Virus record (IMG/VR): IMGVR_UViG_3300045988_020849
Span: 1 to 43,971 of that record
Length of the DNA: 43,971 bases
Source of the DNA: a virus
Strand: one strand, 5' to 3'
In this document: piece by piece, positions 1-43,971 of the stretch
Layout of the letters: every line of letters begins with the position of its first letter
Position numbering within the stretch: position 1 is the first letter of the stretch
The notes under the pieces: model-generated
Seen by the model: only the letters and a program-made list of their open reading frames with translations
What the model was told of the DNA's origin: nothing
The model's database searches: none
Position numbers and translations under genes: made by a program

Positions 1-115
1 AAACGCGGTGGTTAGCGGAAACGCGGTGGTTAGCGGAAACGCGGTGGTTAGCGGAAACGCGTGGGTTCGCGGAAAAGCGTGGGTTCGCGGAAAAGCGTGG
101 GTTGGCGGAAACGCG
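1..115 (+). repeat. Tandem 18-nt repeats (ggaaacgcggtggttagc and variants) encoding hexapeptide repeats; continuation of the array at the 3' end of the window
   Basis: About six consecutive 18-nt units read directly. The first 46 nt are identical to the last 46 nt of the window. Confidence 0.9.
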
Positions 116-385
116 GAGATATTTAAAACGTCTCATTGCCTTGTAGTTGGCCCGATCGGTAGCAGAAATGATTTCACAACATTTTTCCGCACAAAGTATC
201 TTACAATCGGTGTAAAATGCGGATGCTTTAGAGGGGACATAGATCAATTTTTCGAAGCCGTAGAGAAAACGCATGGGAACAATAAGTATGCACGGGCGTA
301 TAAAGCTGCTATTGCACTGGCAAAGTTACAGATTGATTTAGGCGAGGAGGATTCCGATGAAGAAGAGACTGGAAAAGAAAGTTGA
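2..385 (+). CDS. C-terminal part of a hexapeptide-repeat (left-handed beta-helix-like) phage protein; the 5' part is 43744..43971 (gene spans the circular junction)
   Basis: Track ORF 8..385 opens in frame from nt 2 (NAVVSGNAVVSGNAWVRGKAW...). With a 10, 28 or 46 nt end overlap the frame matches the ORF that starts at 43744. Confidence 0.75.
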   Translation, partial: NAVVSGNAVVSGNAVVSGNAWVRGKAWVRGKAWVGGNAEIFKTSHCLVVGPIGSRNDFTTFFRTKYLTIGVKCGCFRGDIDQFFEAVEKTHGNNKYARAYKAAIALAKLQIDLGEEDSDEEETGKES

Positions 386-680
386 GAAGATGTACCGAAA
401 GAAGGTGCATGAGATTCTGGAAATGGTGCTGGAGATCAACGGCACACATTCCAGACAGAGAGCGCTTACTGGGAACAAGCCCACAGCGTTTTTTCACTTC
501 TCAGGGCATACGGCAGGAGTCGCTGTGAGTGTATACAATGATGGTTGGGACTCCGGGAACTCGAGTGACCACGCAATGGAATCCTATATTGATGTGCATA
601 TCAAAGACGCAGAGCTGACAGATCTTAAGAATAAAATCGAGAATGTCATGGAGGAGTTAAGACATGCCGGAAAGATGTGA
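357..680 (+). CDS. Hypothetical early protein (107 aa)
   Basis: Track ORF. ATG is preceded by GAGGAGG at 343-349. No recognisable motif. Confidence 0.6.
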   Translation: MKKRLEKKVEKMYRKKVHEILEMVLEINGTHSRQRALTGNKPTAFFHFSGHTAGVAVSVYNDGWDSGNSSDHAMESYIDVHIKDAELTDLKNKIENVMEELRHAGKM

Positions 681-825
681 CTGTTGCGGTGCATATCTGG
701 AGGACGGCGGTCTCCTCTGTGAGAAGTGCCGGAAGGATATGAAGCGCCGGATCAAACATAGAAACGAAAGAAACGAGAACAGAGTGAAAGAATTGGAGGT
801 AGCATATGAATCTGTACGAAATTAA
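664..825 (+). CDS. Small zinc-ribbon-like protein (53 aa)
   Basis: ORF below the track cutoff, MPERCDCCGAYLEDGGLLCEKCRK... with two Cys pairs. GGAGGAG lies ~7 nt upstream. It overlaps both neighbours. Confidence 0.45.
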   Translation: MPERCDCCGAYLEDGGLLCEKCRKDMKRRIKHRNERNENRVKELEVAYESVRN

Positions 826-1291
826 CGCCGCTCTTGAGCAGGCATACGAGGAAGCGGTAGATCCGGAGACGGGCGAGGTCATCGAGAACGCCGCATATGC
901 AGCCATTGACGGCTTGCAGATGGAACTTGAGGAGAAAACGGAGAACGTTCTTCTGTGGATCAAGAACTTACAGGCGGATGCGGAGGCACTGAAAAAGGAG
1001 AAGATGGCATTCGCCGACCGTCAGGCAAGAGTGGAAGCGAAAGCCGAAAGCCTTAAGAAGTATGTCAGTGGCGTTCTCAACGGGCAGAAGTTCCAGACGG
1101 CAAGGGTGTCAGCATCATGGAGAAAGTCAGAAGCCGTTGAGTATGTCGGCAACGTGAACGCACTGCCGGACTCCTGCATCAAGATCGCTGATCCGGTAGT
1201 GGACAAGACAGCACTCAAGAAGCTCTTGAAGAGTGGAGCAGAAATCGAAGGGGCGCGGCTGATCGCAAGGCAGAATCTCCAGATTAAGTAG
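806..1291 (+). CDS. Siphovirus Gp157 family protein
   Basis: N-terminus MNLYEINAALEQAYEEAVDPETGEV followed by a coiled-coil KNLQADAEALKKEK, typical of Gp157. It sits directly upstream of ERF. Confidence 0.75.
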   Translation: MNLYEINAALEQAYEEAVDPETGEVIENAAYAAIDGLQMELEEKTENVLLWIKNLQADAEALKKEKMAFADRQARVEAKAESLKKYVSGVLNGQKFQTARVSASWRKSEAVEYVGNVNALPDSCIKIADPVVDKTALKKLLKSGAEIEGARLIARQNLQIK

Positions 1292-1299
1292 GTGAGAGC

Positions 1300-1962
1300 A
1301 TGGAAGAGAAGAAAAAAATGAGTATCTATGAAACGATCCCGGCTGTTATGGCTGAGATCGGAGCGATCGGAAAAGACAGCTGGAACAAACAGGGATTTGC
1401 GTATCGCGGAATTGATGCAGTCATGAACGCGCTCAATCCGGCAATGACCAAATACAAAATGTTCGCCATCCCGAAAGTGCTGGATCAGAGGCGCGAGGAG
1501 CGCCAAGCAGCAAAGGGAAGCAACTTGATTTACTCCATTTGCACTGTAGAATATACATTCTATGCGGAGGACGGTTCTTCCGTTTCTGCCACGGTGATTG
1601 GCGAGGGAATGGACAGCGGAGATAAGGCAACGAACAAGGCAATGAGCGCGGCGTTCAAATATGCTTGCTTCCAGACATTTTGCATCCCGACTGAGGAAAT
1701 GAAAGACCCGGATGCAGAGACACCGCCGCCGAGCAAACCGGCAAAGCCAACACTGGAAGCCAAATACGTCAACACGCTGTTCGCCGAGCTTCAGCGGACC
1801 GGCATAGGGCTGAAAGGAATCTTGCAGACCTATAAAGTCGCTGACGTGCATGATCTGACATTTGACGACTGGAAAAAGGCTATGGATATCCTCAAGGGAA
1901 AGTCGGACAAGCCTGCACCGGAAGTACCGGATAAGGCTGATGAGGGCCTGCCGTGGAATTGA
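1300..1962 (+). CDS. erf: ERF-family single-strand annealing protein
   Basis: 220 aa with an ERF-like core (IGKDSWNKQGFAYRGIDAVMNALNPAMTKY..., GDKATNKAMSAAFKYACFQTFCIPT). Confidence 0.8.
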   Translation: MEEKKKMSIYETIPAVMAEIGAIGKDSWNKQGFAYRGIDAVMNALNPAMTKYKMFAIPKVLDQRREERQAAKGSNLIYSICTVEYTFYAEDGSSVSATVIGEGMDSGDKATNKAMSAAFKYACFQTFCIPTEEMKDPDAETPPPSKPAKPTLEAKYVNTLFAELQRTGIGLKGILQTYKVADVHDLTFDDWKKAMDILKGKSDKPAPEVPDKADEGLPWN

Positions 1963-1973
1963 GGTGATGACGC

Positions 1974-2546
1974 ATGGAATGTACCGGAAAGCTCAAGGGA
2001 GTCGCGAAGGACTGGGTGAGCGGAAAATGGAACCTCACATTCGAGGTTGACGGCGACATCATCGCAGGGATCGACCAGATTAAGGACAAGCTCCTGACGG
2101 TGATCGCGAAACAGTACCGCAAGAAACGGAGCCTTGACGCAAACGGGATGTACTGGAAGCTCCTTAGTGAGCTTGCGGAAGTGTTGAAAGTCAGCAAGCC
2201 GTGGATGCATAACGAACTGTTAAGGCGGTACGGACAGCTTGAGATGATCGAGGGGCAGTGCGTACCGCTTCGGATCCCGGACACCGATGAAGCCTATCAG
2301 AAAGCGCTGGAGGCGGAAGAGTATCACATCCGCCCCACATCGCAGACGATCGAGCGGAACGGAAAGCGTGACAGAGTATACTATCTCCTTCGCGGATCGC
2401 ATGATTATGATACGAAAGAGTTCTCTGAGCTCCTGAGCGGACTTATAAGCGAATGCAAGGAGCAGGGCATACCAACAATCGCACCGGACGAGTTCAAGCG
2501 GCTCATGGACGCGTATGAAGCGCAGAAAGGCGGCAAACATGGCTAA
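1974..2546 (+). CDS. NinB/Orf-like recombination mediator (tentative)
   Basis: Segment YRKKRSLDANGMYWKLLSELAEVL resembles the RSLDQN..LW motif of lambda NinB. It lies downstream of ERF. Confidence 0.4.
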   Translation: MECTGKLKGVAKDWVSGKWNLTFEVDGDIIAGIDQIKDKLLTVIAKQYRKKRSLDANGMYWKLLSELAEVLKVSKPWMHNELLRRYGQLEMIEGQCVPLRIPDTDEAYQKALEAEEYHIRPTSQTIERNGKRDRVYYLLRGSHDYDTKEFSELLSGLISECKEQGIPTIAPDEFKRLMDAYEAQKGGKHG

Positions 2547-2835
2547 GAGATTATGGAGCATCTTCACAGATGATATGGATCACTGCTTTTTCACAGGATC
2601 CCCGGAAGTGGAACGGCATCATGTTTTCGGTGCCGCGAATCGGTCACGATCCGAAACATACGGCTATGTGATCCCATTACATCCGACTTTGCATCCGAAT
2701 GGGGCAAGATTCAAACACACGAGAGAGAATCTCAAGATAGGTGATTATCTCAAACAGCGCTGCCAGCGGGACTATGAAAAGAATCACGGCAGCAGAGAGG
2801 ACTTCATCCGAGAATTTGGAGAGTCATATTTGTAA
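2539..2835 (+). CDS. Conserved phage protein with an HH...H motif (possible beta-beta-alpha-Me/HNH-like nuclease)
   Basis: Motif ERHHVFGAANRSRSE...PLHPTLHPNG. Start chosen at ATG 2539 (GAAAGG upstream); track ORF begins at 2515. Confidence 0.35.
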   Translation: MAKRLWSIFTDDMDHCFFTGSPEVERHHVFGAANRSRSETYGYVIPLHPTLHPNGARFKHTRENLKIGDYLKQRCQRDYEKNHGSREDFIREFGESYL

Positions 2836-2937
2836 CAGCCTCATGATGGCACTTATTACATGTCACACACCTTACTGAGTGCCATTTTAACTATATCTCT
2901 TGTCCCGGTGATAAGCCGGGACGGAAGGGAGGAGCCA

Positions 2938-3273
2938 ATGAGAAAGGTAGATATGGCAGTAGTCGAGGCGGACGTCTGGAACTGCCTGAACATCGGAAAA
3001 GAAAAGGCTGTGAGCCGCTCATATATCTCCGCCTGTACCGGATACGAAGACAGGACCGTCCGGGAAGCGATCGAACGTCTGAGGAAAGAAAAAGCAATTC
3101 TTACTTGTACAGATGGAAAAGGCTATTATATCGCTTCTGAGGACGAAGAGGGGGGCCGTGCGGCGATTGAATGGGTGACAGGGCAGAACCGGCGGGCGGA
3201 ATCCATTAGAGCCTCCTGCCGGGGCGCTCAGAAGCTCATAAGCAGAATACAGCAGATGGAGATGGACACATGA
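2938..3273 (+). CDS. Hypothetical protein, probable winged-helix DNA binding
   Basis: ATG 2938 is preceded by GGGAGGAG. Track ORF 2860..3273 has an implausible hydrophobic extension. Confidence 0.5.
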   Translation: MRKVDMAVVEADVWNCLNIGKEKAVSRSYISACTGYEDRTVREAIERLRKEKAILTCTDGKGYYIASEDEEGGRAAIEWVTGQNRRAESIRASCRGAQKLISRIQQMEMDT

Positions 3274-3647
3274 AGTACAGTTTCACGATCCCCGGGAGGA
3301 TGAGAGGGCTCAACGAATACATAGACTCCTGCCGGAGAAACGCAAAAGGCGGCGGCAGGATGAAGCGGAAGGAACAGGATTGGGTTGTGTTCTGCATCCG
3401 CAACAAGCTCCGCGGAGTTCATATCAAGCACCCGGTCATCATCCATTATCACTGGTACGAGCCGAACCGGCGGCGCGATCTCGATAACATCGCCGGTTTC
3501 GGTCACAAGGTGATCCAGGATGCGCTGGTGGAGTGTGGAGTGCTTGCCAATGATGGATGGAAAGAGGTTTGCGGATTCACGGACACCTTCTCCGTCTCAC
3601 AGAAAGAGCCTTACATTACAGTAGAGCTTGAGGAGGTGAGCCGATGA
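3270..3647 (+). CDS. rusA: RusA-family Holliday junction resolvase
   Basis: 125 aa with the RRRDLDNIAG motif and RusA-like length. ATGA overlap with the upstream gene. Confidence 0.8.
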   Translation: MKYSFTIPGRMRGLNEYIDSCRRNAKGGGRMKRKEQDWVVFCIRNKLRGVHIKHPVIIHYHWYEPNRRRDLDNIAGFGHKVIQDALVECGVLANDGWKEVCGFTDTFSVSQKEPYITVELEEVSR

Positions 3648-4285
3648 CAAGAGACAGTATGGTTTTCTATCGCAGCTTCTTTGAGGCGGTGGAAGATCTG
3701 CCGCCGGAAGACTTCAAGCAGGCGGTAACGGCGATCATGCGGTATGCGTTGGATGGAACAGCCGATGATGTCAAGGGCGTTGCAAAGTCGATTCTCATCA
3801 TGGCAAGACCGCAGATCGACAAAAACAACAAGCGTTATGAGAACGGGACAAGGGGCGGTAGAAAACCAAACGATAACCAAACGATAACCAAAACGGAACC
3901 AAAATGCATTAGCTCAAAACCTAATGTAAATGTAAATGATAATGTAAATGATATAAAAGAAAACACTCTAAAGAGTGTTAAAGAAAAGCGCTTCGCGCCA
4001 CCCACCCCGGAGGATGTGAGGGAATATTGCCGGGAAAAGGGCTTGAACGTGGATGCTGATCGCTTTGTTGATTTCTACGAGTCAAAAAACTGGTATGTCG
4101 GGAAAAACAAGATGAAAGACTGGAAAGCAGCAGTGAGGAACTGGGCAAGAAGCCAGAGCCAGCGGCAGGAATCGACCGCCAAAGGCGCTGAGAAGCCCAG
4201 AAATCGCTTTGCCAACTTCCAGCAGCGGGATTATGACTATGATGCTCTGATTGCCCAGGAAATGACAAGCAGGAGCGGCACATAG
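3644..4285 (+). CDS. Phage replication-associated protein (DUF6291 / replisome-organizer-like)
   Basis: N-terminus MVFYRSFFEAVEDLPPEDFKQAVTAIMRYALDG and C-terminal FVDFYESKNWYVGKNKMKDWKAAVRNWAR, typical of Firmicutes phage replication-module proteins. Confidence 0.55.
   Translation: MTRDSMVFYRSFFEAVEDLPPEDFKQAVTAIMRYALDGTADDVKGVAKSILIMARPQIDKNNKRYENGTRGGRKPNDNQTITKTEPKCISSKPNVNVNDNVNDIKENTLKSVKEKRFAPPTPEDVREYCREKGLNVDADRFVDFYESKNWYVGKNKMKDWKAAVRNWARSQSQRQESTAKGAEKPRNRFANFQQRDYDYDALIAQEMTSRSGT
3864..3950. repeat. Iteron-like direct repeats inside the replication gene (candidate origin)
   Basis: Four tandem 11-bp units of AACCAAA(A)CGR type at 3864-3907, then three TGTAAATG copies at 3925-3950, in an AT-rich linker-coding stretch. 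Confidence 0.45.
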
Positions 4286-4300
4286 TCGGAAAGGAGCGTT

Positions 4301-4603
4301 ATGCGAGCGAGAGACAGAGGGTATAGCGAGTATGGGATCCCGCCGGATGATGTCAGGCGCGTCCGGGATTACTGCCGGAAGATGGGACGAGAGGACCGGT
4401 TGAGACTCTTCCAGTGCGCAATTTCTAACGCTCCGGGGCTCGAACTGCTGATTTACGAGAGCCTGACGGAGGGTGTTGGATATGATCGACTGGATCGTAA
4501 GCGCGGAGTCCCGGCAAAATCGGATGATTTTTACGCATACCAGAGAAAAACCGTGGCAGAGTTCTACGACTGGTTGCGGCTGACAGGGAGGTGGAACGAA
4601 TGA
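4301..4603 (+). CDS. Hypothetical early protein (100 aa)
   Basis: Track ORF with a GGAAAGGAG RBS upstream. Confidence 0.6.
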   Translation: MRARDRGYSEYGIPPDDVRRVRDYCRKMGREDRLRLFQCAISNAPGLELLIYESLTEGVGYDRLDRKRGVPAKSDDFYAYQRKTVAEFYDWLRLTGRWNE

Positions 4604-4887
4604 GAGCAAAGCTCTATGATGTACTGGACACAAAAACCGGCGTGATGATCGGAGAAGGGCTTCGGTGCCGGGAAGTCAGTAATCTGATTGATGTTGATCT
4701 GGACCATATTTCACAGTATGCCGGACGTGGGCAGCGTTGCAAGAGGAGATATATCATCATGCCGTGTGGCGAGGTAACGGCAGAGCATCCGCGCAAGGAG
4801 TTACTTGCAAAAGAATGGGACAAGGTCAGAATGCGGATTCTGGCAGTCAAAAGAAAAGAGGTGGGCAAATGCTTGCGTACGGAGTGA
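4600..4887 (+). CDS. Hypothetical small protein, paralog 1 of a tandem pair
   Basis: ATG 4600 makes an ATGA overlap with the upstream stop, and GGGAGG lies upstream. It shares the pattern Y.V.D..TGe.I......LI......G...RY.I..GE...WD..R with the next ORF. Confidence 0.55.
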   Translation: MRAKLYDVLDTKTGVMIGEGLRCREVSNLIDVDLDHISQYAGRGQRCKRRYIIMPCGEVTAEHPRKELLAKEWDKVRMRILAVKRKEVGKCLRTE

Positions 4888-5120
4888 AGGACCTCACGAC
4901 CGGAGAAGATATCTGCCACAAGGCAACGCGGCAGCAGGTCGCGGATCTGATCGGCGCACCTGTCGGACGAGTTCCGAGCATGGCGAAAGCCGGGAGACTG
5001 CACGATGGCAGATACTTGATCCATGTCGAGGGCGAGCTTGAGGATCTTGTGGACGAGGAGTTCCGCGAGAGATGGGACGAAGCGAGGAAGTCCGTGATGA
5101 ACGGGCTCCGGAAAGAATAG
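4869..5120 (+). CDS. Hypothetical small protein, paralog 2 of a tandem pair
   Basis: ATG 4869 is preceded by GAGGTGG. Track ORF 4737..5120 is extended upstream into the previous gene. Confidence 0.55.
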   Translation: MLAYGVKDLTTGEDICHKATRQQVADLIGAPVGRVPSMAKAGRLHDGRYLIHVEGELEDLVDEEFRERWDEARKSVMNGLRKE

Positions 5121-5130
5121 AGGAGAAGAA

Positions 5131-5466
5131 ATGCAGTTGGGAACAAATGAAACAAAGTTGCAGAGGTACACACAGTCACAGATTTTTATGTCACGTGTTG
5201 CCGCTGCAAAGAAAAAAGTTAAGCGCGGAGATAGGCTGACGGTGTGGACGCTCAAAGTAGGATCAAAAGAAGCTTGCAACAACAGAACGGAAGTCCACAG
5301 AAAAGCAAAAGTGATTGCAGTTTATCCACATTTTGTTCATGCAAGACTGGTGAACCCGTATCCTGGGCGGACTGGATGCGAAGAGAGCTTCCGTTGGGAT
5401 GATATTGTGAAATGGAATAAGTATTTATGGGAGGGTGCACAGAATGAAAGTGTTAGTTGCATGTGA
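5131..5466 (+). CDS. Hypothetical protein (111 aa)
   Basis: Track ORF with a GAGGAG RBS 6 nt upstream. Confidence 0.55.
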   Translation: MQLGTNETKLQRYTQSQIFMSRVAAAKKKVKRGDRLTVWTLKVGSKEACNNRTEVHRKAKVIAVYPHFVHARLVNPYPGRTGCEESFRWDDIVKWNKYLWEGAQNESVSCM

Positions 5467-6112
5467 AGAGTCACAGACTGTTTGTAAGGCGTTTCGCGAC
5501 TTAGGACATGAAGCGTATAGCTGCGACATTAAAAAGCCGTCTGGTGGACACCCAGAGTGGCACATATTGGGAGACGCACTTACTCAGCTGCAAGGTGGGG
5601 TTGTAACCACAATGGACGGAAAAGAGCATGATGTGGGCACATGGGATTTGCTGATTGCTCACCCGCCTTGCACATACCTAGCCGTTACCGGGAATCGCTG
5701 GTTTAATATTTCACGGTATGGCAGAAAAGCGGTTCAACGTTACAAAGACCGCGAAGCAGCAGCTGATTTCTTTATGCGGTTCGTTGAATGTAGCTCTCCA
5801 AGAGTTGCTATTGAAAACCCTATTGGGTATATGTCAACAGCGTATCAAAAACCAACTCAAATCATTCACCCGTATATGTTTGGTGACCCAGCAAGAAAAG
5901 CAACCTGTTTATGGCTAAAGGGTCTGCCGAAACTAACACCTACCGATATAGTGGAGCCTGACATTATTCGCTATAAAAACGGTAACGGCACAGATAATCC
6001 GTGGCACATGGAAACTCTGAAATTGCCACCAGCGGAGAGAGCAAAGGCGCGAAGTAAGACGTTCCCCGGAATCGCGAAGGCAATGGCGGAACAATGGGGA
6101 GGTAAGACATGA
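5444..6112 (+). CDS. Short atypical C5-cytosine-methyltransferase-like protein
   Basis: Has a motif IV-like AHPPCTYLA and a motif VI-like AIENPIG. The N-terminus MKVLVACEESQ lacks the F.G.G SAM motif. The 222 aa leave no room for a target recognition domain. ATG 5444 follows GGGAGGG. Confidence 0.5.
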   Translation: MKVLVACEESQTVCKAFRDLGHEAYSCDIKKPSGGHPEWHILGDALTQLQGGVVTTMDGKEHDVGTWDLLIAHPPCTYLAVTGNRWFNISRYGRKAVQRYKDREAAADFFMRFVECSSPRVAIENPIGYMSTAYQKPTQIIHPYMFGDPARKATCLWLKGLPKLTPTDIVEPDIIRYKNGNGTDNPWHMETLKLPPAERAKARSKTFPGIAKAMAEQWGGKT

Positions 6113-6288
6113 ATGATGAAATGGCAACCACAGCAGATTTGCGTGATCTAAGAAAACTCATTCACGAGGTCACAGGATACCGGCTTTTGACAAGGAGTGA
6201 AGTTCATCAGATTGCCATAATTTTGGAGCACGCAGTAGATCGCGAGCTTGCAAAAGCAGTTATGGAACAGGAGGGCGGTAAGGAATGA
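6109..6288 (+). CDS. Small hypothetical protein (59 aa)
   Basis: ORF below the track cutoff, with ATGA overlaps at both ends and GGGAGG 7 nt upstream. Confidence 0.5.
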   Translation: MNDEMATTADLRDLRKLIHEVTGYRLLTRSEVHQIAIILEHAVDRELAKAVMEQEGGKE

Positions 6289-6617
6289 AGGTAATGATTG
6301 ATGAGAACGGAGTCGCAGACGTATATGACGATACCTATGACATCGTGATCCACTGCGAGAGCGAGGAAGATCAGAAGGATGCAGAATTGGCGTTAAAAAA
6401 TGTGCGGAGATGGATCCCGGTGACGGAACGTCTTCCGGAGCTTGGGGAATATGTGTTGATTTCATTTTCCAACTTCACTCTCCCATGCATTGGAAGATAT
6501 GACGAGGACGAAGAGGGCGGAGCATGGTTTAATGGTGACGAGACAGAATCACTCGTTAGCCAGGACATGTATGTGAATGCATGGATGCCACTGCCAGAGC
6601 CATATGAGGAGGAATGA
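6285..6617 (+). CDS. DUF551-like phage protein
   Basis: C-terminal pattern RWIPVTERLPE...VLISF...VNAWMPLPEPY is typical of DUF551. Confidence 0.6.
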   Translation: MKVMIDENGVADVYDDTYDIVIHCESEEDQKDAELALKNVRRWIPVTERLPELGEYVLISFSNFTLPCIGRYDEDEEGGAWFNGDETESLVSQDMYVNAWMPLPEPYEEE

Positions 6618-6997
6618 TGTCAAAGCACAAAACAATCCCCAAGAAAATCAGAGAACAACTGTATGAAAAATATAATCGCAAGTGCGCCTATTGCGGGTGC
6701 CCGATAGAGTATAAAGACATGCAGATAGATCATGTAGAGTCGATTTATTTGCATGGAGACTACAAGCAGGACATGACGGAGTCGGAATTATATGATACAG
6801 AAAACCTCCTTCCCGCGTGCCGACAGTGCAATCTATATAAGTCGGCAATGCCGGTAGAAAAATTCAGAGCAAGGATCACTAATACATTGATGCGCAACTT
6901 GCAGAGGACATTTTCTTATCAGATGGCACTTAAGTATGGGCTTATCGAGGAACACATAGGCACCATAAGATTTTATTTTGAAAGGATGGAGAAATGA
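6614..6997 (+). CDS. HNH endonuclease
   Basis: CAYCGCPIEYKDMQIDHVESI...NLLPACRQCNLYK matches the HNH pattern (CxxC, DH, N, CxxCN.K). Confidence 0.8.
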   Translation: MMSKHKTIPKKIREQLYEKYNRKCAYCGCPIEYKDMQIDHVESIYLHGDYKQDMTESELYDTENLLPACRQCNLYKSAMPVEKFRARITNTLMRNLQRTFSYQMALKYGLIEEHIGTIRFYFERMEK

Positions 6998-7383
6998 TGA
7001 ATGAGCGCTATAGATACCGTGGGATAACCACAGGCGGCCGATGGAGACATGGATATATCAGTAACAGCACGGATGGAAAACGGTGGTATATCAGCAACAG
7101 CGCCGGAAGACCATTTGCATACGAGGTATGTCCTGACACCATCTGCCAGTGCACCGGACTCCGGGACAAGAATGGTAAGCCTATCTTCGAACACGACATT
7201 CTCTCCGGACCTCTGGATCCGGATTATCCTGAGATCGAAATACGGGTAGTCGTGAGATGGGAAGGCTGCGGATTCGTGACGCGCCGGCCCCCATATTTTC
7301 AGGAGTTGACGGATGAGCCGTCACCACTGGATAAGTGGGACTGTGAGCACTTCGAGGTGATCGGGAATGAGTTCGATAACTAG
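6994..7383 (+). CDS. YopX family protein
   Basis: QCTGLRDKNGKPIFEHDIL and C-terminal EVIGNEFDN are characteristic of YopX. Confidence 0.75.
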   Translation: MMNERYRYRGITTGGRWRHGYISNSTDGKRWYISNSAGRPFAYEVCPDTICQCTGLRDKNGKPIFEHDILSGPLDPDYPEIEIRVVVRWEGCGFVTRRPPYFQELTDEPSPLDKWDCEHFEVIGNEFDN

Positions 7384-7406
7384 GAACTGATGGAGGAGTG
7401 AAGCGT

Positions 7407-7658
7407 ATGAAGATCAAAACAAAAGCATTTGGCAAAATTTGGATCGTACGACAACCCGAGGATGATAAGAGACAGTGTCAATTACAGGCGGCTATTGAAA
7501 AAGCGGATCCGCGAAAACCAGACATGGAGTCTTCCGGTGCATGGGTATGCCCGCGATGCGGAGTAATGCAAGATGAATGGAATCAGTACGGATACTGCCC
7601 GGAATGCGGGCAGAGGATCGACTGGGAAGGAATTAAGGATGAGGAGGAAGAAGAATGA
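7407..7658 (+). CDS. Zinc-ribbon protein
   Basis: CPRCG...CPECG pairs. ATG 7407 lies 8 nt after GGAGGAG. Confidence 0.55.
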   Translation: MKIKTKAFGKIWIVRQPEDDKRQCQLQAAIEKADPRKPDMESSGAWVCPRCGVMQDEWNQYGYCPECGQRIDWEGIKDEEEEE

Positions 7659-8263
7659 TCAGACCTATACTATTTAACAGTGAAATGGTGCGGGCGATTC
7701 TGGACGAAAGAAAGAGTTGCACGCGCAGACTTGTAAAGCCGGAACCACAAGGATATTTTGAAGTAAACGAAGAACCGCTGTATATATATGACACAGATGG
7801 AAATCAAGGAAAAATTACACCGCCATATCATCCTGGCGATATTCTTTATGTCCGCGAAACATGGGGAGAAGGATATGAGGACGGAACATATATTTACAAG
7901 GCTTCTGATAAGTTAGCAAACCATCCGATGTTTAAGGAATCATCAAAGCTACTGTATCATCCATCAATTCACATGCCGAAAGAAGCTGCTCGTATCTGGT
8001 TGAAGGTTACGGATGTTCGGGTGGAACGTTTGCAGGAATGTGGAGAAGGATGGTGTATTGATATTGAAAAAGAGGGCATTGTAACCCCACAGGACGCTAT
8101 CTTATACATAAGTGATGACGCTTTTCATAACGCATTAAGGATGGAATTTCAAAAAATTTGGGACAGCACCATCAAGAAATCCGACATTGACCGCTATGGA
8201 TGGGATGCGAATCCGTGGGTTTGGGTGATCAAATTTGAACGGTGCGGAAAACCGGAGGAATAA
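7655..8263 (+). CDS. ASCH/PUA-like phage protein
   Basis: N-terminus MIRPILFNSEMVRAILDERKSCTRR, then GDILYVRETW and MPKEAARIWLKVTDVRVERLQ, a pattern common in ASCH-annotated phage proteins. Confidence 0.5.
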   Translation: MIRPILFNSEMVRAILDERKSCTRRLVKPEPQGYFEVNEEPLYIYDTDGNQGKITPPYHPGDILYVRETWGEGYEDGTYIYKASDKLANHPMFKESSKLLYHPSIHMPKEAARIWLKVTDVRVERLQECGEGWCIDIEKEGIVTPQDAILYISDDAFHNALRMEFQKIWDSTIKKSDIDRYGWDANPWVWVIKFERCGKPEE

Positions 8264-8277
8264 GGAGGACTGAAAGA

Positions 8278-8553
8278 ATGAAGCGTGAGGATTATATCGT
8301 TGATAAGAATGACGCAGATGCGGTAAAAGCATTTGAGACTCAGCGAGACAAAATGGATGAAATACTGACACGAACATATGATTTGGGGCAGCTAAACGCA
8401 TTAGAAGTGCTGATCAATGCAGTAGACGATGGAACATGGGATAATTTGACATATGAAAGGGTTGTTGCGGTGAGAGATGCGCTGGAACGATTGATGCAGT
8501 CTGATAGTAATATCCACAGAGGAGAAAAGACAGATGACACCAAAGAGATGTGA
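8278..8553 (+). CDS. Hypothetical protein (91 aa)
   Basis: ATG 8278 is preceded by AGGAGG. Track ORF starts at GTG 8242 inside the previous gene. Confidence 0.55.
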   Translation: MKREDYIVDKNDADAVKAFETQRDKMDEILTRTYDLGQLNALEVLINAVDDGTWDNLTYERVVAVRDALERLMQSDSNIHRGEKTDDTKEM

Positions 8554-8659
8554 CAACTGCTTATATGAGTATGTCTGTGACTGGAGCAAGACAGGAAACG
8601 AACTAAGATGCGAGGACTGGAAGCCGGAAGATGTGCGTATGGAAGGTGATGGCAAATGA
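8534..8659 (+). CDS. Small Cys-rich protein (41 aa)
   Basis: ORF MTPKRCDNCLYEYVCDWSKTGNELRCEDW... fills the gap between neighbours. ATGA overlap with the next gene. Confidence 0.35.
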   Translation: MTPKRCDNCLYEYVCDWSKTGNELRCEDWKPEDVRMEGDGK

Positions 8660-8889
8660 AGGTAGATCATATAGAGACGTGCGTGTGCATAGACCATGAG
8701 CCGACAGCAGCAGATAGTGTATATTACGGGATGCCGCAGCTCAAAGTAACAAAGGGACAAGAATGGAGCGCTTTCTGCCCTAATTGCGGACGAGGTGGAT
8801 GTCTCGACTTTAAGTCGCAATATCTTGCCCTTGTGCATTGGAATAAGATGCAGAAAGGGCTAAAAAACCTTGATGATATATTAAATTAA
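8656..8889 (+). CDS. Lar-like restriction-alleviation/zinc-ribbon protein (tentative)
   Basis: CPNCGRGGC followed by LALVHWNKMQ resembles the Lar family C-terminus. Confidence 0.35.
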   Translation: MKVDHIETCVCIDHEPTAADSVYYGMPQLKVTKGQEWSAFCPNCGRGGCLDFKSQYLALVHWNKMQKGLKNLDDILN

Positions 8890-8910
8890 GATTTGAAGGA
8901 GTCGATAACT

Positions 8911-9063
8911 ATGTTAATGATTCAAGATGGAATAGAAGTTTACTGCTTACCGGATGGCGCTTGTTGCGAGGTCGATGAGAATCACAGAAGCCCTCTGGAC
9001 TTGGATGATTGCCCACTCGGATACGAAACATGCAACGGAAACTGCTTTTATTACGCAGAGTGA
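8911..9063 (+). CDS. Small Cys-rich protein (50 aa)
   Basis: ORF MLMIQDGIEVYCLPDGACCEVDENH...CNGNCFYYAE, with a GAAGGAG RBS 9 nt upstream. Confidence 0.4.
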   Translation: MLMIQDGIEVYCLPDGACCEVDENHRSPLDLDDCPLGYETCNGNCFYYAE

Positions 9064-9083
9064 TTTAAGATTTGGAGGTTGGA

Positions 9084-9440
9084 ATGTATAGCGCAATCAA
9101 TATTGATACAAAGAAGGCACTGGAAGCCATTCGCGAATCAAGAGAATATCAGATCAACGCATCAGCATTAAGAGTGCAAAAGGAACAGGCATATATGGAA
9201 GGCGTAAACAAAGGACTTGATATCGCAGAAGGACTTTTCAGGTGTAGTAATTATGAAAAAGAGAAGGAACCAAGTTACACGGATGGTATCAAAGATGCAT
9301 TTTTTGAAATCGGAAAGGAGCTGGATATAAAAACTTTGGACATTTTAGAAAGTACATCATCAGTGGATGAAGCCTGTGTACTTCTGTCTGACAGGATAAG
9401 AAAACGACTTTTGGAAGAAAATACGGATGACGCAAACTGA
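9084..9440 (+). CDS. Hypothetical protein (118 aa)
   Basis: ATG 9084 is preceded by GGAGG. Track ORF starts at TTG 9072. Confidence 0.55.
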   Translation: MYSAINIDTKKALEAIRESREYQINASALRVQKEQAYMEGVNKGLDIAEGLFRCSNYEKEKEPSYTDGIKDAFFEIGKELDIKTLDILESTSSVDEACVLLSDRIRKRLLEENTDDAN

Positions 9441-9558
9441 AAATTAAGAAAAAGACAAAAGCGGCGGACCACCCGCCAAGATGATTCCGCCGCTACATAG
9501 AAACTGCTTGTTCAAGTCCATTATAGCCGACTTGAGCGTCAAAATCAAGGAGGTACTT

Positions 9559-10596
9559 ATGAGTAATATTAAATCCGATATAATCAATGATATCACCGTT
9601 ACGATGTCCGTATATATTCAGGACAGAGAAGTCCTTGATGTATTGGAGCTTGTGTTGGCTAATGAGCTTATGAAGGTAAATGTCGAGGAGATCACGACTC
9701 TTCCGGCAGAAGTTAAAAGTAGCGTAGATCAGCGTAATGCTTATCTGGTGCAGCTCTTTATGATCCAGAAACGCCACCTAAAAAAGCGCACGATTGAGGC
9801 ATATATGGGATCGGTACGCCGCTTGGTGCTGGCTACAGGGAAACGTCTGGATCTTATCGACACGTTGGATATTGATTGGTATCTGGCACAATACGAGAAG
9901 CACAAAGGCGTGAGGACGGAACAGATCACGAACCGAACTTACAATAACGAGCGCCGGAATCTCTCTGAATTCTTTACGTGGATGCGGAAGTCAAAGATCA
10001 TACAGGACAACCCTGTAGATAATGTGGACGCGAAAAAGGTTGTTATGGGGAAAATCGACTACTATAGCCGGGAGGAGATCATTGAGCTGCGGGATGCGTG
10101 CAAAACAAAGCGTGATCGTGCCATTATCGAGGTATTCCGTTCCACGGGTGCGCGTGTAGGTGAGATCGCAGAGATCCGCCTGGATCAAGTGGATATGCAT
10201 ACCGGGGACATCCCGATCATTGGTGAGAAGGGCGGACGTGCCAGAACATTATATCTGGATGCAGAGGCGAGATATTATCTTGCAGCGTATCTTGATGAGA
10301 GGAAGGATAACAGCCCGTACCTCTTTACCCAGACCGTAGGTGCAAAGCGAGGGAGGATGGGGACGGCAACGTACCGGACTATAATGAGAAAAATCGGCAA
10401 GCGTGCGAAGATCCAGAGCCGTGTGTATCCGCACAAGATGCGTAAGACACTGGGAATGGATCTCAAGCAGCACGGACTTGATATCGGAATCATCCAAGAG
10501 ATCCTTGGGCACGCGTCACCGGCAGTTACAAGTATGTATTATGCTCAATCTACAACAGAGTCGTTGCGGGCGATAAGGCAGAGAATGAGCGCATAG
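9559..10596 (+). CDS. Tyrosine site-specific recombinase (XerC/D-like), not adjacent to attP
   Basis: Catalytic signature ARVGEIAEIRLDQVD, HKMRKTLG, LGHASPAVTSMYY. ATG 9559 is preceded by AAGGAGG; the track ORF is extended to 9481. Confidence 0.85.
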   Translation: MSNIKSDIINDITVTMSVYIQDREVLDVLELVLANELMKVNVEEITTLPAEVKSSVDQRNAYLVQLFMIQKRHLKKRTIEAYMGSVRRLVLATGKRLDLIDTLDIDWYLAQYEKHKGVRTEQITNRTYNNERRNLSEFFTWMRKSKIIQDNPVDNVDAKKVVMGKIDYYSREEIIELRDACKTKRDRAIIEVFRSTGARVGEIAEIRLDQVDMHTGDIPIIGEKGGRARTLYLDAEARYYLAAYLDERKDNSPYLFTQTVGAKRGRMGTATYRTIMRKIGKRAKIQSRVYPHKMRKTLGMDLKQHGLDIGIIQEILGHASPAVTSMYYAQSTTESLRAIRQRMSA

Positions 10597-10605
10597 GAGG
10601 AAAAG

Positions 10606-12042
10606 ATGATTAACGGAGAATTGATAGTGGATAATTTTGCCGGAGGAGGTGGAGCAAGCACCGGAATAGAAGATGCAACTGGATTCTGTGTAGACATTGC
10701 CATCAATCACGATCCGGAAGCGATTAAGATGCACAAAGCGAATCATCCATACACAGAGCATTACTGCGAGGATGTATGGCAAGTGGATCCGATCAAAGCG
10801 TGCAAAGGGCATCCCGTTGGACTGGCGTGGTTCTCTCCGGACTGTAAGCATTTCAGCAAGGCTAAGGGAGGAAAACCAAAAGATAAATTTATCCGTGGGC
10901 TTGCATGGGTAGCGTGCAGATGGGCAGGAATGGTCCGCGCGAGAGTGATCATGTTGGAGAATGTTGAGGAGTTCAAGACATGGGGACCGTTGAATCGTGC
11001 TCATCATCCAATTAAATCAAAACAGGGTAAGACCTTTGAAAAGTTTTTGCAACAGCTTACAGATCTCGGATACGAAGTACAGTTTCGGGAACTCGTGGCA
11101 GCAGACTACGGGGCACCGACAATGAGAAAACGCTTCTTTCTTATCGCGAGATGTGACGGAAAGCCCATCGTATGGCCAAGGCCTACACACGGACCGGCGG
11201 ACAGCGCAGAAGTGAAAGCCGGGTTGCTAAAACCGTACGTTGGAGCATATACGCAACTTGACTTTTCTCTTCCGTGTCCATCTATTTTCGACACGTCCGA
11301 GGAAATCAAAAAGAAATACGGTATCCGGGCAGTGCGCCCGCTTGCAAAAAAGACAATGGATCGAATCGCCAGAGGAGTCAAAAAGTTCGTGCTGGACAAC
11401 CCGGTTCCGTTCATCATCAAGGATGAATCAAACGATATAAAAATGCCGATTCTGATCCAGTACCACTCAGAAACAACAAAGGATGAGGTTCGTGGACAGG
11501 GGATCGAGGACCCAATCATGACGGTGGACAGCTCAAACCGGTATGGACTTGTGGCATCCTTCATCAGCAAGTTCTATAAGAGCGGAACCGGACAGGATGC
11601 GAGAGAACCGCTGCATACAATCACCGCCGGAGACGGGCATTTCGGAGAGGTGCGAGCATTTCTGACCAAATATTACGGATCCGGCACCGGGCAGAATGTA
11701 AAAGATCCGCTTGACACGATCACAGCGCAGGACCGGTTCGGGCTGGTAACAATCTACGGGACCGAGTACCAGATTGCGGACATTGGCCTGCGGATGCTGG
11801 AGCCTAAAGAGTTGTATGGATGTCAAGGATTCCCAGAGGATTACATCATTGACCGGGATTGTGATGGTAAGGCATATCCGAGAGCGGAACAGGTGAGAAG
11901 ATGTGGGAATGCTGTGTGTCCGCCGATACCTACAGCCCTGGTAAGGGCAAATCTAAAAGAACTGTGCGTTGCAAAAAGGCTACCGAACTGCCGGGCTGAT
12001 CGGTCGGGGCAGGACGATAGCGGGCAACTGAGATTTGCATAA
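10606..12042 (+). CDS. DNA (cytosine-5)-methyltransferase
   Basis: Motif I DNFAGGGGAS, motif IV FSPDCKHFS, motif VI ENVEEF, QGFPEDY and GNAVCPP. Length 478 aa. Confidence 0.9.
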   Translation: MINGELIVDNFAGGGGASTGIEDATGFCVDIAINHDPEAIKMHKANHPYTEHYCEDVWQVDPIKACKGHPVGLAWFSPDCKHFSKAKGGKPKDKFIRGLAWVACRWAGMVRARVIMLENVEEFKTWGPLNRAHHPIKSKQGKTFEKFLQQLTDLGYEVQFRELVAADYGAPTMRKRFFLIARCDGKPIVWPRPTHGPADSAEVKAGLLKPYVGAYTQLDFSLPCPSIFDTSEEIKKKYGIRAVRPLAKKTMDRIARGVKKFVLDNPVPFIIKDESNDIKMPILIQYHSETTKDEVRGQGIEDPIMTVDSSNRYGLVASFISKFYKSGTGQDAREPLHTITAGDGHFGEVRAFLTKYYGSGTGQNVKDPLDTITAQDRFGLVTIYGTEYQIADIGLRMLEPKELYGCQGFPEDYIIDRDCDGKAYPRAEQVRRCGNAVCPPIPTALVRANLKELCVAKRLPNCRADRSGQDDSGQLRFA

Positions 12043-12166
12043 GGAGATGATTATTACATTGACGATGATGGGGAGTTACAATGCCGGTGCGAAACGTGCC
12101 CATTCAGCGGTTGGGAGAATGAAGATTAGTGTATAGCCGAAAAGCCCTGGAGGATAGTAATAAACT

Positions 12167-12216
12167 AAAAAAGATCCGAACTTGTAAGAATTATATACGA
12201 GTTCGGATCTTTTTTT
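12167..12216 (+). terminator. Rho-independent terminator ending the early/DNA-modification operon
   Basis: Stem agatccgaac (12172-12181) pairs with gttcggatct (12201-12210), extendable by ~5 bp. An A-run precedes it and T6 follows. Confidence 0.8.
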
Positions 12217-12281
12217 GTTAGGAAAATGTGGGGGCGATTTTGCGACAGGAGAGATGATAAAATGATACAAAGGGGGATCAT

Positions 12282-12542
12282 ATGCCAAATCTCAGCGCAA
12301 TCGTAAAGAAATTACAGAGAGCAATCTTATCAACAGGGCTTGTGATCAAGATTGGAAGCAGCCAGTTCTACAGCGCGGACCAAGGCCGCATGATAACCAT
12401 GTGGAGTCTGAGCACGCCCGTGATGGAATACGGCAAGGGCAAATGGAAGATGAGAGATCTGGAGATACTTAGGACGGCATCACAGGCGGATGTCGTGCTG
12501 ACCCTCAAGGAGATATGGGAACAATCACAAGGATGGGAATAG
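12282..12542 (+). CDS. Hypothetical protein (86 aa), first gene of the late operon
   Basis: Track ORF with an AGGGGGA RBS. Confidence 0.55.
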   Translation: MPNLSAIVKKLQRAILSTGLVIKIGSSQFYSADQGRMITMWSLSTPVMEYGKGKWKMRDLEILRTASQADVVLTLKEIWEQSQGWE

Positions 12543-12552
12543 GAGGAGAAAC

Positions 12553-12792
12553 ATGGAGAGAGACATTGTAACGACTGGATACAACGGGGAGATGCTACAA
12601 TGCAAAGTGTGCGGGATTAAATTCCGCCCGACAACATGGAGAAGATATACCGCGGTTGGCAATAAAACAACAGGAATGGCGGCCGCGTTCGGAGGGACAG
12701 AAAAACCGATCATATACGATGCTTTTGACTGCCCAAACTGCGGATGCCAGATCATCGTAAATGAGAGACTGAGAAGAGCAGGCGATAACTAA
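12553..12792 (+). CDS. Zinc-ribbon protein (79 aa)
   Basis: CKVCG...CPNCGC. AGGAGGAG RBS. Confidence 0.55.
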   Translation: MERDIVTTGYNGEMLQCKVCGIKFRPTTWRRYTAVGNKTTGMAAAFGGTEKPIIYDAFDCPNCGCQIIVNERLRRAGDN

Positions 12793-12809
12793 AATGGGAT
12801 GGTGAGCAC

Positions 12810-14438
12810 ATGGTGAAACTTACGCCAAGGCGGGAAGCGTTCGCAAAAAATTTCGTAAAAAATGGTGGGAACGCAACCGATGCGGCGAGAAAAGCTGGAT
12901 ATAAGAAGCCAGAAGCAGAGGGATGCAGACTGTTAAAAAATGCTGACGTATTAGCGTATATAGCCGAGAAGCAAGCCGAGTTGGACAAGCAGAACGGCAC
13001 GGACATCATGTCTCTGGCGGACATCCAGCGGCGGCGCGCTATGATCGCACGTGGAGAACTCAAGGATTCATTCGGATTCACTCCGGCATTCTCCGAGCAG
13101 CTCAAGGCGATGTCAGATCTCGAGAAAACGCTCACCATCAAAGAGAAGAGAGAAGAAGAGAAGAAAGCAGAAGAAGCGGCGAGACTGTCACAAGAGTACC
13201 ACATGGATCTGGACATCATCGCTGACGTGTTCCACCCGATGATCCGTGACGTGCGGCGCGGCTTGCATACCGAATACATTTTGCCCGGCGGACGTGGATC
13301 CACGAAGTCATCCGGGATTTCCTGCATCATTCCGGAGCTGCTGAAAAATCACCAGGATATGCACGCGCTTGTGCTGCGAAAAGTCGGGAACACAATTAAG
13401 GATTCCGTGTATGCACAGCTCAAGTGGGCAATCTCAAAGTTGGGACTTGACGCAGAATTCCGGTTCAAATCATCCCCGTTTGAGATCACATACAAGCCGA
13501 CCGGGCAGAAGATCTATTTCAGAGGCGCGGATGATCCACTCAAGATTAAGTCCATCAAACCGGAATTCGGATATATTGGCATTGTGTGGTTCGAGGAGCT
13601 GGATCAGTTCGCTGGGCCGGAAGAGGTCCGCAACATCCAGCAGTCCGCAATCCGAGGCGGAAATAAAGCGTATAAATTTAAGAGCTTCAACCCTCCGCGA
13701 AGCAAAAACAACTGGGCGAATGAGTACACCACAGAAGCGGAATTCAAGGACACGAGCGCTATTGTTGTCCACAGCACATACAAGGATGTTCCAGCGGATT
13801 GGCTGGGCGATCAGTTTATCAATGACGCGGAACATCTGAAAGAAGTCAATCCAAACGCTTACGAGAACGAATACATGGGTGTAGCCAACGGCAACGGCGG
13901 CAATGTGTTCGAATTCATTGAGGAACGGACCATAACGGACGAAGAGATCAGCCGCATGGATCGCATTTATCAAGGTGTTGACTGGGGATGGTATCCGGAC
14001 AAATATGCGTTTGTTCGTCTGCATTACGATGAGGCGCGAGAAACTATCTATTTTCTGGATGAGATGTATGAAAACAAGCGGAGCAACACATGGACAGCGG
14101 ACGAGATCAAACGGCGTGGATACACGGACTATGTGATCACATGCGACAGCGCGGAAAACAAGTCCGTGAATGACTACAGAGACGCCGGACTACCCGCCAG
14201 AGGGGCAGAGAAGGGACCGGGAAGCGTTGAATATTCGATGAAGTGGCTACAGGGGAAGAAACTTGTGATAGACCCGAATCGCACTCCGAACGTCTGCGAA
14301 GAGTTCGAAAAATACGAGTATGAGCGCGACAAGGATGGGAATATTATCAGTGGGTACCCGGACAAGAACAACCATCTCATAGATGCAACCAGATACGCAA
14401 CGGAAACCAAGTGGAAGAGAAGAGGAAGCAGCGCATAA
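12810..14438 (+). CDS. Terminase: small-subunit-like N-terminal domain fused in frame to a PBSX-type large subunit
   Basis: aa 1-~130 are Terminase_2-like (KLTPRREAFAKNFVKNGGNATDAARKAGYKKPEAEGCRLLKNADVLAYI). From about M132 it is TerL-like with Walker A GGRGSTKSS. No stop codon lies between the two parts. Confidence 0.8.
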   Translation: MVKLTPRREAFAKNFVKNGGNATDAARKAGYKKPEAEGCRLLKNADVLAYIAEKQAELDKQNGTDIMSLADIQRRRAMIARGELKDSFGFTPAFSEQLKAMSDLEKTLTIKEKREEEKKAEEAARLSQEYHMDLDIIADVFHPMIRDVRRGLHTEYILPGGRGSTKSSGISCIIPELLKNHQDMHALVLRKVGNTIKDSVYAQLKWAISKLGLDAEFRFKSSPFEITYKPTGQKIYFRGADDPLKIKSIKPEFGYIGIVWFEELDQFAGPEEVRNIQQSAIRGGNKAYKFKSFNPPRSKNNWANEYTTEAEFKDTSAIVVHSTYKDVPADWLGDQFINDAEHLKEVNPNAYENEYMGVANGNGGNVFEFIEERTITDEEISRMDRIYQGVDWGWYPDKYAFVRLHYDEARETIYFLDEMYENKRSNTWTADEIKRRGYTDYVITCDSAENKSVNDYRDAGLPARGAEKGPGSVEYSMKWLQGKKLVIDPNRTPNVCEEFEKYEYERDKDGNIISGYPDKNNHLIDATRYATETKWKRRGSSA

Positions 14439-15886
14439 TGGGACTGTTATCAACACTGAAAAGGTGGATCGATATGATTTTTAAGAAGAAAGCCGAAGAT
14501 GATTTTAAGGTAAAATCCGTCATGTCTCCCGCGATGGAAGACGTGATAAAGAAGTGCGCGAACATCTATATAGGTCTGCCACCGTGGCTGAGCGAAGAGA
14601 ATGACATCCGCACGATCAACTTTGCAAAATCGGTATGTTCCGATACAGCAAGACTTGCAACGCTGGCGATCGGAATCACGATCGAGGGGAGTGCAAGAGC
14701 AGAATGGCTACAGAAGCAGATTGACGCTGTGTATTTCCGACTCCGCGATTGGACAGAGTACGCATGTGCATACGGAACTGTTTTCCTCAAGCCGAACGGG
14801 GACAGCCTGGATCTGTTCACCCCGAAAGACATCTTGCTCGTGGAGTACGACAACTTGGGCGTGAAGGGGATCATCTTCAAGGATACATATACGGATCAGG
14901 ATCGATTCTATACGCGCCTTGAATACCACCGATTTGTGGAGACTACAGAGGGCGAGACGACCACATACCCTTACTATATCAGTAATCGCGCGTATGTGTC
15001 ACGGGCGGCGGAAGATATCGGTGATCCGATTCCACTGGAAAGAACGAAATGGGCGGGTATGATTGATGATACACCGCCGATCCTCAAGGCAAATGGCGAG
15101 AGGTTAGATGGTCCCATGTTCGGACTCCTACGGATGCCAGCGGCGAATAATGTGGATATAGAAATCCCGTTGGGGCTGCCTGTGTTCGCCGAAGCAATCG
15201 AGGAGCTGAAAGATCTGGATGTCGCATACAGCCGCAACGCTGGCGAGATCTGGGACAGCCAGAAAATTATTCTCGCGGATGATCGCCTGCTGATGCCGGA
15301 CGGGCAGAAACTTACGGGGCGCGCGTCTGATGCAATGAAAGCCCAGAGAAAGGCGATGGGACTTCCGAGGTACGTCAAGAACGTGTTTGGGAATGACGCA
15401 AAAGAGTTTTATGAGGAGATCAATCCTCAGCTCAACACGGATGCGCGGCTGTCCGGAATCAACGCGCTTCTCTCCCAGATCGGGTACAAATGCGGATTCA
15501 GCAACGGATATTTCGTATTCAACGAGAAAACCGGCATGGTGACAGCGACACAGGTGGAGTCGGATGACCGCCGTACAATCCAGCTCATCAAGGATGTGCG
15601 AGACAAACTGGAGAGTGCATTGGACGGCACTGTCTATGCCCTGAGCGTCTACGCGGACCTCTACGGGCTTGCACCTGTGGGAACCTATGAAATCACATAT
15701 GACTTCGGAGACATCACATACAACCGTGAAGAGGATCGCGCCCGTTGGTGGAAGTATGTCATTCAGGGCAAGGTCCCGGCGTGGATGTACTTCCAGAAGT
15801 TCGAGGGCATGAGCGAAGAGGATGCGAAGGCGATGATCGCAGAAGCGCAGCCGGAGGAAGGCAATCGGCTGTTCCAGGAGGAATAG
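14438..15886 (+). CDS. Portal protein (SPP1 Gp6-like)
   Basis: 482 aa directly after the terminase (TAATG overlap). Size, position and general sequence character fit a portal. Confidence 0.75.
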   Translation: MGLLSTLKRWIDMIFKKKAEDDFKVKSVMSPAMEDVIKKCANIYIGLPPWLSEENDIRTINFAKSVCSDTARLATLAIGITIEGSARAEWLQKQIDAVYFRLRDWTEYACAYGTVFLKPNGDSLDLFTPKDILLVEYDNLGVKGIIFKDTYTDQDRFYTRLEYHRFVETTEGETTTYPYYISNRAYVSRAAEDIGDPIPLERTKWAGMIDDTPPILKANGERLDGPMFGLLRMPAANNVDIEIPLGLPVFAEAIEELKDLDVAYSRNAGEIWDSQKIILADDRLLMPDGQKLTGRASDAMKAQRKAMGLPRYVKNVFGNDAKEFYEEINPQLNTDARLSGINALLSQIGYKCGFSNGYFVFNEKTGMVTATQVESDDRRTIQLIKDVRDKLESALDGTVYALSVYADLYGLAPVGTYEITYDFGDITYNREEDRARWWKYVIQGKVPAWMYFQKFEGMSEEDAKAMIAEAQPEEGNRLFQEE

Positions 15887-15898
15887 TGAGGTGATGGA

Positions 15899-17134
15899 AT
15901 GCTCGAACCGGCATACTTACAGCGCATAGCGGAGGGGGCGGAAGAGATTGCCGCAGACCTGCACGGTTATATCCTCCGGAAGATCGTGGAACGCATGATG
16001 ATCCGGATCGGGCGCGGCGATGAATATCTTTTTACCTCCGCGGATCGCTGGCAGATTGAAATCATGCAGGACTCCGGCGCGCTGATGGAGGAAATCATCC
16101 CGGAGATCGCGAAGCGGACGAAGCTCCAGCAAAAAGAAATCAAGGAAGCAATGGAAGAGGCGGGAATTAAGGCGGTAGAGGCGGATGATAAGATCTATGA
16201 AGCCGCCGGACTTTCCCCACTCCCGCTCATGGAGTCTCCGGAGCTGATCCGGCTGATGCAGCGCAACTATGAGGCAACCCTCGGCGAGTGGCGGAATTAC
16301 ACCAGAACGACCGCAGACGTGGCACAGAAGCTTTTTATCGACTCCTGCGACACCGCATACCATAAGATTACAAGCGGCGCGGCATCGTACACACAGGCGG
16401 TCAGAGAAGCGGTTGACGAGGTGGTTTCTGGCGGCGTATATGTCGATTATACCAACGCTGAGACAGGAAAGACCCATCGCGACACGATCGAGACAGCCAC
16501 AGCCCGGGCAGTGCGTACGGGGGTAGGCCAGGCAACCGGTGCGATCAGTCTGGCACGCATGAATGAGATGGAATGGGACATCATCCTTGTTTCGGCGCAC
16601 TTAGGAGCGCGAACCGGAGACGGTGGAGAGAACCCCGGCAATCATATGTGGTGGCAAGGGAAATTCTACTCCAGATCAGGCAGAGACAAGCGTTTTCCAC
16701 CGTTTTCCGTCACTGGATACGGGAGCGGCGAGGGGCTGTGTGGGTGGAATTGCCGCCACAGCTTCGGGTCCGGAGACGGTGAGAACAACCCATATAAGGG
16801 CATAGAAACCGAAGAGAGTGAGAGAATAGAAAAGCTTGAGCAGCGCCAGCGAACGCTTGAGCGCAGGATCCGGAAGACGAAGCGGATTGTCTCCGGGATG
16901 CAGACGGCCGTGGAATCCTGCAAGGATCCGCAGGCAAAAGCAGCGCTGCAAATGGATCTTGACAGAAAATCATATCTCTTACAGCGCCAGAAGGCGGCAT
17001 ACAATCAGTTTTGCGATGACAACGATCTTCGACCGCTGGCGGACCGTCTGAGAATTGCCAGATGGGGAAGAGAACAGGCAGCGAAGGCGCGCGGAGCGGC
17101 ACGAAGATATCAAAATGCAACGGAGGATAAATGA
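15899..17134 (+). CDS. Minor capsid / head morphogenesis protein (SPP1 gp7-like, minor capsid protein 2 family)
   Basis: 411 aa following the portal, with N-terminal LQRIAEGAEEIAADLHGYILRKIVERM. Confidence 0.65.
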   Translation: MLEPAYLQRIAEGAEEIAADLHGYILRKIVERMMIRIGRGDEYLFTSADRWQIEIMQDSGALMEEIIPEIAKRTKLQQKEIKEAMEEAGIKAVEADDKIYEAAGLSPLPLMESPELIRLMQRNYEATLGEWRNYTRTTADVAQKLFIDSCDTAYHKITSGAASYTQAVREAVDEVVSGGVYVDYTNAETGKTHRDTIETATARAVRTGVGQATGAISLARMNEMEWDIILVSAHLGARTGDGGENPGNHMWWQGKFYSRSGRDKRFPPFSVTGYGSGEGLCGWNCRHSFGSGDGENNPYKGIETEESERIEKLEQRQRTLERRIRKTKRIVSGMQTAVESCKDPQAKAALQMDLDRKSYLLQRQKAAYNQFCDDNDLRPLADRLRIARWGREQAAKARGAARRYQNATEDK

Positions 17135-17467
17135 GTGGGAGAGCTTGAAATCATAAAGGAATTCCTGTCGATATGTAGCGGGATCACGGTCATCGGTGCG
17201 GCTTGCAGTGTGATCTATAAAGCATACAAGTCAGCGAAACAGCCACAGAAGGACATTGAAAGCCGTGTAGGTGCCATTGAGACAGACATCAAAGACATCA
17301 AAGAGAAGCTTAATAACGATTACTCCTCTATCAACGCGAACCGGGAAGACACACAGCTTTTGATGAGAAGTATGTTCAATCTCATCGAGAACAAGATTAC
17401 CGGAAACAACATTGAGGGCTTAAAAAAAACGAGGGACGAACTTATCCAGGCTTTGACGGAAAAATAA
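17135..17467 (+). CDS. Membrane-anchored coiled-coil protein
   Basis: GTG start 7 nt after GGAGGA. One N-terminal hydrophobic helix (FLSICSGITVIGAACSVIY) is followed by a heptad-like charged region. Confidence 0.5.
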   Translation: MGELEIIKEFLSICSGITVIGAACSVIYKAYKSAKQPQKDIESRVGAIETDIKDIKEKLNNDYSSINANREDTQLLMRSMFNLIENKITGNNIEGLKKTRDELIQALTEK

Positions 17468-17478
17468 GGGGAATTGCC

Positions 17479-17682
17479 TTGAAAATCTATCAGTTCACAG
17501 TGCCGGAGCTGGAACGTTTCCGGCAGCTTGCCAATTTTACGGCTGATGAAAGAGCTCTATTTGAGTATCGGAGCAAGGGGATACCATTAGAAACGTGTGC
17601 GGAGAAAATGAACATCAGCGTGTCGACAGCTAAGCGGATCAGCCGCCGAGTGAACGATAAGATCATACGATTATGCCAATAA
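17479..17682 (+). CDS. Small sigma-70 region-4-like HTH protein
   Basis: FTADERALFEYRSKGIPLETCAEKMNISVSTAKRISRRVNDKI resembles region 4 / LuxR-type HTH. TTG start. Confidence 0.5.
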   Translation: MKIYQFTVPELERFRQLANFTADERALFEYRSKGIPLETCAEKMNISVSTAKRISRRVNDKIIRLCQ

Positions 17683-17698
17683 AATTAAATAAATGTAC

Positions 17699-17745
17699 AG
17701 AAAGAGCTTGTAAATGCGCAAGCTCTTTTCTTTTTGCTCTTTTTT
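17699..17745 (+). terminator. Rho-independent terminator
   Basis: Stem aaagagcttg (17701-17710) pairs with caagctcttt (17719-17728), followed by a long T-rich tract. Confidence 0.75.
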
Positions 17746-17825
17746 TATACTTTTTGTGTATTTTCATGAACTGTTTTCTGCCATTCTCACATGCCATAAT
17801 GGAAGCAGAGGAAGGAGGGGAGCGC

Positions 17826-18242
17826 ATGAATGCATATACTCCTTATGGAATGGGCGGATATATGGCAGATCAGGCGGCATTACAACAGCGCATCCAGCAG
17901 ATGGAACAGGCAACACAGCCGCGGCAGACAGTGCCGATGCAAAATGTGAATTGGATTCAGGTAGCTGGAATCGAAGGAGCAAGGAATCAGATCGTACAGC
18001 CGGGACAGACAGCGTGGATGATGGACAACAACAGCCCCATGTTCTACGTCAAGTCCGTGGACGGAATGGGGAGCGCAACGCTCAAAGCATTCACGTTCAA
18101 GGAAATCCCTGTCTCATCCTTAACAGCCCCGCAAATGGCTCCTGCGGCTCCAAGTGGGGACTATGTAACACGCGAGGAATTCAATGCTTTGCTCGTAAAA
18201 CTTGGGGAGAGGCAGGAAGAGAAGAAGGAGGGGACTGAATGA
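17826..18242 (+). CDS. Hypothetical Gln/Met-rich protein (138 aa)
   Basis: ATG 17826 is preceded by GAAGGAGGGG. The track ORF is extended upstream through the terminator. Confidence 0.6.
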   Translation: MNAYTPYGMGGYMADQAALQQRIQQMEQATQPRQTVPMQNVNWIQVAGIEGARNQIVQPGQTAWMMDNNSPMFYVKSVDGMGSATLKAFTFKEIPVSSLTAPQMAPAAPSGDYVTREEFNALLVKLGERQEEKKEGTE

Positions 18243-18493
18243 ATCCATTATTAAGCATGATGGGCGGATCCGGAAACAATCCAATGGCGGCGATGATGCA
18301 AGCCATGAGTGTTGTGAATCAGATCCGGCAGACAGGGAACCCACAGGCAGCGATCAATGCAATGGCACAGCAGAATCCGAATATCAAAAAGGCAATGGAT
18401 ATGTGCAAAGGGAAGAACCCGGAACAGGTATTCAAGCAGATGTGCCAGCAGAACGGCATGGATCCCGAACAGTTTACAGGGATGATGAAATAA
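18239..18493 (+). CDS. Hypothetical Met-rich small protein (84 aa)
   Basis: ATGA overlap with the upstream gene. 14 Met in 84 residues by my count. Confidence 0.6.
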   Translation: MNPLLSMMGGSGNNPMAAMMQAMSVVNQIRQTGNPQAAINAMAQQNPNIKKAMDMCKGKNPEQVFKQMCQQNGMDPEQFTGMMK

Positions 18494-18505
18494 TAAAAAG
18501 AGCGA

Positions 18506-19186
18506 CTAATGCCGCCCTTTAAACATATTGTTTCCTGTTTGATTTGGTAAAAACATATCAGTTTCGTTCCATCCACGATTGTAACGATTATACATGGCTT
18601 GGTCACTAATCCCAATTATTTTAGCCCATGCAGAAAGAGTTTCTGTTTTGCCATTATGTGTCAGAAGAATAGATGATGATTTATTCATTGATTGAATATG
18701 ATTATTAGCCCATCTACAATTTGATGGTTCGTAATTGCCGTTATAATTTATTCGATCTAAGGTAAATCCTTGCGGACGACCGCCAACTGAATCCGACCAT
18801 TCAGCAAATTTCCAAAAGTCATGCCATTCTTCACAGACAGAAATGCCTTTTAAGCCATACCTTTTATAATTTTGCGCATTTGGATTCTCGCAGCGTGAAA
18901 TCATCTGTTTCCATGTTCCGTAAAGTGGATGCTTGCTTCTTCCGTCATTATTGATACCGTATCTAATGCGGCGAGTTAAGCAAGCTTTTTGAACAGTATT
19001 TTTGCTTTTCTTTAAGCATCCACATGAACGCGTATGCCCACTTCGTAAATCGTTTGTTGGAATAGAAACAAGATTCCCGCAATCACATTTGCAATTCCAG
19101 CGATATGTGCCGTGCTTTGTTTTATCTCCACGGCAAATAACAGTAAGATTTCCAAAACGTTTTTCAGTCAAATCTAATTTTGACAT
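18506..19186 (-). CDS. Reverse-strand DNA-binding / homing-endonuclease-like protein (zinc ribbon + AP2-like + C-terminal HTH)
   Basis: LTEKRFGNLTVI...WNCKCDCGN...RSGHTRSCGC, then HPLYGTWKQMISRCENPNAQNYKRYGLKGISVCEEW, then LSAWAKIIGISDQAMYNRYNRGW. It is the only minus-strand gene in the late region. Start taken at M20 of the track ORF. Confidence 0.45.
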   Translation of the reverse strand: MSKLDLTEKRFGNLTVICRGDKTKHGTYRWNCKCDCGNLVSIPTNDLRSGHTRSCGCLKKSKNTVQKACLTRRIRYGINNDGRSKHPLYGTWKQMISRCENPNAQNYKRYGLKGISVCEEWHDFWKFAEWSDSVGGRPQGFTLDRINYNGNYEPSNCRWANNHIQSMNKSSSILLTHNGKTETLSAWAKIIGISDQAMYNRYNRGWNETDMFLPNQTGNNMFKGRH

Positions 19187-19320
19187 AAAAAATAACACCT
19201 TGCCTTTCTGATGCACGCCTTCAATGGAATGTGGGAAAATCACTAAGGCATGTGACTTTCGGGTCGCGAATCCCTATTCCCACAAGAAAAGTATACCATG
19301 TTTTTTAAGTTTAAACAACG

Positions 19321-19344
19321 ATATTTAGGTGCGCACCTTAATAT
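19321..19344. promoter_or_regulatory. Near-perfect 24-bp palindrome with perfect 12-bp core AGGTGCGCACCT (candidate operator)
   Basis: atatttAGGTGCGCACCTtaatat, in the divergent intergenic region between 19186 (-) and 19371 (+). Confidence 0.4.
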
Positions 19345-19370
19345 AAATTTCTAAAAAGGAGAACATCAAG

Positions 19371-20057
19371 ATGAACGAAGGCTTGGGACTCACAGCTGCG
19401 GATGTGGCAGCTGTCACTAGAAACAATGATGCTAATGATATGTGGGGCGGAAATTGCTGGATCTGGATCATTCTGATTGCGTTCCTCTTCCCGATGATGG
19501 GCGGATGGAACCGCGGCGGTGTTGAAAACGGCGTGCAGGACAATTTCATTTCGGATGAGTTTGTGAAGCGCGACATCTTCAACACAAATCAGAACGTCTC
19601 CAACACAGCATGTCAGACCCAGAGAGATGTACTTGAGAGCAGATATACAACGCAGCTCGGAATGCAGCAGTTAGGTGCTCAGTCTCAGCAGTGTTGCTGC
19701 GAAACACAGAAAGAGATCTTACAGAACCGGTATGATGCGGCACTGATGGCGCAGAACATGCAGGCACAGCTTGCGCAGTGTTGCTGTGACATCAAGGAAA
19801 CTGTCCTTGCAGACGGACAGGCAACACGCCAGCTCATGCAGGAGAACACCATCCAGGGACTTCGCGACAAGATTGCGGACCGTGACAGAGACCTCCAGAC
19901 AGCGTATTGGCAGATCTCCCAGGTCAGCCAGACCAAGGACATCGTTAATGCGGTAAGACCGACACCGACACCGGCTTATATTACATGCTCCCCGTATTTT
20001 GCATATAATATGTCCGGATTTGGCGGATGCTGCGGAAACGGCGGGAATGTACTGTGA
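19371..20057 (+). CDS. Cys-rich membrane protein with a Gln-rich coiled coil
   Basis: One TM (CWIWIILIAFLFPMMGGW), two QCCC motifs (QQCCCETQKEIL, AQCCCDIKETVL) and a C-terminal GGCCGNGG. AAAGGAG RBS. Confidence 0.55.
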   Translation: MNEGLGLTAADVAAVTRNNDANDMWGGNCWIWIILIAFLFPMMGGWNRGGVENGVQDNFISDEFVKRDIFNTNQNVSNTACQTQRDVLESRYTTQLGMQQLGAQSQQCCCETQKEILQNRYDAALMAQNMQAQLAQCCCDIKETVLADGQATRQLMQENTIQGLRDKIADRDRDLQTAYWQISQVSQTKDIVNAVRPTPTPAYITCSPYFAYNMSGFGGCCGNGGNVL

Positions 20058-20266
20058 GAAATCCGAATGAACTGACCACTCTGGACATGCTAAATTTGTT
20101 CGGCGTATTCTTGCAGGTGATGAATTACGAAAGTGATTTGTCGCAGGCAAGCAACGCCGACATTGCGAAGCATCTTCAAGAGCAGGATCGGAAGTATCTG
20201 GATAAGATTATCGAAAACCAAAACAGAATTATAAGCATGTTGGAAGAATCCATAGCTACAAAGTAG
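20054..20266 (+). CDS. Small hypothetical protein (70 aa)
   Basis: GTGA start-stop overlap with the upstream gene. Start is uncertain (alternative ATG 20087). Confidence 0.45.
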   Translation: MRNPNELTTLDMLNLFGVFLQVMNYESDLSQASNADIAKHLQEQDRKYLDKIIENQNRIISMLEESIATK

Positions 20267-20278
20267 TCTTGCGCATCG

Positions 20279-20309
20279 ATAAGGAGTCGGATTCGGCTCC
20301 TTATTTTTT
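20279..20309 (+). terminator. Rho-independent terminator
   Basis: aaggagtcg pairs with cggctcctt (9 bp, one G-U) around a 4-nt loop, followed by attttttg. Confidence 0.7.
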
Positions 20310-20324
20310 GAAAGGAGAAATACT

Positions 20325-20753
20325 ATGCTCAATGTTATAGCAAAGACAGAACAGACAGTGACAGCAAACCAGAACGTTATCTTTAACGACACCCGTGTGA
20401 AATCCAGAAGATGCGGATGTTCCAGCGGGTGGCTGAACCATGTCAAGGGGAGCGGGCTTTTTACGATCACGAACCGCACAAACCTCCCGATGGCGGTAGA
20501 GGTGGAGTTCAACGGCAACGTGACCGCGGCGGCAGCAGGAGCAACGGCCCTTGTGATTGAACTCAATGGCGAGGCGATCGGCGGAACAGAGATGGATTAC
20601 ACAGTTGCAACGGCGAACACATACCAGAATGTCGGAGCGTCCACACTGATACCGGTCCCGGCTGGCTCATCCCTCACGGTATCGATTGGGAACATCTCCG
20701 CGGGCGCGGTACTCGTGAAGGATGCGAACATCATCATCAAGAAACTGGCGTAG
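20325..20753 (+). CDS. C1q/TNF-like (BclA C-terminal-domain-like) beta-jellyroll protein without a collagen stalk
   Basis: Alternating beta-strand pattern ...ALVIELNGEAIGGTEMDY...GSSLTVSIGNISAGAVLVKDANIIIKKLA resembles Bacillus/Clostridium exosporium BclA CTDs. AAAGGAG RBS. Confidence 0.5.
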   Translation: MLNVIAKTEQTVTANQNVIFNDTRVKSRRCGCSSGWLNHVKGSGLFTITNRTNLPMAVEVEFNGNVTAAAAGATALVIELNGEAIGGTEMDYTVATANTYQNVGASTLIPVPAGSSLTVSIGNISAGAVLVKDANIIIKKLA

Positions 20754-20762
20754 GAGGTGATC

Positions 20763-21374
20763 ATGATGATTGCCTTCCGGAGCAAGATGGATGTAAAAAG
20801 CGTGGAAGATGTTTTCTCTGAGATCAACGCGCGGCAGATCGCAGCGATCATGATCCATGATCAGATGGCGGATTATTTCGATTTTCTCGGATTGAGCGGT
20901 TATAAGCGGTTCCATCTGTATCAGTATTTTGCTGAGAGTGAGGAACGCCGCAAAACTGCACATTACTATATCAATCACCACGGGAAACTGATCCGCGACA
21001 CCTTCGAGGGGAACGTGCAGATGATCCCGGAAGCGTGGCAGTCTGCAAACCGCATGAGTGTAGGAAAGTCCACCAAACAGAAAGCGGTGGAAGATGGATT
21101 CTCTGCACACCTCGCATGGGAGCAGTCCACAAAGGACGTGTATCAGAAGTATGCGACAGCTCTCAGAAGCATGGGAAATGTTGCAGATGCTATATTTGTG
21201 GATAACCTCGTGTGTGATGTGGATAACGAACTTGAGCGGCTGGAACGGATCATAACAGACCTTATTACCGCCGGATATGATCCAATATACATCATGGAGA
21301 GTCAGAAGCCACTCCACGATAAATACAAAAAGAAAATGAAGGGAGGAATGAAGCATGAAAGAGCTGATAAATAA
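20763..21374 (+). CDS. Ferritin-like superfamily protein (tentative)
   Basis: IHDQMADYFDFLGLSGYKRFHLYQYFAESEERRKTAHYYINHHGKL resembles a ferritin/Dps helix pair (G..F...EE...H). GGAGGTGA RBS. Confidence 0.35.
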   Translation: MMIAFRSKMDVKSVEDVFSEINARQIAAIMIHDQMADYFDFLGLSGYKRFHLYQYFAESEERRKTAHYYINHHGKLIRDTFEGNVQMIPEAWQSANRMSVGKSTKQKAVEDGFSAHLAWEQSTKDVYQKYATALRSMGNVADAIFVDNLVCDVDNELERLERIITDLITAGYDPIYIMESQKPLHDKYKKKMKGGMKHERADK

Positions 21375-21777
21375 GCTTAAGGATCAGCTGAATCTGGAAG
21401 CAAAGGAAGCTGTGAACAACCTGACGGCATCGCGGCTGGATGTGATCTATAAGCTCACGGCGGCAATCTGCTATCTGGAAAAGATGGACGGAAAAGAGTG
21501 GGAAGAAAGCCGTGTTGCTGACGTGGCGGAGGATGTGATCAAGAAATACTCCAATGGGAGATATGATCACAACATCGATTCCCTGTATGATCGCTACATT
21601 GCTGCGAAACAGGCGTACAAACAGAACGGCGATCAGGCACACCGTGACAAGCTCATGGAGTGCGTTGGGCGGCTGATGGTGGAGGTGTATGACATGCTCT
21701 CTTCGATGGTCATGGACAGCGATTTTACGGATGAGCGGCAGGAGATACAGAGATACATCCGCAAGCTCGGAGATTAG
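21355..21777 (+). CDS. Hypothetical helical protein (140 aa)
   Basis: Track ORF with a GGGAGGAATGAAGC RBS context. Overlaps the upstream gene by 20 nt. Confidence 0.55.
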   Translation: MKELINKLKDQLNLEAKEAVNNLTASRLDVIYKLTAAICYLEKMDGKEWEESRVADVAEDVIKKYSNGRYDHNIDSLYDRYIAAKQAYKQNGDQAHRDKLMECVGRLMVEVYDMLSSMVMDSDFTDERQEIQRYIRKLGD

Positions 21778-21812
21778 CCTAAAATGTGGGGGTAAAACGG
21801 ATTTTGGGATAT

Positions 21813-21875
21813 GGTAAAATAAAAACGTGGGGATATTATGGACCCCCACTCCCATACGGGACCATGCTTTTTGTT
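21813..21875. terminator. Bidirectional terminator region
   Basis: Minus strand: GTGGGGGT...ATCCCCAC hairpin (21827-21849) followed by GTTTTTATTTTA. Plus strand: atggaccc (21838-21845) pairs with gggaccat (21858-21865), followed by gctttttgtt. Confidence 0.5.
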
Positions 21876-22169
21876 GCCATACCTCCTTTATTCGTACGGC
21901 ACGCACGCCCTTAAGAGAAACCCGGCATGATCGGGGAGGTTGAAAAGCGGATGCAATTTCCGGCGTGCGACTGCCCCACCCCCCCGGGGGGCATAGTGCA
22001 GAGCATAGCACGAGAAAGTTACTTGCTAACCGGCATCGCCGGTTACGGAGAGTTGCGCAGAACATTGCCGGTTCGCTGCCGGCACTCTCCACTTCCGCCC
22101 AGCAACGGGGCGGGGACTCATTTTCTTATCAATATACTAATCCCTGTCATCCTCTCGGCAGGGACGCAA
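21876..22169 (+). ncRNA. Candidate structured non-coding RNA (GC-rich, hairpin-dense); strand not established
   Basis: No credible ORF. Stems seen: 21973-21977/21988-21992 around a C7G6 tract; 22028-22034/22038-22044; 22047-22053/22084-22090 enclosing 22067-22071/22079-22083; 22095-22100/22108-22113; 22141-22146/22159-22164. Confidence 0.35.
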
Positions 22170-22243
22170 GGACCATTCGCCCAATCGGTGAGGGCATCCG
22201 GCTCATAACCGGACGGTTCGGGGTTCGATTCCCTGATGGTCCA
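22170..22243 (+). tRNA. tRNA-Met(CAU): tRNA with anticodon CAU (elongator Met, or Ile2 if lysidinylated)
   Basis: Manual cloverleaf: acceptor GGACCAT/ATGGTCC, U8, D arm GCCC-AATCGGTGA-GGGC, anticodon arm TCCGG-CTCATAA-CCGGA, variable CGGTT, T arm CGGGG-TTCGATT-CCCTG, discriminator A. 74 nt, no encoded CCA. G1-C72 argues against an initiator. Confidence 0.85.
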
Positions 22244-22323
22244 TTACCCTGCCGGTGGTTCATCCGGCTCAATCCATTACCGCTGACGAGCGGTTTAAAA
22301 ATGGCGTTTAGGAGGATAATTAT

Positions 22324-22965
22324 ATGCAGAATTACGAACAGATCTTACAGGAGCTTGGGATTGAGATCCCGGAGGATAAGAAAAACGATCTGAAGGCGAA
22401 GATGAGTGAAAACTATCGGGCAAAATCAGATTATGACAATGTGGTGCGCAAGAGGGACGAATATAAAACATCCCTTGACGATGTGCGGGAAAAGCTTGAC
22501 GGATTCAAAGATGTTGATGTCGATGATCTGAAAGGACAGATTGCAACACTGACAACGCAGCTTAGCAATGAGAAAAAAGCGCGTGCGGATGACGCGCGGA
22601 AAATCGAAGTTGAAAAGACTGTGAATGATTTCTTGTCTTCCACGGATGATAAGGGGAACAAGATGTATGAGTTTTTGAACGACATCACAGAAGATCATTA
22701 TCGCAACGCTCTCGTGGAAGAACTGGGAAAAGATTCCGCACGGGGAAAGTCTATCGGCGACATCTTCAAAACGATGACCACCGGAGAGAACGGAACCCAG
22801 AAGACCGGGATTTTCGTTGACAGGCAGCAGGAACGCGCAAAACAGAACGCGGCGCGCTTCACCAAACCGGCAAGCAACCCGAACAACGCACCGAAATACA
22901 CGATGTCCGAGCTGATGAAGATGAAGAACGAGAATCCGGATCTTGACATCAAACAGTATATGTAA
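22324..22965 (+). CDS. Capsid scaffolding protein (phage GP20 family)
   Basis: MQNYEQILQELGIEIPEDKK..., highly charged coiled coil directly upstream of the major capsid gene. Confidence 0.75.
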   Translation: MQNYEQILQELGIEIPEDKKNDLKAKMSENYRAKSDYDNVVRKRDEYKTSLDDVREKLDGFKDVDVDDLKGQIATLTTQLSNEKKARADDARKIEVEKTVNDFLSSTDDKGNKMYEFLNDITEDHYRNALVEELGKDSARGKSIGDIFKTMTTGENGTQKTGIFVDRQQERAKQNAARFTKPASNPNNAPKYTMSELMKMKNENPDLDIKQYM

Positions 22966-22974
22966 ACGAACGAC

Positions 22975-23045
22975 CGGCGGCACGTTTTGAGTGCTGCCGC
23001 TAACCTACACACCTTTTAACAGTTATGGGTAGAAAGGATTTTTTT
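22975..23045 (+). promoter_or_regulatory. Conserved stem-loop leader, copy A (upstream of major capsid gene)
   Basis: Hairpin 22975-22983/22991-22999 with loop gttttga. A 23-nt exact match (22985-23007) to 28210-28232, and a similar RBS context (agaaagg...attttt..ATG). Confidence 0.7.
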
Positions 23046-24221
23046 ATGGCATTATTCGACCTTAAGAATTTTAATGGCGAAGTATTTGGCGCATATGTGG
23101 ACACCGTCCCGAACCTCAACAGAAATGCACTGTTAAAGTCCGGCGCGATCGTGGAGAAATCCCAGTATGCGGCTATGCTGCCGGATCAGACGGGCGGCAA
23201 CTATATCACGGTGCCGATCAAGGCGAGAATCGGCGGTACACCGGACAACTATGACGGCTCCACCAACATCACAGCAGATTCCAGGGAGACGTACACACAC
23301 GGTAGAATCGTTGTTGGCCGTGCTCATGGATGGACAGAGAAAGACTTCTCTACAGACATCACAGGCGAGGACTTCCTCCCGGCTGCGCAGGAAGTCGCAG
23401 AGTATTGGGATGATGTGGATCAGGAAACGCTTCTTGCAACGCTGAAAGGCGTCTTCTCCATGACGGGAGCTGAGAACCTTAAGTTCGTGAACGGGCACAC
23501 CTATGACGTATCCCTCGACCCGACAAATAGCGGATTCGCGGAGACCACCCTCAACAACGCCATTCAGAAAGCCCTCGGAGACAATAAGGCGAAATTCAGC
23601 CTTGCGATCATGCATTCCAAGATTGCGACAGATCTCGAGAATCTTAAGCTCCTCGCATACATGAAGTATACAGACGGAGACGGAATCGAGAGAGACCTTA
23701 CCCTCGCAACCTTAAACGGAAGAACCGTCCTCATTGACGACAACATGCCGACAGCGGCGGCGGAGGCGAAATATGTCAAAGCATCTCAGACAGACCCGGG
23801 AGCGCTCAAAGTTACGACCGCAGGCACCGGAGCGGGTGAGGTCGCAAAAGCAAGCGTAACTACAGACATTCCGGACGCGAACGAAGGTGATTATGTCAAA
23901 CTCCTTCCGGCTGGAACTGTATACACCACATACGTTCTCGGCGCTGGTGCAATCGAGTACACAAACTGCGGTGTAAAAGTCCCGTATGAGATGGACAGAG
24001 ACGCAAAGACTAACGGCGGCGTGGATACTTTATATTCCCGTCAGAGAAAGATTTTCTCCCCGTATGGTATCAGCTTCAAACAGCCGTCCTTCATCTCCCC
24101 GACAAACACACAGCTTGAGACTGGCGCAAACTGGGAGCTTGCGAATAACAACTCGACTTCTGCAAAGAAGTATTTCCCGATCAAAGCGATCCCGATCGCA
24201 CAGATCAAGACCAGAGGCTAA
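23046..24221 (+). CDS. Major capsid protein
   Basis: 391 aa after the scaffold, N-terminus MALFDLKNFNGEVFGAYVDTVPNLNRNALLKSGAI. The track ORF start 23025 is an upstream extension. Confidence 0.8.
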   Translation: MALFDLKNFNGEVFGAYVDTVPNLNRNALLKSGAIVEKSQYAAMLPDQTGGNYITVPIKARIGGTPDNYDGSTNITADSRETYTHGRIVVGRAHGWTEKDFSTDITGEDFLPAAQEVAEYWDDVDQETLLATLKGVFSMTGAENLKFVNGHTYDVSLDPTNSGFAETTLNNAIQKALGDNKAKFSLAIMHSKIATDLENLKLLAYMKYTDGDGIERDLTLATLNGRTVLIDDNMPTAAAEAKYVKASQTDPGALKVTTAGTGAGEVAKASVTTDIPDANEGDYVKLLPAGTVYTTYVLGAGAIEYTNCGVKVPYEMDRDAKTNGGVDTLYSRQRKIFSPYGISFKQPSFISPTNTQLETGANWELANNNSTSAKKYFPIKAIPIAQIKTRG

Positions 24222-24234
24222 GGAGGATTCCGGC

Positions 24235-24729
24235 ATGGCATACACAGATTATGAATTTTACTCAAAATCATTTTTCGGCAATGTCGTGCCGGAATCTGAT
24301 TTTATGCGGCTTGCAGAAAGAGCGAGTGATTTTATCGACACGCTGACATTTGATCGGCTGACTGGCGGACTACCTACACCGGAGAAATACCAGAAACGGG
24401 TCAAGAAAGCCGTATGCGCTATGGCGGAGATCTACTATCAGTTGGATCTTGCACAGAAACAGGCACTTGCCGCCGCTTCTGGAGCGTCTGCGATTACTGA
24501 CGTGAATGGAACAACGACTGGGATCATCACCTCGAGATCATCCGGCAGTGAGTCCATATCCTATGCAACAGTACAGCAGACCGGTGCGGCGGCGAAAGAG
24601 TGGTCGGCTGTATATTCTGCGGCAGGAGACGCAAAAGCCGCAAACAAGCTCCTCTGTGATGCGGCAATGCCGTATTTGACAGGAGTTGTAACTGATGATG
24701 GAACCCCGCTATTGTATGCGGGATTATAA
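24235..24729 (+). CDS. Head-tail connector / DNA-packaging (gp6-like) protein
   Basis: ATG 24235 follows AAGGAGG. MAYTDYEFYSKSFFGNVVPESDFMRLAERASDFIDTLT, in the position right after the capsid gene. Track ORF 23986 is an out-of-context extension. Confidence 0.5.
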   Translation: MAYTDYEFYSKSFFGNVVPESDFMRLAERASDFIDTLTFDRLTGGLPTPEKYQKRVKKAVCAMAEIYYQLDLAQKQALAAASGASAITDVNGTTTGIITSRSSGSESISYATVQQTGAAAKEWSAVYSAAGDAKAANKLLCDAAMPYLTGVVTDDGTPLLYAGL

Positions 24730-24740
24730 AGGAGAATGTT

Positions 24741-25028
24741 ATGTTAAACGTAAAAGATCTTCCGGAATACACGAATAAAATTAACGCGGCGATTGATGAC
24801 GCAATGGCAAATAATGGGACACAGGATTCCCCGGCGGTGGATGAACTGATCTCTTACTATACAGGCCCGGGAACAGGACTCTACTGGAACACTGGTGAAA
24901 GAAAACTCTGCATCGCAAAAGGATGGTGTGAAGATGAAGAGGGCAACATCGTAGACCCGACCGCATGTACCGGTCCGGCAACAGGGCTGGAATACCGTGA
25001 CGGAAAAGTGAGAAAAGTCAAAAAATAG
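24741..25028 (+). CDS. Hypothetical protein (95 aa)
   Basis: Track ORF with an AAAGGAG RBS. Confidence 0.55.
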   Translation: MLNVKDLPEYTNKINAAIDDAMANNGTQDSPAVDELISYYTGPGTGLYWNTGERKLCIAKGWCEDEEGNIVDPTACTGPATGLEYRDGKVRKVKK

Positions 25029-25038
25029 GAGGGATATC

Positions 25039-25350
25039 ATGAAAAAGTTATTTATTTCTCAGCCTATGAGAGGCAAGACAGACGAGGAGATCCTCGCAAC
25101 ACGTGAGAAAGCTATTGTAAAGGCGAAAGAGTTAGTCGGGGAGCCGGTAGAAGTGCTTGAGACATTCTTCCAGGGCGCTCCGGCTGGTGCAAAGCCGCTT
25201 TGGTATATCGGCGAATCCATCAAGTATCTGGGAGAGGCTGACGTTGCCTTTTTCGCCAAAGGCTGGGAAGACGCACGCGGATGCCGTATCGAGCATGAGT
25301 GCGCGAAGGAATATAATGTCAATCGCATCGAAGAGACAGAGGAGGACTAA
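25039..25350 (+). CDS. DUF4406 / nucleoside 2-deoxyribosyltransferase-like protein
   Basis: MKKLFISQPMRGKTDEEI...LGEADVAFFAKGWEDARGCRIEHECA follows the DUF4406 pattern (ISGPM.G...; W..S.G...E...A). Confidence 0.5.
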   Translation: MKKLFISQPMRGKTDEEILATREKAIVKAKELVGEPVEVLETFFQGAPAGAKPLWYIGESIKYLGEADVAFFAKGWEDARGCRIEHECAKEYNVNRIEETEED

Positions 25351-25351
25351 C

Positions 25352-25678
25352 ATGGAGACCCTATTTGCGAACATGACTATGATCTTGGCAGTGATCGGGA
25401 TTCTGGCGTTCTGCGTGTCAGTGATCACCCAGGTATTTAAAGGCGTAGGAGTTCTCTCCACGATCCCCACAGATGCCCTTGTATTCGTTCTTTCCATCGG
25501 AATCACCGTGGCTGCATTCGTGGCATACATGCAGTATATCCACATGGAAATCCTGTGGTATATGATTTTGGCGGCGATCATGGCAGGCTTTATCGTGGCG
25601 TTTGTAGCTATGTATGGTTGGGAGAAGTTGACAGAGCTGTGGAAGAGGATGAGCAAAACTGACCAGCTCAAAAAATGA
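25352..25678 (+). CDS. Three-TM holin-like membrane protein
   Basis: ATG 25352 follows GAGGAGG. Three hydrophobic helices plus a charged C-terminus (EKLTELWKRMSKTDQLKK). Confidence 0.45.
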   Translation: METLFANMTMILAVIGILAFCVSVITQVFKGVGVLSTIPTDALVFVLSIGITVAAFVAYMQYIHMEILWYMILAAIMAGFIVAFVAMYGWEKLTELWKRMSKTDQLKK

Positions 25679-25679
25679 T

Positions 25680-26321
25680 ATGGCAGACAAAACAAACAGC
25701 ATGGCTTATGAGAACTTAAATCGCCGCATCTTCGATGGCGTTGGAGAATACGGAATACCGCAGATATGCCCAGAGATATTCGAAGGTGAATGCGAATTTG
25801 TAGGATTCAACTACGTCAGAGGGAAATGCACGAAGCCAGAGGAAAAAGCAGTTCACTTTTTCCTTGATGACTATCAGTTCAATGCGCTTTGGGTAAACGT
25901 GGATCGCTACGCGGAAAAGTTGAGCCGATTCCGATATATCCTCACACCAGATTTCAGCACTTACACCGATTTTCCAAAAGCGATACAGATCTACAACCAC
26001 TATCGCAAGCACTGGATCGGTGCTTACTTGCAGGAGTATGGGTGCCATGTAATCCCGACAATATCGTGGAGTACACCAGATAGCTACGAGTGGTGCTTTG
26101 ACGGCGAGCCAGAGGGCGGCACAGTGGCGGTATCTTCCGTTGGCTGCATGAACAGTATAGGCAAAAAACGCCTATTCTTATCCGGCTATAATGCGATGAT
26201 GGAACGTCTGCACCCGGAAAGCATTATCTTTTACGGCAGTGTGCCGGAGGAATGCACTGGGAGCATTGTGAGAATTAAAGCGTTTCATGACAAATTCAAT
26301 CATGCGTTATGTGAGGTGTGA
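25680..26321 (+). CDS. DUF4417 domain protein
   Basis: VHFFLDDYQFNALWVNVDRY...ILTPDFSTYTDFPKAIQIYNHYRKHWIGAYLQEYGCHVIPTISW matches the DUF4417 signature as I recall it. Confidence 0.6.
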   Translation: MADKTNSMAYENLNRRIFDGVGEYGIPQICPEIFEGECEFVGFNYVRGKCTKPEEKAVHFFLDDYQFNALWVNVDRYAEKLSRFRYILTPDFSTYTDFPKAIQIYNHYRKHWIGAYLQEYGCHVIPTISWSTPDSYEWCFDGEPEGGTVAVSSVGCMNSIGKKRLFLSGYNAMMERLHPESIIFYGSVPEECTGSIVRIKAFHDKFNHALCEV

Positions 26322-26323
26322 GC

Positions 26324-26797
26324 ATGTACGATAAAATCGTGACAGTTTTCAACTATTATGAAAGTCCCACATCCGGCGATGCTATGTGGTATCCGCACAT
26401 CCTCCGCAATGTGGATTTGAACACGGACCGCGGGGCGATCATCAAGAAGTACGGAGCCGACAGCACGGATAATGCGATCCTTCATATTGCCTATTATCAG
26501 CATGCCAGGGCCCCAGAGGTTGATAGAATAATGATCTCGACAGAGGACGGAATGCTCCCGTGGAGATCTCCGAAAGAATGGAGACAGCAGACGAATGATA
26601 GATTGTCGAAAAGCATTACATTTGGACCGGATGATTTCTTTTGGGAGGGCGAGTGGACAGGTGGAGTGGTGAGCGATGGTGACTATCGAAATGGATTCTA
26701 TCAGCATATGAATAGTGCACATGATTTTGTGTTTAAAATCACAAGCACCGGCGGTCCGTATACTGTGATTCCCCATTTTGAGATTCTTGGGAAGTAG
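26324..26797 (+). CDS. Head-tail joining / head closure protein (tentative)
   Basis: ATG 26324 follows GAGGTG. Call rests on position in the connector module and C-terminal ...VFKITSTGGPYTVIPHFEILGK. Confidence 0.4.
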   Translation: MYDKIVTVFNYYESPTSGDAMWYPHILRNVDLNTDRGAIIKKYGADSTDNAILHIAYYQHARAPEVDRIMISTEDGMLPWRSPKEWRQQTNDRLSKSITFGPDDFFWEGEWTGGVVSDGDYRNGFYQHMNSAHDFVFKITSTGGPYTVIPHFEILGK

Positions 26798-26805
26798 GTG
26801 TTTTT

Positions 26806-27072
26806 ATGGGAGGACGTGGCGGAAGCAGCAATCTAAGCTATCAAGGGAACAATGGAGGGTCTGGCAGAGCATCAACCAACGGTGTGAATGTATCCGAAAT
26901 GCGAGACAAACTCAATAGCCTTTCCCCAAATGTGGTGAATAGCAAGCTTGCCACGGAAACTATAACACAGATCAATTCCTTAAAAGACAGGAACTCAGAT
27001 GTGAAGATTTACCGGGCAACTATTGGAGATAGCATAAACAAAAATGACTGGGTGTTTCTTTCAAGAGCGTAG
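26806..27072 (+). CDS. Hypothetical protein ending at an in-frame TAG; the reading frame stays open for 46 more codons to TAA 27211-27213
   Basis: MGGRGGSSNLSYQG... The TAG at 27070-27072 is followed in the same frame by AERWTKTPLGRPKPGVKVIESTVKAKDVDWTGKNLEFVYTGKRRRK, which ends in a TAATG overlap with the next gene. Confidence 0.55.
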   Translation: MGGRGGSSNLSYQGNNGGSGRASTNGVNVSEMRDKLNSLSPNVVNSKLATETITQINSLKDRNSDVKIYRATIGDSINKNDWVFLSRA

Positions 27073-27212
27073 GCGGAGCGATGGACAAAAACACCGCTTG
27101 GAAGACCGAAGCCAGGAGTAAAAGTCATTGAATCTACAGTAAAGGCTAAAGATGTTGACTGGACAGGGAAAAATTTGGAATTTGTTTATACCGGAAAAAG
27201 GAGGCGCAAATA

Positions 27213-27704
27213 ATGGCAAGTAAAACACACCACTTCAAAGGGTTCTCTGTCGTTGATGGAGATGTGAAAGTCAAGATTGATATGAGTCGTTTTGAAGAGC
27301 AGTATCGGAAAGCCCAGTATCAGCTTGACGGCGCTGTCATGAATAGTATGGTGCCGTTTATGCCAATGGAGAACGGAACCTTCGTAAACGTCACCAGAGC
27401 GGCGAGTGCGGCGTTGCAGGGATCCGGGAGAGTGTTTGCCGCTTATGCTCCGCAAGGACGTTTCCTCTATGAAGGCAAGGGCATGGTGGACGAGAAAACC
27501 GGATCACCGTGGGCACGTAAAGGCGCAAAAAAGGTGCTTGTCAGCCAGTATTCTGGCAAGACTCGTGCAAAGGAAGCACTCACATATACCAAGACAAAAC
27601 ATCCGGCGGCGCAGGCTCATTGGTTTGACGCTGCGAAAGAAAAGGATGGAGAAACGTGGATTCGTGAAGTAAAGAAAACGGCGGGAGGTGGACAGCGTGG
27701 CTAA
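27213..27704 (+). CDS. Minor capsid / head-tail joining protein (HK97 gp10-like, tentative)
   Basis: 163 aa, with VPFMPMENGTF and APQGRFLYEG reminiscent of minor-capsid families. Call also rests on position. Confidence 0.45.
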   Translation: MASKTHHFKGFSVVDGDVKVKIDMSRFEEQYRKAQYQLDGAVMNSMVPFMPMENGTFVNVTRAASAALQGSGRVFAAYAPQGRFLYEGKGMVDEKTGSPWARKGAKKVLVSQYSGKTRAKEALTYTKTKHPAAQAHWFDAAKEKDGETWIREVKKTAGGGQRG

Positions 27705-28197
27705 TGCTCAGCCGATCGGAAAGGATGCGGCAGGATATGAGATTCTCACAGCCGCCATGAAAGCACTTTTGAATCAGTACCCCGGTTTGGATCCTGGGGA
27801 AGTGATCCGATTTGAGGAACTCGGAGAGGACAGTGGAATCGCGTTCTCAGCAGACAATGGCGCACTCGTGTACAGTGAGAAAGAGGATATCTGCGGCGGA
27901 GTCCATCAGATCTGCCAGTTCCCTTTTTATGTCGTGTATCGCACTGCATCACAGAAAGAACGGTATAAGCTGAATATACAGGCTTTCCTTGACAATCTTG
28001 GAAAATGGATATGCAGAGAGCCGACCACAATAAACGGCGCGGTGACGCGTCTGGAAGCATTTCCGGAGCTTGCATCCGGGCGAGTGATAAAACGTATCAC
28101 CCGTGACAATTCATACGGCACAGAGCCGCAGGAGAACGGTGTACAGGACTGGATTTTGCCGATATCTGTCAGGTACACGAATGATTTTGAACTGTAA
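27697..28197 (+). CDS. Tail-completion / minor capsid 3-like protein (tentative)
   Basis: GTG 27697 lies 8 nt after GGGAGG (track start 27688). It is directly upstream of the major tail gene. Confidence 0.45.
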   Translation: MANAQPIGKDAAGYEILTAAMKALLNQYPGLDPGEVIRFEELGEDSGIAFSADNGALVYSEKEDICGGVHQICQFPFYVVYRTASQKERYKLNIQAFLDNLGKWICREPTTINGAVTRLEAFPELASGRVIKRITRDNSYGTEPQENGVQDWILPISVRYTNDFEL

Positions 28198-28202
28198 ACC
28201 GA

Positions 28203-28271
28203 CAGCACATTTTGAGTGCTGCCGCTAACCTATACCGCCTAAAAAGTTATAGGCAGAAAGGGCATTTTTCT
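28203..28271 (+). promoter_or_regulatory. Conserved stem-loop leader, copy B (upstream of major tail gene)
   Basis: Hairpin 28203-28208/28216-28221 with loop attttga. A 23-nt exact match (28210-28232) to copy A. Second stem CCTATA/TATAGG. Confidence 0.7.
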
Positions 28272-28769
28272 ATGATTGAAAGAAAATATCTTGCGCATTA
28301 TTTAGATGCATCTTTTAACGGCACATCAGCAACTTACGTCCGCATCGGTAAGGATCTGGAGGAGTACAACGAGGAGTTGAATCCGGATGTGGAAGTCCAG
28401 AAAAACATTCTCGGTGAGCAGACCGTGAAACATTCCGGCTATGAGGTACAGGCTGACGCTGATCCGTTCTACTACGAGGACTATGACGATGCCCTCTCTA
28501 ATAAGCTCATGGATATCGCCAACACGAGAGCAACTGGCGACAAGTGCAAAACCACAATGGTTGACGTGCTTCTCAAGCCGGGAGAGACTGACGCAGCGGC
28601 TCCCACCGTTGTTTGGGCTTACCGTGAGGATGTCTATGTTATCCCCAACAGTGTTGGAGGCGATACCTCCGGCGTACAGATCCCATTCACGATTTACAAG
28701 GCCGGAAACCGCGTAAAAGGCACATGGGACGTTTCCAAGAAATCATTTACAGCATCCTTAAGCGAATAA
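28272..28769 (+). CDS. Major tail protein
   Basis: 165 aa, MIERKYLAHYLDASFNGTSATYVRIGKDLEEYNEELNP. It lies upstream of the chaperone pair and tape measure. Track ORF start 28212 is an extension. Confidence 0.7.
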   Translation: MIERKYLAHYLDASFNGTSATYVRIGKDLEEYNEELNPDVEVQKNILGEQTVKHSGYEVQADADPFYYEDYDDALSNKLMDIANTRATGDKCKTTMVDVLLKPGETDAAAPTVVWAYREDVYVIPNSVGGDTSGVQIPFTIYKAGNRVKGTWDVSKKSFTASLSE

Positions 28770-28791
28770 CTGAATAACGGAGGTATGAGGC

Positions 28792-29202
28792 ATGGCAAGA
28801 CAGATCACGATTGATGATCGCGAATATATCGAGATCGTTGACAAGAACGGAACCAAGACCGGCGGGTTCATGTGGAATCCTTCAGACTTCGACATCATCA
28901 AACGCGCGGAGGCTGTACAGAAGAAGCTCGGAGATCTGGATGTCCCGGCGTCTGATGATCCGGAAGCACTGGGCAAGATGACAGCTCCGGTAAAAGAACT
29001 CTTCGATGAGCTTCTGAACTCCAAAGGGGCGTCTGAGGAACTTTTTAAGTATTCAAATCCGTGGAGTCCGTGCGCAGACGGTCGTTTCTTCTGTGAGTAC
29101 GTTCTCGATCAGCTGATCCATTTCATCGAGAATGAAATGAATGTCCGCATCAAAAAGAGTATTTCCCGTGTCAGAAATTATGTCGGGAAATACAGAAAAT
29201 GA
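28792..29202 (+). CDS. Tail assembly chaperone
   Basis: 136 aa, acidic, between the major tail protein and tape measure. Confidence 0.6.
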   Translation: MARQITIDDREYIEIVDKNGTKTGGFMWNPSDFDIIKRAEAVQKKLGDLDVPASDDPEALGKMTAPVKELFDELLNSKGASEELFKYSNPWSPCADGRFFCEYVLDQLIHFIENEMNVRIKKSISRVRNYVGKYRK

Positions 29203-29753
29203 ACGGGTATACACTACCCACTTCTGTAGAAATCAATGGGACGGAATATGCAATCAATGCAGACTTCCGTTCCATTATTGGAATTTTGGAGGCTTGCGAG
29301 GATCCGAATTGGACGGATGGTGAGAAGCAGGAAATCATGCTTGAAATCCTGTATAAGGACTTCGACAAGATCCCAAGAGAGTCGCGAGAGGAAGCCTGCA
29401 AGAAAGCTGTGGAATTCATCGATTGCGGCACGGAAGGGAAGAAGAACAGCCCCAGACTGATCAACTGGAATCAGGACGGCAGGATCATCGTTCCAGCCGT
29501 GAACAAAGTAGCCGGGACCGAAGTTCGCGCCGCATCATTTTTACATTGGTGGACGTTCCTCAGCTACTTCATGGAGATCGGTGACGGGCTGTTTTCTCAA
29601 GTGTTGGCGATCCGGCAGAAGAAAGCCAAACACAAAAAGTTGGAGAAGTGGGAACGGGAATTTGAGCGAGAGAATGCTGAAATTGTAGGCATCAAAAAGA
29701 TTTTGACTGATGAACAGAAAAAAGAGATGGAAGCACTGGAAAAATGGCTGTAA
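29199..29753 (+). CDS. Phage Gp15-family tail assembly protein
   Basis: INGTEYAINADFRSIIGILEACEDPNWTDGEKQEIMLEILY matches the Gp15 family pattern. ATGA overlap with the upstream gene. Confidence 0.6.
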   Translation: MNGYTLPTSVEINGTEYAINADFRSIIGILEACEDPNWTDGEKQEIMLEILYKDFDKIPRESREEACKKAVEFIDCGTEGKKNSPRLINWNQDGRIIVPAVNKVAGTEVRAASFLHWWTFLSYFMEIGDGLFSQVLAIRQKKAKHKKLEKWEREFERENAEIVGIKKILTDEQKKEMEALEKWL

Positions 29754-29765
29754 GGGGATGATTTA

Positions 29766-32450
29766 ATGGGACAGGCTGACGGAACCATAGTAATTGATAC
29801 AACAATCACAGATGAGGGATTTGTAGCCGGAACGAAGGAAATGGAAACCGCCGCACGCCGCATGGCGGAGTCTGTCTCTGGAATCGGAGACAAAGCGAAA
29901 ACGGCGTTGCAGAAGCAGGCAAACGCATTCGCCAAGCTCAACAGCCAGTATGCAGAACAGACGCGGAAGGTGGAAACTCTTAAGGAAAAGGTGGATGCCC
30001 TTAGAGAAGAAAAAATTCCTACACAGGAGTACACCGACCTCAACAAAGAAATTGATTCCGTAAACAAAAAGCTTGATGCAGCGATCGAACGTGAAATCAG
30101 ATTCGTTGAGACCGGAGGAAAGCAGAATAGTAGGACCTTTAAAGGAATGGAATATGATATCGACATGCTGCGCGAGAAACTCGAAGAAGCGCAGAAGGCA
30201 AAAACAGCGTTGGAATCCTCTGGCGGATCATATATGTCTGGAGCTGATACAGAGTCAGGACAGAAAGTTGTAGCGCAGTACGCCGCAGCGCAGGCAGCAC
30301 TTGAGGATACCAACAATCGAGTGCGCACATCGTTTGATTCCCTGAAGGCAAGTGTAAAAGATTACGAAGATAAAGCAAAAAAAGCAACAAAATCCAGCGG
30401 AGGCTTGCAAAAAGGAATCGACAAAGCTGGCATGAGCTTCAAGAAAATGTTGAGCTATGCATTCGGTATCCGGTCCCTGTTTGCCCTCTTCAATCGCCTC
30501 CGGAGTGCTGTGGGAGAAGGAATGAAAAACCTTGTCCAGTATTCGGGGGACACAAACAACACAGTATCCGGGCTGATGTCCTCACTGACGCAGCTTAAAA
30601 ACGCACTTGCCACAGCGTTCGCCCCGATCCTTACGATGATCGCTCCGGCACTGAATACACTCATCAGCCTTTTGACCACGGCTGCCAATGCAGTAGCACA
30701 ATTTTTCTCGGCACTGACCGGCAAGAACACATTCGTGAAAGCCACAAAGGTGCAGGAGAATTATGCGTCCTCGTTGAAAAAAACAGGATCAGCAGCGAAG
30801 CAGGCAGAAAAAAGCCTTGCATCGTTCGATACGATCGAACAAATTGGATCGAAAAGCAAGGATTCCGGATCCGGCGGTGGAGGCAGTAGCACGTCCCCAC
30901 AAGACATGTTTACGACTGAACAGATCAGCTCCTCCATCAAAAACATGGCGGACACTATCAAAAAGCTGATCGCCGCAGAGGACTGGAAGGGAGTCGGAAA
31001 CTACATCGGTGCGCAGATCGGAACCGGCGTAAACTTTGCGATGGGAAAATTGGATCAGTTTCTTTCCACAACGAACTGGAAAGGAATCGGAACGGCGATC
31101 ACTGCCGGACTTACAGGATTCTTCTCCACGTTTAGCTGGAGCACACTCGGAAGTGTAGTTTCTCATTTCGTTTCCGGACTTGTGCAGCTCATCACAGGAC
31201 TGTTCCAAGGCGTTGACTGGCGCGCAATTCCTATGGGGCTCATCAATGCAATCGGGGGATTTCTTAAGGGATTCGACTATGCAAGCGTCTTTAGTTCGGT
31301 CGGAGAGCTGATCGGAACAGCGATTGCATCCGGAATAGATCTCCTGAAGGGACTCGGGGATGTACTCGCGAATGCGTGGGACAGTGTAGTTTCGTATTTC
31401 TCCGGATACATTGAAGCGGCCGGCGGAGATATCGTGCAGGGACTCTGGAACGGAATCATAAACGCACTCCGAAATGTCGGATCATGGATTGTGAACAACA
31501 TCTTCAAACCGTTTATCAATGGCTTCAAGTCTGCATTCGGAATTCACAGCCCGTCCACCGTCATGATGGAAATGGGGCAGTACCTCATGGAGGGACTCCG
31601 AAATGGAATCAGCAATTTCATTTCTTCCGTTATTGCGAAATTCGCGGAGATCAAGGATAAGATCATCGCTAAGTGGGACGAGACTAAGCAGAAGACACAG
31701 GAGAAATGGAGCAGCATTAAGAGCGGACTTGAAAGCACATGGACAGCGGTAAAAACATCCGCCAGTGAGAAGTTTCAGGCGATCAAGGAAACTGTATCAA
31801 CGCGCTGGAGCGAGACGAAAACCAGCACTGAGAGCGCATGGGGATCTATCAACAGCACACTTGGAACAAAGTGGGAGGAGATTCGGAGCAACGCAACGGC
31901 GAAATTCGCGGCGATCAAGGACAGTGTTGTAGCCGCATGGAACACGTTAAAATCGGAGACCAGCACAATATGGAATGGCATCTGGGGCGCGATGAAATCC
32001 GTCATCAACACAATCCTCGGCGGTGTGGAGTCGATGGTGAACGGTGTCATCAATGCGCTGAATAGGATGATCAGCGCACTTAACAATCTGAGCTTTGATA
32101 TTCCTGACTGGGTGCCGGGAATCGGCGGAGAATCCTTCGGACTGGACATTCCGACCGTAAGCAAGGTACATTTGCCGCGTCTGGCATCAGGTACCGTGGT
32201 TCCTCCTCGCGCCGGTGAGTTCGCGGCGATTCTGGGCGATAACAAACAGGAAACTGAGGTCGTTTCTCCGCTCAGTACAATGAAACAGGCACTTATGGAA
32301 GCACTCGCAGAGAGCGGAGTAGGCGGAAACCAGCAAGTCGTGATTCGCTTCGAGGGCAACCTTGCACAGCTTGGACGAGTACTGAAACCCGTAATTGATG
32401 CAGAAAACAACCGCGGAAGCGTGAGACTTGTAACAGGGGGAAACCGATGA
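29766..32450 (+). CDS. Tape measure protein
   Basis: 894 aa, coiled-coil N-terminus, Gly/Ala/Ser-rich hydrophobic central region. It is the longest gene in the tail module. Confidence 0.85.
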   Translation: MGQADGTIVIDTTITDEGFVAGTKEMETAARRMAESVSGIGDKAKTALQKQANAFAKLNSQYAEQTRKVETLKEKVDALREEKIPTQEYTDLNKEIDSVNKKLDAAIEREIRFVETGGKQNSRTFKGMEYDIDMLREKLEEAQKAKTALESSGGSYMSGADTESGQKVVAQYAAAQAALEDTNNRVRTSFDSLKASVKDYEDKAKKATKSSGGLQKGIDKAGMSFKKMLSYAFGIRSLFALFNRLRSAVGEGMKNLVQYSGDTNNTVSGLMSSLTQLKNALATAFAPILTMIAPALNTLISLLTTAANAVAQFFSALTGKNTFVKATKVQENYASSLKKTGSAAKQAEKSLASFDTIEQIGSKSKDSGSGGGGSSTSPQDMFTTEQISSSIKNMADTIKKLIAAEDWKGVGNYIGAQIGTGVNFAMGKLDQFLSTTNWKGIGTAITAGLTGFFSTFSWSTLGSVVSHFVSGLVQLITGLFQGVDWRAIPMGLINAIGGFLKGFDYASVFSSVGELIGTAIASGIDLLKGLGDVLANAWDSVVSYFSGYIEAAGGDIVQGLWNGIINALRNVGSWIVNNIFKPFINGFKSAFGIHSPSTVMMEMGQYLMEGLRNGISNFISSVIAKFAEIKDKIIAKWDETKQKTQEKWSSIKSGLESTWTAVKTSASEKFQAIKETVSTRWSETKTSTESAWGSINSTLGTKWEEIRSNATAKFAAIKDSVVAAWNTLKSETSTIWNGIWGAMKSVINTILGGVESMVNGVINALNRMISALNNLSFDIPDWVPGIGGESFGLDIPTVSKVHLPRLASGTVVPPRAGEFAAILGDNKQETEVVSPLSTMKQALMEALAESGVGGNQQVVIRFEGNLAQLGRVLKPVIDAENNRGSVRLVTGGNR

Positions 32451-32845
32451 ACCATTTTGCAGTATTTACCGTGGATGGAGTGGAATATGATGTCAATGTC
32501 ATAAAGCTCTCAAGAAATGCAAAAGTGACGGATACGGACAACTCCGGGCGCACACTTGATGGCGTAATGCATCGGGACATCATCGGAACATACTACAATT
32601 ACACGCTTGAAGTAGCCGCAAAAAAAGGAAAGCATCAGGATTACGACAGACTGTATGATGTGGTAAGTGCTCCGGTAGATAGCCATGATCTGGTGTTCCC
32701 GTACGGACAGGAAACATTATCATTTAAGGCATACATCACAGAAGCAAACGACACCATGATCCGCAGAGAGGGCGTTAATTTGTGGGGCTATGATGATAAT
32801 CTTAAGCTCAACTTTGTAGCGATGGAACCGCAGAGAAGGAGATAA
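32447..32845 (+). CDS. Distal tail protein-like
   Basis: 132 aa directly after the tape measure, with an ATGA overlap. Confidence 0.45.
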   Translation: MNHFAVFTVDGVEYDVNVIKLSRNAKVTDTDNSGRTLDGVMHRDIIGTYYNYTLEVAAKKGKHQDYDRLYDVVSAPVDSHDLVFPYGQETLSFKAYITEANDTMIRREGVNLWGYDDNLKLNFVAMEPQRRR

Positions 32846-32846
32846 C

Positions 32847-35054
32847 ATGAAGTGGGATGTGTCAATATCAGCGAATGGGGAAGAGTATTATTCCTCCACA
32901 AGTGAGCTCACAAATCAGGAAAATCCGATTCCTGGGTATGCCTATCTCCTTCCGGGCTATTCCCTTCTGAATGGCAGCTACAAAAACGCTCCGGACAGGA
33001 TCCCGGAGGGGAAAAGTGGGTATACCAGTAGCCAGATATCAGACACGAACGGAGACTTTGCAGACCCTCCGATTCTTCGGATCCATTTTGATAGGCTCAA
33101 GACTTCCAGAGGAATCACACTGAATTTTAACGATATTTCCGGAGACTATGCGGACAAAGTTAATATTAAGTGGTATAAAAGCGGTGTTCTTGTGGAAAAC
33201 ATGGATTTTTCGCCGACATCAAGTGTGTATTTTTGCGAAGCATCTGTAAAGCTCCATAACGAGGTGGAAATCACGTTTCTTCACACTTCGCGACCGTACC
33301 GCCATATTTGGATTTCGAAGATCACAAACTACAGGCTTGTGGACGCTGGAGGACTCAAGATCGTATATGGCGATATCGCCCTCGGAGCGAAAGAAAACGC
33401 GGAGTACAGCGTGAATGATGGTGGGCGGCTGGGCAATCTGAAAAAGAAATATTCCTTCCCTGATGCGGCACTGAACTATCCGGGGTATTCCCTGCTGAAT
33501 GAGGGGTATAAGAACTATGATGTTTTCCCGGAAGTCGGATATATATCTCGGCTGGTATCAGATGAGAACGGGAATTTCCCGCACGGAACCATCCGCCCCA
33601 CGGCTGGTTTAGTTCCACATCCCGGACTGTATCCAGGTAGCGAATATGAGTTGCCTACACTGACCGCGACATTTTCAGATAAATACAGCAGTCAGGGCAT
33701 CTCTCTGGTGTTCAACGATCATTCCGGAGACTATTGCTCTCAACTCACTATCACATGGTATCGTGACGGTGAAACATTATCCTCCGAGACGTTCCAACCG
33801 GACGGATATGAGTATTTCTGTTATCATCCGGAGGAATATTACAATAAGATCACGATCGCCTTCGAAAAGACATCCAGACCATTCAGACCGGTGTTCCTGT
33901 CTGATATCCAATATGGGCTTGGGCGTACATTCTTGGATGATGAAGCGAAGAATGTAGATTGCTTTATCGAGATGAGCCCGATCAGTGAAGAGCTCAGCAT
34001 CAACACATTAAGCTTCACGATCCGGAGCAAGTCGAACATCGCATTCAACTTCCAGCGCCGCCAGCAAATGAAATTATATTTCGATGAAAATATTATCGGA
34101 ATTTTCTATTTGAAATCCGGGAAGCGTGTAAGCAAAACGGACTACGAGGTTAATACTGAGGATGCTGTGGGACTTTTAGACACGACAGACTTTATGGGCG
34201 GCATATACAATAATGAGCCAGTCAAAAACGTCATAGCGGCGATTTTCGAAGGACAGGGGATTGATTATTTCCTTGATCAGACCTTGGAAAATTTGACAGT
34301 AAGCGGATATCTTCCAGTCTGCCGCAGGCGTGATGCGCTCGCTCAAGTTGCTTTTGCGATCGGGGCATCCGTCAACACCGCGTATGATCTCAATCTGTAT
34401 ATCTATCCTCGGAATACAGGCATCATAAAGCCGCATATGGAACTCCATCCGGGAAAAGGACTTGTACCGGGAATGAGAGTCACGAAGCAGAACTTTACGA
34501 AGTCCAACACTCTATCTGGGCTGACGATCGACCACAGCGACATCACCACTGGTGCAAAGGTATACGCGCACACTTACGTGAAATCCTCGGAATCGGAGGA
34601 ACTCTATAAAGATACTCTGAATGGGACAGCTCAGATTACGTTCTCGGAAGCCCATTATGATCTTGCAATCACCGGTGGCGCGATCAGCACGTCCGGAGAT
34701 AACTGGGCGATCATTACCGGAACCGGTAGCGAAGTAGTTCTGACTGGCAAGAAATACACCCACATGACAACCCTGTATGAGAAAGTGAACCCTAACATAT
34801 CGCAGAATGAGAATCTCGTGGAAGTGAAAGACGCGACACTCGTAAACCCTCAGAATGTGAACGAAGTTCTTAATCGTGTATACGATTATTACAGCAGCAA
34901 CGAGTCTGTTTCCTGCCGTGTCTTACTCAATGAGGAAGAGTTGGGGGATATTGTTTCAGTAGATACAGACTTTGACGGGACACGGATCGGAGCCATTAAA
35001 AAGATGGATTTCACATTCACACGGGAAATGACAGCGGAGGTAGAGATAGGATGA
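32847..35054 (+). CDS. Tail-associated / baseplate protein with a tandem duplicated N-terminal domain
   Basis: 735 aa. Repeat 1 is aa 36-159 (PGYSLLNGSYKN...GITLNFNDISGDYADKVNIKWYKSG...TSRPYRHIWISKI). Repeat 2 is aa 212-355 (PGYSLLNEGYKN...GISLVFNDHSGDYCSQLTITWYRDG...TSRPFRPVFLSDI). Confidence 0.65.
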   Translation: MKWDVSISANGEEYYSSTSELTNQENPIPGYAYLLPGYSLLNGSYKNAPDRIPEGKSGYTSSQISDTNGDFADPPILRIHFDRLKTSRGITLNFNDISGDYADKVNIKWYKSGVLVENMDFSPTSSVYFCEASVKLHNEVEITFLHTSRPYRHIWISKITNYRLVDAGGLKIVYGDIALGAKENAEYSVNDGGRLGNLKKKYSFPDAALNYPGYSLLNEGYKNYDVFPEVGYISRLVSDENGNFPHGTIRPTAGLVPHPGLYPGSEYELPTLTATFSDKYSSQGISLVFNDHSGDYCSQLTITWYRDGETLSSETFQPDGYEYFCYHPEEYYNKITIAFEKTSRPFRPVFLSDIQYGLGRTFLDDEAKNVDCFIEMSPISEELSINTLSFTIRSKSNIAFNFQRRQQMKLYFDENIIGIFYLKSGKRVSKTDYEVNTEDAVGLLDTTDFMGGIYNNEPVKNVIAAIFEGQGIDYFLDQTLENLTVSGYLPVCRRRDALAQVAFAIGASVNTAYDLNLYIYPRNTGIIKPHMELHPGKGLVPGMRVTKQNFTKSNTLSGLTIDHSDITTGAKVYAHTYVKSSESEELYKDTLNGTAQITFSEAHYDLAITGGAISTSGDNWAIITGTGSEVVLTGKKYTHMTTLYEKVNPNISQNENLVEVKDATLVNPQNVNEVLNRVYDYYSSNESVSCRVLLNEEELGDIVSVDTDFDGTRIGAIKKMDFTFTREMTAEVEIG

Positions 35055-35464
35055 GCGTTTTTGAGACTCTGATAACAGACCGCACGGCGGACGATGTAAC
35101 AAACCGCACGGAAAAAGGCTGCATTGCTTATACAGACCTTAACCGTGTAGAAACAGCCTGCCGTGATCTTGCGGACATCCTGTTTGTGGACATCAATACA
35201 AAAACAGACTGGACAATGCGAGATTTCCGTACCGACAGCGATATGCAGCGGATCCGCGGCAACATACAGGCGCTGAGAGAGGCATACTTCACAAAGCCAA
35301 CGACCCCGGCAACGCCGCAGAGAATCGAATATCAGTCAGTTACGGAAGCCAACAATATTGAACAGATCCTTGCGGATATCTATGAGATGTATCAGTCTTC
35401 CATGTCCGGGGCGCGGCGGCTTGCGTTCCGGCTGGGAACAAAGCCAATCGGAGACAGGAGGTAG
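35051..35464 (+). CDS. Tail-module hypothetical protein (137 aa)
   Basis: Track ORF with an ATGA overlap. Confidence 0.5.
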   Translation: MSVFETLITDRTADDVTNRTEKGCIAYTDLNRVETACRDLADILFVDINTKTDWTMRDFRTDSDMQRIRGNIQALREAYFTKPTTPATPQRIEYQSVTEANNIEQILADIYEMYQSSMSGARRLAFRLGTKPIGDRR

Positions 35465-35467
35465 CAC

Positions 35468-35908
35468 ATGGCATTAAAAACGAACTATAAGGATGACATC
35501 TATGAGGGGAACAGAAAATACAATCAGGTGAGTAATTCGGACGGGACAATTTCCCTTGTGGATCAGACCAATTACACGCAGGAGGGGGACCCATTTAAGG
35601 CTGAGGACATCAACGCGACAAATATGGCGATCAACAGGCTCTATGATTTGCGTACCGGCACATTGACGGCTGGAGGATGGACCACAAGTGCACCATACAC
35701 GCAGACGATCACTGTTGAGGGACTTAAGGACACGGACCGCCCGGATATCTCCTGCACCGATGACCTGACATCTAAGGCAAGCAAAAAAGCACGCCGGAAG
35801 GAATGGAACAAGGTGGATCGGATCGTTACCGGAGACGGACAGCTCACGGCATACTGCAATTTCGACAAGCCGACCCTTGACTTGCCTATAGAAATTCACA
35901 GATCATAA
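35468..35908 (+). CDS. Tail fibre-associated protein (146 aa)
   Basis: Track ORF with a GGAGG RBS, in the tail fibre region. Confidence 0.5.
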   Translation: MALKTNYKDDIYEGNRKYNQVSNSDGTISLVDQTNYTQEGDPFKAEDINATNMAINRLYDLRTGTLTAGGWTTSAPYTQTITVEGLKDTDRPDISCTDDLTSKASKKARRKEWNKVDRIVTGDGQLTAYCNFDKPTLDLPIEIHRS

Positions 35909-35919
35909 GGAGGAACAGC

Positions 35920-36507
35920 ATGGAAGAATTAGAGAAAAACGAGACCAGCACACAGGCAGAAGAAAATACAGTTTCCCTCGCATCCGCACAGGCTCTTGCT
36001 GATGCACTTGCAAAAATCGAAGCTTACACCCCTACCACTTGGGTAGACAACTCTTCTCCGGACATTGATGCGGAGCATCTGAATAAACCGGAACAGGCAA
36101 TCAAACGTGTCACGGATGCGCTCAATTCCGCCGTTGATGTAATCAAGGATTTGCAGTCTCAGGTAACAAAGAACGCCGGAGCTATCTCGGATGTAAATAA
36201 CAATTTGAGTAATACGAATGATAAGGTCACTCAATTGTATAGTGATTTACCGATTATAGGGAAATTCACCAATAAAAAAAACAAAGACATCATTAAAATC
36301 GGCTCTGTCGTAAAATCTCGCTCTGTCGTATGTGTATTTCCCAGATATAATACCCTTACTACTGTTAGGTGTATATATCCTTCACTTGAAATTAGTGCTG
36401 GAGAAGATCAATTTCAGCTATTCGCATGGGATACCAATACGCAAAACGATTCCACATCCACAAACTTAGAAGGATACTACATTGTAATGCCAATGTTGTC
36501 TAAGTAA
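35920..36507 (+). CDS. Tail fibre protein with an exchangeable C-terminal domain (currently expressed cassette)
   Basis: 195 aa. The constant part is aa 1-91. Codons VNNNLS (36193-36210) coincide with the left inverted repeat. The C-terminal coding part is visibly AT-rich. Confidence 0.65.
   Translation: MEELEKNETSTQAEENTVSLASAQALADALAKIEAYTPTTWVDNSSPDIDAEHLNKPEQAIKRVTDALNSAVDVIKDLQSQVTKNAGAISDVNNNLSNTNDKVTQLYSDLPIIGKFTNKKNKDIIKIGSVVKSRSVVCVFPRYNTLTTVRCIYPSLEISAGEDQFQLFAWDTNTQNDSTSTNLEGYYIVMPMLSK
36193..36210 (+). repeat. Left inverted repeat gtaaataacaatttgagt
   Basis: Read directly. In frame as V-N-N-N-L-S in 35920..36507. Confidence 0.95.
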
Positions 36508-36533
36508 TAGCTTTGCTTTCGTTCTCGTAGCTA

Positions 36534-36902
36534 TCAAATATAAGCAGCCATGCCACATATATATGTCAACTTTGAGGCATTAGCTCCTGTTGACATACTA
36601 ATACTTATTCCTGAAATCTCAAGAACTACGGGCGTATAGGCTGCTCTGGCCCATTCACCAACATCCCTGCCTTGTATGACTATATGTGCAGATGTAGCAG
36701 GCCGCAATTTCTCTGGTATATTGCTTGCTATAATATCATTTCCTGTAAGAGCTTTTGCCTTAATAGCGATGCTTAGAACTTTTACATTACCCACACGATA
36801 TATCCTTAGGTAGTAATCTGCGGCAGGATCATAATAATCTGGATTGAGTAAATCAGTCAGATCATTAACTTCCACACTCAAATTGTTATTTACGTAACAC
36901 AT
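36534..36902 (-). CDS. Alternative tail-fibre C-terminal cassette (silent in this orientation)
   Basis: The ORF begins MCY then VNNNLS encoded by the right inverted repeat. No RBS precedes its ATG. Inversion would fuse it in frame to aa 1-91 of the fibre gene. Confidence 0.55.
   Translation of the reverse strand: MCYVNNNLSVEVNDLTDLLNPDYYDPAADYYLRIYRVGNVKVLSIAIKAKALTGNDIIASNIPEKLRPATSAHIVIQGRDVGEWARAAYTPVVLEISGISISMSTGANASKLTYICGMAAYI
36876..36893 (-). repeat. Right inverted repeat (reverse complement gtaaataacaatttgagt)
   Basis: Read directly: plus strand actcaaattgttatttac. Confidence 0.95.
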
Positions 36903-36921
36903 TTTAATTCAAAAAAGAAAG

Positions 36922-37019
36922 GAAAGAGATTGTTTGGCAGGCGTTGCGGCTCCTGCATCTCTTTTAGCCACTGCGGCGCATGGTTGCAACGGAATCTACC
37001 GCCTCAAACAATCTCTTTC
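36922..37019. repeat. Long hairpin / 15-bp perfect inverted repeats flanking 68 bp
   Basis: gaaagagattgtttg (36922-36936) and caaacaatctctttc (37005-37019). The GC-rich interior has further pairing (gttgc/gcaac). Confidence 0.8.
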
Positions 37020-37072
37020 GAATTCATTATAACAGAACGATTTTTTATTGTAAAGAAAGGAGATATTATACT

Positions 37073-38149
37073 ATGGCAGATGCCTTTTTAAAGCAGTATG
37101 GCGGATCCGGTACTGGATCCGATGACTGCACAGCAAAACGAAATCAGGTACTCGCAGGCGTGACGGCCGTCACCAGCGACAGTGATGATGAAGCACTGAC
37201 CGGCACAATGCCGGAGCGTGGAAAACTGTCCAGAACACTTTCCGCTGGGGAGTCCGTGACATTATCAGAAGGACATTACGCCGGAGGCACGGTGTCCGCC
37301 CGGAGCTTGGCAAGCCAGACCGGTGGAGCAACGGCAGAAGACCGATATGTCAAGAAAGGGCTGACATACTGGAAAGATGGGGTGTTACGAACCGGAACAA
37401 TGGAAACCCAGTCCGCAATATCTTTTAGCGCAGCCGCTCTCTCTCATAATACGATCCGCGTCAGCTGGAAGAACCCGGCAAAGGGACCGTGGGAAGGTAT
37501 CCGCATTCAGATGTCTACTGACGGAACACCGGGGGCGAGCGGCGGAACAAGGGTTTACACTGGGGCTGGAAGCAATCCGAACCAAGCTAATGGGAATAAC
37601 TATGCCGATATTACCGGATTGAAGCCACTTACAAAGTACTATTTTTCCTGCACCAGCTTTTGTACGGGACTTGATGATGGAATACAAGCAGATGTTAGCG
37701 CGACTACTACCCATGTATATCTATACAATAGGGGAAACAATATCGCAGGAATTTCTGTTAGTGATGAATACACTTACAATGGGGGAATTACATTTGCATC
37801 AAATGCTATTGTTTATAGTAAAGTTGGATCCAGTCCTTGGACGGGCGGAACATTGGTAACTAATGGTAAGTGGGATCTTAGCGCATTTTCTAAATTTAAA
37901 ATGAGATGCAAAATCTCATCAGCACATTATGATCAATTTTACGTGAATGTTTTTGGAAAACAAAACAGCGACTTTGATCTTTTGTCAAATGATAAAGTTA
38001 GTCTGTCATATAGTGAGATGGTTTATGAGTCCCATTTAAGAAGTACAGCAAAGAGCTTTAATGATCGCATTTATTTCCAACTGTATAGCACAAATGGAAC
38101 CGCAGTATCCGGTATACTCGGAGAAATTTATGAGATTTGGCTTGAATAA
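37073..38149 (+). CDS. Tail fibre / receptor-binding protein with a fibronectin type III-like domain
   Basis: ATG 37073 follows AAGGAG. IRVSWKNPAKGPWEGIRIQMSTDG...ITGLKPLTKYYFSCTSF is FN3-like. AT-rich C-terminal domain. Track ORF start 36980 is an extension. Confidence 0.6.
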   Translation: MADAFLKQYGGSGTGSDDCTAKRNQVLAGVTAVTSDSDDEALTGTMPERGKLSRTLSAGESVTLSEGHYAGGTVSARSLASQTGGATAEDRYVKKGLTYWKDGVLRTGTMETQSAISFSAAALSHNTIRVSWKNPAKGPWEGIRIQMSTDGTPGASGGTRVYTGAGSNPNQANGNNYADITGLKPLTKYYFSCTSFCTGLDDGIQADVSATTTHVYLYNRGNNIAGISVSDEYTYNGGITFASNAIVYSKVGSSPWTGGTLVTNGKWDLSAFSKFKMRCKISSAHYDQFYVNVFGKQNSDFDLLSNDKVSLSYSEMVYESHLRSTAKSFNDRIYFQLYSTNGTAVSGILGEIYEIWLE

Positions 38150-38160
38150 AGGAGAAAATC

Positions 38161-38292
38161 ATGAATGATATTGCATTATGCTGTGACAAGCTCAGTAGTG
38201 ATGATTCTGACACTGATTTTTGGAACATGGAGGATAAGATTATTGATGCCTATAAAAAGTGGCAGAATATATGCTTTGCAGTAGAGGAGTGA
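38161..38292 (+). CDS. Small acidic protein (43 aa), not a membrane protein
   Basis: ORF below the track cutoff, with an AAAGGAG RBS. MNDIALCCDKLSSDDSDTDFWNMEDKIIDAYKKWQNICFAVEE. Confidence 0.45.
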   Translation: MNDIALCCDKLSSDDSDTDFWNMEDKIIDAYKKWQNICFAVEE

Positions 38293-38296
38293 TCAT

Positions 38297-39016
38297 ATGA
38301 GAGATATTACATTGTGCCATCCGCGGCTTCAGAGGCTTGCGGCGGCACTTGTGCAGAAATGCGCAGAACAGGGCTTGAAGATCAAGATCGGCGAAACCTT
38401 CCGCACTGTGGCGGAGCAAGACGCATTTTATGCCCAGGGAAGAACAAAACCGGGCAACAAGGTGACGAACGCTCGCGGATCCAGTTACAGCTCCTTCCAT
38501 CAGTGGGGAACCGCCTTTGACATCTACCGCGCTGACGGGAAGGGCGCTTACTATGATAACGACGGCTTCTTTTCCCGTGTAGGTGCGATCGGAGTTTCCC
38601 TCGGACTTGAGTGGGGCGGTAACTGGAAATCTATCCCGGACAGGCCACACTTCCAGTTGCCAGACTGGGGCAGTAGTACAAAGAAAATCAAAGCTCTATA
38701 TGCCACTCCACAGGCTTTCATGGCAACATGGGAGAAAGAGACAGCGAATCTGCCGGAAGGCTGGGTACACGACGCTCACGGCTGGTGGTGGCGGAATGCG
38801 GACGGGTCATACCCCAAACTGTGTTGGAAAACCATCAATCACCATTATTACCTCTTCGGTGCGTCCGGCTATATGCTGACCGGCTGGGTACAGTTTGACG
38901 GCACCAAGACCGGTACGGGCGACTGGTTCTATCTTGAGGAGTCCGGCGAATACGAGGGTGCGTGTTGGCACGCGAAGGGAAATAACGGTGCTATGGAACG
39001 GTGGTATGTGGAGTGA
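38297..39016 (+). CDS. Endolysin: M15 (VanY-like) peptidase domain plus cell-wall-binding repeats
   Basis: SSFHQWGTAFD and DRPHFQ zinc-ligand motifs. C-terminal GW/WY repeats (GWVHDAHGWWWRNADGSY, YYLFGASGYMLTGWVQFDG, WFYLEESGEYEG). Confidence 0.85.
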   Translation: MRDITLCHPRLQRLAAALVQKCAEQGLKIKIGETFRTVAEQDAFYAQGRTKPGNKVTNARGSSYSSFHQWGTAFDIYRADGKGAYYDNDGFFSRVGAIGVSLGLEWGGNWKSIPDRPHFQLPDWGSSTKKIKALYATPQAFMATWEKETANLPEGWVHDAHGWWWRNADGSYPKLCWKTINHHYYLFGASGYMLTGWVQFDGTKTGTGDWFYLEESGEYEGACWHAKGNNGAMERWYVE

Positions 39017-39043
39017 TTTTCGTGTTGCATTTCGTGTTGCATA
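39017..39043 (+). repeat. attP arm-type repeat, copy 1 (two tandem TTCGTGTTGCA units)
   Basis: 22-nt gtgttgcatttcgtgttgcata (39022-39043) recurs exactly at 39239-39260. Confidence 0.75.
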
Positions 39044-39175
39044 GTGCTTTAAGTATAGCAAGAAAGCATAAAATCATTATAGATAACTACAATTAATAAA
39101 ACCATGTAAGTCGCATAAAATAAGGGGATTCCAAGAAAACCCAGTATTTTCAAGGAATCCCTTTATATCCATATA

Positions 39176-39200
39176 ACCGGTTCAAGTCCGGTCACCGGCA
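39176..39200 (+). other. attP core: 3' fragment of a tRNA gene (T arm + acceptor strand, probably tRNA-Leu)
   Basis: ACCGG-TTCAAGT-CCGGT-CACCGGC-A. No matching 5' acceptor strand (GCCGGTG) lies upstream, so this is a fragment, as expected for a tRNA-targeting integrase. Confidence 0.65.
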
Positions 39201-39204
39201 TTGA

Positions 39205-39238
39205 AAGAAGCTTGTAAATACAGGCTTCTTTTTATTTT
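39205..39238 (+). terminator. Rho-independent terminator following the tRNA fragment
   Basis: aagaagcttg pairs with caggcttctt (10 bp, 1 mismatch) around loop taaata, then tttatttt. Confidence 0.65.
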
Positions 39239-40308
39239 GTGTTGCATTTCGTGTTGCATAACTCTGAAAAATGCGTGTTTGCTATCTCATTCATCGACAT
39301 GGTTTTGTCATCCATTGTATGGCGATACACTTCTTTTAGGGTTCCATCGTTCCCCCATCCCCCTCGCTTCATGATATAGGCATCCGGGATCCCCAATGCA
39401 TGTTGGATGGATGCGGAGTAGTGCCGGAGATCGTGGAAGCGGAACAGCTCCATTTTATTTTTCTTGAGAAGATCATGAAACTTCCTTGTGATCTGATTCG
39501 GATCCAGCGAAACGATCCTTCCCTTTTTCCCCTTTATCTTTTCGATTACAAAGTCCGGAAAATCAATATAGCGATCACCGGCGTAAGTTTTCGGCGTTTT
39601 TATGATCCATTGACGTTCCGTGTTCAAGACCATATTCTTCGTAATGTGGACCATGTTTCCGGAGATATCGTTGGATGTCAGCGCACCGATCTCCCCGCGC
39701 CGCATCGGACCGAATGCCGCAAGCAGGATCGGGATCTCCAACTCTGTCCCTTTTGCACACTCCATAAGACGCTGTATCTCCGCGTCTGTAGGCACGTAGA
39801 TCTTCGGGCGTACTTTTTCCGGGAGCTTGGTGTTCAAAGCGAAATTCGGACGATACACGCCTAAAACAGCAGCGATTAGTCCATGAGCGTTACGCACTGT
39901 CTTGGGTGCGTGATTTGCGGCAAAGGCGTTGATTGCAACCTGCACCTGCTCCTGCGTCAATGTAGGCACCTTCTGATTCATTAGCTCCTGCATGTCCTTC
40001 TTCCGGGTCCGGCGGTAGTCCATAACCGTTCTGGGTGATAGCAGGGACAACCGCTCATCAGTGTAACGGTCGATCGCTTCCCCCAACGTGAGATTCTGCA
40101 CACTCGTTGCATTCTCCTTCTCAGCGGCCCATTGAGCCGCCATCTGTTCCGCAATACGTTTTCCCTTCGGCCCAGGCACATCCGAGGTGAAGCTCTTGTA
40201 AATACGTTTGTCCTTCTTTTTTTCGGTCTTCGGATCAATAGATGTCTCAAGGTGTGAGAATATCTGGCACCTCCATGATCCAGACGGTAATTTTTTTGCT
40301 GTTGCCAT
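39232..40308 (-). CDS. int: Tyrosine integrase
   Basis: 358 aa with MRRGEIGAL, HDLRHYSAS and GGWGNDGTLKEVYRH catalytic motifs. Adjacent to attP. AAGGAGG RBS. Confidence 0.9.
   Translation of the reverse strand: MATAKKLPSGSWRCQIFSHLETSIDPKTEKKKDKRIYKSFTSDVPGPKGKRIAEQMAAQWAAEKENATSVQNLTLGEAIDRYTDERLSLLSPRTVMDYRRTRKKDMQELMNQKVPTLTQEQVQVAINAFAANHAPKTVRNAHGLIAAVLGVYRPNFALNTKLPEKVRPKIYVPTDAEIQRLMECAKGTELEIPILLAAFGPMRRGEIGALTSNDISGNMVHITKNMVLNTERQWIIKTPKTYAGDRYIDFPDFVIEKIKGKKGRIVSLDPNQITRKFHDLLKKNKMELFRFHDLRHYSASIQHALGIPDAYIMKRGGWGNDGTLKEVYRHTMDDKTMSMNEIANTHFSELCNTKCNTK
39235..39260 (+). repeat. attP arm-type repeat, copy 2 (inside the 3' end of int)
   Basis: Exact 22-nt copy of 39022-39043. It encodes the integrase C-terminal CNTKCNTK on the minus strand. 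Confidence 0.75.
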
Positions 40309-40328
40309 GTAAATACCTCCTTAAGTGT

Positions 40329-40375
40329 AAAAAAATAACAGCCACCGGAATCTTTCGATTCCGCTTGCATGGCTG
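40329..40375 (-). terminator. Terminator between the lipoprotein gene and int (minus strand)
   Basis: Minus-strand hairpin CAGCCA...TGGCTG with an inner GGAATC/GATTCC stem, followed by TTATTTTTTT. Confidence 0.55.
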
Positions 40376-40514
40376 TCCAGAAAGTGATACACTATGTGTG
40401 TAGGTTTCAGAATATCTCTTTCTGGAGCTATAGAATCGGTTTGGTGTGCCAGCACTGAACCGATTTTTCATTTGTAGTATGTGCAAAAATATTTTTTTAT
40501 TCGTGAAAGCAAAT

Positions 40515-41150
40515 TTATTTTTTGCTGTCTGCTGAGTCTGTTGATGAAATAACTTGGCCGGAATCAGCGTTCACAAAATCAACGTGGACGTTCTCGACCG
40601 GAGTTCCGTTGAAAATATTATAAACTCCAGACATCATATATAACTGCATGACGGACATTGACTCGCTCAAGTCCGGTTCTGCGTTCTTTGTTGTGATCGT
40701 GAAGGAAGTGAAATCATCGTTCGCCGTGATGTCTGTGATGTTCGGATAATCTTTGGAGCCGATCATCTTTGCCAGTGATTCGTTGATGCTGTCCGCATAC
40801 GACTTCATCATCTCCGCATGCTGGCTCTTCGTCATCTCATATGTGGCACTTCCATCATCGTTCAGAGTAGCCTTGTAGCCGTATTCAGCAGCCTTTTTAT
40901 CAAGATCTTCCTGCGTGGAGCCTCCGACGAATTCGGCCGGGATATTCAGAGTAACATCAAATACACCCTTATCCACCGAAACATCTCCAACGGCTTCGAG
41001 GTTTGATTTTGTCTCGCTGGTCTCTTCGGCGGCTGTTGTCTCTGCAACGGTGGTCTCCTGCGCCGCTGTGGTTTCCGCTGCTTTGTCTGCCCCACACCCA
41101 GATAACATGAGTGTAGCTGTCAAGGCAATCATATAGATCTTCTTTCTCAT
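40515..41150 (-). CDS. Lipoprotein (lysogeny-module moron, possible superinfection exclusion)
   Basis: Signal peptide with lipobox LMLSGC, then a Thr/Glu/Ala-rich linker. Confidence 0.7.
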   Translation of the reverse strand: MRKKIYMIALTATLMLSGCGADKAAETTAAQETTVAETTAAEETSETKSNLEAVGDVSVDKGVFDVTLNIPAEFVGGSTQEDLDKKAAEYGYKATLNDDGSATYEMTKSQHAEMMKSYADSINESLAKMIGSKDYPNITDITANDDFTSFTITTKNAEPDLSESMSVMQLYMMSGVYNIFNGTPVENVHVDFVNADSGQVISSTDSADSKK

Positions 41151-41171
41151 AATACTTTTACACCTCTAAAA

Positions 41172-41432
41172 TTATTTTATTTTCCATGTATGCCCGCATT
41201 TCTGGCATACACACATGGTGGAATGCTCGGTGTTGGAATACTTCTCAGTTTTCCCTTTTGCACCCTTCAAAAGCTGATAGGGCGATGTAAGCAACCAGAA
41301 CATAGCTTTAAAGATCCATATCCACCATGAAACACACAGCCAGTATACCCAACCGTGCTTATGAACTCTCACAACTTCCTCCGATACAACTTGAACTTTC
41401 ACATCTTCGCTTCCACATTTTGGACATATCAT
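41172..41432 (-). CDS. Membrane protein flanked by two zinc-ribbon halves
   Basis: MICPKCGS...(Trp-rich TM WVYWLCVSWWIWIFKAMFWLL)...CQKCGH. Start taken at M8 of the track ORF, 8 nt after AAGGAGG. Confidence 0.55.
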   Translation of the reverse strand: MICPKCGSEDVKVQVVSEEVVRVHKHGWVYWLCVSWWIWIFKAMFWLLTSPYQLLKGAKGKTEKYSNTEHSTMCVCQKCGHTWKIK

Positions 41433-41561
41433 ACTGTTTTCCTCCTTGCTCATGCATAAACTTCAAATATTTGCATATACTTATCATATCACTACAAATA
41501 ATTGAAGTAAAGGCAATATTACTGTTCAATTTTGACATTTTTCGATAATGGAGGGACGAAG

Positions 41562-41666
41562 ATGGATTATAAGAAGAAAATCATCGACTTGCTGGAGAAG
41601 GTGCAGACGGATCAGACGTTGGAACGGGTATACAAATTATTATTGTATCTCTATCTGAGAGAATAG
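41562..41666 (+). CDS. Small protein (34 aa)
   Basis: GGAGGG lies 6 nt upstream, and a strong terminator follows immediately. MDYKKKIIDLLEKVQTDQTLERVYKLLLYLYLRE. Confidence 0.4.
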   Translation: MDYKKKIIDLLEKVQTDQTLERVYKLLLYLYLRE

Positions 41667-41668
41667 CA

Positions 41669-41708
41669 GAAGAGCCGGGGGATCAATCCTCGGCTCTTCC
41701 TTTTTTTG
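41669..41708 (+). terminator. Rho-independent terminator
   Basis: gaagagccg pairs with cggctcttc (9 bp) and is followed by T7. Confidence 0.75.
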
Positions 41709-41723
41709 TGCTATTCTTTCGTG

Positions 41724-42104
41724 CTATTCTTTTTTGAGTTCATTCAAGATCTCTTCGATCTGCCGCCAGCGGCTTTCGTCCAGCCTTGCGAACTGTACAA
41801 GAATCTTCTTGGCGAATTCGTTGTCTCCCGTCATGACGGAATCCACGATAGCCTGCGCATCGCTATCGTCATCTTGGAACATTTCTCCGGTTCCGTTCAC
41901 AAGCCAATCATAGTTGACTTTATGGGCGGCACATATCAGCTTGATATTCTTTTCAGACAAATCTCTTTGCCCACTCTCGATCATGGAGAGTGCAGCTTGC
42001 TTAATAGCAAGCGTTTCGGCGAAATCTTTCTGATTCATACCAAGCTTCTTTCTAAGAGCAGAAACTCTTTCATTGATTGTTCCCAAATGTATCCCTCCTT
42101 TCAT
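41724..42104 (-). CDS. CI-like repressor (XRE-family HTH)
   Basis: INERVSALRKKLGMNQKDFAETLAIKQAALSMIESGQRDLSEKNI. Either a leaderless ATG at 42104, or TTG at 42086 7 nt after GGAGG. The track ORF is extended to 42377. Confidence 0.8.
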   Translation of the reverse strand: MKGGIHLGTINERVSALRKKLGMNQKDFAETLAIKQAALSMIESGQRDLSEKNIKLICAAHKVNYDWLVNGTGEMFQDDDSDAQAIVDSVMTGDNEFAKKILVQFARLDESRWRQIEEILNELKKE

Positions 42105-42108
42105 TATT

Positions 42109-42137
42109 ATGATATCACTTGTGTGATAAAAAGTCAA
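42109..42137 (-). promoter_or_regulatory. Repressor promoter (minus strand): TTGACT-N17-TATCAT
   Basis: -35 at 42137-42132 and -10 at 42114-42109. The -10 ends 4 nt before ATG 42104, suggesting a leaderless transcript. Confidence 0.5.
42114..42127. promoter_or_regulatory. Operator O1: ATCAC-TTGT-GTGAT
   Basis: 14-bp dyad overlapping the repressor promoter. Confidence 0.6.
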
Positions 42138-42156
42138 GAAAATGTGATAAAAATGC

Positions 42157-42185
42157 TTGACAAAATATAACAAGAGTGATAATAT
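42157..42185 (+). promoter_or_regulatory. Rightward early promoter: TTGACA-N17-TAATAT
   Basis: Near-consensus sigma-A type hexamers with 17-nt spacing, divergent from the repressor promoter. Confidence 0.65.
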
Positions 42186-42188
42186 ACA

Positions 42189-42202
42189 ATCACAAGGGTG
42201 AT
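42189..42202. promoter_or_regulatory. Operator O2: ATCAC-AAGG-GTGAT
   Basis: Same half-sites as O1, immediately downstream of the -10. Extra GTGAT half-sites at 42144-42148 and 42176-42180. Confidence 0.6.
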
Positions 42203-42379
42203 ACAAAAACCTTGAGCGCTTGCCGCAAATGAAAAAATCTGATGGGAGTGTCGTTCCCACCAGATCATCATCAAGTTTGTTTACCCTATATGCTTTGCAG
42301 ATTAAAAAATCGCAACCAACGACACTGGTCGCTTCTTGAAGCACCTTGTCACTTTCGCAGTCTTGAATCTGCAACATGC

Positions 42380-42490
42380 CTAATCGCTGACAAAACAGTC
42401 AGAGCCGTCTTTAACCTGTTTTAACTGTCTAGGTATCAGTGCGGACGGATTAAAAGCAAAGGGAGCAGGCAAAGTCAAAAGTTTGGTCAT
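42380..42490 (-). CDS. Small ORF (36 aa) inside the long early leader
   Basis: ATG lies 9 nt after AAGGAG on the minus strand. A perfect TATAAT (plus 42556-42561) lies upstream. No motif recognised. Confidence 0.3.
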   Translation of the reverse strand: MTKLLTLPAPFAFNPSALIPRQLKQVKDGSDCFVSD

Positions 42491-42607
42491 GGGAGACCAC
42501 TCCTTCCTTTTGCCATTAGGCATAACCATAATAGCACAAACAAGCGGCGAGCGCAATTATAAAGATTCAAACAGATTCAACAAATAAGAATCACGAGGAG
42601 GATGAAA

Positions 42608-42808
42608 ATGAAAGCAAACCGAAAAAAGCTTAAACTTGCGATGGCAAGAGCCTGCATGAACACGGCGGATCTGGTAAAAAAGTCCGCCATGCCTCGACCG
42701 ACAGTAAACAGTGTGATTATCGGACGAGATGTGAGACCGGCAACGATAGGCAAGATTGCCCGTGCATTGGATGTCGATGTGACAGACATCCTTGAAGTTG
42801 AAGAATAG
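42608..42808 (+). CDS. Cro-like XRE-family HTH regulator
   Basis: LKLAMARACMNTADLVKKSAMPRPTVNSVIIGRDVRPATIGKIARAL. ATG 42608 lies 7 nt after GAGGAGG (track start 42602). Confidence 0.75.
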   Translation: MKANRKKLKLAMARACMNTADLVKKSAMPRPTVNSVIIGRDVRPATIGKIARALDVDVTDILEVEE

Positions 42809-42830
42809 AACGACTGAAAGGGGTGAGTAT

Positions 42831-42977
42831 ATGTCAGACGAAAAAAGAAACCTTATCAGAGATGTAACAACACAGATCGACAAGCTCCCGGAAGATAAAA
42901 AGCATTATATCCTCGGCTATATGGCTGGAGTGATCGACTGCAACACGGAAGCCTGTAAGGATCAGAAAGACAAATAA
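42831..42977 (+). CDS. Small hypothetical protein (48 aa)
   Basis: ATG 42831 follows AAGGGGTGA. The track ORF is extended to 42792. Confidence 0.45.
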   Translation: MSDEKRNLIRDVTTQIDKLPEDKKHYILGYMAGVIDCNTEACKDQKDK

Positions 42978-42989
42978 AGGGGTGAGAGC

Positions 42990-43217
42990 ATGAAGGTTAC
43001 GTATGGGAAAGAGAAGAGTGACAATATCCGCGTGCTGATCGCCAAAGTCAAGGCACAGAAGCAGTACGATAACGAGAAGATGGCGAAGTGCTTAGGACTC
43101 AAGATCGGAACCTATTACAATCGCCTCCGCGATCCATCCACCTTCCGCTCCGGAGAGCTGTGGCGGCTGATGCAGATTGGAAAGGTTCCGGACAGCGAAA
43201 AAGCGGATTATCTGTAA
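42990..43217 (+). CDS. Small putative DNA-binding protein (75 aa)
   Basis: MAKCLGLKIGTYYNRLRDPSTFRSGELWRL is HTH-like. AAGGGGTGA RBS. Confidence 0.45.
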   Translation: MKVTYGKEKSDNIRVLIAKVKAQKQYDNEKMAKCLGLKIGTYYNRLRDPSTFRSGELWRLMQIGKVPDSEKADYL

Positions 43218-43231
43218 GGGAGGTGGACGGA

Positions 43232-43342
43232 ATGACAATGTTTCTGTTGGGAGCCATGATCGGAGCTGTTGGTACACTTGCATGGCTGTGTGTATGGGCA
43301 GATCGGATCGAGAGAGAAAAACACGACAAGAAAGGGAAGTAA
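43232..43342 (+). CDS. Small single-TM protein (36 aa)
   Basis: ATG 43232 follows GGGAGGTGG. MTMFLLGAMIGAVGTLAWLCVWA then a charged tail. Confidence 0.45.
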   Translation: MTMFLLGAMIGAVGTLAWLCVWADRIEREKHDKKGK

Positions 43343-43344
43343 AG

Positions 43345-43500
43345 ATGGATGAGAGCACAAAAGATAGTCCACTGGCAAGCGAAGTGATCGCGCAGGCGAG
43401 AATGGAAACAATCAAATGGATGATCGCGTGGACAATAACGGCGGCGTTCGCGATGGGAAGCAATTTAGCGTGGATCATCGCCGCGTGTGTGAACAGATAG
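43345..43500 (+). CDS. Small membrane protein (51 aa)
   Basis: ATG 43345 follows AAAGGGAAG. Hydrophobic WMIAWTITAAFAMGSNLAWIIAACV. Confidence 0.45.
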   Translation: MDESTKDSPLASEVIAQARMETIKWMIAWTITAAFAMGSNLAWIIAACVNR

Positions 43501-43510
43501 GGGGGATCAG

Positions 43511-43747
43511 ATGAAATCAATGATCTTAATCATGAGCCGCCTGGAAGCCGAGAAGCGGCTCAGAGCAAAAAAACGTCAGATGATGATCCAGCAGGCGATC
43601 AAGTGCCTCGCGCGGATCGCAACACTCGCATGTGGCTTCTGGGGAGTGTTCGCGATCGCAGCGCCTTACTCCACGATGGGTGTGGCGGGTGTGCTGGCGG
43701 CGCTGGCGATGATACCAATGATGTATGGGATGGAGGAAATGGAATGA
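43511..43747 (+). CDS. Small membrane protein (78 aa)
   Basis: Track ORF with a GGGGGA RBS and two hydrophobic segments. Confidence 0.5.
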   Translation: MKSMILIMSRLEAEKRLRAKKRQMMIQQAIKCLARIATLACGFWGVFAIAAPYSTMGVAGVLAALAMIPMMYGMEEME

Positions 43748-43971
43748 AGAAATATGAATTAACAGCCGAAAGCATTGTGAAGTTCGGCAGGACACTTTTT
43801 AGAATTAAGGCTCTGGTAGCCTTTGGAAATGTTGAAGAGGGAGAGCTTGGAGGATTTGTCGAGCAAGAAGGAAACCTCGCTCAGTCTGGAAAAGCGTGGG
43901 TTAGCGGAAACGCGTGGGTTAGCGGAAACGCGGTGGTTAGCGGAAACGCGGTGGTTAGCGGAAACGCGGTG
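43744..43971 (+). CDS. N-terminal part of the hexapeptide-repeat protein (3' truncated by the window edge; continues at nt 2)
   Basis: ATGA overlap with the upstream gene. MKKYELTAESIVKFGRTLFRIKALVAFGNVEEGELGGFVEQEGNLAQSGKAWVSGNAWVSGNAVV... Confidence 0.75.
   Translation, partial: MKKYELTAESIVKFGRTLFRIKALVAFGNVEEGELGGFVEQEGNLAQSGKAWVSGNAWVSGNAVVSGNAVVSGNAV
43888..43971 (+). repeat. Tandem 18-nt repeats (5' part of the array that continues at nt 1)
   Basis: Units ggaaaagcgtgggttagc, ggaaacgcgtgggttagc and ggaaacgcggtggttagc x2 plus a partial unit. Confidence 0.9.

Follow-up and report, generated by a model that had tools for sequence, protein, structure and literature searches.

The 546-base gap that precedes the scaffold gene of this phage (21779-22323) is a chain of small independent RNA modules and not a single large RNA. 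Its modules are of ordinary kinds: besides an already known Rfam motif, there are an intact tRNA, the remnant of a second one and a conserved 5′ leader; what is new, as far as the literature searched shows, is the fixed architecture of the region. We consider it fairly probable that the whole serves a temperate Lachnospiraceae-type siphophage as the promoter and ~495-nt 5′ UTR of its scaffold-capsid operon, composed of small RNA modules.

The non-coding gap and its relatives

The window, i.e., the whole stretch of 43,971 nucleotides that was analyzed, represents the ~44 kb genome (48% G+C) of a temperate siphophage, in which all large structural genes lie on the plus strand. These include the terminase (12810-14438), a minor capsid protein (15899-17134), the scaffold (22324-22965; Pfam Phage_scaffold, E 4.9e-13) and a weak, sub-threshold major-capsid-like match (23025-24221). 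A tyrosine recombinase (39232-40308) and an HTH protein are encoded on the minus strand near the right end. The gap is bounded by the end of the upstream ORF at 21777, which belongs to a conserved gene of 140 aa, and by the start of the scaffold ORF at 22324.

An earlier note, made from the sequence alone, had described this gap as structured non-coding RNA linked to a phage tRNA as opposed to a decayed gene, and our analysis confirms this on both counts. No credible ORF is present: the long overlapping ORFs at 21927-22208 (plus strand) and 21292-22092 (minus strand) matched no PHROG family, and no intact protein-coding gene was found at this site in the homologues, which hold tRNAs there instead. 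A protein-coding reading is further countered by the stem P2 of the RAGATH-21 motif discussed below, whose length varies among the copies in steps that are not multiples of three. The ORFs called across the region in related records are probably spurious annotations. Each of the stems listed in the note was found both in the sequence and in minimum-free-energy folds. The segment 21860-22175 folds at -120.5 kcal/mol as compared to -104.2 ± 5.5 for its shuffles (z -2.97, with 0 of 100 shuffles equaling it), and single elements of the region have fold z-scores from -2.2 to -4.0.

The reading favored by the note was a single large RNA of the ROOL or GOLLD class spanning the ~300 nt before the tRNA and acting as a unit. 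Such RNAs occur in Firmicutes phages and prophages, where tRNAs are often close by (PMC5737381), a context like the one seen here, and the dense stable stems that fold better than shuffles would also suit them. However, neither family matched anywhere in the window at the gathering score or in 21600-22500 at E ≤ 10. The Rfam scan, which covered the whole window at gathering thresholds and 21600-22500 permissively (E ≤ 10), recovered just four matches at the former setting, namely a tRNA, RAGATH-21, skipping-rope and FuFi-1, and the permissive search returned only noise beyond RAGATH-21 and the tRNA. Moreover, conservation is confined to separate modules: only the 72 nt of RAGATH-21 are broadly conserved in this stretch, the 198-nt spacer behind it finds full-length blastn matches only in near-identical relatives, and homologues hold 0-3 tRNAs or a skipping-rope RNA in its place. 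Thus, a ROOL- or GOLLD-type RNA is hardly credible here. The fallback offered in the note, an undescribed RNA or a tRNA precursor leader, came close. Covariation in homologues, which the note had proposed to look for alongside the Rfam search, was found in two places, the P1 and P2 stems of RAGATH-21 and the hairpins A and B of the scaffold leader.

As a DNA pattern, the conserved core of RAGATH-21 is present in more than 120 contigs of IMG/VR and in 11 contigs of bacterial genomes, the latter mostly from Lachnospiraceae. Prophage copies are present in Enterocloster, Blautia, Faecalimonas, Lachnoclostridium and Mediterraneibacter, and Eisenbergiella is also represented among the genome contigs. 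Relatives of the scaffold protein contributed 80 further loci. Among the matches listed, 88 of 120 loci have a same-strand tRNA within 600 nt downstream of RAGATH-21, as compared to none of the 120 with a tRNA in the 200 nt upstream, and in more than 100 contigs of related Lachnospiraceae phages no array has a called tRNA on the 5′ side of the motif. The scaffold loci share a fixed order: the upstream gene, RAGATH-21, 0-3 tRNAs, ~80 nt and the scaffold ATG. The leader lies within 1.5 kb of RAGATH-21 and is followed by a scaffold-like gene in 106 of the 125 loci with enough sequence. Between RAGATH-21 and the leader, homologues gain or lose whole modules (0-3 tRNAs or a skipping-rope RNA); for instance, in the locus L152 a skipping-rope copy is situated between two array tRNAs. 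In the window itself, skipping-rope (RF02924, 36929-37012) and FuFi-1 (RF02986, 42233-42394) share the phage with RAGATH-21 but lie elsewhere, both on the minus strand; the two are orphan motifs from one discovery paper (PMC5737381). Relatives without RAGATH-21 retain the promoter, the tRNA-like element and the leader, and no substitute ribozyme or known RNA was detected for the motif in 20 loci at the gathering score, or in L138 at E ≤ 5.

The promoter-like motif and RAGATH-21

A late-promoter-like motif occupies 21782-21820 on the plus strand, with a AAATGTGGGGG box and an extended -10 element, TGGTAAAAT (21812-21820). The composite AAATGTGGGG-N18-30-TGNTANNNT is present in exactly two copies in the window, where 0.00 would be expected. 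The second copy (12224-12263) lies directly 3′ of a strong terminator, with two small ORFs and then the terminase behind it. Since this is where a late promoter is expected, we read the motif at 21782-21820 as a putative second late promoter, from which transcription would start near 21827-21829. The promoter scan omitted it because of its poor -35 (GTAAAA). As in a Sigma-70-type promoter, the extended -10 is at a conserved position and oriented with the genes: on the plus strand, TGNTANNNT is enriched 81-120 nt upstream of RAGATH-21, with 62 matches in those two bins versus 0-9 in each other 20-nt bin on the same strand. It falls within -125 to -55 of RAGATH-21 in 66 of 98 unique contexts and is preceded by a conserved box, AAATGTGGGG or AACATGTACC. 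Candidate activators of late transcription, one of which might recognize the AAATGTGGGG box, are encoded in the phage's early region.

Behind this motif, 5′-proximal hairpins span 21827-21877 on the plus strand, namely GUGGGG..CCCCAC (21827-21849) and UCCC..GGGA (21850-21861), followed by a U-run (21868-21872). The earlier note had called them a bidirectional terminator, a description that goes too far in that the terminator scan flags a terminator-like element on the minus strand only (21849-21827). On the plus strand, the hairpin at 21827-21849 is better read as the 5′-terminal hairpin of the predicted transcript because it lies directly 3′ of the promoter-like motif. A hairpin with a U-rich tract occurs at the same site in 14 divergent families. 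In some of them (e.g., L050), a strong terminator-like hairpin stands between the promoter motif and RAGATH-21, which would be awkward for a simple 5′ UTR in that read-through or antitermination would be needed.

Between these hairpins and RAGATH-21 lies a CCUCCUUUA element (CCUCCUUU) at 21882-21890 on the plus strand. A CCUCCUUUC-like sequence is found ~8-14 nt 5′ of P1 in nearly all of the 65 unique RAGATH-21 copies and is extended in some families to CACCUCCUUUCU, which corresponds to the 16S rRNA 3′ end; the CCUCCUUUA element resembles that end too. Such an occurrence on the plus strand is unusual within this plus-strand gene block. The element is complementary to AGAAA and GGAGG, both of which flank P2 of RAGATH-21, and we only infer the resulting CCUCC/GGAGG pairing, since both of its sides are invariant and hence display no covariation. 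A small minus-strand gene headed by the AAAGGAGG-ATG opposite CCUCCUUU was also considered. The micro-ORFs there range from 2 to 94 codons, are absent in many families and change frame between near-identical relatives; thus, AAAGGAGG-ATG heads no real gene.

The next 72 nucleotides (21900-21971, plus strand), which had been called unexplained, constitute RAGATH-21 (Rfam RF03097), an orphan motif with a four-stem junction (P1-P4). It is a candidate structured RNA obtained by comparative genomics of intergenic regions near ribozyme-associated genes. The copy in the window covers the entire model (1-76 of 76; E 8.6e-12) at 70.9 bits against a gathering score of 70.3, making it a marginal member by 0.6 bits, while seven relatives among the loci scanned score 72.6-85.1 bits. 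All the invariant nucleotides, CUUAANAGAAA, GAG, GUU-GAAA-AGC and GGA-UGCAAUU-UCC, are nevertheless present at 21909-21962; these junction and loop positions, about 35 of them invariant, are unchanged or nearly so in 46 distinct copies. In the same 46 copies P1 and P2 covary, with 96.3% of the cells paired and 12 pairs changed on both sides (8 of 10 in P1 and 4 of 4 in P2), yielding a covariation score of 0.533 versus at most 0.174 with slid partners. P3 and P4 are invariant, so that these copies neither support nor contradict them. RNAfold offers an alternative to P3/P4 in which GGAGGUUG pairs with CAAUUUCC; the few natural variants of this part lie in Rfam's loops or turn a U-G pair into C-G and fit the Rfam P3/P4 better.

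The strand, which the note had left open, can now be assigned. P1 shows G-U type pairs in 46 instances versus 9 of the A-C type, placing the RAGATH-21 RNA on the plus strand, and the same strand is indicated by the 92 of 92 unique array tRNAs that lie on it, by the orientation of the promoter motif and by the inconsistency of the minus-strand micro-ORFs.

As for what RAGATH-21 does, our working guess is that it is a late-expressed structured RNA whose 3′ end would be made by tRNA-type cleavage downstream. A transcriptional riboswitch does not fit, as the hairpin that follows the motif lacks a U-run in every family. It might instead act in cis as a read-through element, akin to HK022 put RNA or a nut-like site, enabling RNA polymerase, or a phage factor, to pass the terminator-like hairpins within the tRNA array and reach the capsid genes. 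RAGATH-21 lies ~70-110 nt 3′ of the promoter motif, 5′ of every array tRNA and in the orientation of the operon, has terminator-like hairpins downstream, and at 72-76 nt is close to put RNA in size. Against this, in some families the strongest terminator-like hairpins are upstream of RAGATH-21 and thus beyond its action, and in the relatives that lack the motif, promoter, tRNA-like element and leader are all still present. Hence, we regard read-through as quite unlikely.

Yet another option is an unrecognized self-cleaving ribozyme that cuts the late transcript. The RAGATH name records discovery near twister- and hammerhead-associated genes, the motif is a small multi-stem junction rich in invariant junction and loop nucleotides, and ribozyme processing of polycistronic transcripts has been proposed for twister and hammerhead near similar phage genes (PMC6765202). 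However, none of the class models for hammerhead, twister, twister-sister, pistol, hatchet and HDV-like ribozymes matched in 21600-22500 at E ≤ 10, the literature searched yielded no mention of RAGATH-21, and the tRNA-type processing sites in the same leader already offer a means of cleavage. Accordingly, a ribozyme strikes us as improbable, slightly more so than the read-through element. The late-expressed RNA suggested above remains our working guess, and the fixed position of RAGATH-21 provides the first concrete and testable frame for the function of this orphan motif.

The tRNA array and its remnants

Both ARAGORN and Rfam (66.7 bits) place a tRNA with the anticodon CAU at 22170-22243 on the plus strand. 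It is of the elongator type (G1-C72 paired) and lacks an encoded CCA. Essentially none of the unique array tRNAs encodes CCA, and they are mostly followed by a U-rich trailer such as UUAC; in Firmicutes, CCA-less tRNA precursors are matured by RNase Z. A need for an AUA-reading tRNA was considered and set aside, AUA being rare and absent from the scaffold and capsid genes.

The spacer between RAGATH-21 and this tRNA (21972-22169) harbors what the note had seen as a chain of stems. For its alignment, we used as reference the locus L168, which has three tRNAs in this spacer; a 60-nt piece of the spacer matches the L168 group by blastn at 80-85%. The alignment with the three-tRNA array of L168 resolves the chain into a partly decayed tRNA array along with its leader and trailer hairpins.

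Directly 3′ of RAGATH-21, folding predicts a GC hairpin on the plus strand (21972-21993) built on the C7/G6 tract, and in other families a hairpin of other sequence occurs at this site. It is followed on the same strand by a tRNA 5′-leader module (21995-22046) with a GUGC-AGAGCAUA-GCAC hairpin, an A-rich linker, UUGCUA and an AACCGGC-AUC-GCCGGUU hairpin (22028-22044). This module recurs 2-3 nt before a tRNA in divergent loci (L015, L099, L128, L024 and others), and its second hairpin shows a change on both sides, CCGGC/GCCGG versus CCCGG/CCGGG.

Next, 22047-22091 (plus strand) displays a truncated tRNA or minihelix, with a 7-bp acceptor (GGAGAGU/ACUCUCC), a 13-nt linker, a T-arm with a 5-bp stem and the loop UUCGCUG (GCCGG-UUCGCUG-CCGGC) and the discriminator A (fold z -2.78). 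It aligns to the tRNA-Tyr of L168 with both flanks conserved and ~39 nt, comprising the D and anticodon arms, missing. As only the 13-nt linker connects the 5′ strand of the acceptor to the T-arm, it forms no complete cloverleaf, and neither ARAGORN nor Rfam (E ≤ 10) called it as a tRNA. It does have the architecture of a t-element, i.e., a T-arm with a UUCRA-type loop stacked on an acceptor-like helix.

The minihelix is followed by a terminator-like hairpin on the plus strand, UUCCGCCC..GGGCGGGG (22093-22125; stem CCGCCC/GGGCGG at 22093-22115), with eight pairs, six of them GC, and an interrupted U tail. It belongs to the tRNA-Tyr position as its trailer and is conserved behind tRNA-Tyr in both L168 and L169 (z -2.77); some transcripts might end there and not reach the tRNA. 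Last, five nucleotides before the tRNA, there is the plus-strand hairpin UCCCUGUC..GGCAGGGA (TCCCTG/CAGGGA; 22141-22164; z -3.97), whose place before tRNA-Met in L168 is taken by a hairpin of other sequence.

The scaffold leader and comparison with known systems

The most widely conserved part of the region is the 80-nt structured leader of the scaffold gene (22244-22323, plus strand), which is represented by 84 unique copies and comprises UUACC, hairpin A (22251-22268), AAUCCA (22271-22276), hairpin B (22279-22294) and the Shine-Dalgarno sequence AGGAGGAU (22310-22317). By blastn, 95 loci carry it with identities of about 79-99%, among them some whose scaffold proteins are only ~45% identical. 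Hairpins A and B covary, with 96.5% of the cells paired and 8 pairs changed on both sides, for a covariation score of 0.346 as compared to at most 0.063 when slid. RNAalifold additionally pairs the invariant AUCC within AAUCCA with the GGAU of the invariant AGGAGGAU, a predicted pairing that would mask the ribosome-binding site and whose invariant columns offer no covariation. The leader has no Rfam match at E ≤ 10. A hammerhead core, CUGACGAG, in hairpin B was also considered; it has no model match and is a hairpin loop that becomes GCGGCGGC-type in relatives. We suggest that this covarying leader is a candidate for a new cis-regulatory RNA family of gut phages.

The sequence immediately 5′ of the leader was studied in 109 unique contexts, and in 106 of these only 0-2 nt separate the leader from a preceding tRNA or tRNA-like helix. 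A called tRNA, with at least nine anticodon identities represented, ends 0-2 nt before UUACC in 68 contexts. A further 38 have a T-arm and acceptor helix that are not called as a tRNA, of which 22 are tRNA-sized and 16 are minihelices of four sequence families with linkers of 11-18 nt. The detector behind these counts, which asked for a perfect T-stem, a loop of the UUCRA type and at least six of the seven acceptor-helix pairs, scored 0.4% of random windows taken from the same loci as positive. The three failures are a near-miss, an uncalled tRNA-Tyr-like sequence and L203, in which RAGATH-21 itself abuts the leader. The tight junction could in part reflect shared ancestry and recombination hot spots as opposed to selection for cleavage.

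It could be argued that the tRNAs serve decoding only, that the minihelix and tRNA-like pieces are products of neutral decay and that the leader is a mere ribosome-binding region. Phage tRNA clusters and their decayed copies are indeed common, and we place on the same side the codon counts for AUA, Tyr and Met, which show no obvious special demand in the window. However, decay alone sits poorly with the acceptor and T-arm being kept in 38 of the 41 contexts without a called tRNA versus the 0.4% background, and several tRNA identities share one and the same 0-2 nt junction. Moreover, the leader hairpins covary well beyond what ribosome binding needs. On these grounds we hold this reading to be unlikely.

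Instead, we favor the reading of the region as the promoter and modular 5′ UTR of the scaffold-capsid operon, which could work as follows. The late transcript would start near 21828 and carry RAGATH-21, the tRNA units and the leader. RNase P and RNase Z need no more of a tRNA than an acceptor/T-arm minihelix, their minimal substrate, and these host enzymes would cut at the tRNA and at the minihelix, releasing the tRNA and a 5′ fragment bearing RAGATH-21 and giving the scaffold-capsid mRNA a defined 5′ end beginning with UUACC. The two hairpins of the leader, together with the possible masking of the Shine-Dalgarno sequence by AAUCCA pairing with GGAU, might then set the stability or translation of this mRNA. 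Such a scheme would fit a phage that requires scaffold and capsid protein in much larger amounts than packaging proteins.

A more far-reaching version, to which we give some credence but which is rather doubtful, treats a full tRNA, a minihelix or RAGATH-21 as interchangeable cut sites that free the scaffold-capsid mRNA, with RAGATH-21 being a derived tRNA mimic. Several features point in this direction: P1 (9-10 bp) and P4 (3 bp) add up to a stack of 12-13 bp, comparable to the 12-bp acceptor/T-arm stack of tRNA; the loop of P4, UGCAAUU, conforms to the U-N-C-R-A pattern of T-loops; and of the 71 unique copies, 38 have an unpaired A and 25 have AUU behind P1. In L203, a single example, RAGATH-21 meets the leader exactly at the usual tRNA site. 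Conversely, P1 reaches a length of up to 14 bp, contrary to a tRNA mimic.

With respect to known systems, the RAGATH-21 described here is identical in kind to RF03097, covering the full model with all invariant nucleotides, and what is new relative to the literature searched is its fixed context of late-promoter motif, CCUCCUUUC, tRNA array and scaffold gene. The array resembles phage tRNA clusters in having an intact tRNA(CAU), with relatives carrying Tyr, Ile, Asn, Gln, Ala, Thr, Ser and Val tRNAs in tandem. It differs in that it is located within the presumed 5′ UTR of that operon's scaffold gene, its units have conserved leader and trailer hairpins, and its last unit abuts a conserved leader. 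While ROOL and GOLLD extend over several hundred nucleotides, the conserved units here are of 45-80 nt and are independently exchangeable. The closest documented analogue of the junction minihelix is the plant mitochondrial t-element, to which the mascRNA element of MALAT1 is a similar case. In t-elements, a tRNA-like acceptor/T-arm directs RNase P and RNase Z cuts that define mRNA ends (Forner et al. 2007, PMC1920247). Like these, the phage elements consist of a GGUUCRANYCC-type T-arm and an acceptor helix, lack the other parts of a tRNA and stand exactly where an mRNA leader begins. In contrast to them, they belong to a Firmicutes bacteriophage, their cleavage is predicted from sequence, and full tRNAs and minihelices alternate at one site. 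The retention of acceptor/T-arm minihelices suggests that Firmicutes phages may shape their late mRNAs via the tRNA-processing enzymes of the host, much as plant mitochondria do via t-elements.

RAGATH-21 and the scaffold leader in related phages

The stretch between the RAGATH-21 motif and the structured scaffold leader varies among related phages. On a Faecalimonas MAG contig (locus L203, 1740-1890 (-)), the 3' strand of the RAGATH-21 P1 stem is followed by an A, with the UUACC leader starting immediately thereafter. No tRNA separates the two, an arrangement seen in this locus alone. Relatives devoid of RAGATH-21 (e.g., locus L138, 2680-2760 (+)) display a different conserved hairpin-rich element of the form GACGUUC...CCUGUUAAGAG...GAACGUG, which is placed 3' of the same CACCUCCUUUC that is found in the RAGATH-21 loci and matches nothing in Rfam at E <= 5. 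In the GenBank record of the phage Dulem virus 35 (PP511522.1), sequence matching the leader is annotated as a 'hypothetical protein' (10574-10653), an ORF that is probably spurious.

The probable terminase-side promoter and the terminase

The second copy of the late-promoter-like AAATGTGGGG...TGATAAAAT motif is situated directly 3' of a strong terminator (12167-12218 (+)), with the two together spanning 12167-12263 (+). It is followed by two small ORFs (12282-12542 and 12553-12792, of which the second contains CxxC pairs), and then by the terminase. This copy, preceding the terminase block, is probably the main late promoter. The terminase is a single 542-aa ORF (12810-14438 (+)) in which the small- and large-terminase domains are fused, with Terminase_2 comprising residues 4-109 and the large-terminase portion made up of Terminase_3 and Terminase_3C.

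Recombinases, a candidate attP and the genome ends

Two tyrosine-recombinase genes are found in this one phage: the first (9481-10596 (+)) adjoins a DNA methyltransferase gene (10606-12042), while the second, of the Phage_integrase family, lies at 39232-40308 (-). Roughly 30 nt away from where the latter terminates, and separated from it by a terminator-like hairpin, is an exact T-arm motif (CCGG-TTCAAGT-CCGG) with an acceptor-3'-like strand lacking a 5' partner (39176-39201 (+)). This segment resembles an attP core into which the 3' end of a host tRNA gene is built. At the two ends of the window (1-120 and 43880-43971) there are iteron-like 18-bp tandem repeats (GGAAACGCGGTGGTTAGC and variants), suggesting that the genome is circularly closed or permuted and was cut within the repeat array.

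Further structured RNAs and the identity of tRNA(CAU)

A strong match to the FuFi-1 RNA (42233-42394 (-); 120.5 bits, the cut-off being 59.6) overlaps the 5' portion of a long ORF (41724-42377 (-)). The HTH domain of this ORF does not start until residue 103, and the actual repressor-like gene is probably shorter, with the RNA located 5' of it. A match to the skipping-rope RNA (36929-37012 (-), 48.9 bits) is situated between the ORFs 36534-36902 (-) and 36980-38149 (+). A further copy, in the related locus L152 (2757-2840 (+)), is flanked by tRNA-Thr and tRNA-Ala within the array 5' of the scaffold gene.

Related phages have a tRNA-Ile(UAU) at the site equivalent to that of tRNA(CAU) (22170-22243 (+)). 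The latter shows paired G1-C72 along with C4-G69 and C5-G68, which are features of the lysidine-modified tRNA-Ile2 rather than of tRNA-Met. In the window, AUA is nevertheless rare, accounting for 37 of the 342 Ile codons and for none in the scaffold or capsid genes.

Follow-up and report, generated by a model that had tools for sequence, protein, structure and literature searches.

A folded leader fused to an atypical Shine-Dalgarno sequence before capsid and tail genes of gut phages

Two copies of a folded leader, one ending at the start codon of the major head gene and the other at that of a putative major tail gene, were identified in the window (the whole 43,971-nt stretch of viral DNA analysed here). 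By sequence comparison they belong to a widespread and previously undescribed family of predicted folded leaders in gut phages; the catalogue in PMC10690425 was set beside this family by description alone. The leaders carry the ribosome-binding site of the next gene and probably set the output of the capsid, tail-tube and sometimes tape-measure proteins. The best reading, which we hold with roughly even confidence, is a cis-acting translation-initiation module that is possibly also protective. A translational enhancer was among the roles listed in an earlier sequence-only reading of this DNA, and it is the one favoured here.

Two copies of the leader in one late operon

The 23-mer TTTTGAGTGCTGCCGCTAACCTA is identical at 22985-23007 and 28210-28232 (direct reading and pattern search of the window). 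No occurrence is expected by chance, none was seen in 100 dinucleotide shuffles, and pattern search of the 43,971-nt window found no further copy at up to three mismatches. The extended likeness described in the sequence-only reading is also real. Pairwise alignment carries it over about 77 nt in each copy (22972-23048 against 28197-28274), and a repeat finder groups both copies as one family (D8), with likeness reaching beyond the 23-mer on both flanks. A covariance model (R1), trained on diverged relatives of the window copies, matches copy A (22972-23048) over its full length with 66.5 bits (E 2.5e-16) and copy B (28197-28274) with 62.5 bits (E 3.1e-15); it detects no third strong copy in the window.

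As the same reading had proposed, both copies span the interval from the stop of the preceding gene to the next start codon. Copy A follows a scaffold gene (22324-22965; PF06810, phrog_194) and precedes the major head gene (23046-24221, ATG at 23046; phrog_247, E 3.6e-82). Copy B follows a tail-completion gene (27688-28197; phrog_3266) and precedes a gene encoding a 165-aa protein (28272-28769, ATG at 28272; phrog_3099). We consider the latter a putative major tail protein because of synteny: two chaperone-like small ORFs and then an 894-aa ORF of tape-measure size follow it. The 165-aa protein has no Pfam match, PDB sequence and profile searches returned nothing, and hhalign found no relation to the phrog_158-type tail family. 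It has 2,725 homologues, none of them named, and phrog_3099 is listed as 'unknown function'. The single-sequence AF2 model is poor (pLDDT 37) and the model built with 25 homologues reaches pLDDT 65; Foldseek returned weak tail-tube/Hcp-like matches for the AF2 model, which are weakly suggestive of a tail role.

The same late operon includes a tRNA gene and a RAGATH-21 match upstream of the scaffold gene. The tRNA-Met was considered as an initiator type and rejected (there is a G1-C72 pair, and the anticodon stem is not of the GGG/CCC kind), and a literature search for RAGATH-21 gave no papers.

The features of the two copies are as follows.

22972-23048, + strand: copy A, whole leader, from the scaffold stop to the capsid AUG (R1 match)
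22973-22974, + strand: copy A, unpaired AC 5' of P1 (A 95%, C 99% in 87 distinct instances)
22975-22999, + strand: copy A, hairpin P1, 9 bp including one G.U (reading and fold)
23000-23002, + strand: copy A, linker CUA (C-U-R; in the family C 94%, U 97%, R 100%)
23003-23030, + strand: copy A, hairpin P2, 5' arm ACCUA at 23003-23007 and 3' arm UGGGU at 23026-23030
23031-23038, + strand: copy A, atypical Shine-Dalgarno (SD) AGAAAGGA, directly abutting P2
23039-23048, + strand: copy A, U7 spacer and AUG (at 23046) of the major head gene
28197-28274, + strand: copy B, whole leader, from the tail-completion stop to the AUG of the 165-aa gene (R1 match)
28198-28199, + strand: copy B, conserved AC, directly 3' of the stop codon TAA (28195-28197)
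28200-28224, + strand: copy B, hairpin P1, 8 pairs and one A.C (reading and fold)
28225-28227, + strand: copy B, linker CUA (direct reading; family conservation)
28228-28254, + strand: copy B, hairpin P2, 5' arm ACCUA at 28228-28232 and 3' arm UAGGC at 28250-28254, closing A.C
28255-28274, + strand: copy B, SD AGAAAGGG (28255-28262), 9-nt spacer and AUG at 28272 (direct reading)

The stop codon of the scaffold gene (TAA, 22963-22965) lies 9 nt ahead of P1 in copy A. This hairpin consists of a 5' arm at 22975-22983 (CGGCGGCAC), a 7-nt loop at 22984-22990 (GUUUUGA) and a 3' arm at 22991-22999, and its counterpart in copy B of a 5' arm at 28200-28208 (CGACAGCAC), a loop at 28209-28215 (AUUUUGA) and a 3' arm at 28216-28224. 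The hairpin and its 7-nt loop are thus as first described, and the sole difference in the shared upper 6 bp does keep pairing (G.U in copy A, A-U in copy B). The A.C mismatch in the lower stem of P1 in copy B falls at a position that alternates between G.U, A.C, G-C and A-U across the family. That description was right about P1 but overlooked the second hairpin, P2, which is fused to the SD, and P1 is absent in some relatives. The 18-nt P2 loop of copy A holds an extra pyrimidine element, ACCUUUU (23011-23017), and the conserved ACAGUUA (23019-23025); that of copy B holds an alternative arm, GCCU (28237-28240), and the conserved AAAGUUA (28243-28249). The linker CUA of copy A could alternatively pair with UAG (23030-23032), leaving A23003 bulged, and this basal register is 100% compatible in the family but invariant.

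Covariation and distribution of the RNA family

The search that the sequence-only reading had suggested, for the motif before capsid and tail genes of related phages with a test of covariation, yielded over 200 examples from phage contigs of IMG/VR. Across the family the order is AC, P1, linker CUR, P2 (ACCNN...NNGGU), AGAAAGGA, 7-10 nt and AUG. P1 is free in sequence and heavily covarying, while P2 combines the closing pairs A-C-C/G-G-U with a conserved loop. Among 87 distinct instances this loop, A-N-A-R-U-U-A, is 87-100% conserved and the linker length is invariant. A set of 38 diverse instances is 92% paired, with a covariation score of 0.62 against 0.18 in shuffles, none of 500 of which reach it; slid controls for this set reach 26-48% paired. 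The 87 distinct instances, aligned to the model, are 91% paired, with double changes at 13 of the 15 pairs; slid controls have 25-48% of cells paired, as against 91-92% in the true register. Double changes affect seven of the 9-10 pairs of P1 in the smaller set and nine of ten in the larger. In P2, pairs 37-61 and 38-60 covary with zero unpaired cells in the 38 sequences. The change from G.U to A-U between the window copies, offered earlier in support of the pairing, is real, but the real support is this family-wide covariation and not one change.

The 23-nt string itself does not survive as a conserved feature. P1 is free and covarying, and the copies within most relatives' genomes differ in P1; the 23-nt identity is therefore lineage-specific, a result of recent exchange or common descent in the lineage of the window. 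Where P1 has been lost, as in the capsid copies of loci L039-L044, P2 and the SD are kept (38-40 bits). The family-wide core is P2 fused directly to the atypical SD, that is, GGU followed at once by AGAAAGGA.

Two other folds were considered. RNAalifold proposed for 15 long forms (see below) a nested fold in which the CC of the first ACC pairs with the GG of the SD around an inner hairpin. It was rejected as the main fold because the outer P2 covaries without one unpaired cell and the short forms have the outer pairing only. A pseudoknot between the linker CUAAC and the loop GUUAG, or a 4-bp helix URAC/GUUA, was rejected as well: the positions are compatible, but the variable G59 and U60 change uncompensated, and the helix would be far weaker than P2. 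The asymmetry between G.U and A.C cells is indecisive for the strand (about 65 against about 58 in 87 instances, with A.C concentrated at two positions), and strand was assigned from gene orientation and the SD and AUG instead.

Genomes carry up to three copies of the motif, without exception on the coding strand, and the 88 matches in capsid-anchored loci all share the gene's strand and run to a start codon. It precedes major capsid genes of phrog_247, phrog_544 and phrog_29, which are non-homologous, tail genes of phrog_3099 and phrog_158, and in some phages the tape-measure family phrog_1535. Relatives without the motif have an ordinary GGAGG SD at the same gene. A BLAST search of INPHARED with the motif matched no cultured phage: all matches were to uncultured faecal phages and to Dulem virus 35. 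A loose-pattern scan of genome contigs gave nearly all chance matches, with one real locus among 120 (L257, in a Bacillota MAG). The family shows the covariation, sense-strand location and fixed position relative to the start codon of a structured cis-regulatory mRNA leader. The earlier placing of the element at the RNA level, in cis within the late operon, is borne out by the family-wide covariation and by the gene-strand location of all capsid-locus matches.

A signal in the DNA could also be imagined, be it a promoter or activator site for late transcription or a linker that aids modular recombination of head and tail genes. The conserved blocks CGCTRACC, AGTTA and GGTAGAAAGG do lie at module boundaries, one cassette precedes non-homologous genes, and a terminator-like hairpin lies just upstream in some loci. 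However, the stems covary with pairing kept, something that recognition as DNA would not call for; short and long forms space the conserved blocks differently, by about 10 nt; and every match is on the coding strand and ends at AUG. There is also no sigma-70-like site: a + strand scan for sigma-70/sigma-A promoters (-35/-10 with 16-18 nt spacing) was empty at both copies, and total counts in a promoter and terminator scan of the window were not above shuffles. An intrinsic terminator was rejected, as P1 is followed by CGCUAACC and neither copy has a GC-rich hairpin with a U-run on the + strand. The view that the element is neither promoter nor terminator therefore holds, and we give a DNA-level signal the least credence of all the explanations.

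In Rfam 15, both copies gave at a permissive E of up to 10 nothing but noise far below the cut-offs, and no family; hammerhead, twister, pistol, hatchet and HDV-like ribozymes had no match in either copy at this threshold. The scan of the whole window at the gathering threshold returned only FuFi-1, RAGATH-21, a tRNA and skipping-rope, all outside the copies. Full-text literature searches for motif strings found primer coincidences only. These searches bear on the idea of a catalytic or polymerase-directed RNA, which could be a new small self-cleaving ribozyme cutting the late transcript or a put-like RNA conferring a termination-resistant polymerase. The put RNAs of HK022 act in cis; each is a pair of neighbouring stem-loops spanning about 65-70 nt, and the phage genome has more than one of them. 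The motif resembles such RNAs in its size of about 65-75 nt, its two hairpins with conserved junction nucleotides and its several copies along a long operon, and a ribozyme-associated RAGATH-21 match is nearby. HK022 put, however, acts on RNA polymerase just past early promoters and has no link to a ribosome-binding site. In every instance the motif is joined to an SD and AUG, a link that neither role calls for, and most instances start 1-12 nt past the upstream ORF, so that a put-like polymerase-modifying RNA was rejected. Few conserved nucleotides are left outside the SD and stems, and no Rfam ribozyme or other family matches; we regard a catalytic or polymerase-directed RNA as very improbable.

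The ribosome-binding site and how it may work

Most other genes in the window have GGAGG-type SDs, and both motif genes have AGAAAGG. The junction GG(U/C)AGAAAGGA is found in 73 of the 87 distinct instances, where AG follows P2 with no intervening spacer column, and the GG of the SD lies 7-10 nt from AUG in 115 of 116 instances. The 3' end of Firmicute 16S rRNA is ...CCUUUCU-3'. In the favoured initiation module, the leader would be transcribed within the late operon and hold the ribosome-binding site of the downstream gene. A stacked P1-P2 scaffold may keep the unusual SD single-stranded at the foot of the helix, where it would complement the extreme 3'-terminal nucleotides of Firmicute 16S rRNA and not the GGAGG core (the anti-SD is that of Firmicutes in general and may not be that of the host). 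Since this pairing would lie at the foot of P2, the SD:anti-SD duplex could stack on P2 upon docking of the 30S subunit. The outcome would be strong, context-independent de novo initiation for the capsid, tail-tube and sometimes tape-measure cistrons, uncoupled from a weakly or differently translated cistron ending 1-12 nt upstream. The structured 5' part and the bound ribosome probably also shield the downstream mRNA from 5'-to-3' decay, in keeping with what is known of 5' hairpins, SD-bound ribosomes and mRNA stability in Firmicutes (PMC3997798, PMC5737220).

Protection could instead be the primary role. An RNase Y-type cut in the A/U-rich strand between the upstream stop and P1 would create a 5' end at which P1 and the ribosome-bound SD block RNase J1, so that mRNA abundance is uncoupled from the late transcript. 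In 103 of 116 instances P1 begins 1-12 nt past the stop of the gene before it, and an A/U-rich stretch and the conserved AC lead up to P1, consistent with the preference of RNase Y for single-stranded AU-rich sites beside structure and with the stabilisation of Firmicute mRNAs by 5' stem-loops and ribosome binding (PMC3997798, PMC5737220). The tRNA gene and RAGATH-21 match in the operon also mean that the transcript is probably processed anyway. A precedent is cggR-gapA, where an RNase Y cut beside structure lets a downstream cistron be highly expressed independently of a low-level upstream one (PMC3997798); the gapA cut, however, is inside the upstream ORF and not in a conserved two-hairpin family, whereas the motif sits between ORFs and cleavage is only a candidate. 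A protective 5' hairpin needs no fixed linker, conserved P2 loop or zero-spacer SD junction, and P1 is dispensable in some relatives that keep P2 and the SD. We therefore consider processing and stabilisation unlikely as the primary function.

The family has short and long forms. The window copies are of the long variant, which has an extra RCCUUUU element in the P2 loop. Its CCUUUU is complementary both to the P2 3' arm and to GAAAGG, and in the predicted MFE structure of copy A it is paired with GAAAGG. Long forms have mutually exclusive pairings, outer (ACCUA/UAGGU, ACCCA/UGGGU or ACCUG/CAGGU) and inner (ACCU/AGGU or GCCU/AGGC), and where a long form ends in GGC the inner arm begins with G (GCCU/AGGC) in 33 of 33 cases. 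The mean predicted pairing probability of the SD is 0.57 in long forms and 0.11 in short forms, which have no masking element and whose SD is predicted to be open. As the long-form element can pair with either the P2 3' arm or GAAAGG, these copies may, speculatively, be partly self-masked and need opening. The predicted SD masking in the long form speaks more for a regulated switch than for an enhancer that is always on; of the traits of a riboswitch or other ligand-gated translational switch, the competing pairings are confined to the long forms.

Such masking could reflect an operator on which a trans-acting factor works. An RNA-binding protein of phage or host origin (a small ligand is less likely) might read the unpaired nucleotides and the fixed P1-P2 geometry and toggle between SD-free and SD-masked states, timing or dosing the synthesis of capsid, tail and tape-measure proteins. 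It would resemble control by T4 gp32, gp43 or RegA, the MS2 coat protein, or CsrA at hag. The near-invariant unpaired AC, CUR, A and A-N-A-R-U-U-A stand beside freely varying stems, the exclusive long-form pairings each have their own covariation, and two or three copies per genome would permit coordinate control. The near-invariant AC, bulged or closing A and A-N-A-R-U-U-A look like contacts for a specific partner, and a generic enhancer or stabiliser would explain them poorly. Against an operator, no candidate factor was identified, the SD and the P2 pairing leave only about eight conserved unpaired nucleotides, a small number for a ligand pocket, and the short forms have no masking element and a predicted open SD. 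As unrelated capsid families carry the motif, a phage-encoded partner would have to be widely shared too. A classical two-site CsrA leader was rejected as a general model: the GGA of the SD is universal, GGA in the P1 loop occurs in 23 of 87 instances, and both window copies have UGA there. An operator is nevertheless a possible explanation, though a minority one.

The third copy bears on how simple the role can be. The sequence-only reading explained the two positions by the need for the two highest-copy proteins. The capsid and tail positions stand, and the rationale is weakened by a third copy before the low-copy tape-measure gene in many relatives. This copy does not fit a simple role of maximising output. 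A further, rather unlikely possibility is a leader dedicated to ribosome docking or to factor-gated switching. It would be an IRES-like module of bacterial phages, recruiting the 30S subunit by three-dimensional shape and pairing with the 16S 3' end, and the long form would be opened on cue by the upstream terminating ribosome, a protein of phage or host, or a metabolite. A yet more radical version would be a new class of self-cleaving ribozyme.

Related systems and significance

The T7 gene 10 leader is a structured initiation region of a phage structural gene. The 'split' ribosome-binding sites of T4 genes 25 and 38 are another case in which RNA structure within the ribosome-binding site of virion genes aids initiation, and they are conserved in one phage lineage only (PMC3014915). 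There the hairpin lies between the SD and AUG and shortens the spacing, whereas in the motif both hairpins are 5' of the atypical SD AGAAAGGA, and the presumed hosts are Gram-positive gut bacteria. Phage translational operators, such as the T4 gene 32 pseudoknot, the gene 43 hairpin, RegA sites and the MS2 coat-protein hairpin (PMC3014915, PMC10690425), are like the motif in being small conserved structures at or just upstream of a ribosome-binding site, with SD occlusion possible. They are bound by an identified phage protein and usually precede its own or a specific gene, whereas the motif precedes several unrelated genes.

In anatomy, a hairpin plus SD, the motif is compatible with the Firmicute stabilising leaders STAB-SD (B. 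thuringiensis cry3A), aprE and hbs, in which one or more hairpins and a purine-rich SD-type sequence precede a very highly expressed gene, and ribosome binding and 5' structure guard against 5'-to-3' decay (PMC3997798, PMC5737220). The likeness ends with this anatomy. Those are single leaders at mapped 5' ends, whereas the motif is an operon-internal sequence family with two or three copies per genome, fixed geometry and conserved loop and linker nucleotides. The catalogue of 10,006 csRNAs from IMG/VR-type data includes some candidates upstream of one major capsid protein family (PMC10690425). It is like our set in data source and kind of object, was compared by description, and proposes no function for its capsid-associated candidates.

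To our knowledge, how tailed phages derive widely differing amounts of capsid, tail-tube and accessory proteins from a single long late transcript is poorly understood beyond a few model phages, and essentially unknown for phages of gut Firmicutes. The cassette, compact and portable at about 65-77 nt, marks capsid, tail and tape-measure cistrons in hundreds of uncultured gut phages. It offers a mutable handle for reporter, toeprint and probing work on unequal late-protein output, a marker with which to annotate, in metagenomic phage contigs, the genes for major capsid, major tail and tape-measure proteins that match no recognisable family (for instance phrog_3099), and a candidate strong, insulated ribosome-binding-site part for engineering in Clostridia. 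If the conserved unpaired nucleotides bind a factor, they would represent a new layer of late-gene control. If the switch reading is true, a ribosome-docking or switch module would govern in what proportions, and when, hundreds of gut phages make their capsid, tail-tube and tape-measure proteins.

The two leaders and their neighbours

A pattern search of the window found TTTTGAGTGCTGCCGCTAACCTA exactly at both 22985-23007 and 28210-28232, as the sequence-only reading had stated, with no further match at up to three mismatches; the string was present in 0 of 100 dinucleotide-preserving shuffles. A repeat finder and pairwise alignment extend the similarity, earlier put at ~70 nt in all, to ~77 nt. 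Each copy has a first hairpin (P1) of up to 9 bp with the 7-nt loop (G/A)UUUUGA. The single G.U pair of copy A is A-U in copy B, the difference already pointed out, and copy B also has an A.C lower down. Both copies do lie from stop to start between genes, and we identified no sigma-70-like promoter or terminator-like site in either, in agreement with that reading.

Leader copies and flanking genes
22324-22965, scaffold gene (PF06810, phrog_194), upstream of copy A
22972-23048, copy A, filling the 80-nt gap from scaffold gene to major head gene
ATG at 23046, major head gene (phrog_247, E 3.6e-82), downstream of copy A
27688-28197, tail-completion gene (phrog_3266), upstream of copy B
28197-28274, copy B, filling the 74-nt gap from tail-completion gene to 165-aa gene
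ATG at 28272, 165-aa gene (phrog_3099, 'unknown function'), downstream of copy B

The product of the 165-aa gene is a putative major tail protein by synteny, because of the gene's order with two small overlapping ORFs and then an 894-aa ORF on its 3' side. Sequence and profile searches of this protein against PDB gave no match. Its AlphaFold model, made with 25 homologues, reached a pLDDT of only 65, and Foldseek returned tail-tube/Hcp-like matches only, all sub-threshold. An ATG at 23025-23027, within the 3' arm of the second hairpin (P2) of copy A, is in frame with the capsid ORF, and mechanical ORF calling starts there. Relatives read UAUAGG at this place and the ATG is not conserved; the capsid gene start should be annotated at 23046, not 23025.

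Other features of the window
1-133 and 43854-43968, 18-nt tandem repeat arrays (AAACGCGGTGGTTAGCGG and variants) at both ends
21900-21971 (+), RAGATH-21, borderline (70.9 bits; cut-off 70.3)
22027-22056 (+), CUAACCGGCAUCGCCGGUUACGGAGAG, resembling linker plus P2 (CUAACC; ACCGGC/GCCGGU hairpin) but with a GGAGAG tail
22093-22115 (+), GC hairpin with T-run
22170-22243 (+), tRNA-Met(CAT), elongator-type
25039-25350 (+), DUF4406/nucleoside 2-deoxyribosyltransferase-like ORF
25680-26321 (+), DUF4417 ORF
36929-37012 (-), skipping-rope RNA (48.9 bits)
40343-40396 (+), weak match to the motif model (15 bits, E 0.025), ACCGG-hairpin-CCGCU then AGAAAG
42233-42394 (-), FuFi-1 RNA, strong (120.5 bits)

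The terminal arrays suggest a circular contig with its junction within an iteron-like repeat array. RAGATH-21, the GC hairpin and the tRNA all lie inside the late operon just 5' of the scaffold gene, an arrangement from which the late transcript is probably processed there. The FuFi-1 and skipping-rope RNAs, orphan families of unknown function, are both encoded on the minus strand and do not fall within the structural module. The DUF4406 and DUF4417 ORFs lie between the capsid and head-tail connector genes, an unusual site for nucleotide-metabolism-type genes.

A covarying RNA with two hairpins

The consensus starts with an unpaired A-C, followed by P1, which has 8-10 bp, an essentially free stem sequence and a purine-ending loop of 5-7 nt. 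A C-U-R linker, always three nucleotides, leads to P2, with 5' arm A-C-C-N-N, 3' arm N-N-G-G-U and a loop ending A-N-A-R-U-U-A. Directly after P2 comes A-G-A-A-A-G-G-A, the Shine-Dalgarno (SD) sequence, then 7-10 nt and the AUG; the spacer-free junction GG(U/C)AGAAAGGA occurs in 73 of 87 distinct instances. The P2 loop is either short (8-10 nt) or long (15-19 nt, both window copies included), the extra nucleotides of the long form including a pyrimidine stretch, RCCUUUU. The interpretation given in the sequence-only reading is partly supported: the leader copies and P1 are real, and this second half, P2 with its abutting SD, was not described there.

Covariation in relatives, proposed there as a check, is strong. 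Aligned with MAFFT, 38 diverse instances have 92% pairing in P1 and P2, changes on both sides in 10 of 16 pairs, and a covariation score of 0.62 vs 0.18 for column shuffles (reached by 0/500). Sliding the 3' partners by 1-3 columns lowers pairing to 26-48%, and two variable P2 pairs (GC/UA/CG/UG and CG/AU/UA/GC) have zero unpaired cells. An alignment of 87 distinct sequences fitted to the model, and biased towards it, has double changes in 13/15 pairs.

The covariance model of the motif recovers the two window copies, at 66.5 and 62.5 bits, and no other strong match in the window. Its weak match at 40343-40396 is intergenic, flanked by minus-strand genes with no gene downstream, and is probably spurious, a chance or terminator hairpin; the model misses CUAACCGGCAUCGCCGGUUACGGAGAG, which sits between RAGATH-21 and the tRNA. 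A search before capsid and tail genes of related phages had also been suggested, and capsid-anchored loci gave 88 matches, all on the coding strand and all ending at the start codon. Among loci drawn from a degenerate-pattern scan of IMG/VR, the model made at least 121 matches in at least 100 loci and at least 16 in the others; it also matched Dulem virus 35 once. We take it as shown that the motif is a structured RNA of the sense strand, that it belongs to the translation-initiation region, and that it is a modular cassette common to many gut phages. A DNA-level role has little support, given that the stems covary, the spacing between conserved blocks varies and no promoter was found. The same holds for a put-like or ribozyme role: the motif is always fused to a ribosome-binding site, and Rfam 15 has no family matching either copy, even at E up to 10.

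Distribution among gut phages

The window is a gut phage genome of ~44 kb. Contigs of ~44 kb from human gut metagenomes carry an identical capsid protein. The genome's DNA relatives among GenBank phages are uncultured faecal phages only; phages of Roseburia, Dorea and Blautia match it weakly. We read the sequence 5' of the capsid and tail genes in 80 IMG/VR loci whose capsids range from 100% down to 60% identity, and the element is conserved well beyond the 23-mer. Some relatives keep P2 and the SD alone (e.g. the capsid copies of loci L039-L044), others only a remnant, GGUAGAAAGGA; in more distant relatives the motif is absent and an ordinary GGAGG SD takes its place.

The motif precedes major head genes of phrog_247, phrog_544 and phrog_29, tail genes of phrog_3099 and phrog_158 (families with no detectable relation when compared), tape-measure genes with products of ~900-1,500 aa, and a few genes for unknown proteins. 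As many as three copies occur in one genome, ahead of the capsid, tail and tape-measure genes (e.g. L024, L041, L049). P1 sequences mostly differ among copies of one genome (L009, L024, L035, L041) and are identical in some (e.g. L039). The usual difference speaks against a partner, specific to each genome, that would recognise the P1 sequence. It also marks the 23-nt identity in the window as no functional requirement but an accident of this lineage, due to recent exchange or descent. In Dulem virus 35 (L328, PP511522.1) the motif lies at 9001-9114, upstream of the major capsid gene (40.9 bits). This record is annotated, yet lists no RNA at that place, so public records leave the motif unannotated.

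P1 follows the upstream stop codon at a distance of 1-12 nt in 103 of 116 instances. The motif therefore takes up the space between the genes, and a ribosome terminating at that stop would extend to the P1 5' arm. Seven IMG/VR phages (L145, L146, L153, L173, L097, L204, L178) have a terminator-like hairpin and T-run directly 5' of the motif, ~40 nt upstream of the match, and no ORF end; there the motif could sometimes start a transcription unit.

A proposed role in translation initiation, and its alternatives

Most window genes have a GGAGG-type SD, and the capsid and tail genes have AGAAAGG(A/G). The Firmicute 16S rRNA 3' end reads ...CACCUCCUUUCU, so AGAAAGGA pairs with its terminal eight nucleotides; we infer a duplex whose first pair lies directly against the P2 closing pair. 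With the invariant A in a bulge, pairing becomes possible between C-U-R and U-A-G (the final P2 base and first two SD bases), and P1 and P2 would then abut linker-free. This register is 100% compatible, though its columns are invariant and carry no covariation either way.

We give about even chances to a cis-acting translation-initiation module, in which a rigid P1-P2 scaffold would present an SD of the terminal-anti-SD type, resulting in initiation that is strong, independent of context and not coupled to the cistron before it. T4 virion genes, with structured initiation regions, offer one analogy (PMC3014915). Shielding from 5'-to-3' decay would be a likely by-product, on analogy with Firmicute leaders (PMC3997798, PMC5737220); processing or stabilisation as the primary role seems improbable.

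Three observations speak against a purely constitutive role and lend weight to an operator or switch for a trans-factor, which we regard as possible, if rather doubtful. Conservation is 87-100% at the unpaired AC, A and A-N-A-R-U-U-A, which neither pairing nor the SD explains. A copy precedes the low-copy tape-measure gene. Finally, the long form is predicted to mask its own SD: RCCUUUU is complementary to the P2 3' arm and, alternatively, to the SD GAAAGG. Its first base covaries with the final base of that arm, and in GGC-ending long forms the inner arm is GCCU in 33/33, with an A.C mismatch left in the outer arm. RNAfold predicts a mean SD pairing probability of 0.57 in long vs 0.11 in short forms, and pairs CCUUUU with GAAAGG in the minimum free energy structure of copy A.

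As related literature we found only a catalogue from 2023, which lists 10,006 candidate structured RNAs from viral contigs and mentions some upstream of a capsid family (PMC10690425). The motif is a new family, not in Rfam, of a known kind, the structured cis-acting phage mRNA leaders, and no new principle is shown so far. It is well supported and widespread, and opens virion-protein dosing in gut phages to experiment.

Follow-up and report, generated by a model that had tools for sequence, protein, structure and literature searches.

A two-cassette tail-fibre module of a probable shufflon family in phages of gut Clostridia

Results

The window analyzed in this study is a stretch of 43,971 nucleotides of viral DNA (IMG/VR record IMGVR_UViG_3300045988_020849), and its segment 36193-36893 is likely to represent a two-cassette module of a tail-fibre shufflon family carried by phages that infect gut Clostridia of the Lachnospiraceae type. 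Sequence comparisons support the view that the DNA of related viruses is cut and rejoined at the repeats bounding such segments, whereby fibre tips would be flipped or exchanged; this would probably alter the range of bacteria to which the phages attach. The window module would be an orphan of a tyrosine-recombinase shufflon family that is apparently undescribed. We infer site-specific catalysis at the repeats (site 2, see below) as well as activity of the switch in the window phage.

Structural organization of the segment

The initial annotation, made from the sequence alone, had described a candidate invertible tail-fibre switch bracketed by 18-bp inverted repeats, and its structural claims hold throughout. 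The left arm of the segment, GTAAATAACAATTTGAGT (36193-36210, plus strand), is the position at which homology to relatives ends; the right arm (36876-36893, minus strand) is a perfect inverted, 100% complementary copy, and 665 nt lie between the two. We refer to this repeat as site 2. Its invariant core of 16 nt, AAATAACAATTTGAGT (36195-36210, plus strand, in the left arm), encodes N-N-N-L-S, and the full arm is read as V-N-N-N-L-S, in frame in both opposed ORFs as originally noted. The tail-fibre ORF on the plus strand (35920-36507, 195 aa) begins with a constant part of 91 aa (constW; 35920-36192), is preceded by a strong RBS, taaggaggaacagcATG, and lies within a siphophage tail module, 3' of the tape-measure gene and two more tail genes (32447-32845, 32847-35054). 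After the arm, the ORF continues into cassette A, the expressed C-terminal domain of 98 aa (36211-36507, plus strand). Cassette A is a hybrid: NTNDKV is followed by TQLYSDL and by a distal domain that starts with PIIGKF. The peptide T-Q-L-Y-S-D-L is encoded by a copy of a second repeat, site 1, in the form ACTCAATTGTATAGTGATTT (36229-36248, plus strand), which is unique in the window (chance expectation 0) and has no inverted partner there.

A spacer of 26 nt (36508-36533) separates the converging stop codons of the two ORFs, the distance given initially. Beyond it lies cassette B, a silent C-terminal domain of 113 aa plus stop on the minus strand (36534-36875; VEVNDLTDLLNPDYYDP...). The corresponding ORF (36534-36902, 122 aa) reads M-C-Y, VNNNLS and then these 113 aa, so that the lengths claimed for the constant part and the alternative C-terminus are both borne out. 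The three codons ATG-TGT-TAC (36894-36902, minus strand) form a stub, and the upstream stretch ctttcttttttgaattaaaATG contains no RBS, again in agreement with the earlier description. The same is true of the AT-richness noted for the segment: G+C drops from about 0.48-0.53 in the flanks to 0.33-0.42 over about 36100-37100. A structure model of cassette B from a 24-sequence alignment reached a pLDDT of 41, too low to be of use.

The statement that such a repeat is unlikely by chance needs some qualification. In shuffles of the window, 0.01 copies of GTAAATAACAATTTGAGT are expected at up to two mismatches, and one of 60 dinucleotide shuffles produced a perfect inverted pair of 18-mers no more than 2 kb apart (mean 0.017). 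The pair is rare in shuffles, and a chance origin is improbable, yet not negligible on the shuffles alone; it is the comparative data from relatives that settle the question. A scan with the bare 18-mer also finds an unrelated prophage family that has it by chance, and the matches listed for the 16-mer core include chance matches. A megablast search of 34500-39200 against phage GenBank records returned no match, and GTDB genomes scanned with the constant N-terminus gave none either. The genomes concerned are mosaic; relatives selected by the terminase do not recover the same contigs.

The outer flank class of the M-C-Y stub is common to L042, L248, L356, L358 and L360. Next to the stub, a skipping-rope RNA (Rfam RF02924; 36929-37012, minus strand) with its own promoter (37054 to 37026) and terminator reads toward the stub and is likely to protect cassette B from read-through. 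The siblings L356, L358 and L360 also have it, and it is missing from the 15 further loci that were scanned. Its restriction to this flank class led us to reject the RNA as a component of the switch.

Recurrence of the site and of silent cassettes

The core AAATAACAATTTGAGT shows no variation, even at synonymous positions, across 67 distinct arm contexts, i.e. 36 arms within long ORFs and 31 stub arms, and these are distributed over at least four unrelated constant genes (fibre backbones) and about six outer-flank classes. In the stub arms, the nearest stop lies only 2-59 codons upstream, and a start codon is missing from several of the flank classes; hence, the silent cassettes cannot be translated on their own. 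Public proteins with exactly the 97-aa N-terminus of the window fibre end in at least 15 different C-terminal cassettes.

Cassette B is silent in L047, L396 and L397 as well, and it forms the expressed C-terminus, placed after V/T-NNNLS, on other backbones (L255/P0002, P0004, P0009, P0012, L266, L399). The six DNA versions of full length all have an intact reading frame of 113 codons, while a seventh (L157) is cut by the end of the locus; a comparison of synonymous and non-synonymous changes has few differences between versions to draw on. In some relatives (L358, L149, L014), silent cassettes are frameshifted or truncated, which indicates weak selection on the silent copies in these lineages. 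The right arm has decayed in L045, and the silent cassette is deleted in L249/L046.

Exchange and reversal of segments between phages

Near-isogenic siblings of the window phage, with an identical 358-aa downstream protein and flanks that are 99.6-99.8% identical, carry four different cassette pairs in the same slot; sibling homology to the window ends at 36212/36213 and restarts at 36876. In L415, the whole segment 36193-36891 (97.3% identity) is found behind an unrelated constant gene. A comparison of orientations among related phages, as suggested with the initial annotation, reveals one segment in opposite orientations in each of two phage pairs: L248 4276-5126 corresponds to the reversed L253 5132-4282 (99.77%; flanks only 75-85%), and L047 4139-5048 to the reversed L255 9524-8615 (99.56%; flanks 91-94%). 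In both pairs, the expressed and the silent cassette swap roles. Because the reversed segments are far more alike than their flanks, they demonstrate that segments were recently transferred at the arms, in one orientation or the other; a flip in place is not required. Furthermore, at 99.4% identity, window 36227-36891 matches L396 5786-5122 and L397 2893-3564, where the module lies on either side of a recombinase gene and in both orientations, with site 1 as its left boundary. Cassettes are therefore shared with the TQLYSDL shufflons that contain recombinases of the rec076 family (L396, L397). In L047, the distal part of cassette A is joined via a KDDL motif instead of TQLYSDL.

Could these joints have arisen with no site-specific enzyme at all? 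NNNLS would then be a conserved linker at a domain boundary, and short-homology recombination, e.g. by ERF annealing or host RecA, would do the rest. The window indeed encodes an ERF-family protein, loci with site 2 only have no adjoining recombinase, and the break points are not mappable inside the arms. According to PMC3945230, relaxed homologous exchange is driven by Rad52-like phage recombinases. We nevertheless regard this explanation as improbable, since the same short motifs form the boundaries in dozens of independent joints, the core is retained in untranslated stubs, and a dedicated tyrosine recombinase is physically linked to the sister site 1. Moreover, module ends have only 16-18 nt in common, with flanks that are otherwise unrelated (window versus L415, L047 and L396), and homology of 16-18 nt is under the usual minimum for efficient homologous recombination.

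Recombinases of the window and of sister loci

The initial annotation had found no serine invertase in the window, and we likewise obtained no match to serine recombinase domains (PF00239, PF07508) among its 73 ORFs or in the 46 neighbours examined at 14 related loci. Two tyrosine recombinases are present, namely an integrase (39232-40308, minus strand) and, as the spare recombinase already noted, an Xer-like protein (9481/9559-10596, plus strand).

The integrase is located 2.3 kb from the right arm, and integrases are the sole recombinases near several loci of the constW type, so that the prophage integrase might also serve as the invertase. This is very improbable and the candidate was rejected: the core of its attachment site, formed by a tRNA gene's 3' end (...CCGGTTCAAGTCCGGTCACCGGCA, window up to 39215), bears no relation to the arms, loci on other backbones have these arms but no integrase in their vicinity (L255, L026, L014, L149), and similarity to the shufflon recombinases is undetectable at 1e-10. 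The host belongs to the Eubacteriales, and its attB is located at a tRNA gene next to azlC/azlD.

Adjoining cassettes, no recombinase gene was found in the window (36894-37072) or at 14 other loci with site 2 only. The situation differs in the sibling L263 (ERZ1745405 NODE_249), which is 100% identical to window 32920-36891 and diverges right after the 16-nt core, at 36891/36892. Beyond its right arm, L263 contains a stub with site 1 and site 2, then an Xer-like tyrosine recombinase gene beside B. Genes of the same family, rec076 (e.g. P0122), lie between inverted arms in L157/L396, L076, L266 and L397-L399, in tail modules of siphophages and myophages. They also occur in Lachnospiraceae genomes, alongside copies of site 1 in 18 of 30 loci, 11 of which have two or more. 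In these contexts, site 1 is ACTCAATTGTATAGTGATTTG (T-Q-L-Y-S-D-L), an in-frame repeat flanking the recombinases. The cassette-adjacent family is tied to site 1 and was never found next to site 2 alone; an inverted pair of site 1 around a rec076-family gene is not found in the window, which has one copy of site 1 and no such gene. Sites 1 and 2 share 10 of 15 aligned positions in a manual alignment, and at least two, perhaps three, nested site classes can be distinguished, the third at K-D/S-D-L. Relatives of the recombinase number more than 2,500 at E < 1e-30, a count that is not specific to shufflon recombinases. Many recombinase-bearing contigs are no longer than about 1.2 kb or break off at the shufflon, as would be expected from structural heterogeneity within samples.

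The Xer-like gene of the window (9559-10596, plus strand) adjoins a Dcm methyltransferase and is a candidate for an enzyme acting in trans. The closest solved structures of its product are XerC-like, XerA and XerD; the paralogue is 30% identical to the cassette-adjacent family (residues 5-315 of the 331-aa rec076 query) and lies about 26 kb from the segment. With the shorter start (9559), the protein has an exact match in six contigs. Its gene is accessory, since 11 of 80 terminase relatives have it, and none of 80 loci shows arms less than 3 kb from the gene. Pattern scans, which were incomplete, place the gene in the window and in 016427, 021287, 027152 and 041437, all with intact arm pairs, and also in 050311, where an arm has decayed; it is present in L045 with its decayed right arm. 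It is not listed for 024228, 055288, 022168 and 018157, but absence from these lists means little, because the scans overlooked a known instance. The link between this gene, a candidate for the enzyme of the arms, and the repeats is weak.

Orientation of the window phage

The invertible fibre switch as first proposed gains support from relatives, with their reversed segments, exchange at the arms and expressed cassette B, but no inverted form of the window phage was found in public assemblies. Cassette A is expressed in 8 of 8 contigs among the matches listed, and 22 contigs carry the exact fibre protein. Candidate samples containing the phage are ENA ERZ28623747 (SAMEA2581928), ERZ28578800, ERZ1745405, SRR27126150, SRR21920141 and SRR29257098. 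None of the eight inverted products predicted for the window phage and three siblings was present among about 15 billion proteins, and neither a protein joining constW to B nor the corresponding junction was found in public assemblies and protein sets. The inversion junctions would read ...ATCTCGGAT|arm|GTGGAAGTT and ...ATGTGTTAC|arm|AATACGAAT.

One explanation for these observations could be a frozen relic. The module would have been imported recently from a recombinase-bearing shufflon similar to L263, the switch would have died after replacement of the outer flank with its recombinase and site 1, and cassette B would be a silent passenger, with only rare exchange between phages persisting. 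Such a history would fit the cis recombinase that L263 has and the window lacks, the unpaired site 1, the failure to find the inverted form in any assembly or protein set, and the relatives with a decayed arm (L045), a decayed silent cassette (L358, L149) or a deleted one (L249/L046). We consider it rather unlikely. The arms are still identical at 18 of 18 positions and cassette B is intact; the reversed pair L248/L253 consists of loci with no adjacent recombinase; and the four modules in backbones of 99.6-99.8% identity all have the same recombinase-less flank, which indicates recent, repeated recombination at these arms in this lineage.

Discussion

Our preferred reading of the segment as a shufflon module suggests the following mechanism. 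The constant N-terminus of the fibre ends in an in-frame DNA site, AAATAACAATTTGAGT, and is followed by an exchangeable, presumably receptor-binding C-terminal domain, while cassette B is kept reversed behind an inverted copy of the site with no usable translation start. Recombination within the two 16-nt cores may then flip the segment in place and fuse the constant part in frame to B; alternatively, two phages may trade whole segments, in either orientation. At sister loci, the partner in this reaction would be the Xer-like, armless tyrosine recombinase inside the cassette array with its own repeat, ACTCAATTGTATAGTGATTTG. The window phage may have lost this gene or never acquired it, given the sibling that is identical up to the right arm and has one. 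With no adjacent recombinase gene, any flipping in the window requires an enzyme in trans, for which the distal Xer-like paralogue (9559-10596) or the shufflon recombinase of a co-resident prophage would be candidates.

More tentatively, site 2 could be the mark of portable, recombinase-less tip modules that are flipped or exchanged in trans and make up a common receptor-binding pool for unrelated siphophages and myophages, a possibility to which we give less than even weight. If true, these modules would amount to a natural form of recombinase-mediated cassette exchange at a pair of inverted in-frame sites, within one bacterial community. With an active switch, temperate gut phages could shift or hedge their host range with no need for mutation, and host prediction and strain tracking from metagenomes would become harder. 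The in-frame junctions, and perhaps the recombinases, could be used to engineer the receptor-binding domains of phages whose hosts are gut anaerobes that are difficult to culture.

Comparison with known systems

The module is analogous to the Rin, Gin and Cin systems. Fibre switching by DNA inversion is classic in Mu and P1, where it depends on serine invertases. The Mu G segment with Gin, the P1 C segment with Cin and Min of p15B all combine a constant fibre N-terminus with two or more opposed variable C-termini, and their inverted repeats lie inside the coding sequence, so that inversion yields an in-frame fusion, as would be the case here. They differ in the adjacent resolvase-type serine recombinase of Gin, Cin, Min and Pin, which has no counterpart at our loci, in a co-inverted chaperone gene (U/U'), which is likewise missing here, and in size (3-4 kb versus 0.7 kb). 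Sites of the gix/cix type are 26 bp long, have dyad symmetry and work with a Fis-dependent enhancer inside the recombinase gene. To our knowledge, the arms do not resemble gix or cix sites, and the 16-nt core is asymmetric by eye.

Closer in enzymology is the shufflon of R64/IncI plasmids (Rci, sfx sites, PilV C-termini), in which a tyrosine recombinase switches the C-terminal domain of an adhesin by means of many short asymmetric sites with only one side and the core conserved; its multi-cassette arrays with the recombinase alongside resemble L396-L399. That system belongs to a plasmid pilus and not a phage fibre, and its site sequence is different. Rci catalyzes inversion only, whereas loci of the L249 type, with their deleted silent cassette, hint at deletions in our family.

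For phages, reports of fibre switching by tyrosine recombinases are limited to Bifidobacterium and Eggerthella prophages, and our data point to a widespread, apparently undescribed system in phages of abundant gut Clostridia. The Rin shufflon of Bifidobacterium prophages (PMC6109161) shares with it the constant N-terminus of a receptor-binding protein followed by alternative C-terminal cassettes, the short asymmetric repeat before each cassette, found in the window and its relatives alike, and the armless XerD-like tyrosine recombinase beside the cassettes. The last corresponds to the genes in L263, L157/L396, L266 and L397-L399; the window has only the distal 30% paralogue. The nearest parallel to the window itself is a simpler inversion of about 500 bp in a bifidophage, which has no flanking recombinase (Mavrich et al. 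2018, PMC6109161). The Rin hosts are Actinomycetota, in contrast to the Bacillota (Eubacteriales) here, and the rix site, TTCCCTAACCC (PMC6109161), is unrelated to both AAATAACAATTTGAGT and ACTCAATTGTATAGTGATTTG. Unlike Rin, the present sites encode conserved peptide motifs in frame, they fall into the nested classes described above, and the same modules circulate among unrelated siphophage and myophage backbones.

Inverted repeat and opposed reading frames

The segment genuinely belongs to a system that switches fibre tips by recombination, and arm recombination is probably the function of its inverted-repeat structure. As the initial annotation proposed, GTAAATAACAATTTGAGT at 36193-36210 recurs as a perfect reverse complement at 36876-36893, with an inter-arm distance of 665 nt; the coordinates and the translations of both ORFs agree that the two 18-bp repeats are read in frame as V-N-N-N-L-S. 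Residues 92-97 of the 195-aa fibre ORF on the plus strand (35920-36507) come from the left arm; in the opposed ORF on the minus strand (36534-36902, 122 aa), the right arm follows straight after M-C-Y. A canonical RBS precedes the plus-strand gene; the sequence bears out that the opposed ORF has none and that the stop codons lie 26 nt apart. The AT richness noted for the segment is likewise present (G+C lowered to 0.33-0.42). A chance origin of the inverted pair remains unlikely, as first supposed: shuffles of the window give an expectation of 0.01 occurrences for the 18-mer, and a perfect 18-nt inverted pair at most 2 kb apart arises in 1 of 60 dinucleotide shuffles, although these window-only statistics are not overwhelming.

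The core site as a recurrent joint

Related loci (L numbers) were gathered through pattern and protein searches. The 16-nt core of the arm repeat (site 2), AAATAACAATTTGAGT, occurs in 67 distinct contexts, in every one of them in the N-N-N-L-S frame. Long ORFs contain 36 of these ('expressed' arms), and the other 31 are stubs, short stretches before the arm whose nearest upstream stop is only 2-59 codons off. The long ORFs have constant N-termini from no fewer than four unrelated families, among them that of the window's own fibre gene (constW), the 230-aa 'const2', a collagen-like family and one whose sequence ends in ...GKALKDLIDT. About six classes of outer flank (the DNA beyond the right arm) can be told apart among the stubs, each class joined to several different cassettes. 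Because synonymous positions of the core never vary across contexts, conservation acts on its DNA, beyond the peptide alone. Among public proteins, the identical 97-aa N-terminus of constW is followed by 15 or more different cassettes at the C-terminal end. Pattern scans of the viral collection draw on incomplete data: they gave one of the two arms of contig 024228 and overlooked its class-i stub, known from L248; therefore, negatives from such scans do not equal absence.

The silent cassette B (36534-36875) is a real fibre tip. It forms the C-terminus after V/T-NNNLS in full-length proteins with four other backbones (P0002/P0008, P0004, P0009 and P0012), and other proteins attach it through TQLYSDL. 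Its DNA was found in seven distinct versions; six are full-length and keep all 113 codons intact, and the seventh (L157) is cut by the end of the locus. Three loci (L255, L266 and L399) express cassette B, which is silent in L047, L396, L397 and the window. The carrier proteins contain phage tail-fibre repeats and collagen repeats, with an H-type lectin domain in one cassette.

Exchange and orientation among relatives

The arms have recombined recently in the lineage of the window. In siblings whose 358-aa downstream protein is identical and whose flanks match the window at 99.6-99.8%, this slot is occupied by four different pairs of cassettes; their homology to the window ends at 36212/36213 and restarts at 36876. 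The entire stretch 36193-36891 (97.3%) is found in L415 behind a const2-type gene, between unrelated flanks, and L047 matches 36243-36891 at 98.8% in a foreign backbone.

In two pairs of loci, the two members carry one segment in opposite orientations. L248 4276-5126 corresponds to the reversed L253 5132-4282 at 99.77%, with co-linear flanks of just 75-85%; L248 expresses NSRKTV... and stores NIGTVT..., and L253 does the opposite. L047 4139-5048 corresponds to the reversed L255 9524-8615 at 99.56%, with flanks 91-94% identical; cassette B is stored in L047 and expressed in L255, which stores the cassette expressed by L047. In both pairs the segment is far more alike than the flanks, which proves recent arm recombination in either orientation. 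The pairs cannot tell in-place flipping and cassette exchange apart.

No direct sign of inversion was seen in the window phage. Its exact fibre protein occurs on 22 contigs, and cassette A (36211-36507) is expressed in 8 of 8 among the matches listed. Eight inverted products were predicted for this phage together with three siblings, and none is on record. No protein or junction uniting constW with cassette B was found; the metagenome collection contains a single copy of the normal junction, so this last search has little power. It is possible, with the balance tipping slightly against, that measurable flipping still occurs in the window phage.

A third in-frame joint lies within cassettes of related loci, a (T/S)-K-(D/S/N)-D-L motif with the conserved DNA CAAAGGATGATTTA or CAAAGTCGGATTTG; at this joint (K-D/S-D-L, conserved CAAAG...GATTT), L157 and L360 differ in that two opposed cassettes have exchanged their distal halves. 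The PIIGKF... domain is preceded by TQLYSDL in cassette A of the window and by ATKDDL in L047 (4400 region). One decay state is seen in the close relatives L045 (9815-9860) and L246; the right arm of L045 is degraded to GCTCGTATTGTTATTTTAC, and an additional gene lies between its stub and the fn3 gene. In a second decay state (L249/L046, 12213-12777), the silent cassette and the right arm are wholly deleted.

Genome setting and neighbouring genes

The window is the complete genome of a temperate siphophage, circularly permuted, as shown by the overlap of its two ends in tandem 18-nt repeats. These repeats, AAACGCGGTGGTTAGCGG and variants, occupy 1-110 and 43880-43971 with a protein period of six residues; the end-to-end junction lies within an ORF whose tail consists of hexapeptide repeats. 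The tape measure gene (29766-32450), two tail genes (32447-32845 and 32847-35054) and two small genes (35051-35464 and 35468-35908) precede the fibre gene; the fn3 gene (37073-38149), the endolysin (38297-39016) and the integrase (39232-40308, minus strand) follow the opposed ORF. The integrated copies L260 and L353 part from the window at 39215, within the 3' end of a tRNA gene, with azlC/azlD of Eubacteriales next. The attP core (39190-39215) equals this 3' end, ...CCGGTTCAAGTCCGGTCACCGGCA; L260, L264, L353 and L355 run on into host azlC/azlD, and exact matches of both proteins carry the annotation 'MULTISPECIES ... [Eubacteriales]'.

A skipping-rope RNA lies at 36929-37012 on the minus strand (Rfam RF02924; score 48.9 bits, gathering cutoff 36.7, E = 3e-10); this orphan class has no known function (PMC5737381). 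Its outer stem is a perfect 15-nt inverted repeat (36922-36936 / 37005-37019), its promoter (37054->37026, minus strand) is a near-consensus TTTACA-17-TATAAT with TG, and the U-run after it ends just upstream of the stub ATG. The RNA is present in the siblings L356, L358 and L360 and missing from the other 15 related loci scanned. Midway through the fn3 gene, G+C drops from about 0.55-0.58 to 0.33-0.40, and alignment with the relatives L046 and L008 is limited to the first 270-600 nt; both observations suggest that the C-terminal half (37600-38149) may also be exchanged between phages, without inverted repeats, as a possible second swapped module.

Candidate recombinases

L263 (ENA ERZ1745405 NODE_249, 45,018 bp) matches window 32920-36891 at 100% and splits from it straight after the 16-nt core. 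The stub of L263 has the sequence M-YSDLNT-TNNNLS, with a tyrosine recombinase gene of the Xer-like family rec076 immediately next. This family also sits between inverted arms in L157/L396, L076 and L397-L399 (each with three or four cassettes and between four and seven copies of the sites), in the myophage loci L266-L270 and in Lachnospiraceae genomes (Clostridium sp., Hungatella hathewayi and Lacrimispora). Its constant companion is site 1, ACTCAATTGTATAGTGATTTG, read in frame as T-Q-L-Y-S-D-L. Of 30 genome loci, 18 have site 1 beside the rec076 gene, and 11 of these 18 have two or more copies; in IMG/VR shufflons, sites 1 and 2 are often fused as a composite arm, TQLYSDL-NT-TNNNLS. A module that matches window 36227-36891 at 99.4% follows the recombinase gene in L396 and precedes it in L397, its orientation being reversed between the two loci; the module is limited by the single site 1 copy of cassette A and the right site 2 core. 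Many rec076 contigs are about 1.2 kb long or terminate at the shufflon, the expected assembler output for a segment present in several arrangements.

In the window itself, the two site 2 copies match perfectly, the silent cassette is intact and site 1 occurs once, as an orphan; there is no cis recombinase. The reported absence of a serine invertase is confirmed, no serine recombinase having been found among 73 ORFs, and the spare tyrosine recombinase mentioned besides the integrase does exist as an Xer-like gene (9559-10596) adjoining a Dcm methyltransferase. None of 14 loci with site 2 only has a nearby recombinase besides the prophage integrase. That the integrase acts on the arms is unlikely: its att core, a tRNA 3' end, bears no relation to them.

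The distal Xer-like protein shares 30% identity with rec076 over residues 5-315 of the 331-aa rec076 query and shows, by eye in this alignment, the usual catalytic motifs (ARVGE, GEKGGR, HKMRKT and LGHAS...MYY). Sites 1 and 2, aligned manually in coding direction, agree at 10 of 15 positions (.ATA...ATTTGA.T), which makes a paralogous enzyme acting on a paralogous site plausible. The case for this enzyme is nevertheless weak. No arms were found near any of 80 Xer-like genes. The Xer-like gene is accessory, and L045 contains it together with a decayed arm; scans for its presence or absence are incomplete. We regard it as rather unlikely that the phage's own Xer-like protein is the enzyme.

Relation to known systems

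Our literature searches turned up no account of this system in phages of Clostridia. Programmed inversions are known to be enriched in tail fibres (PMC9881135). The fibre-tip switch of the window follows the same working logic as Mu G and P1 C. At family level, the system shares its tyrosine-recombinase build with the Rin shufflon of bifidophages (PMC6109161), and the recombinase-less form in the window parallels the second bifidophage inversion, for which a trans-acting invertase has been proposed (PMC6109161).
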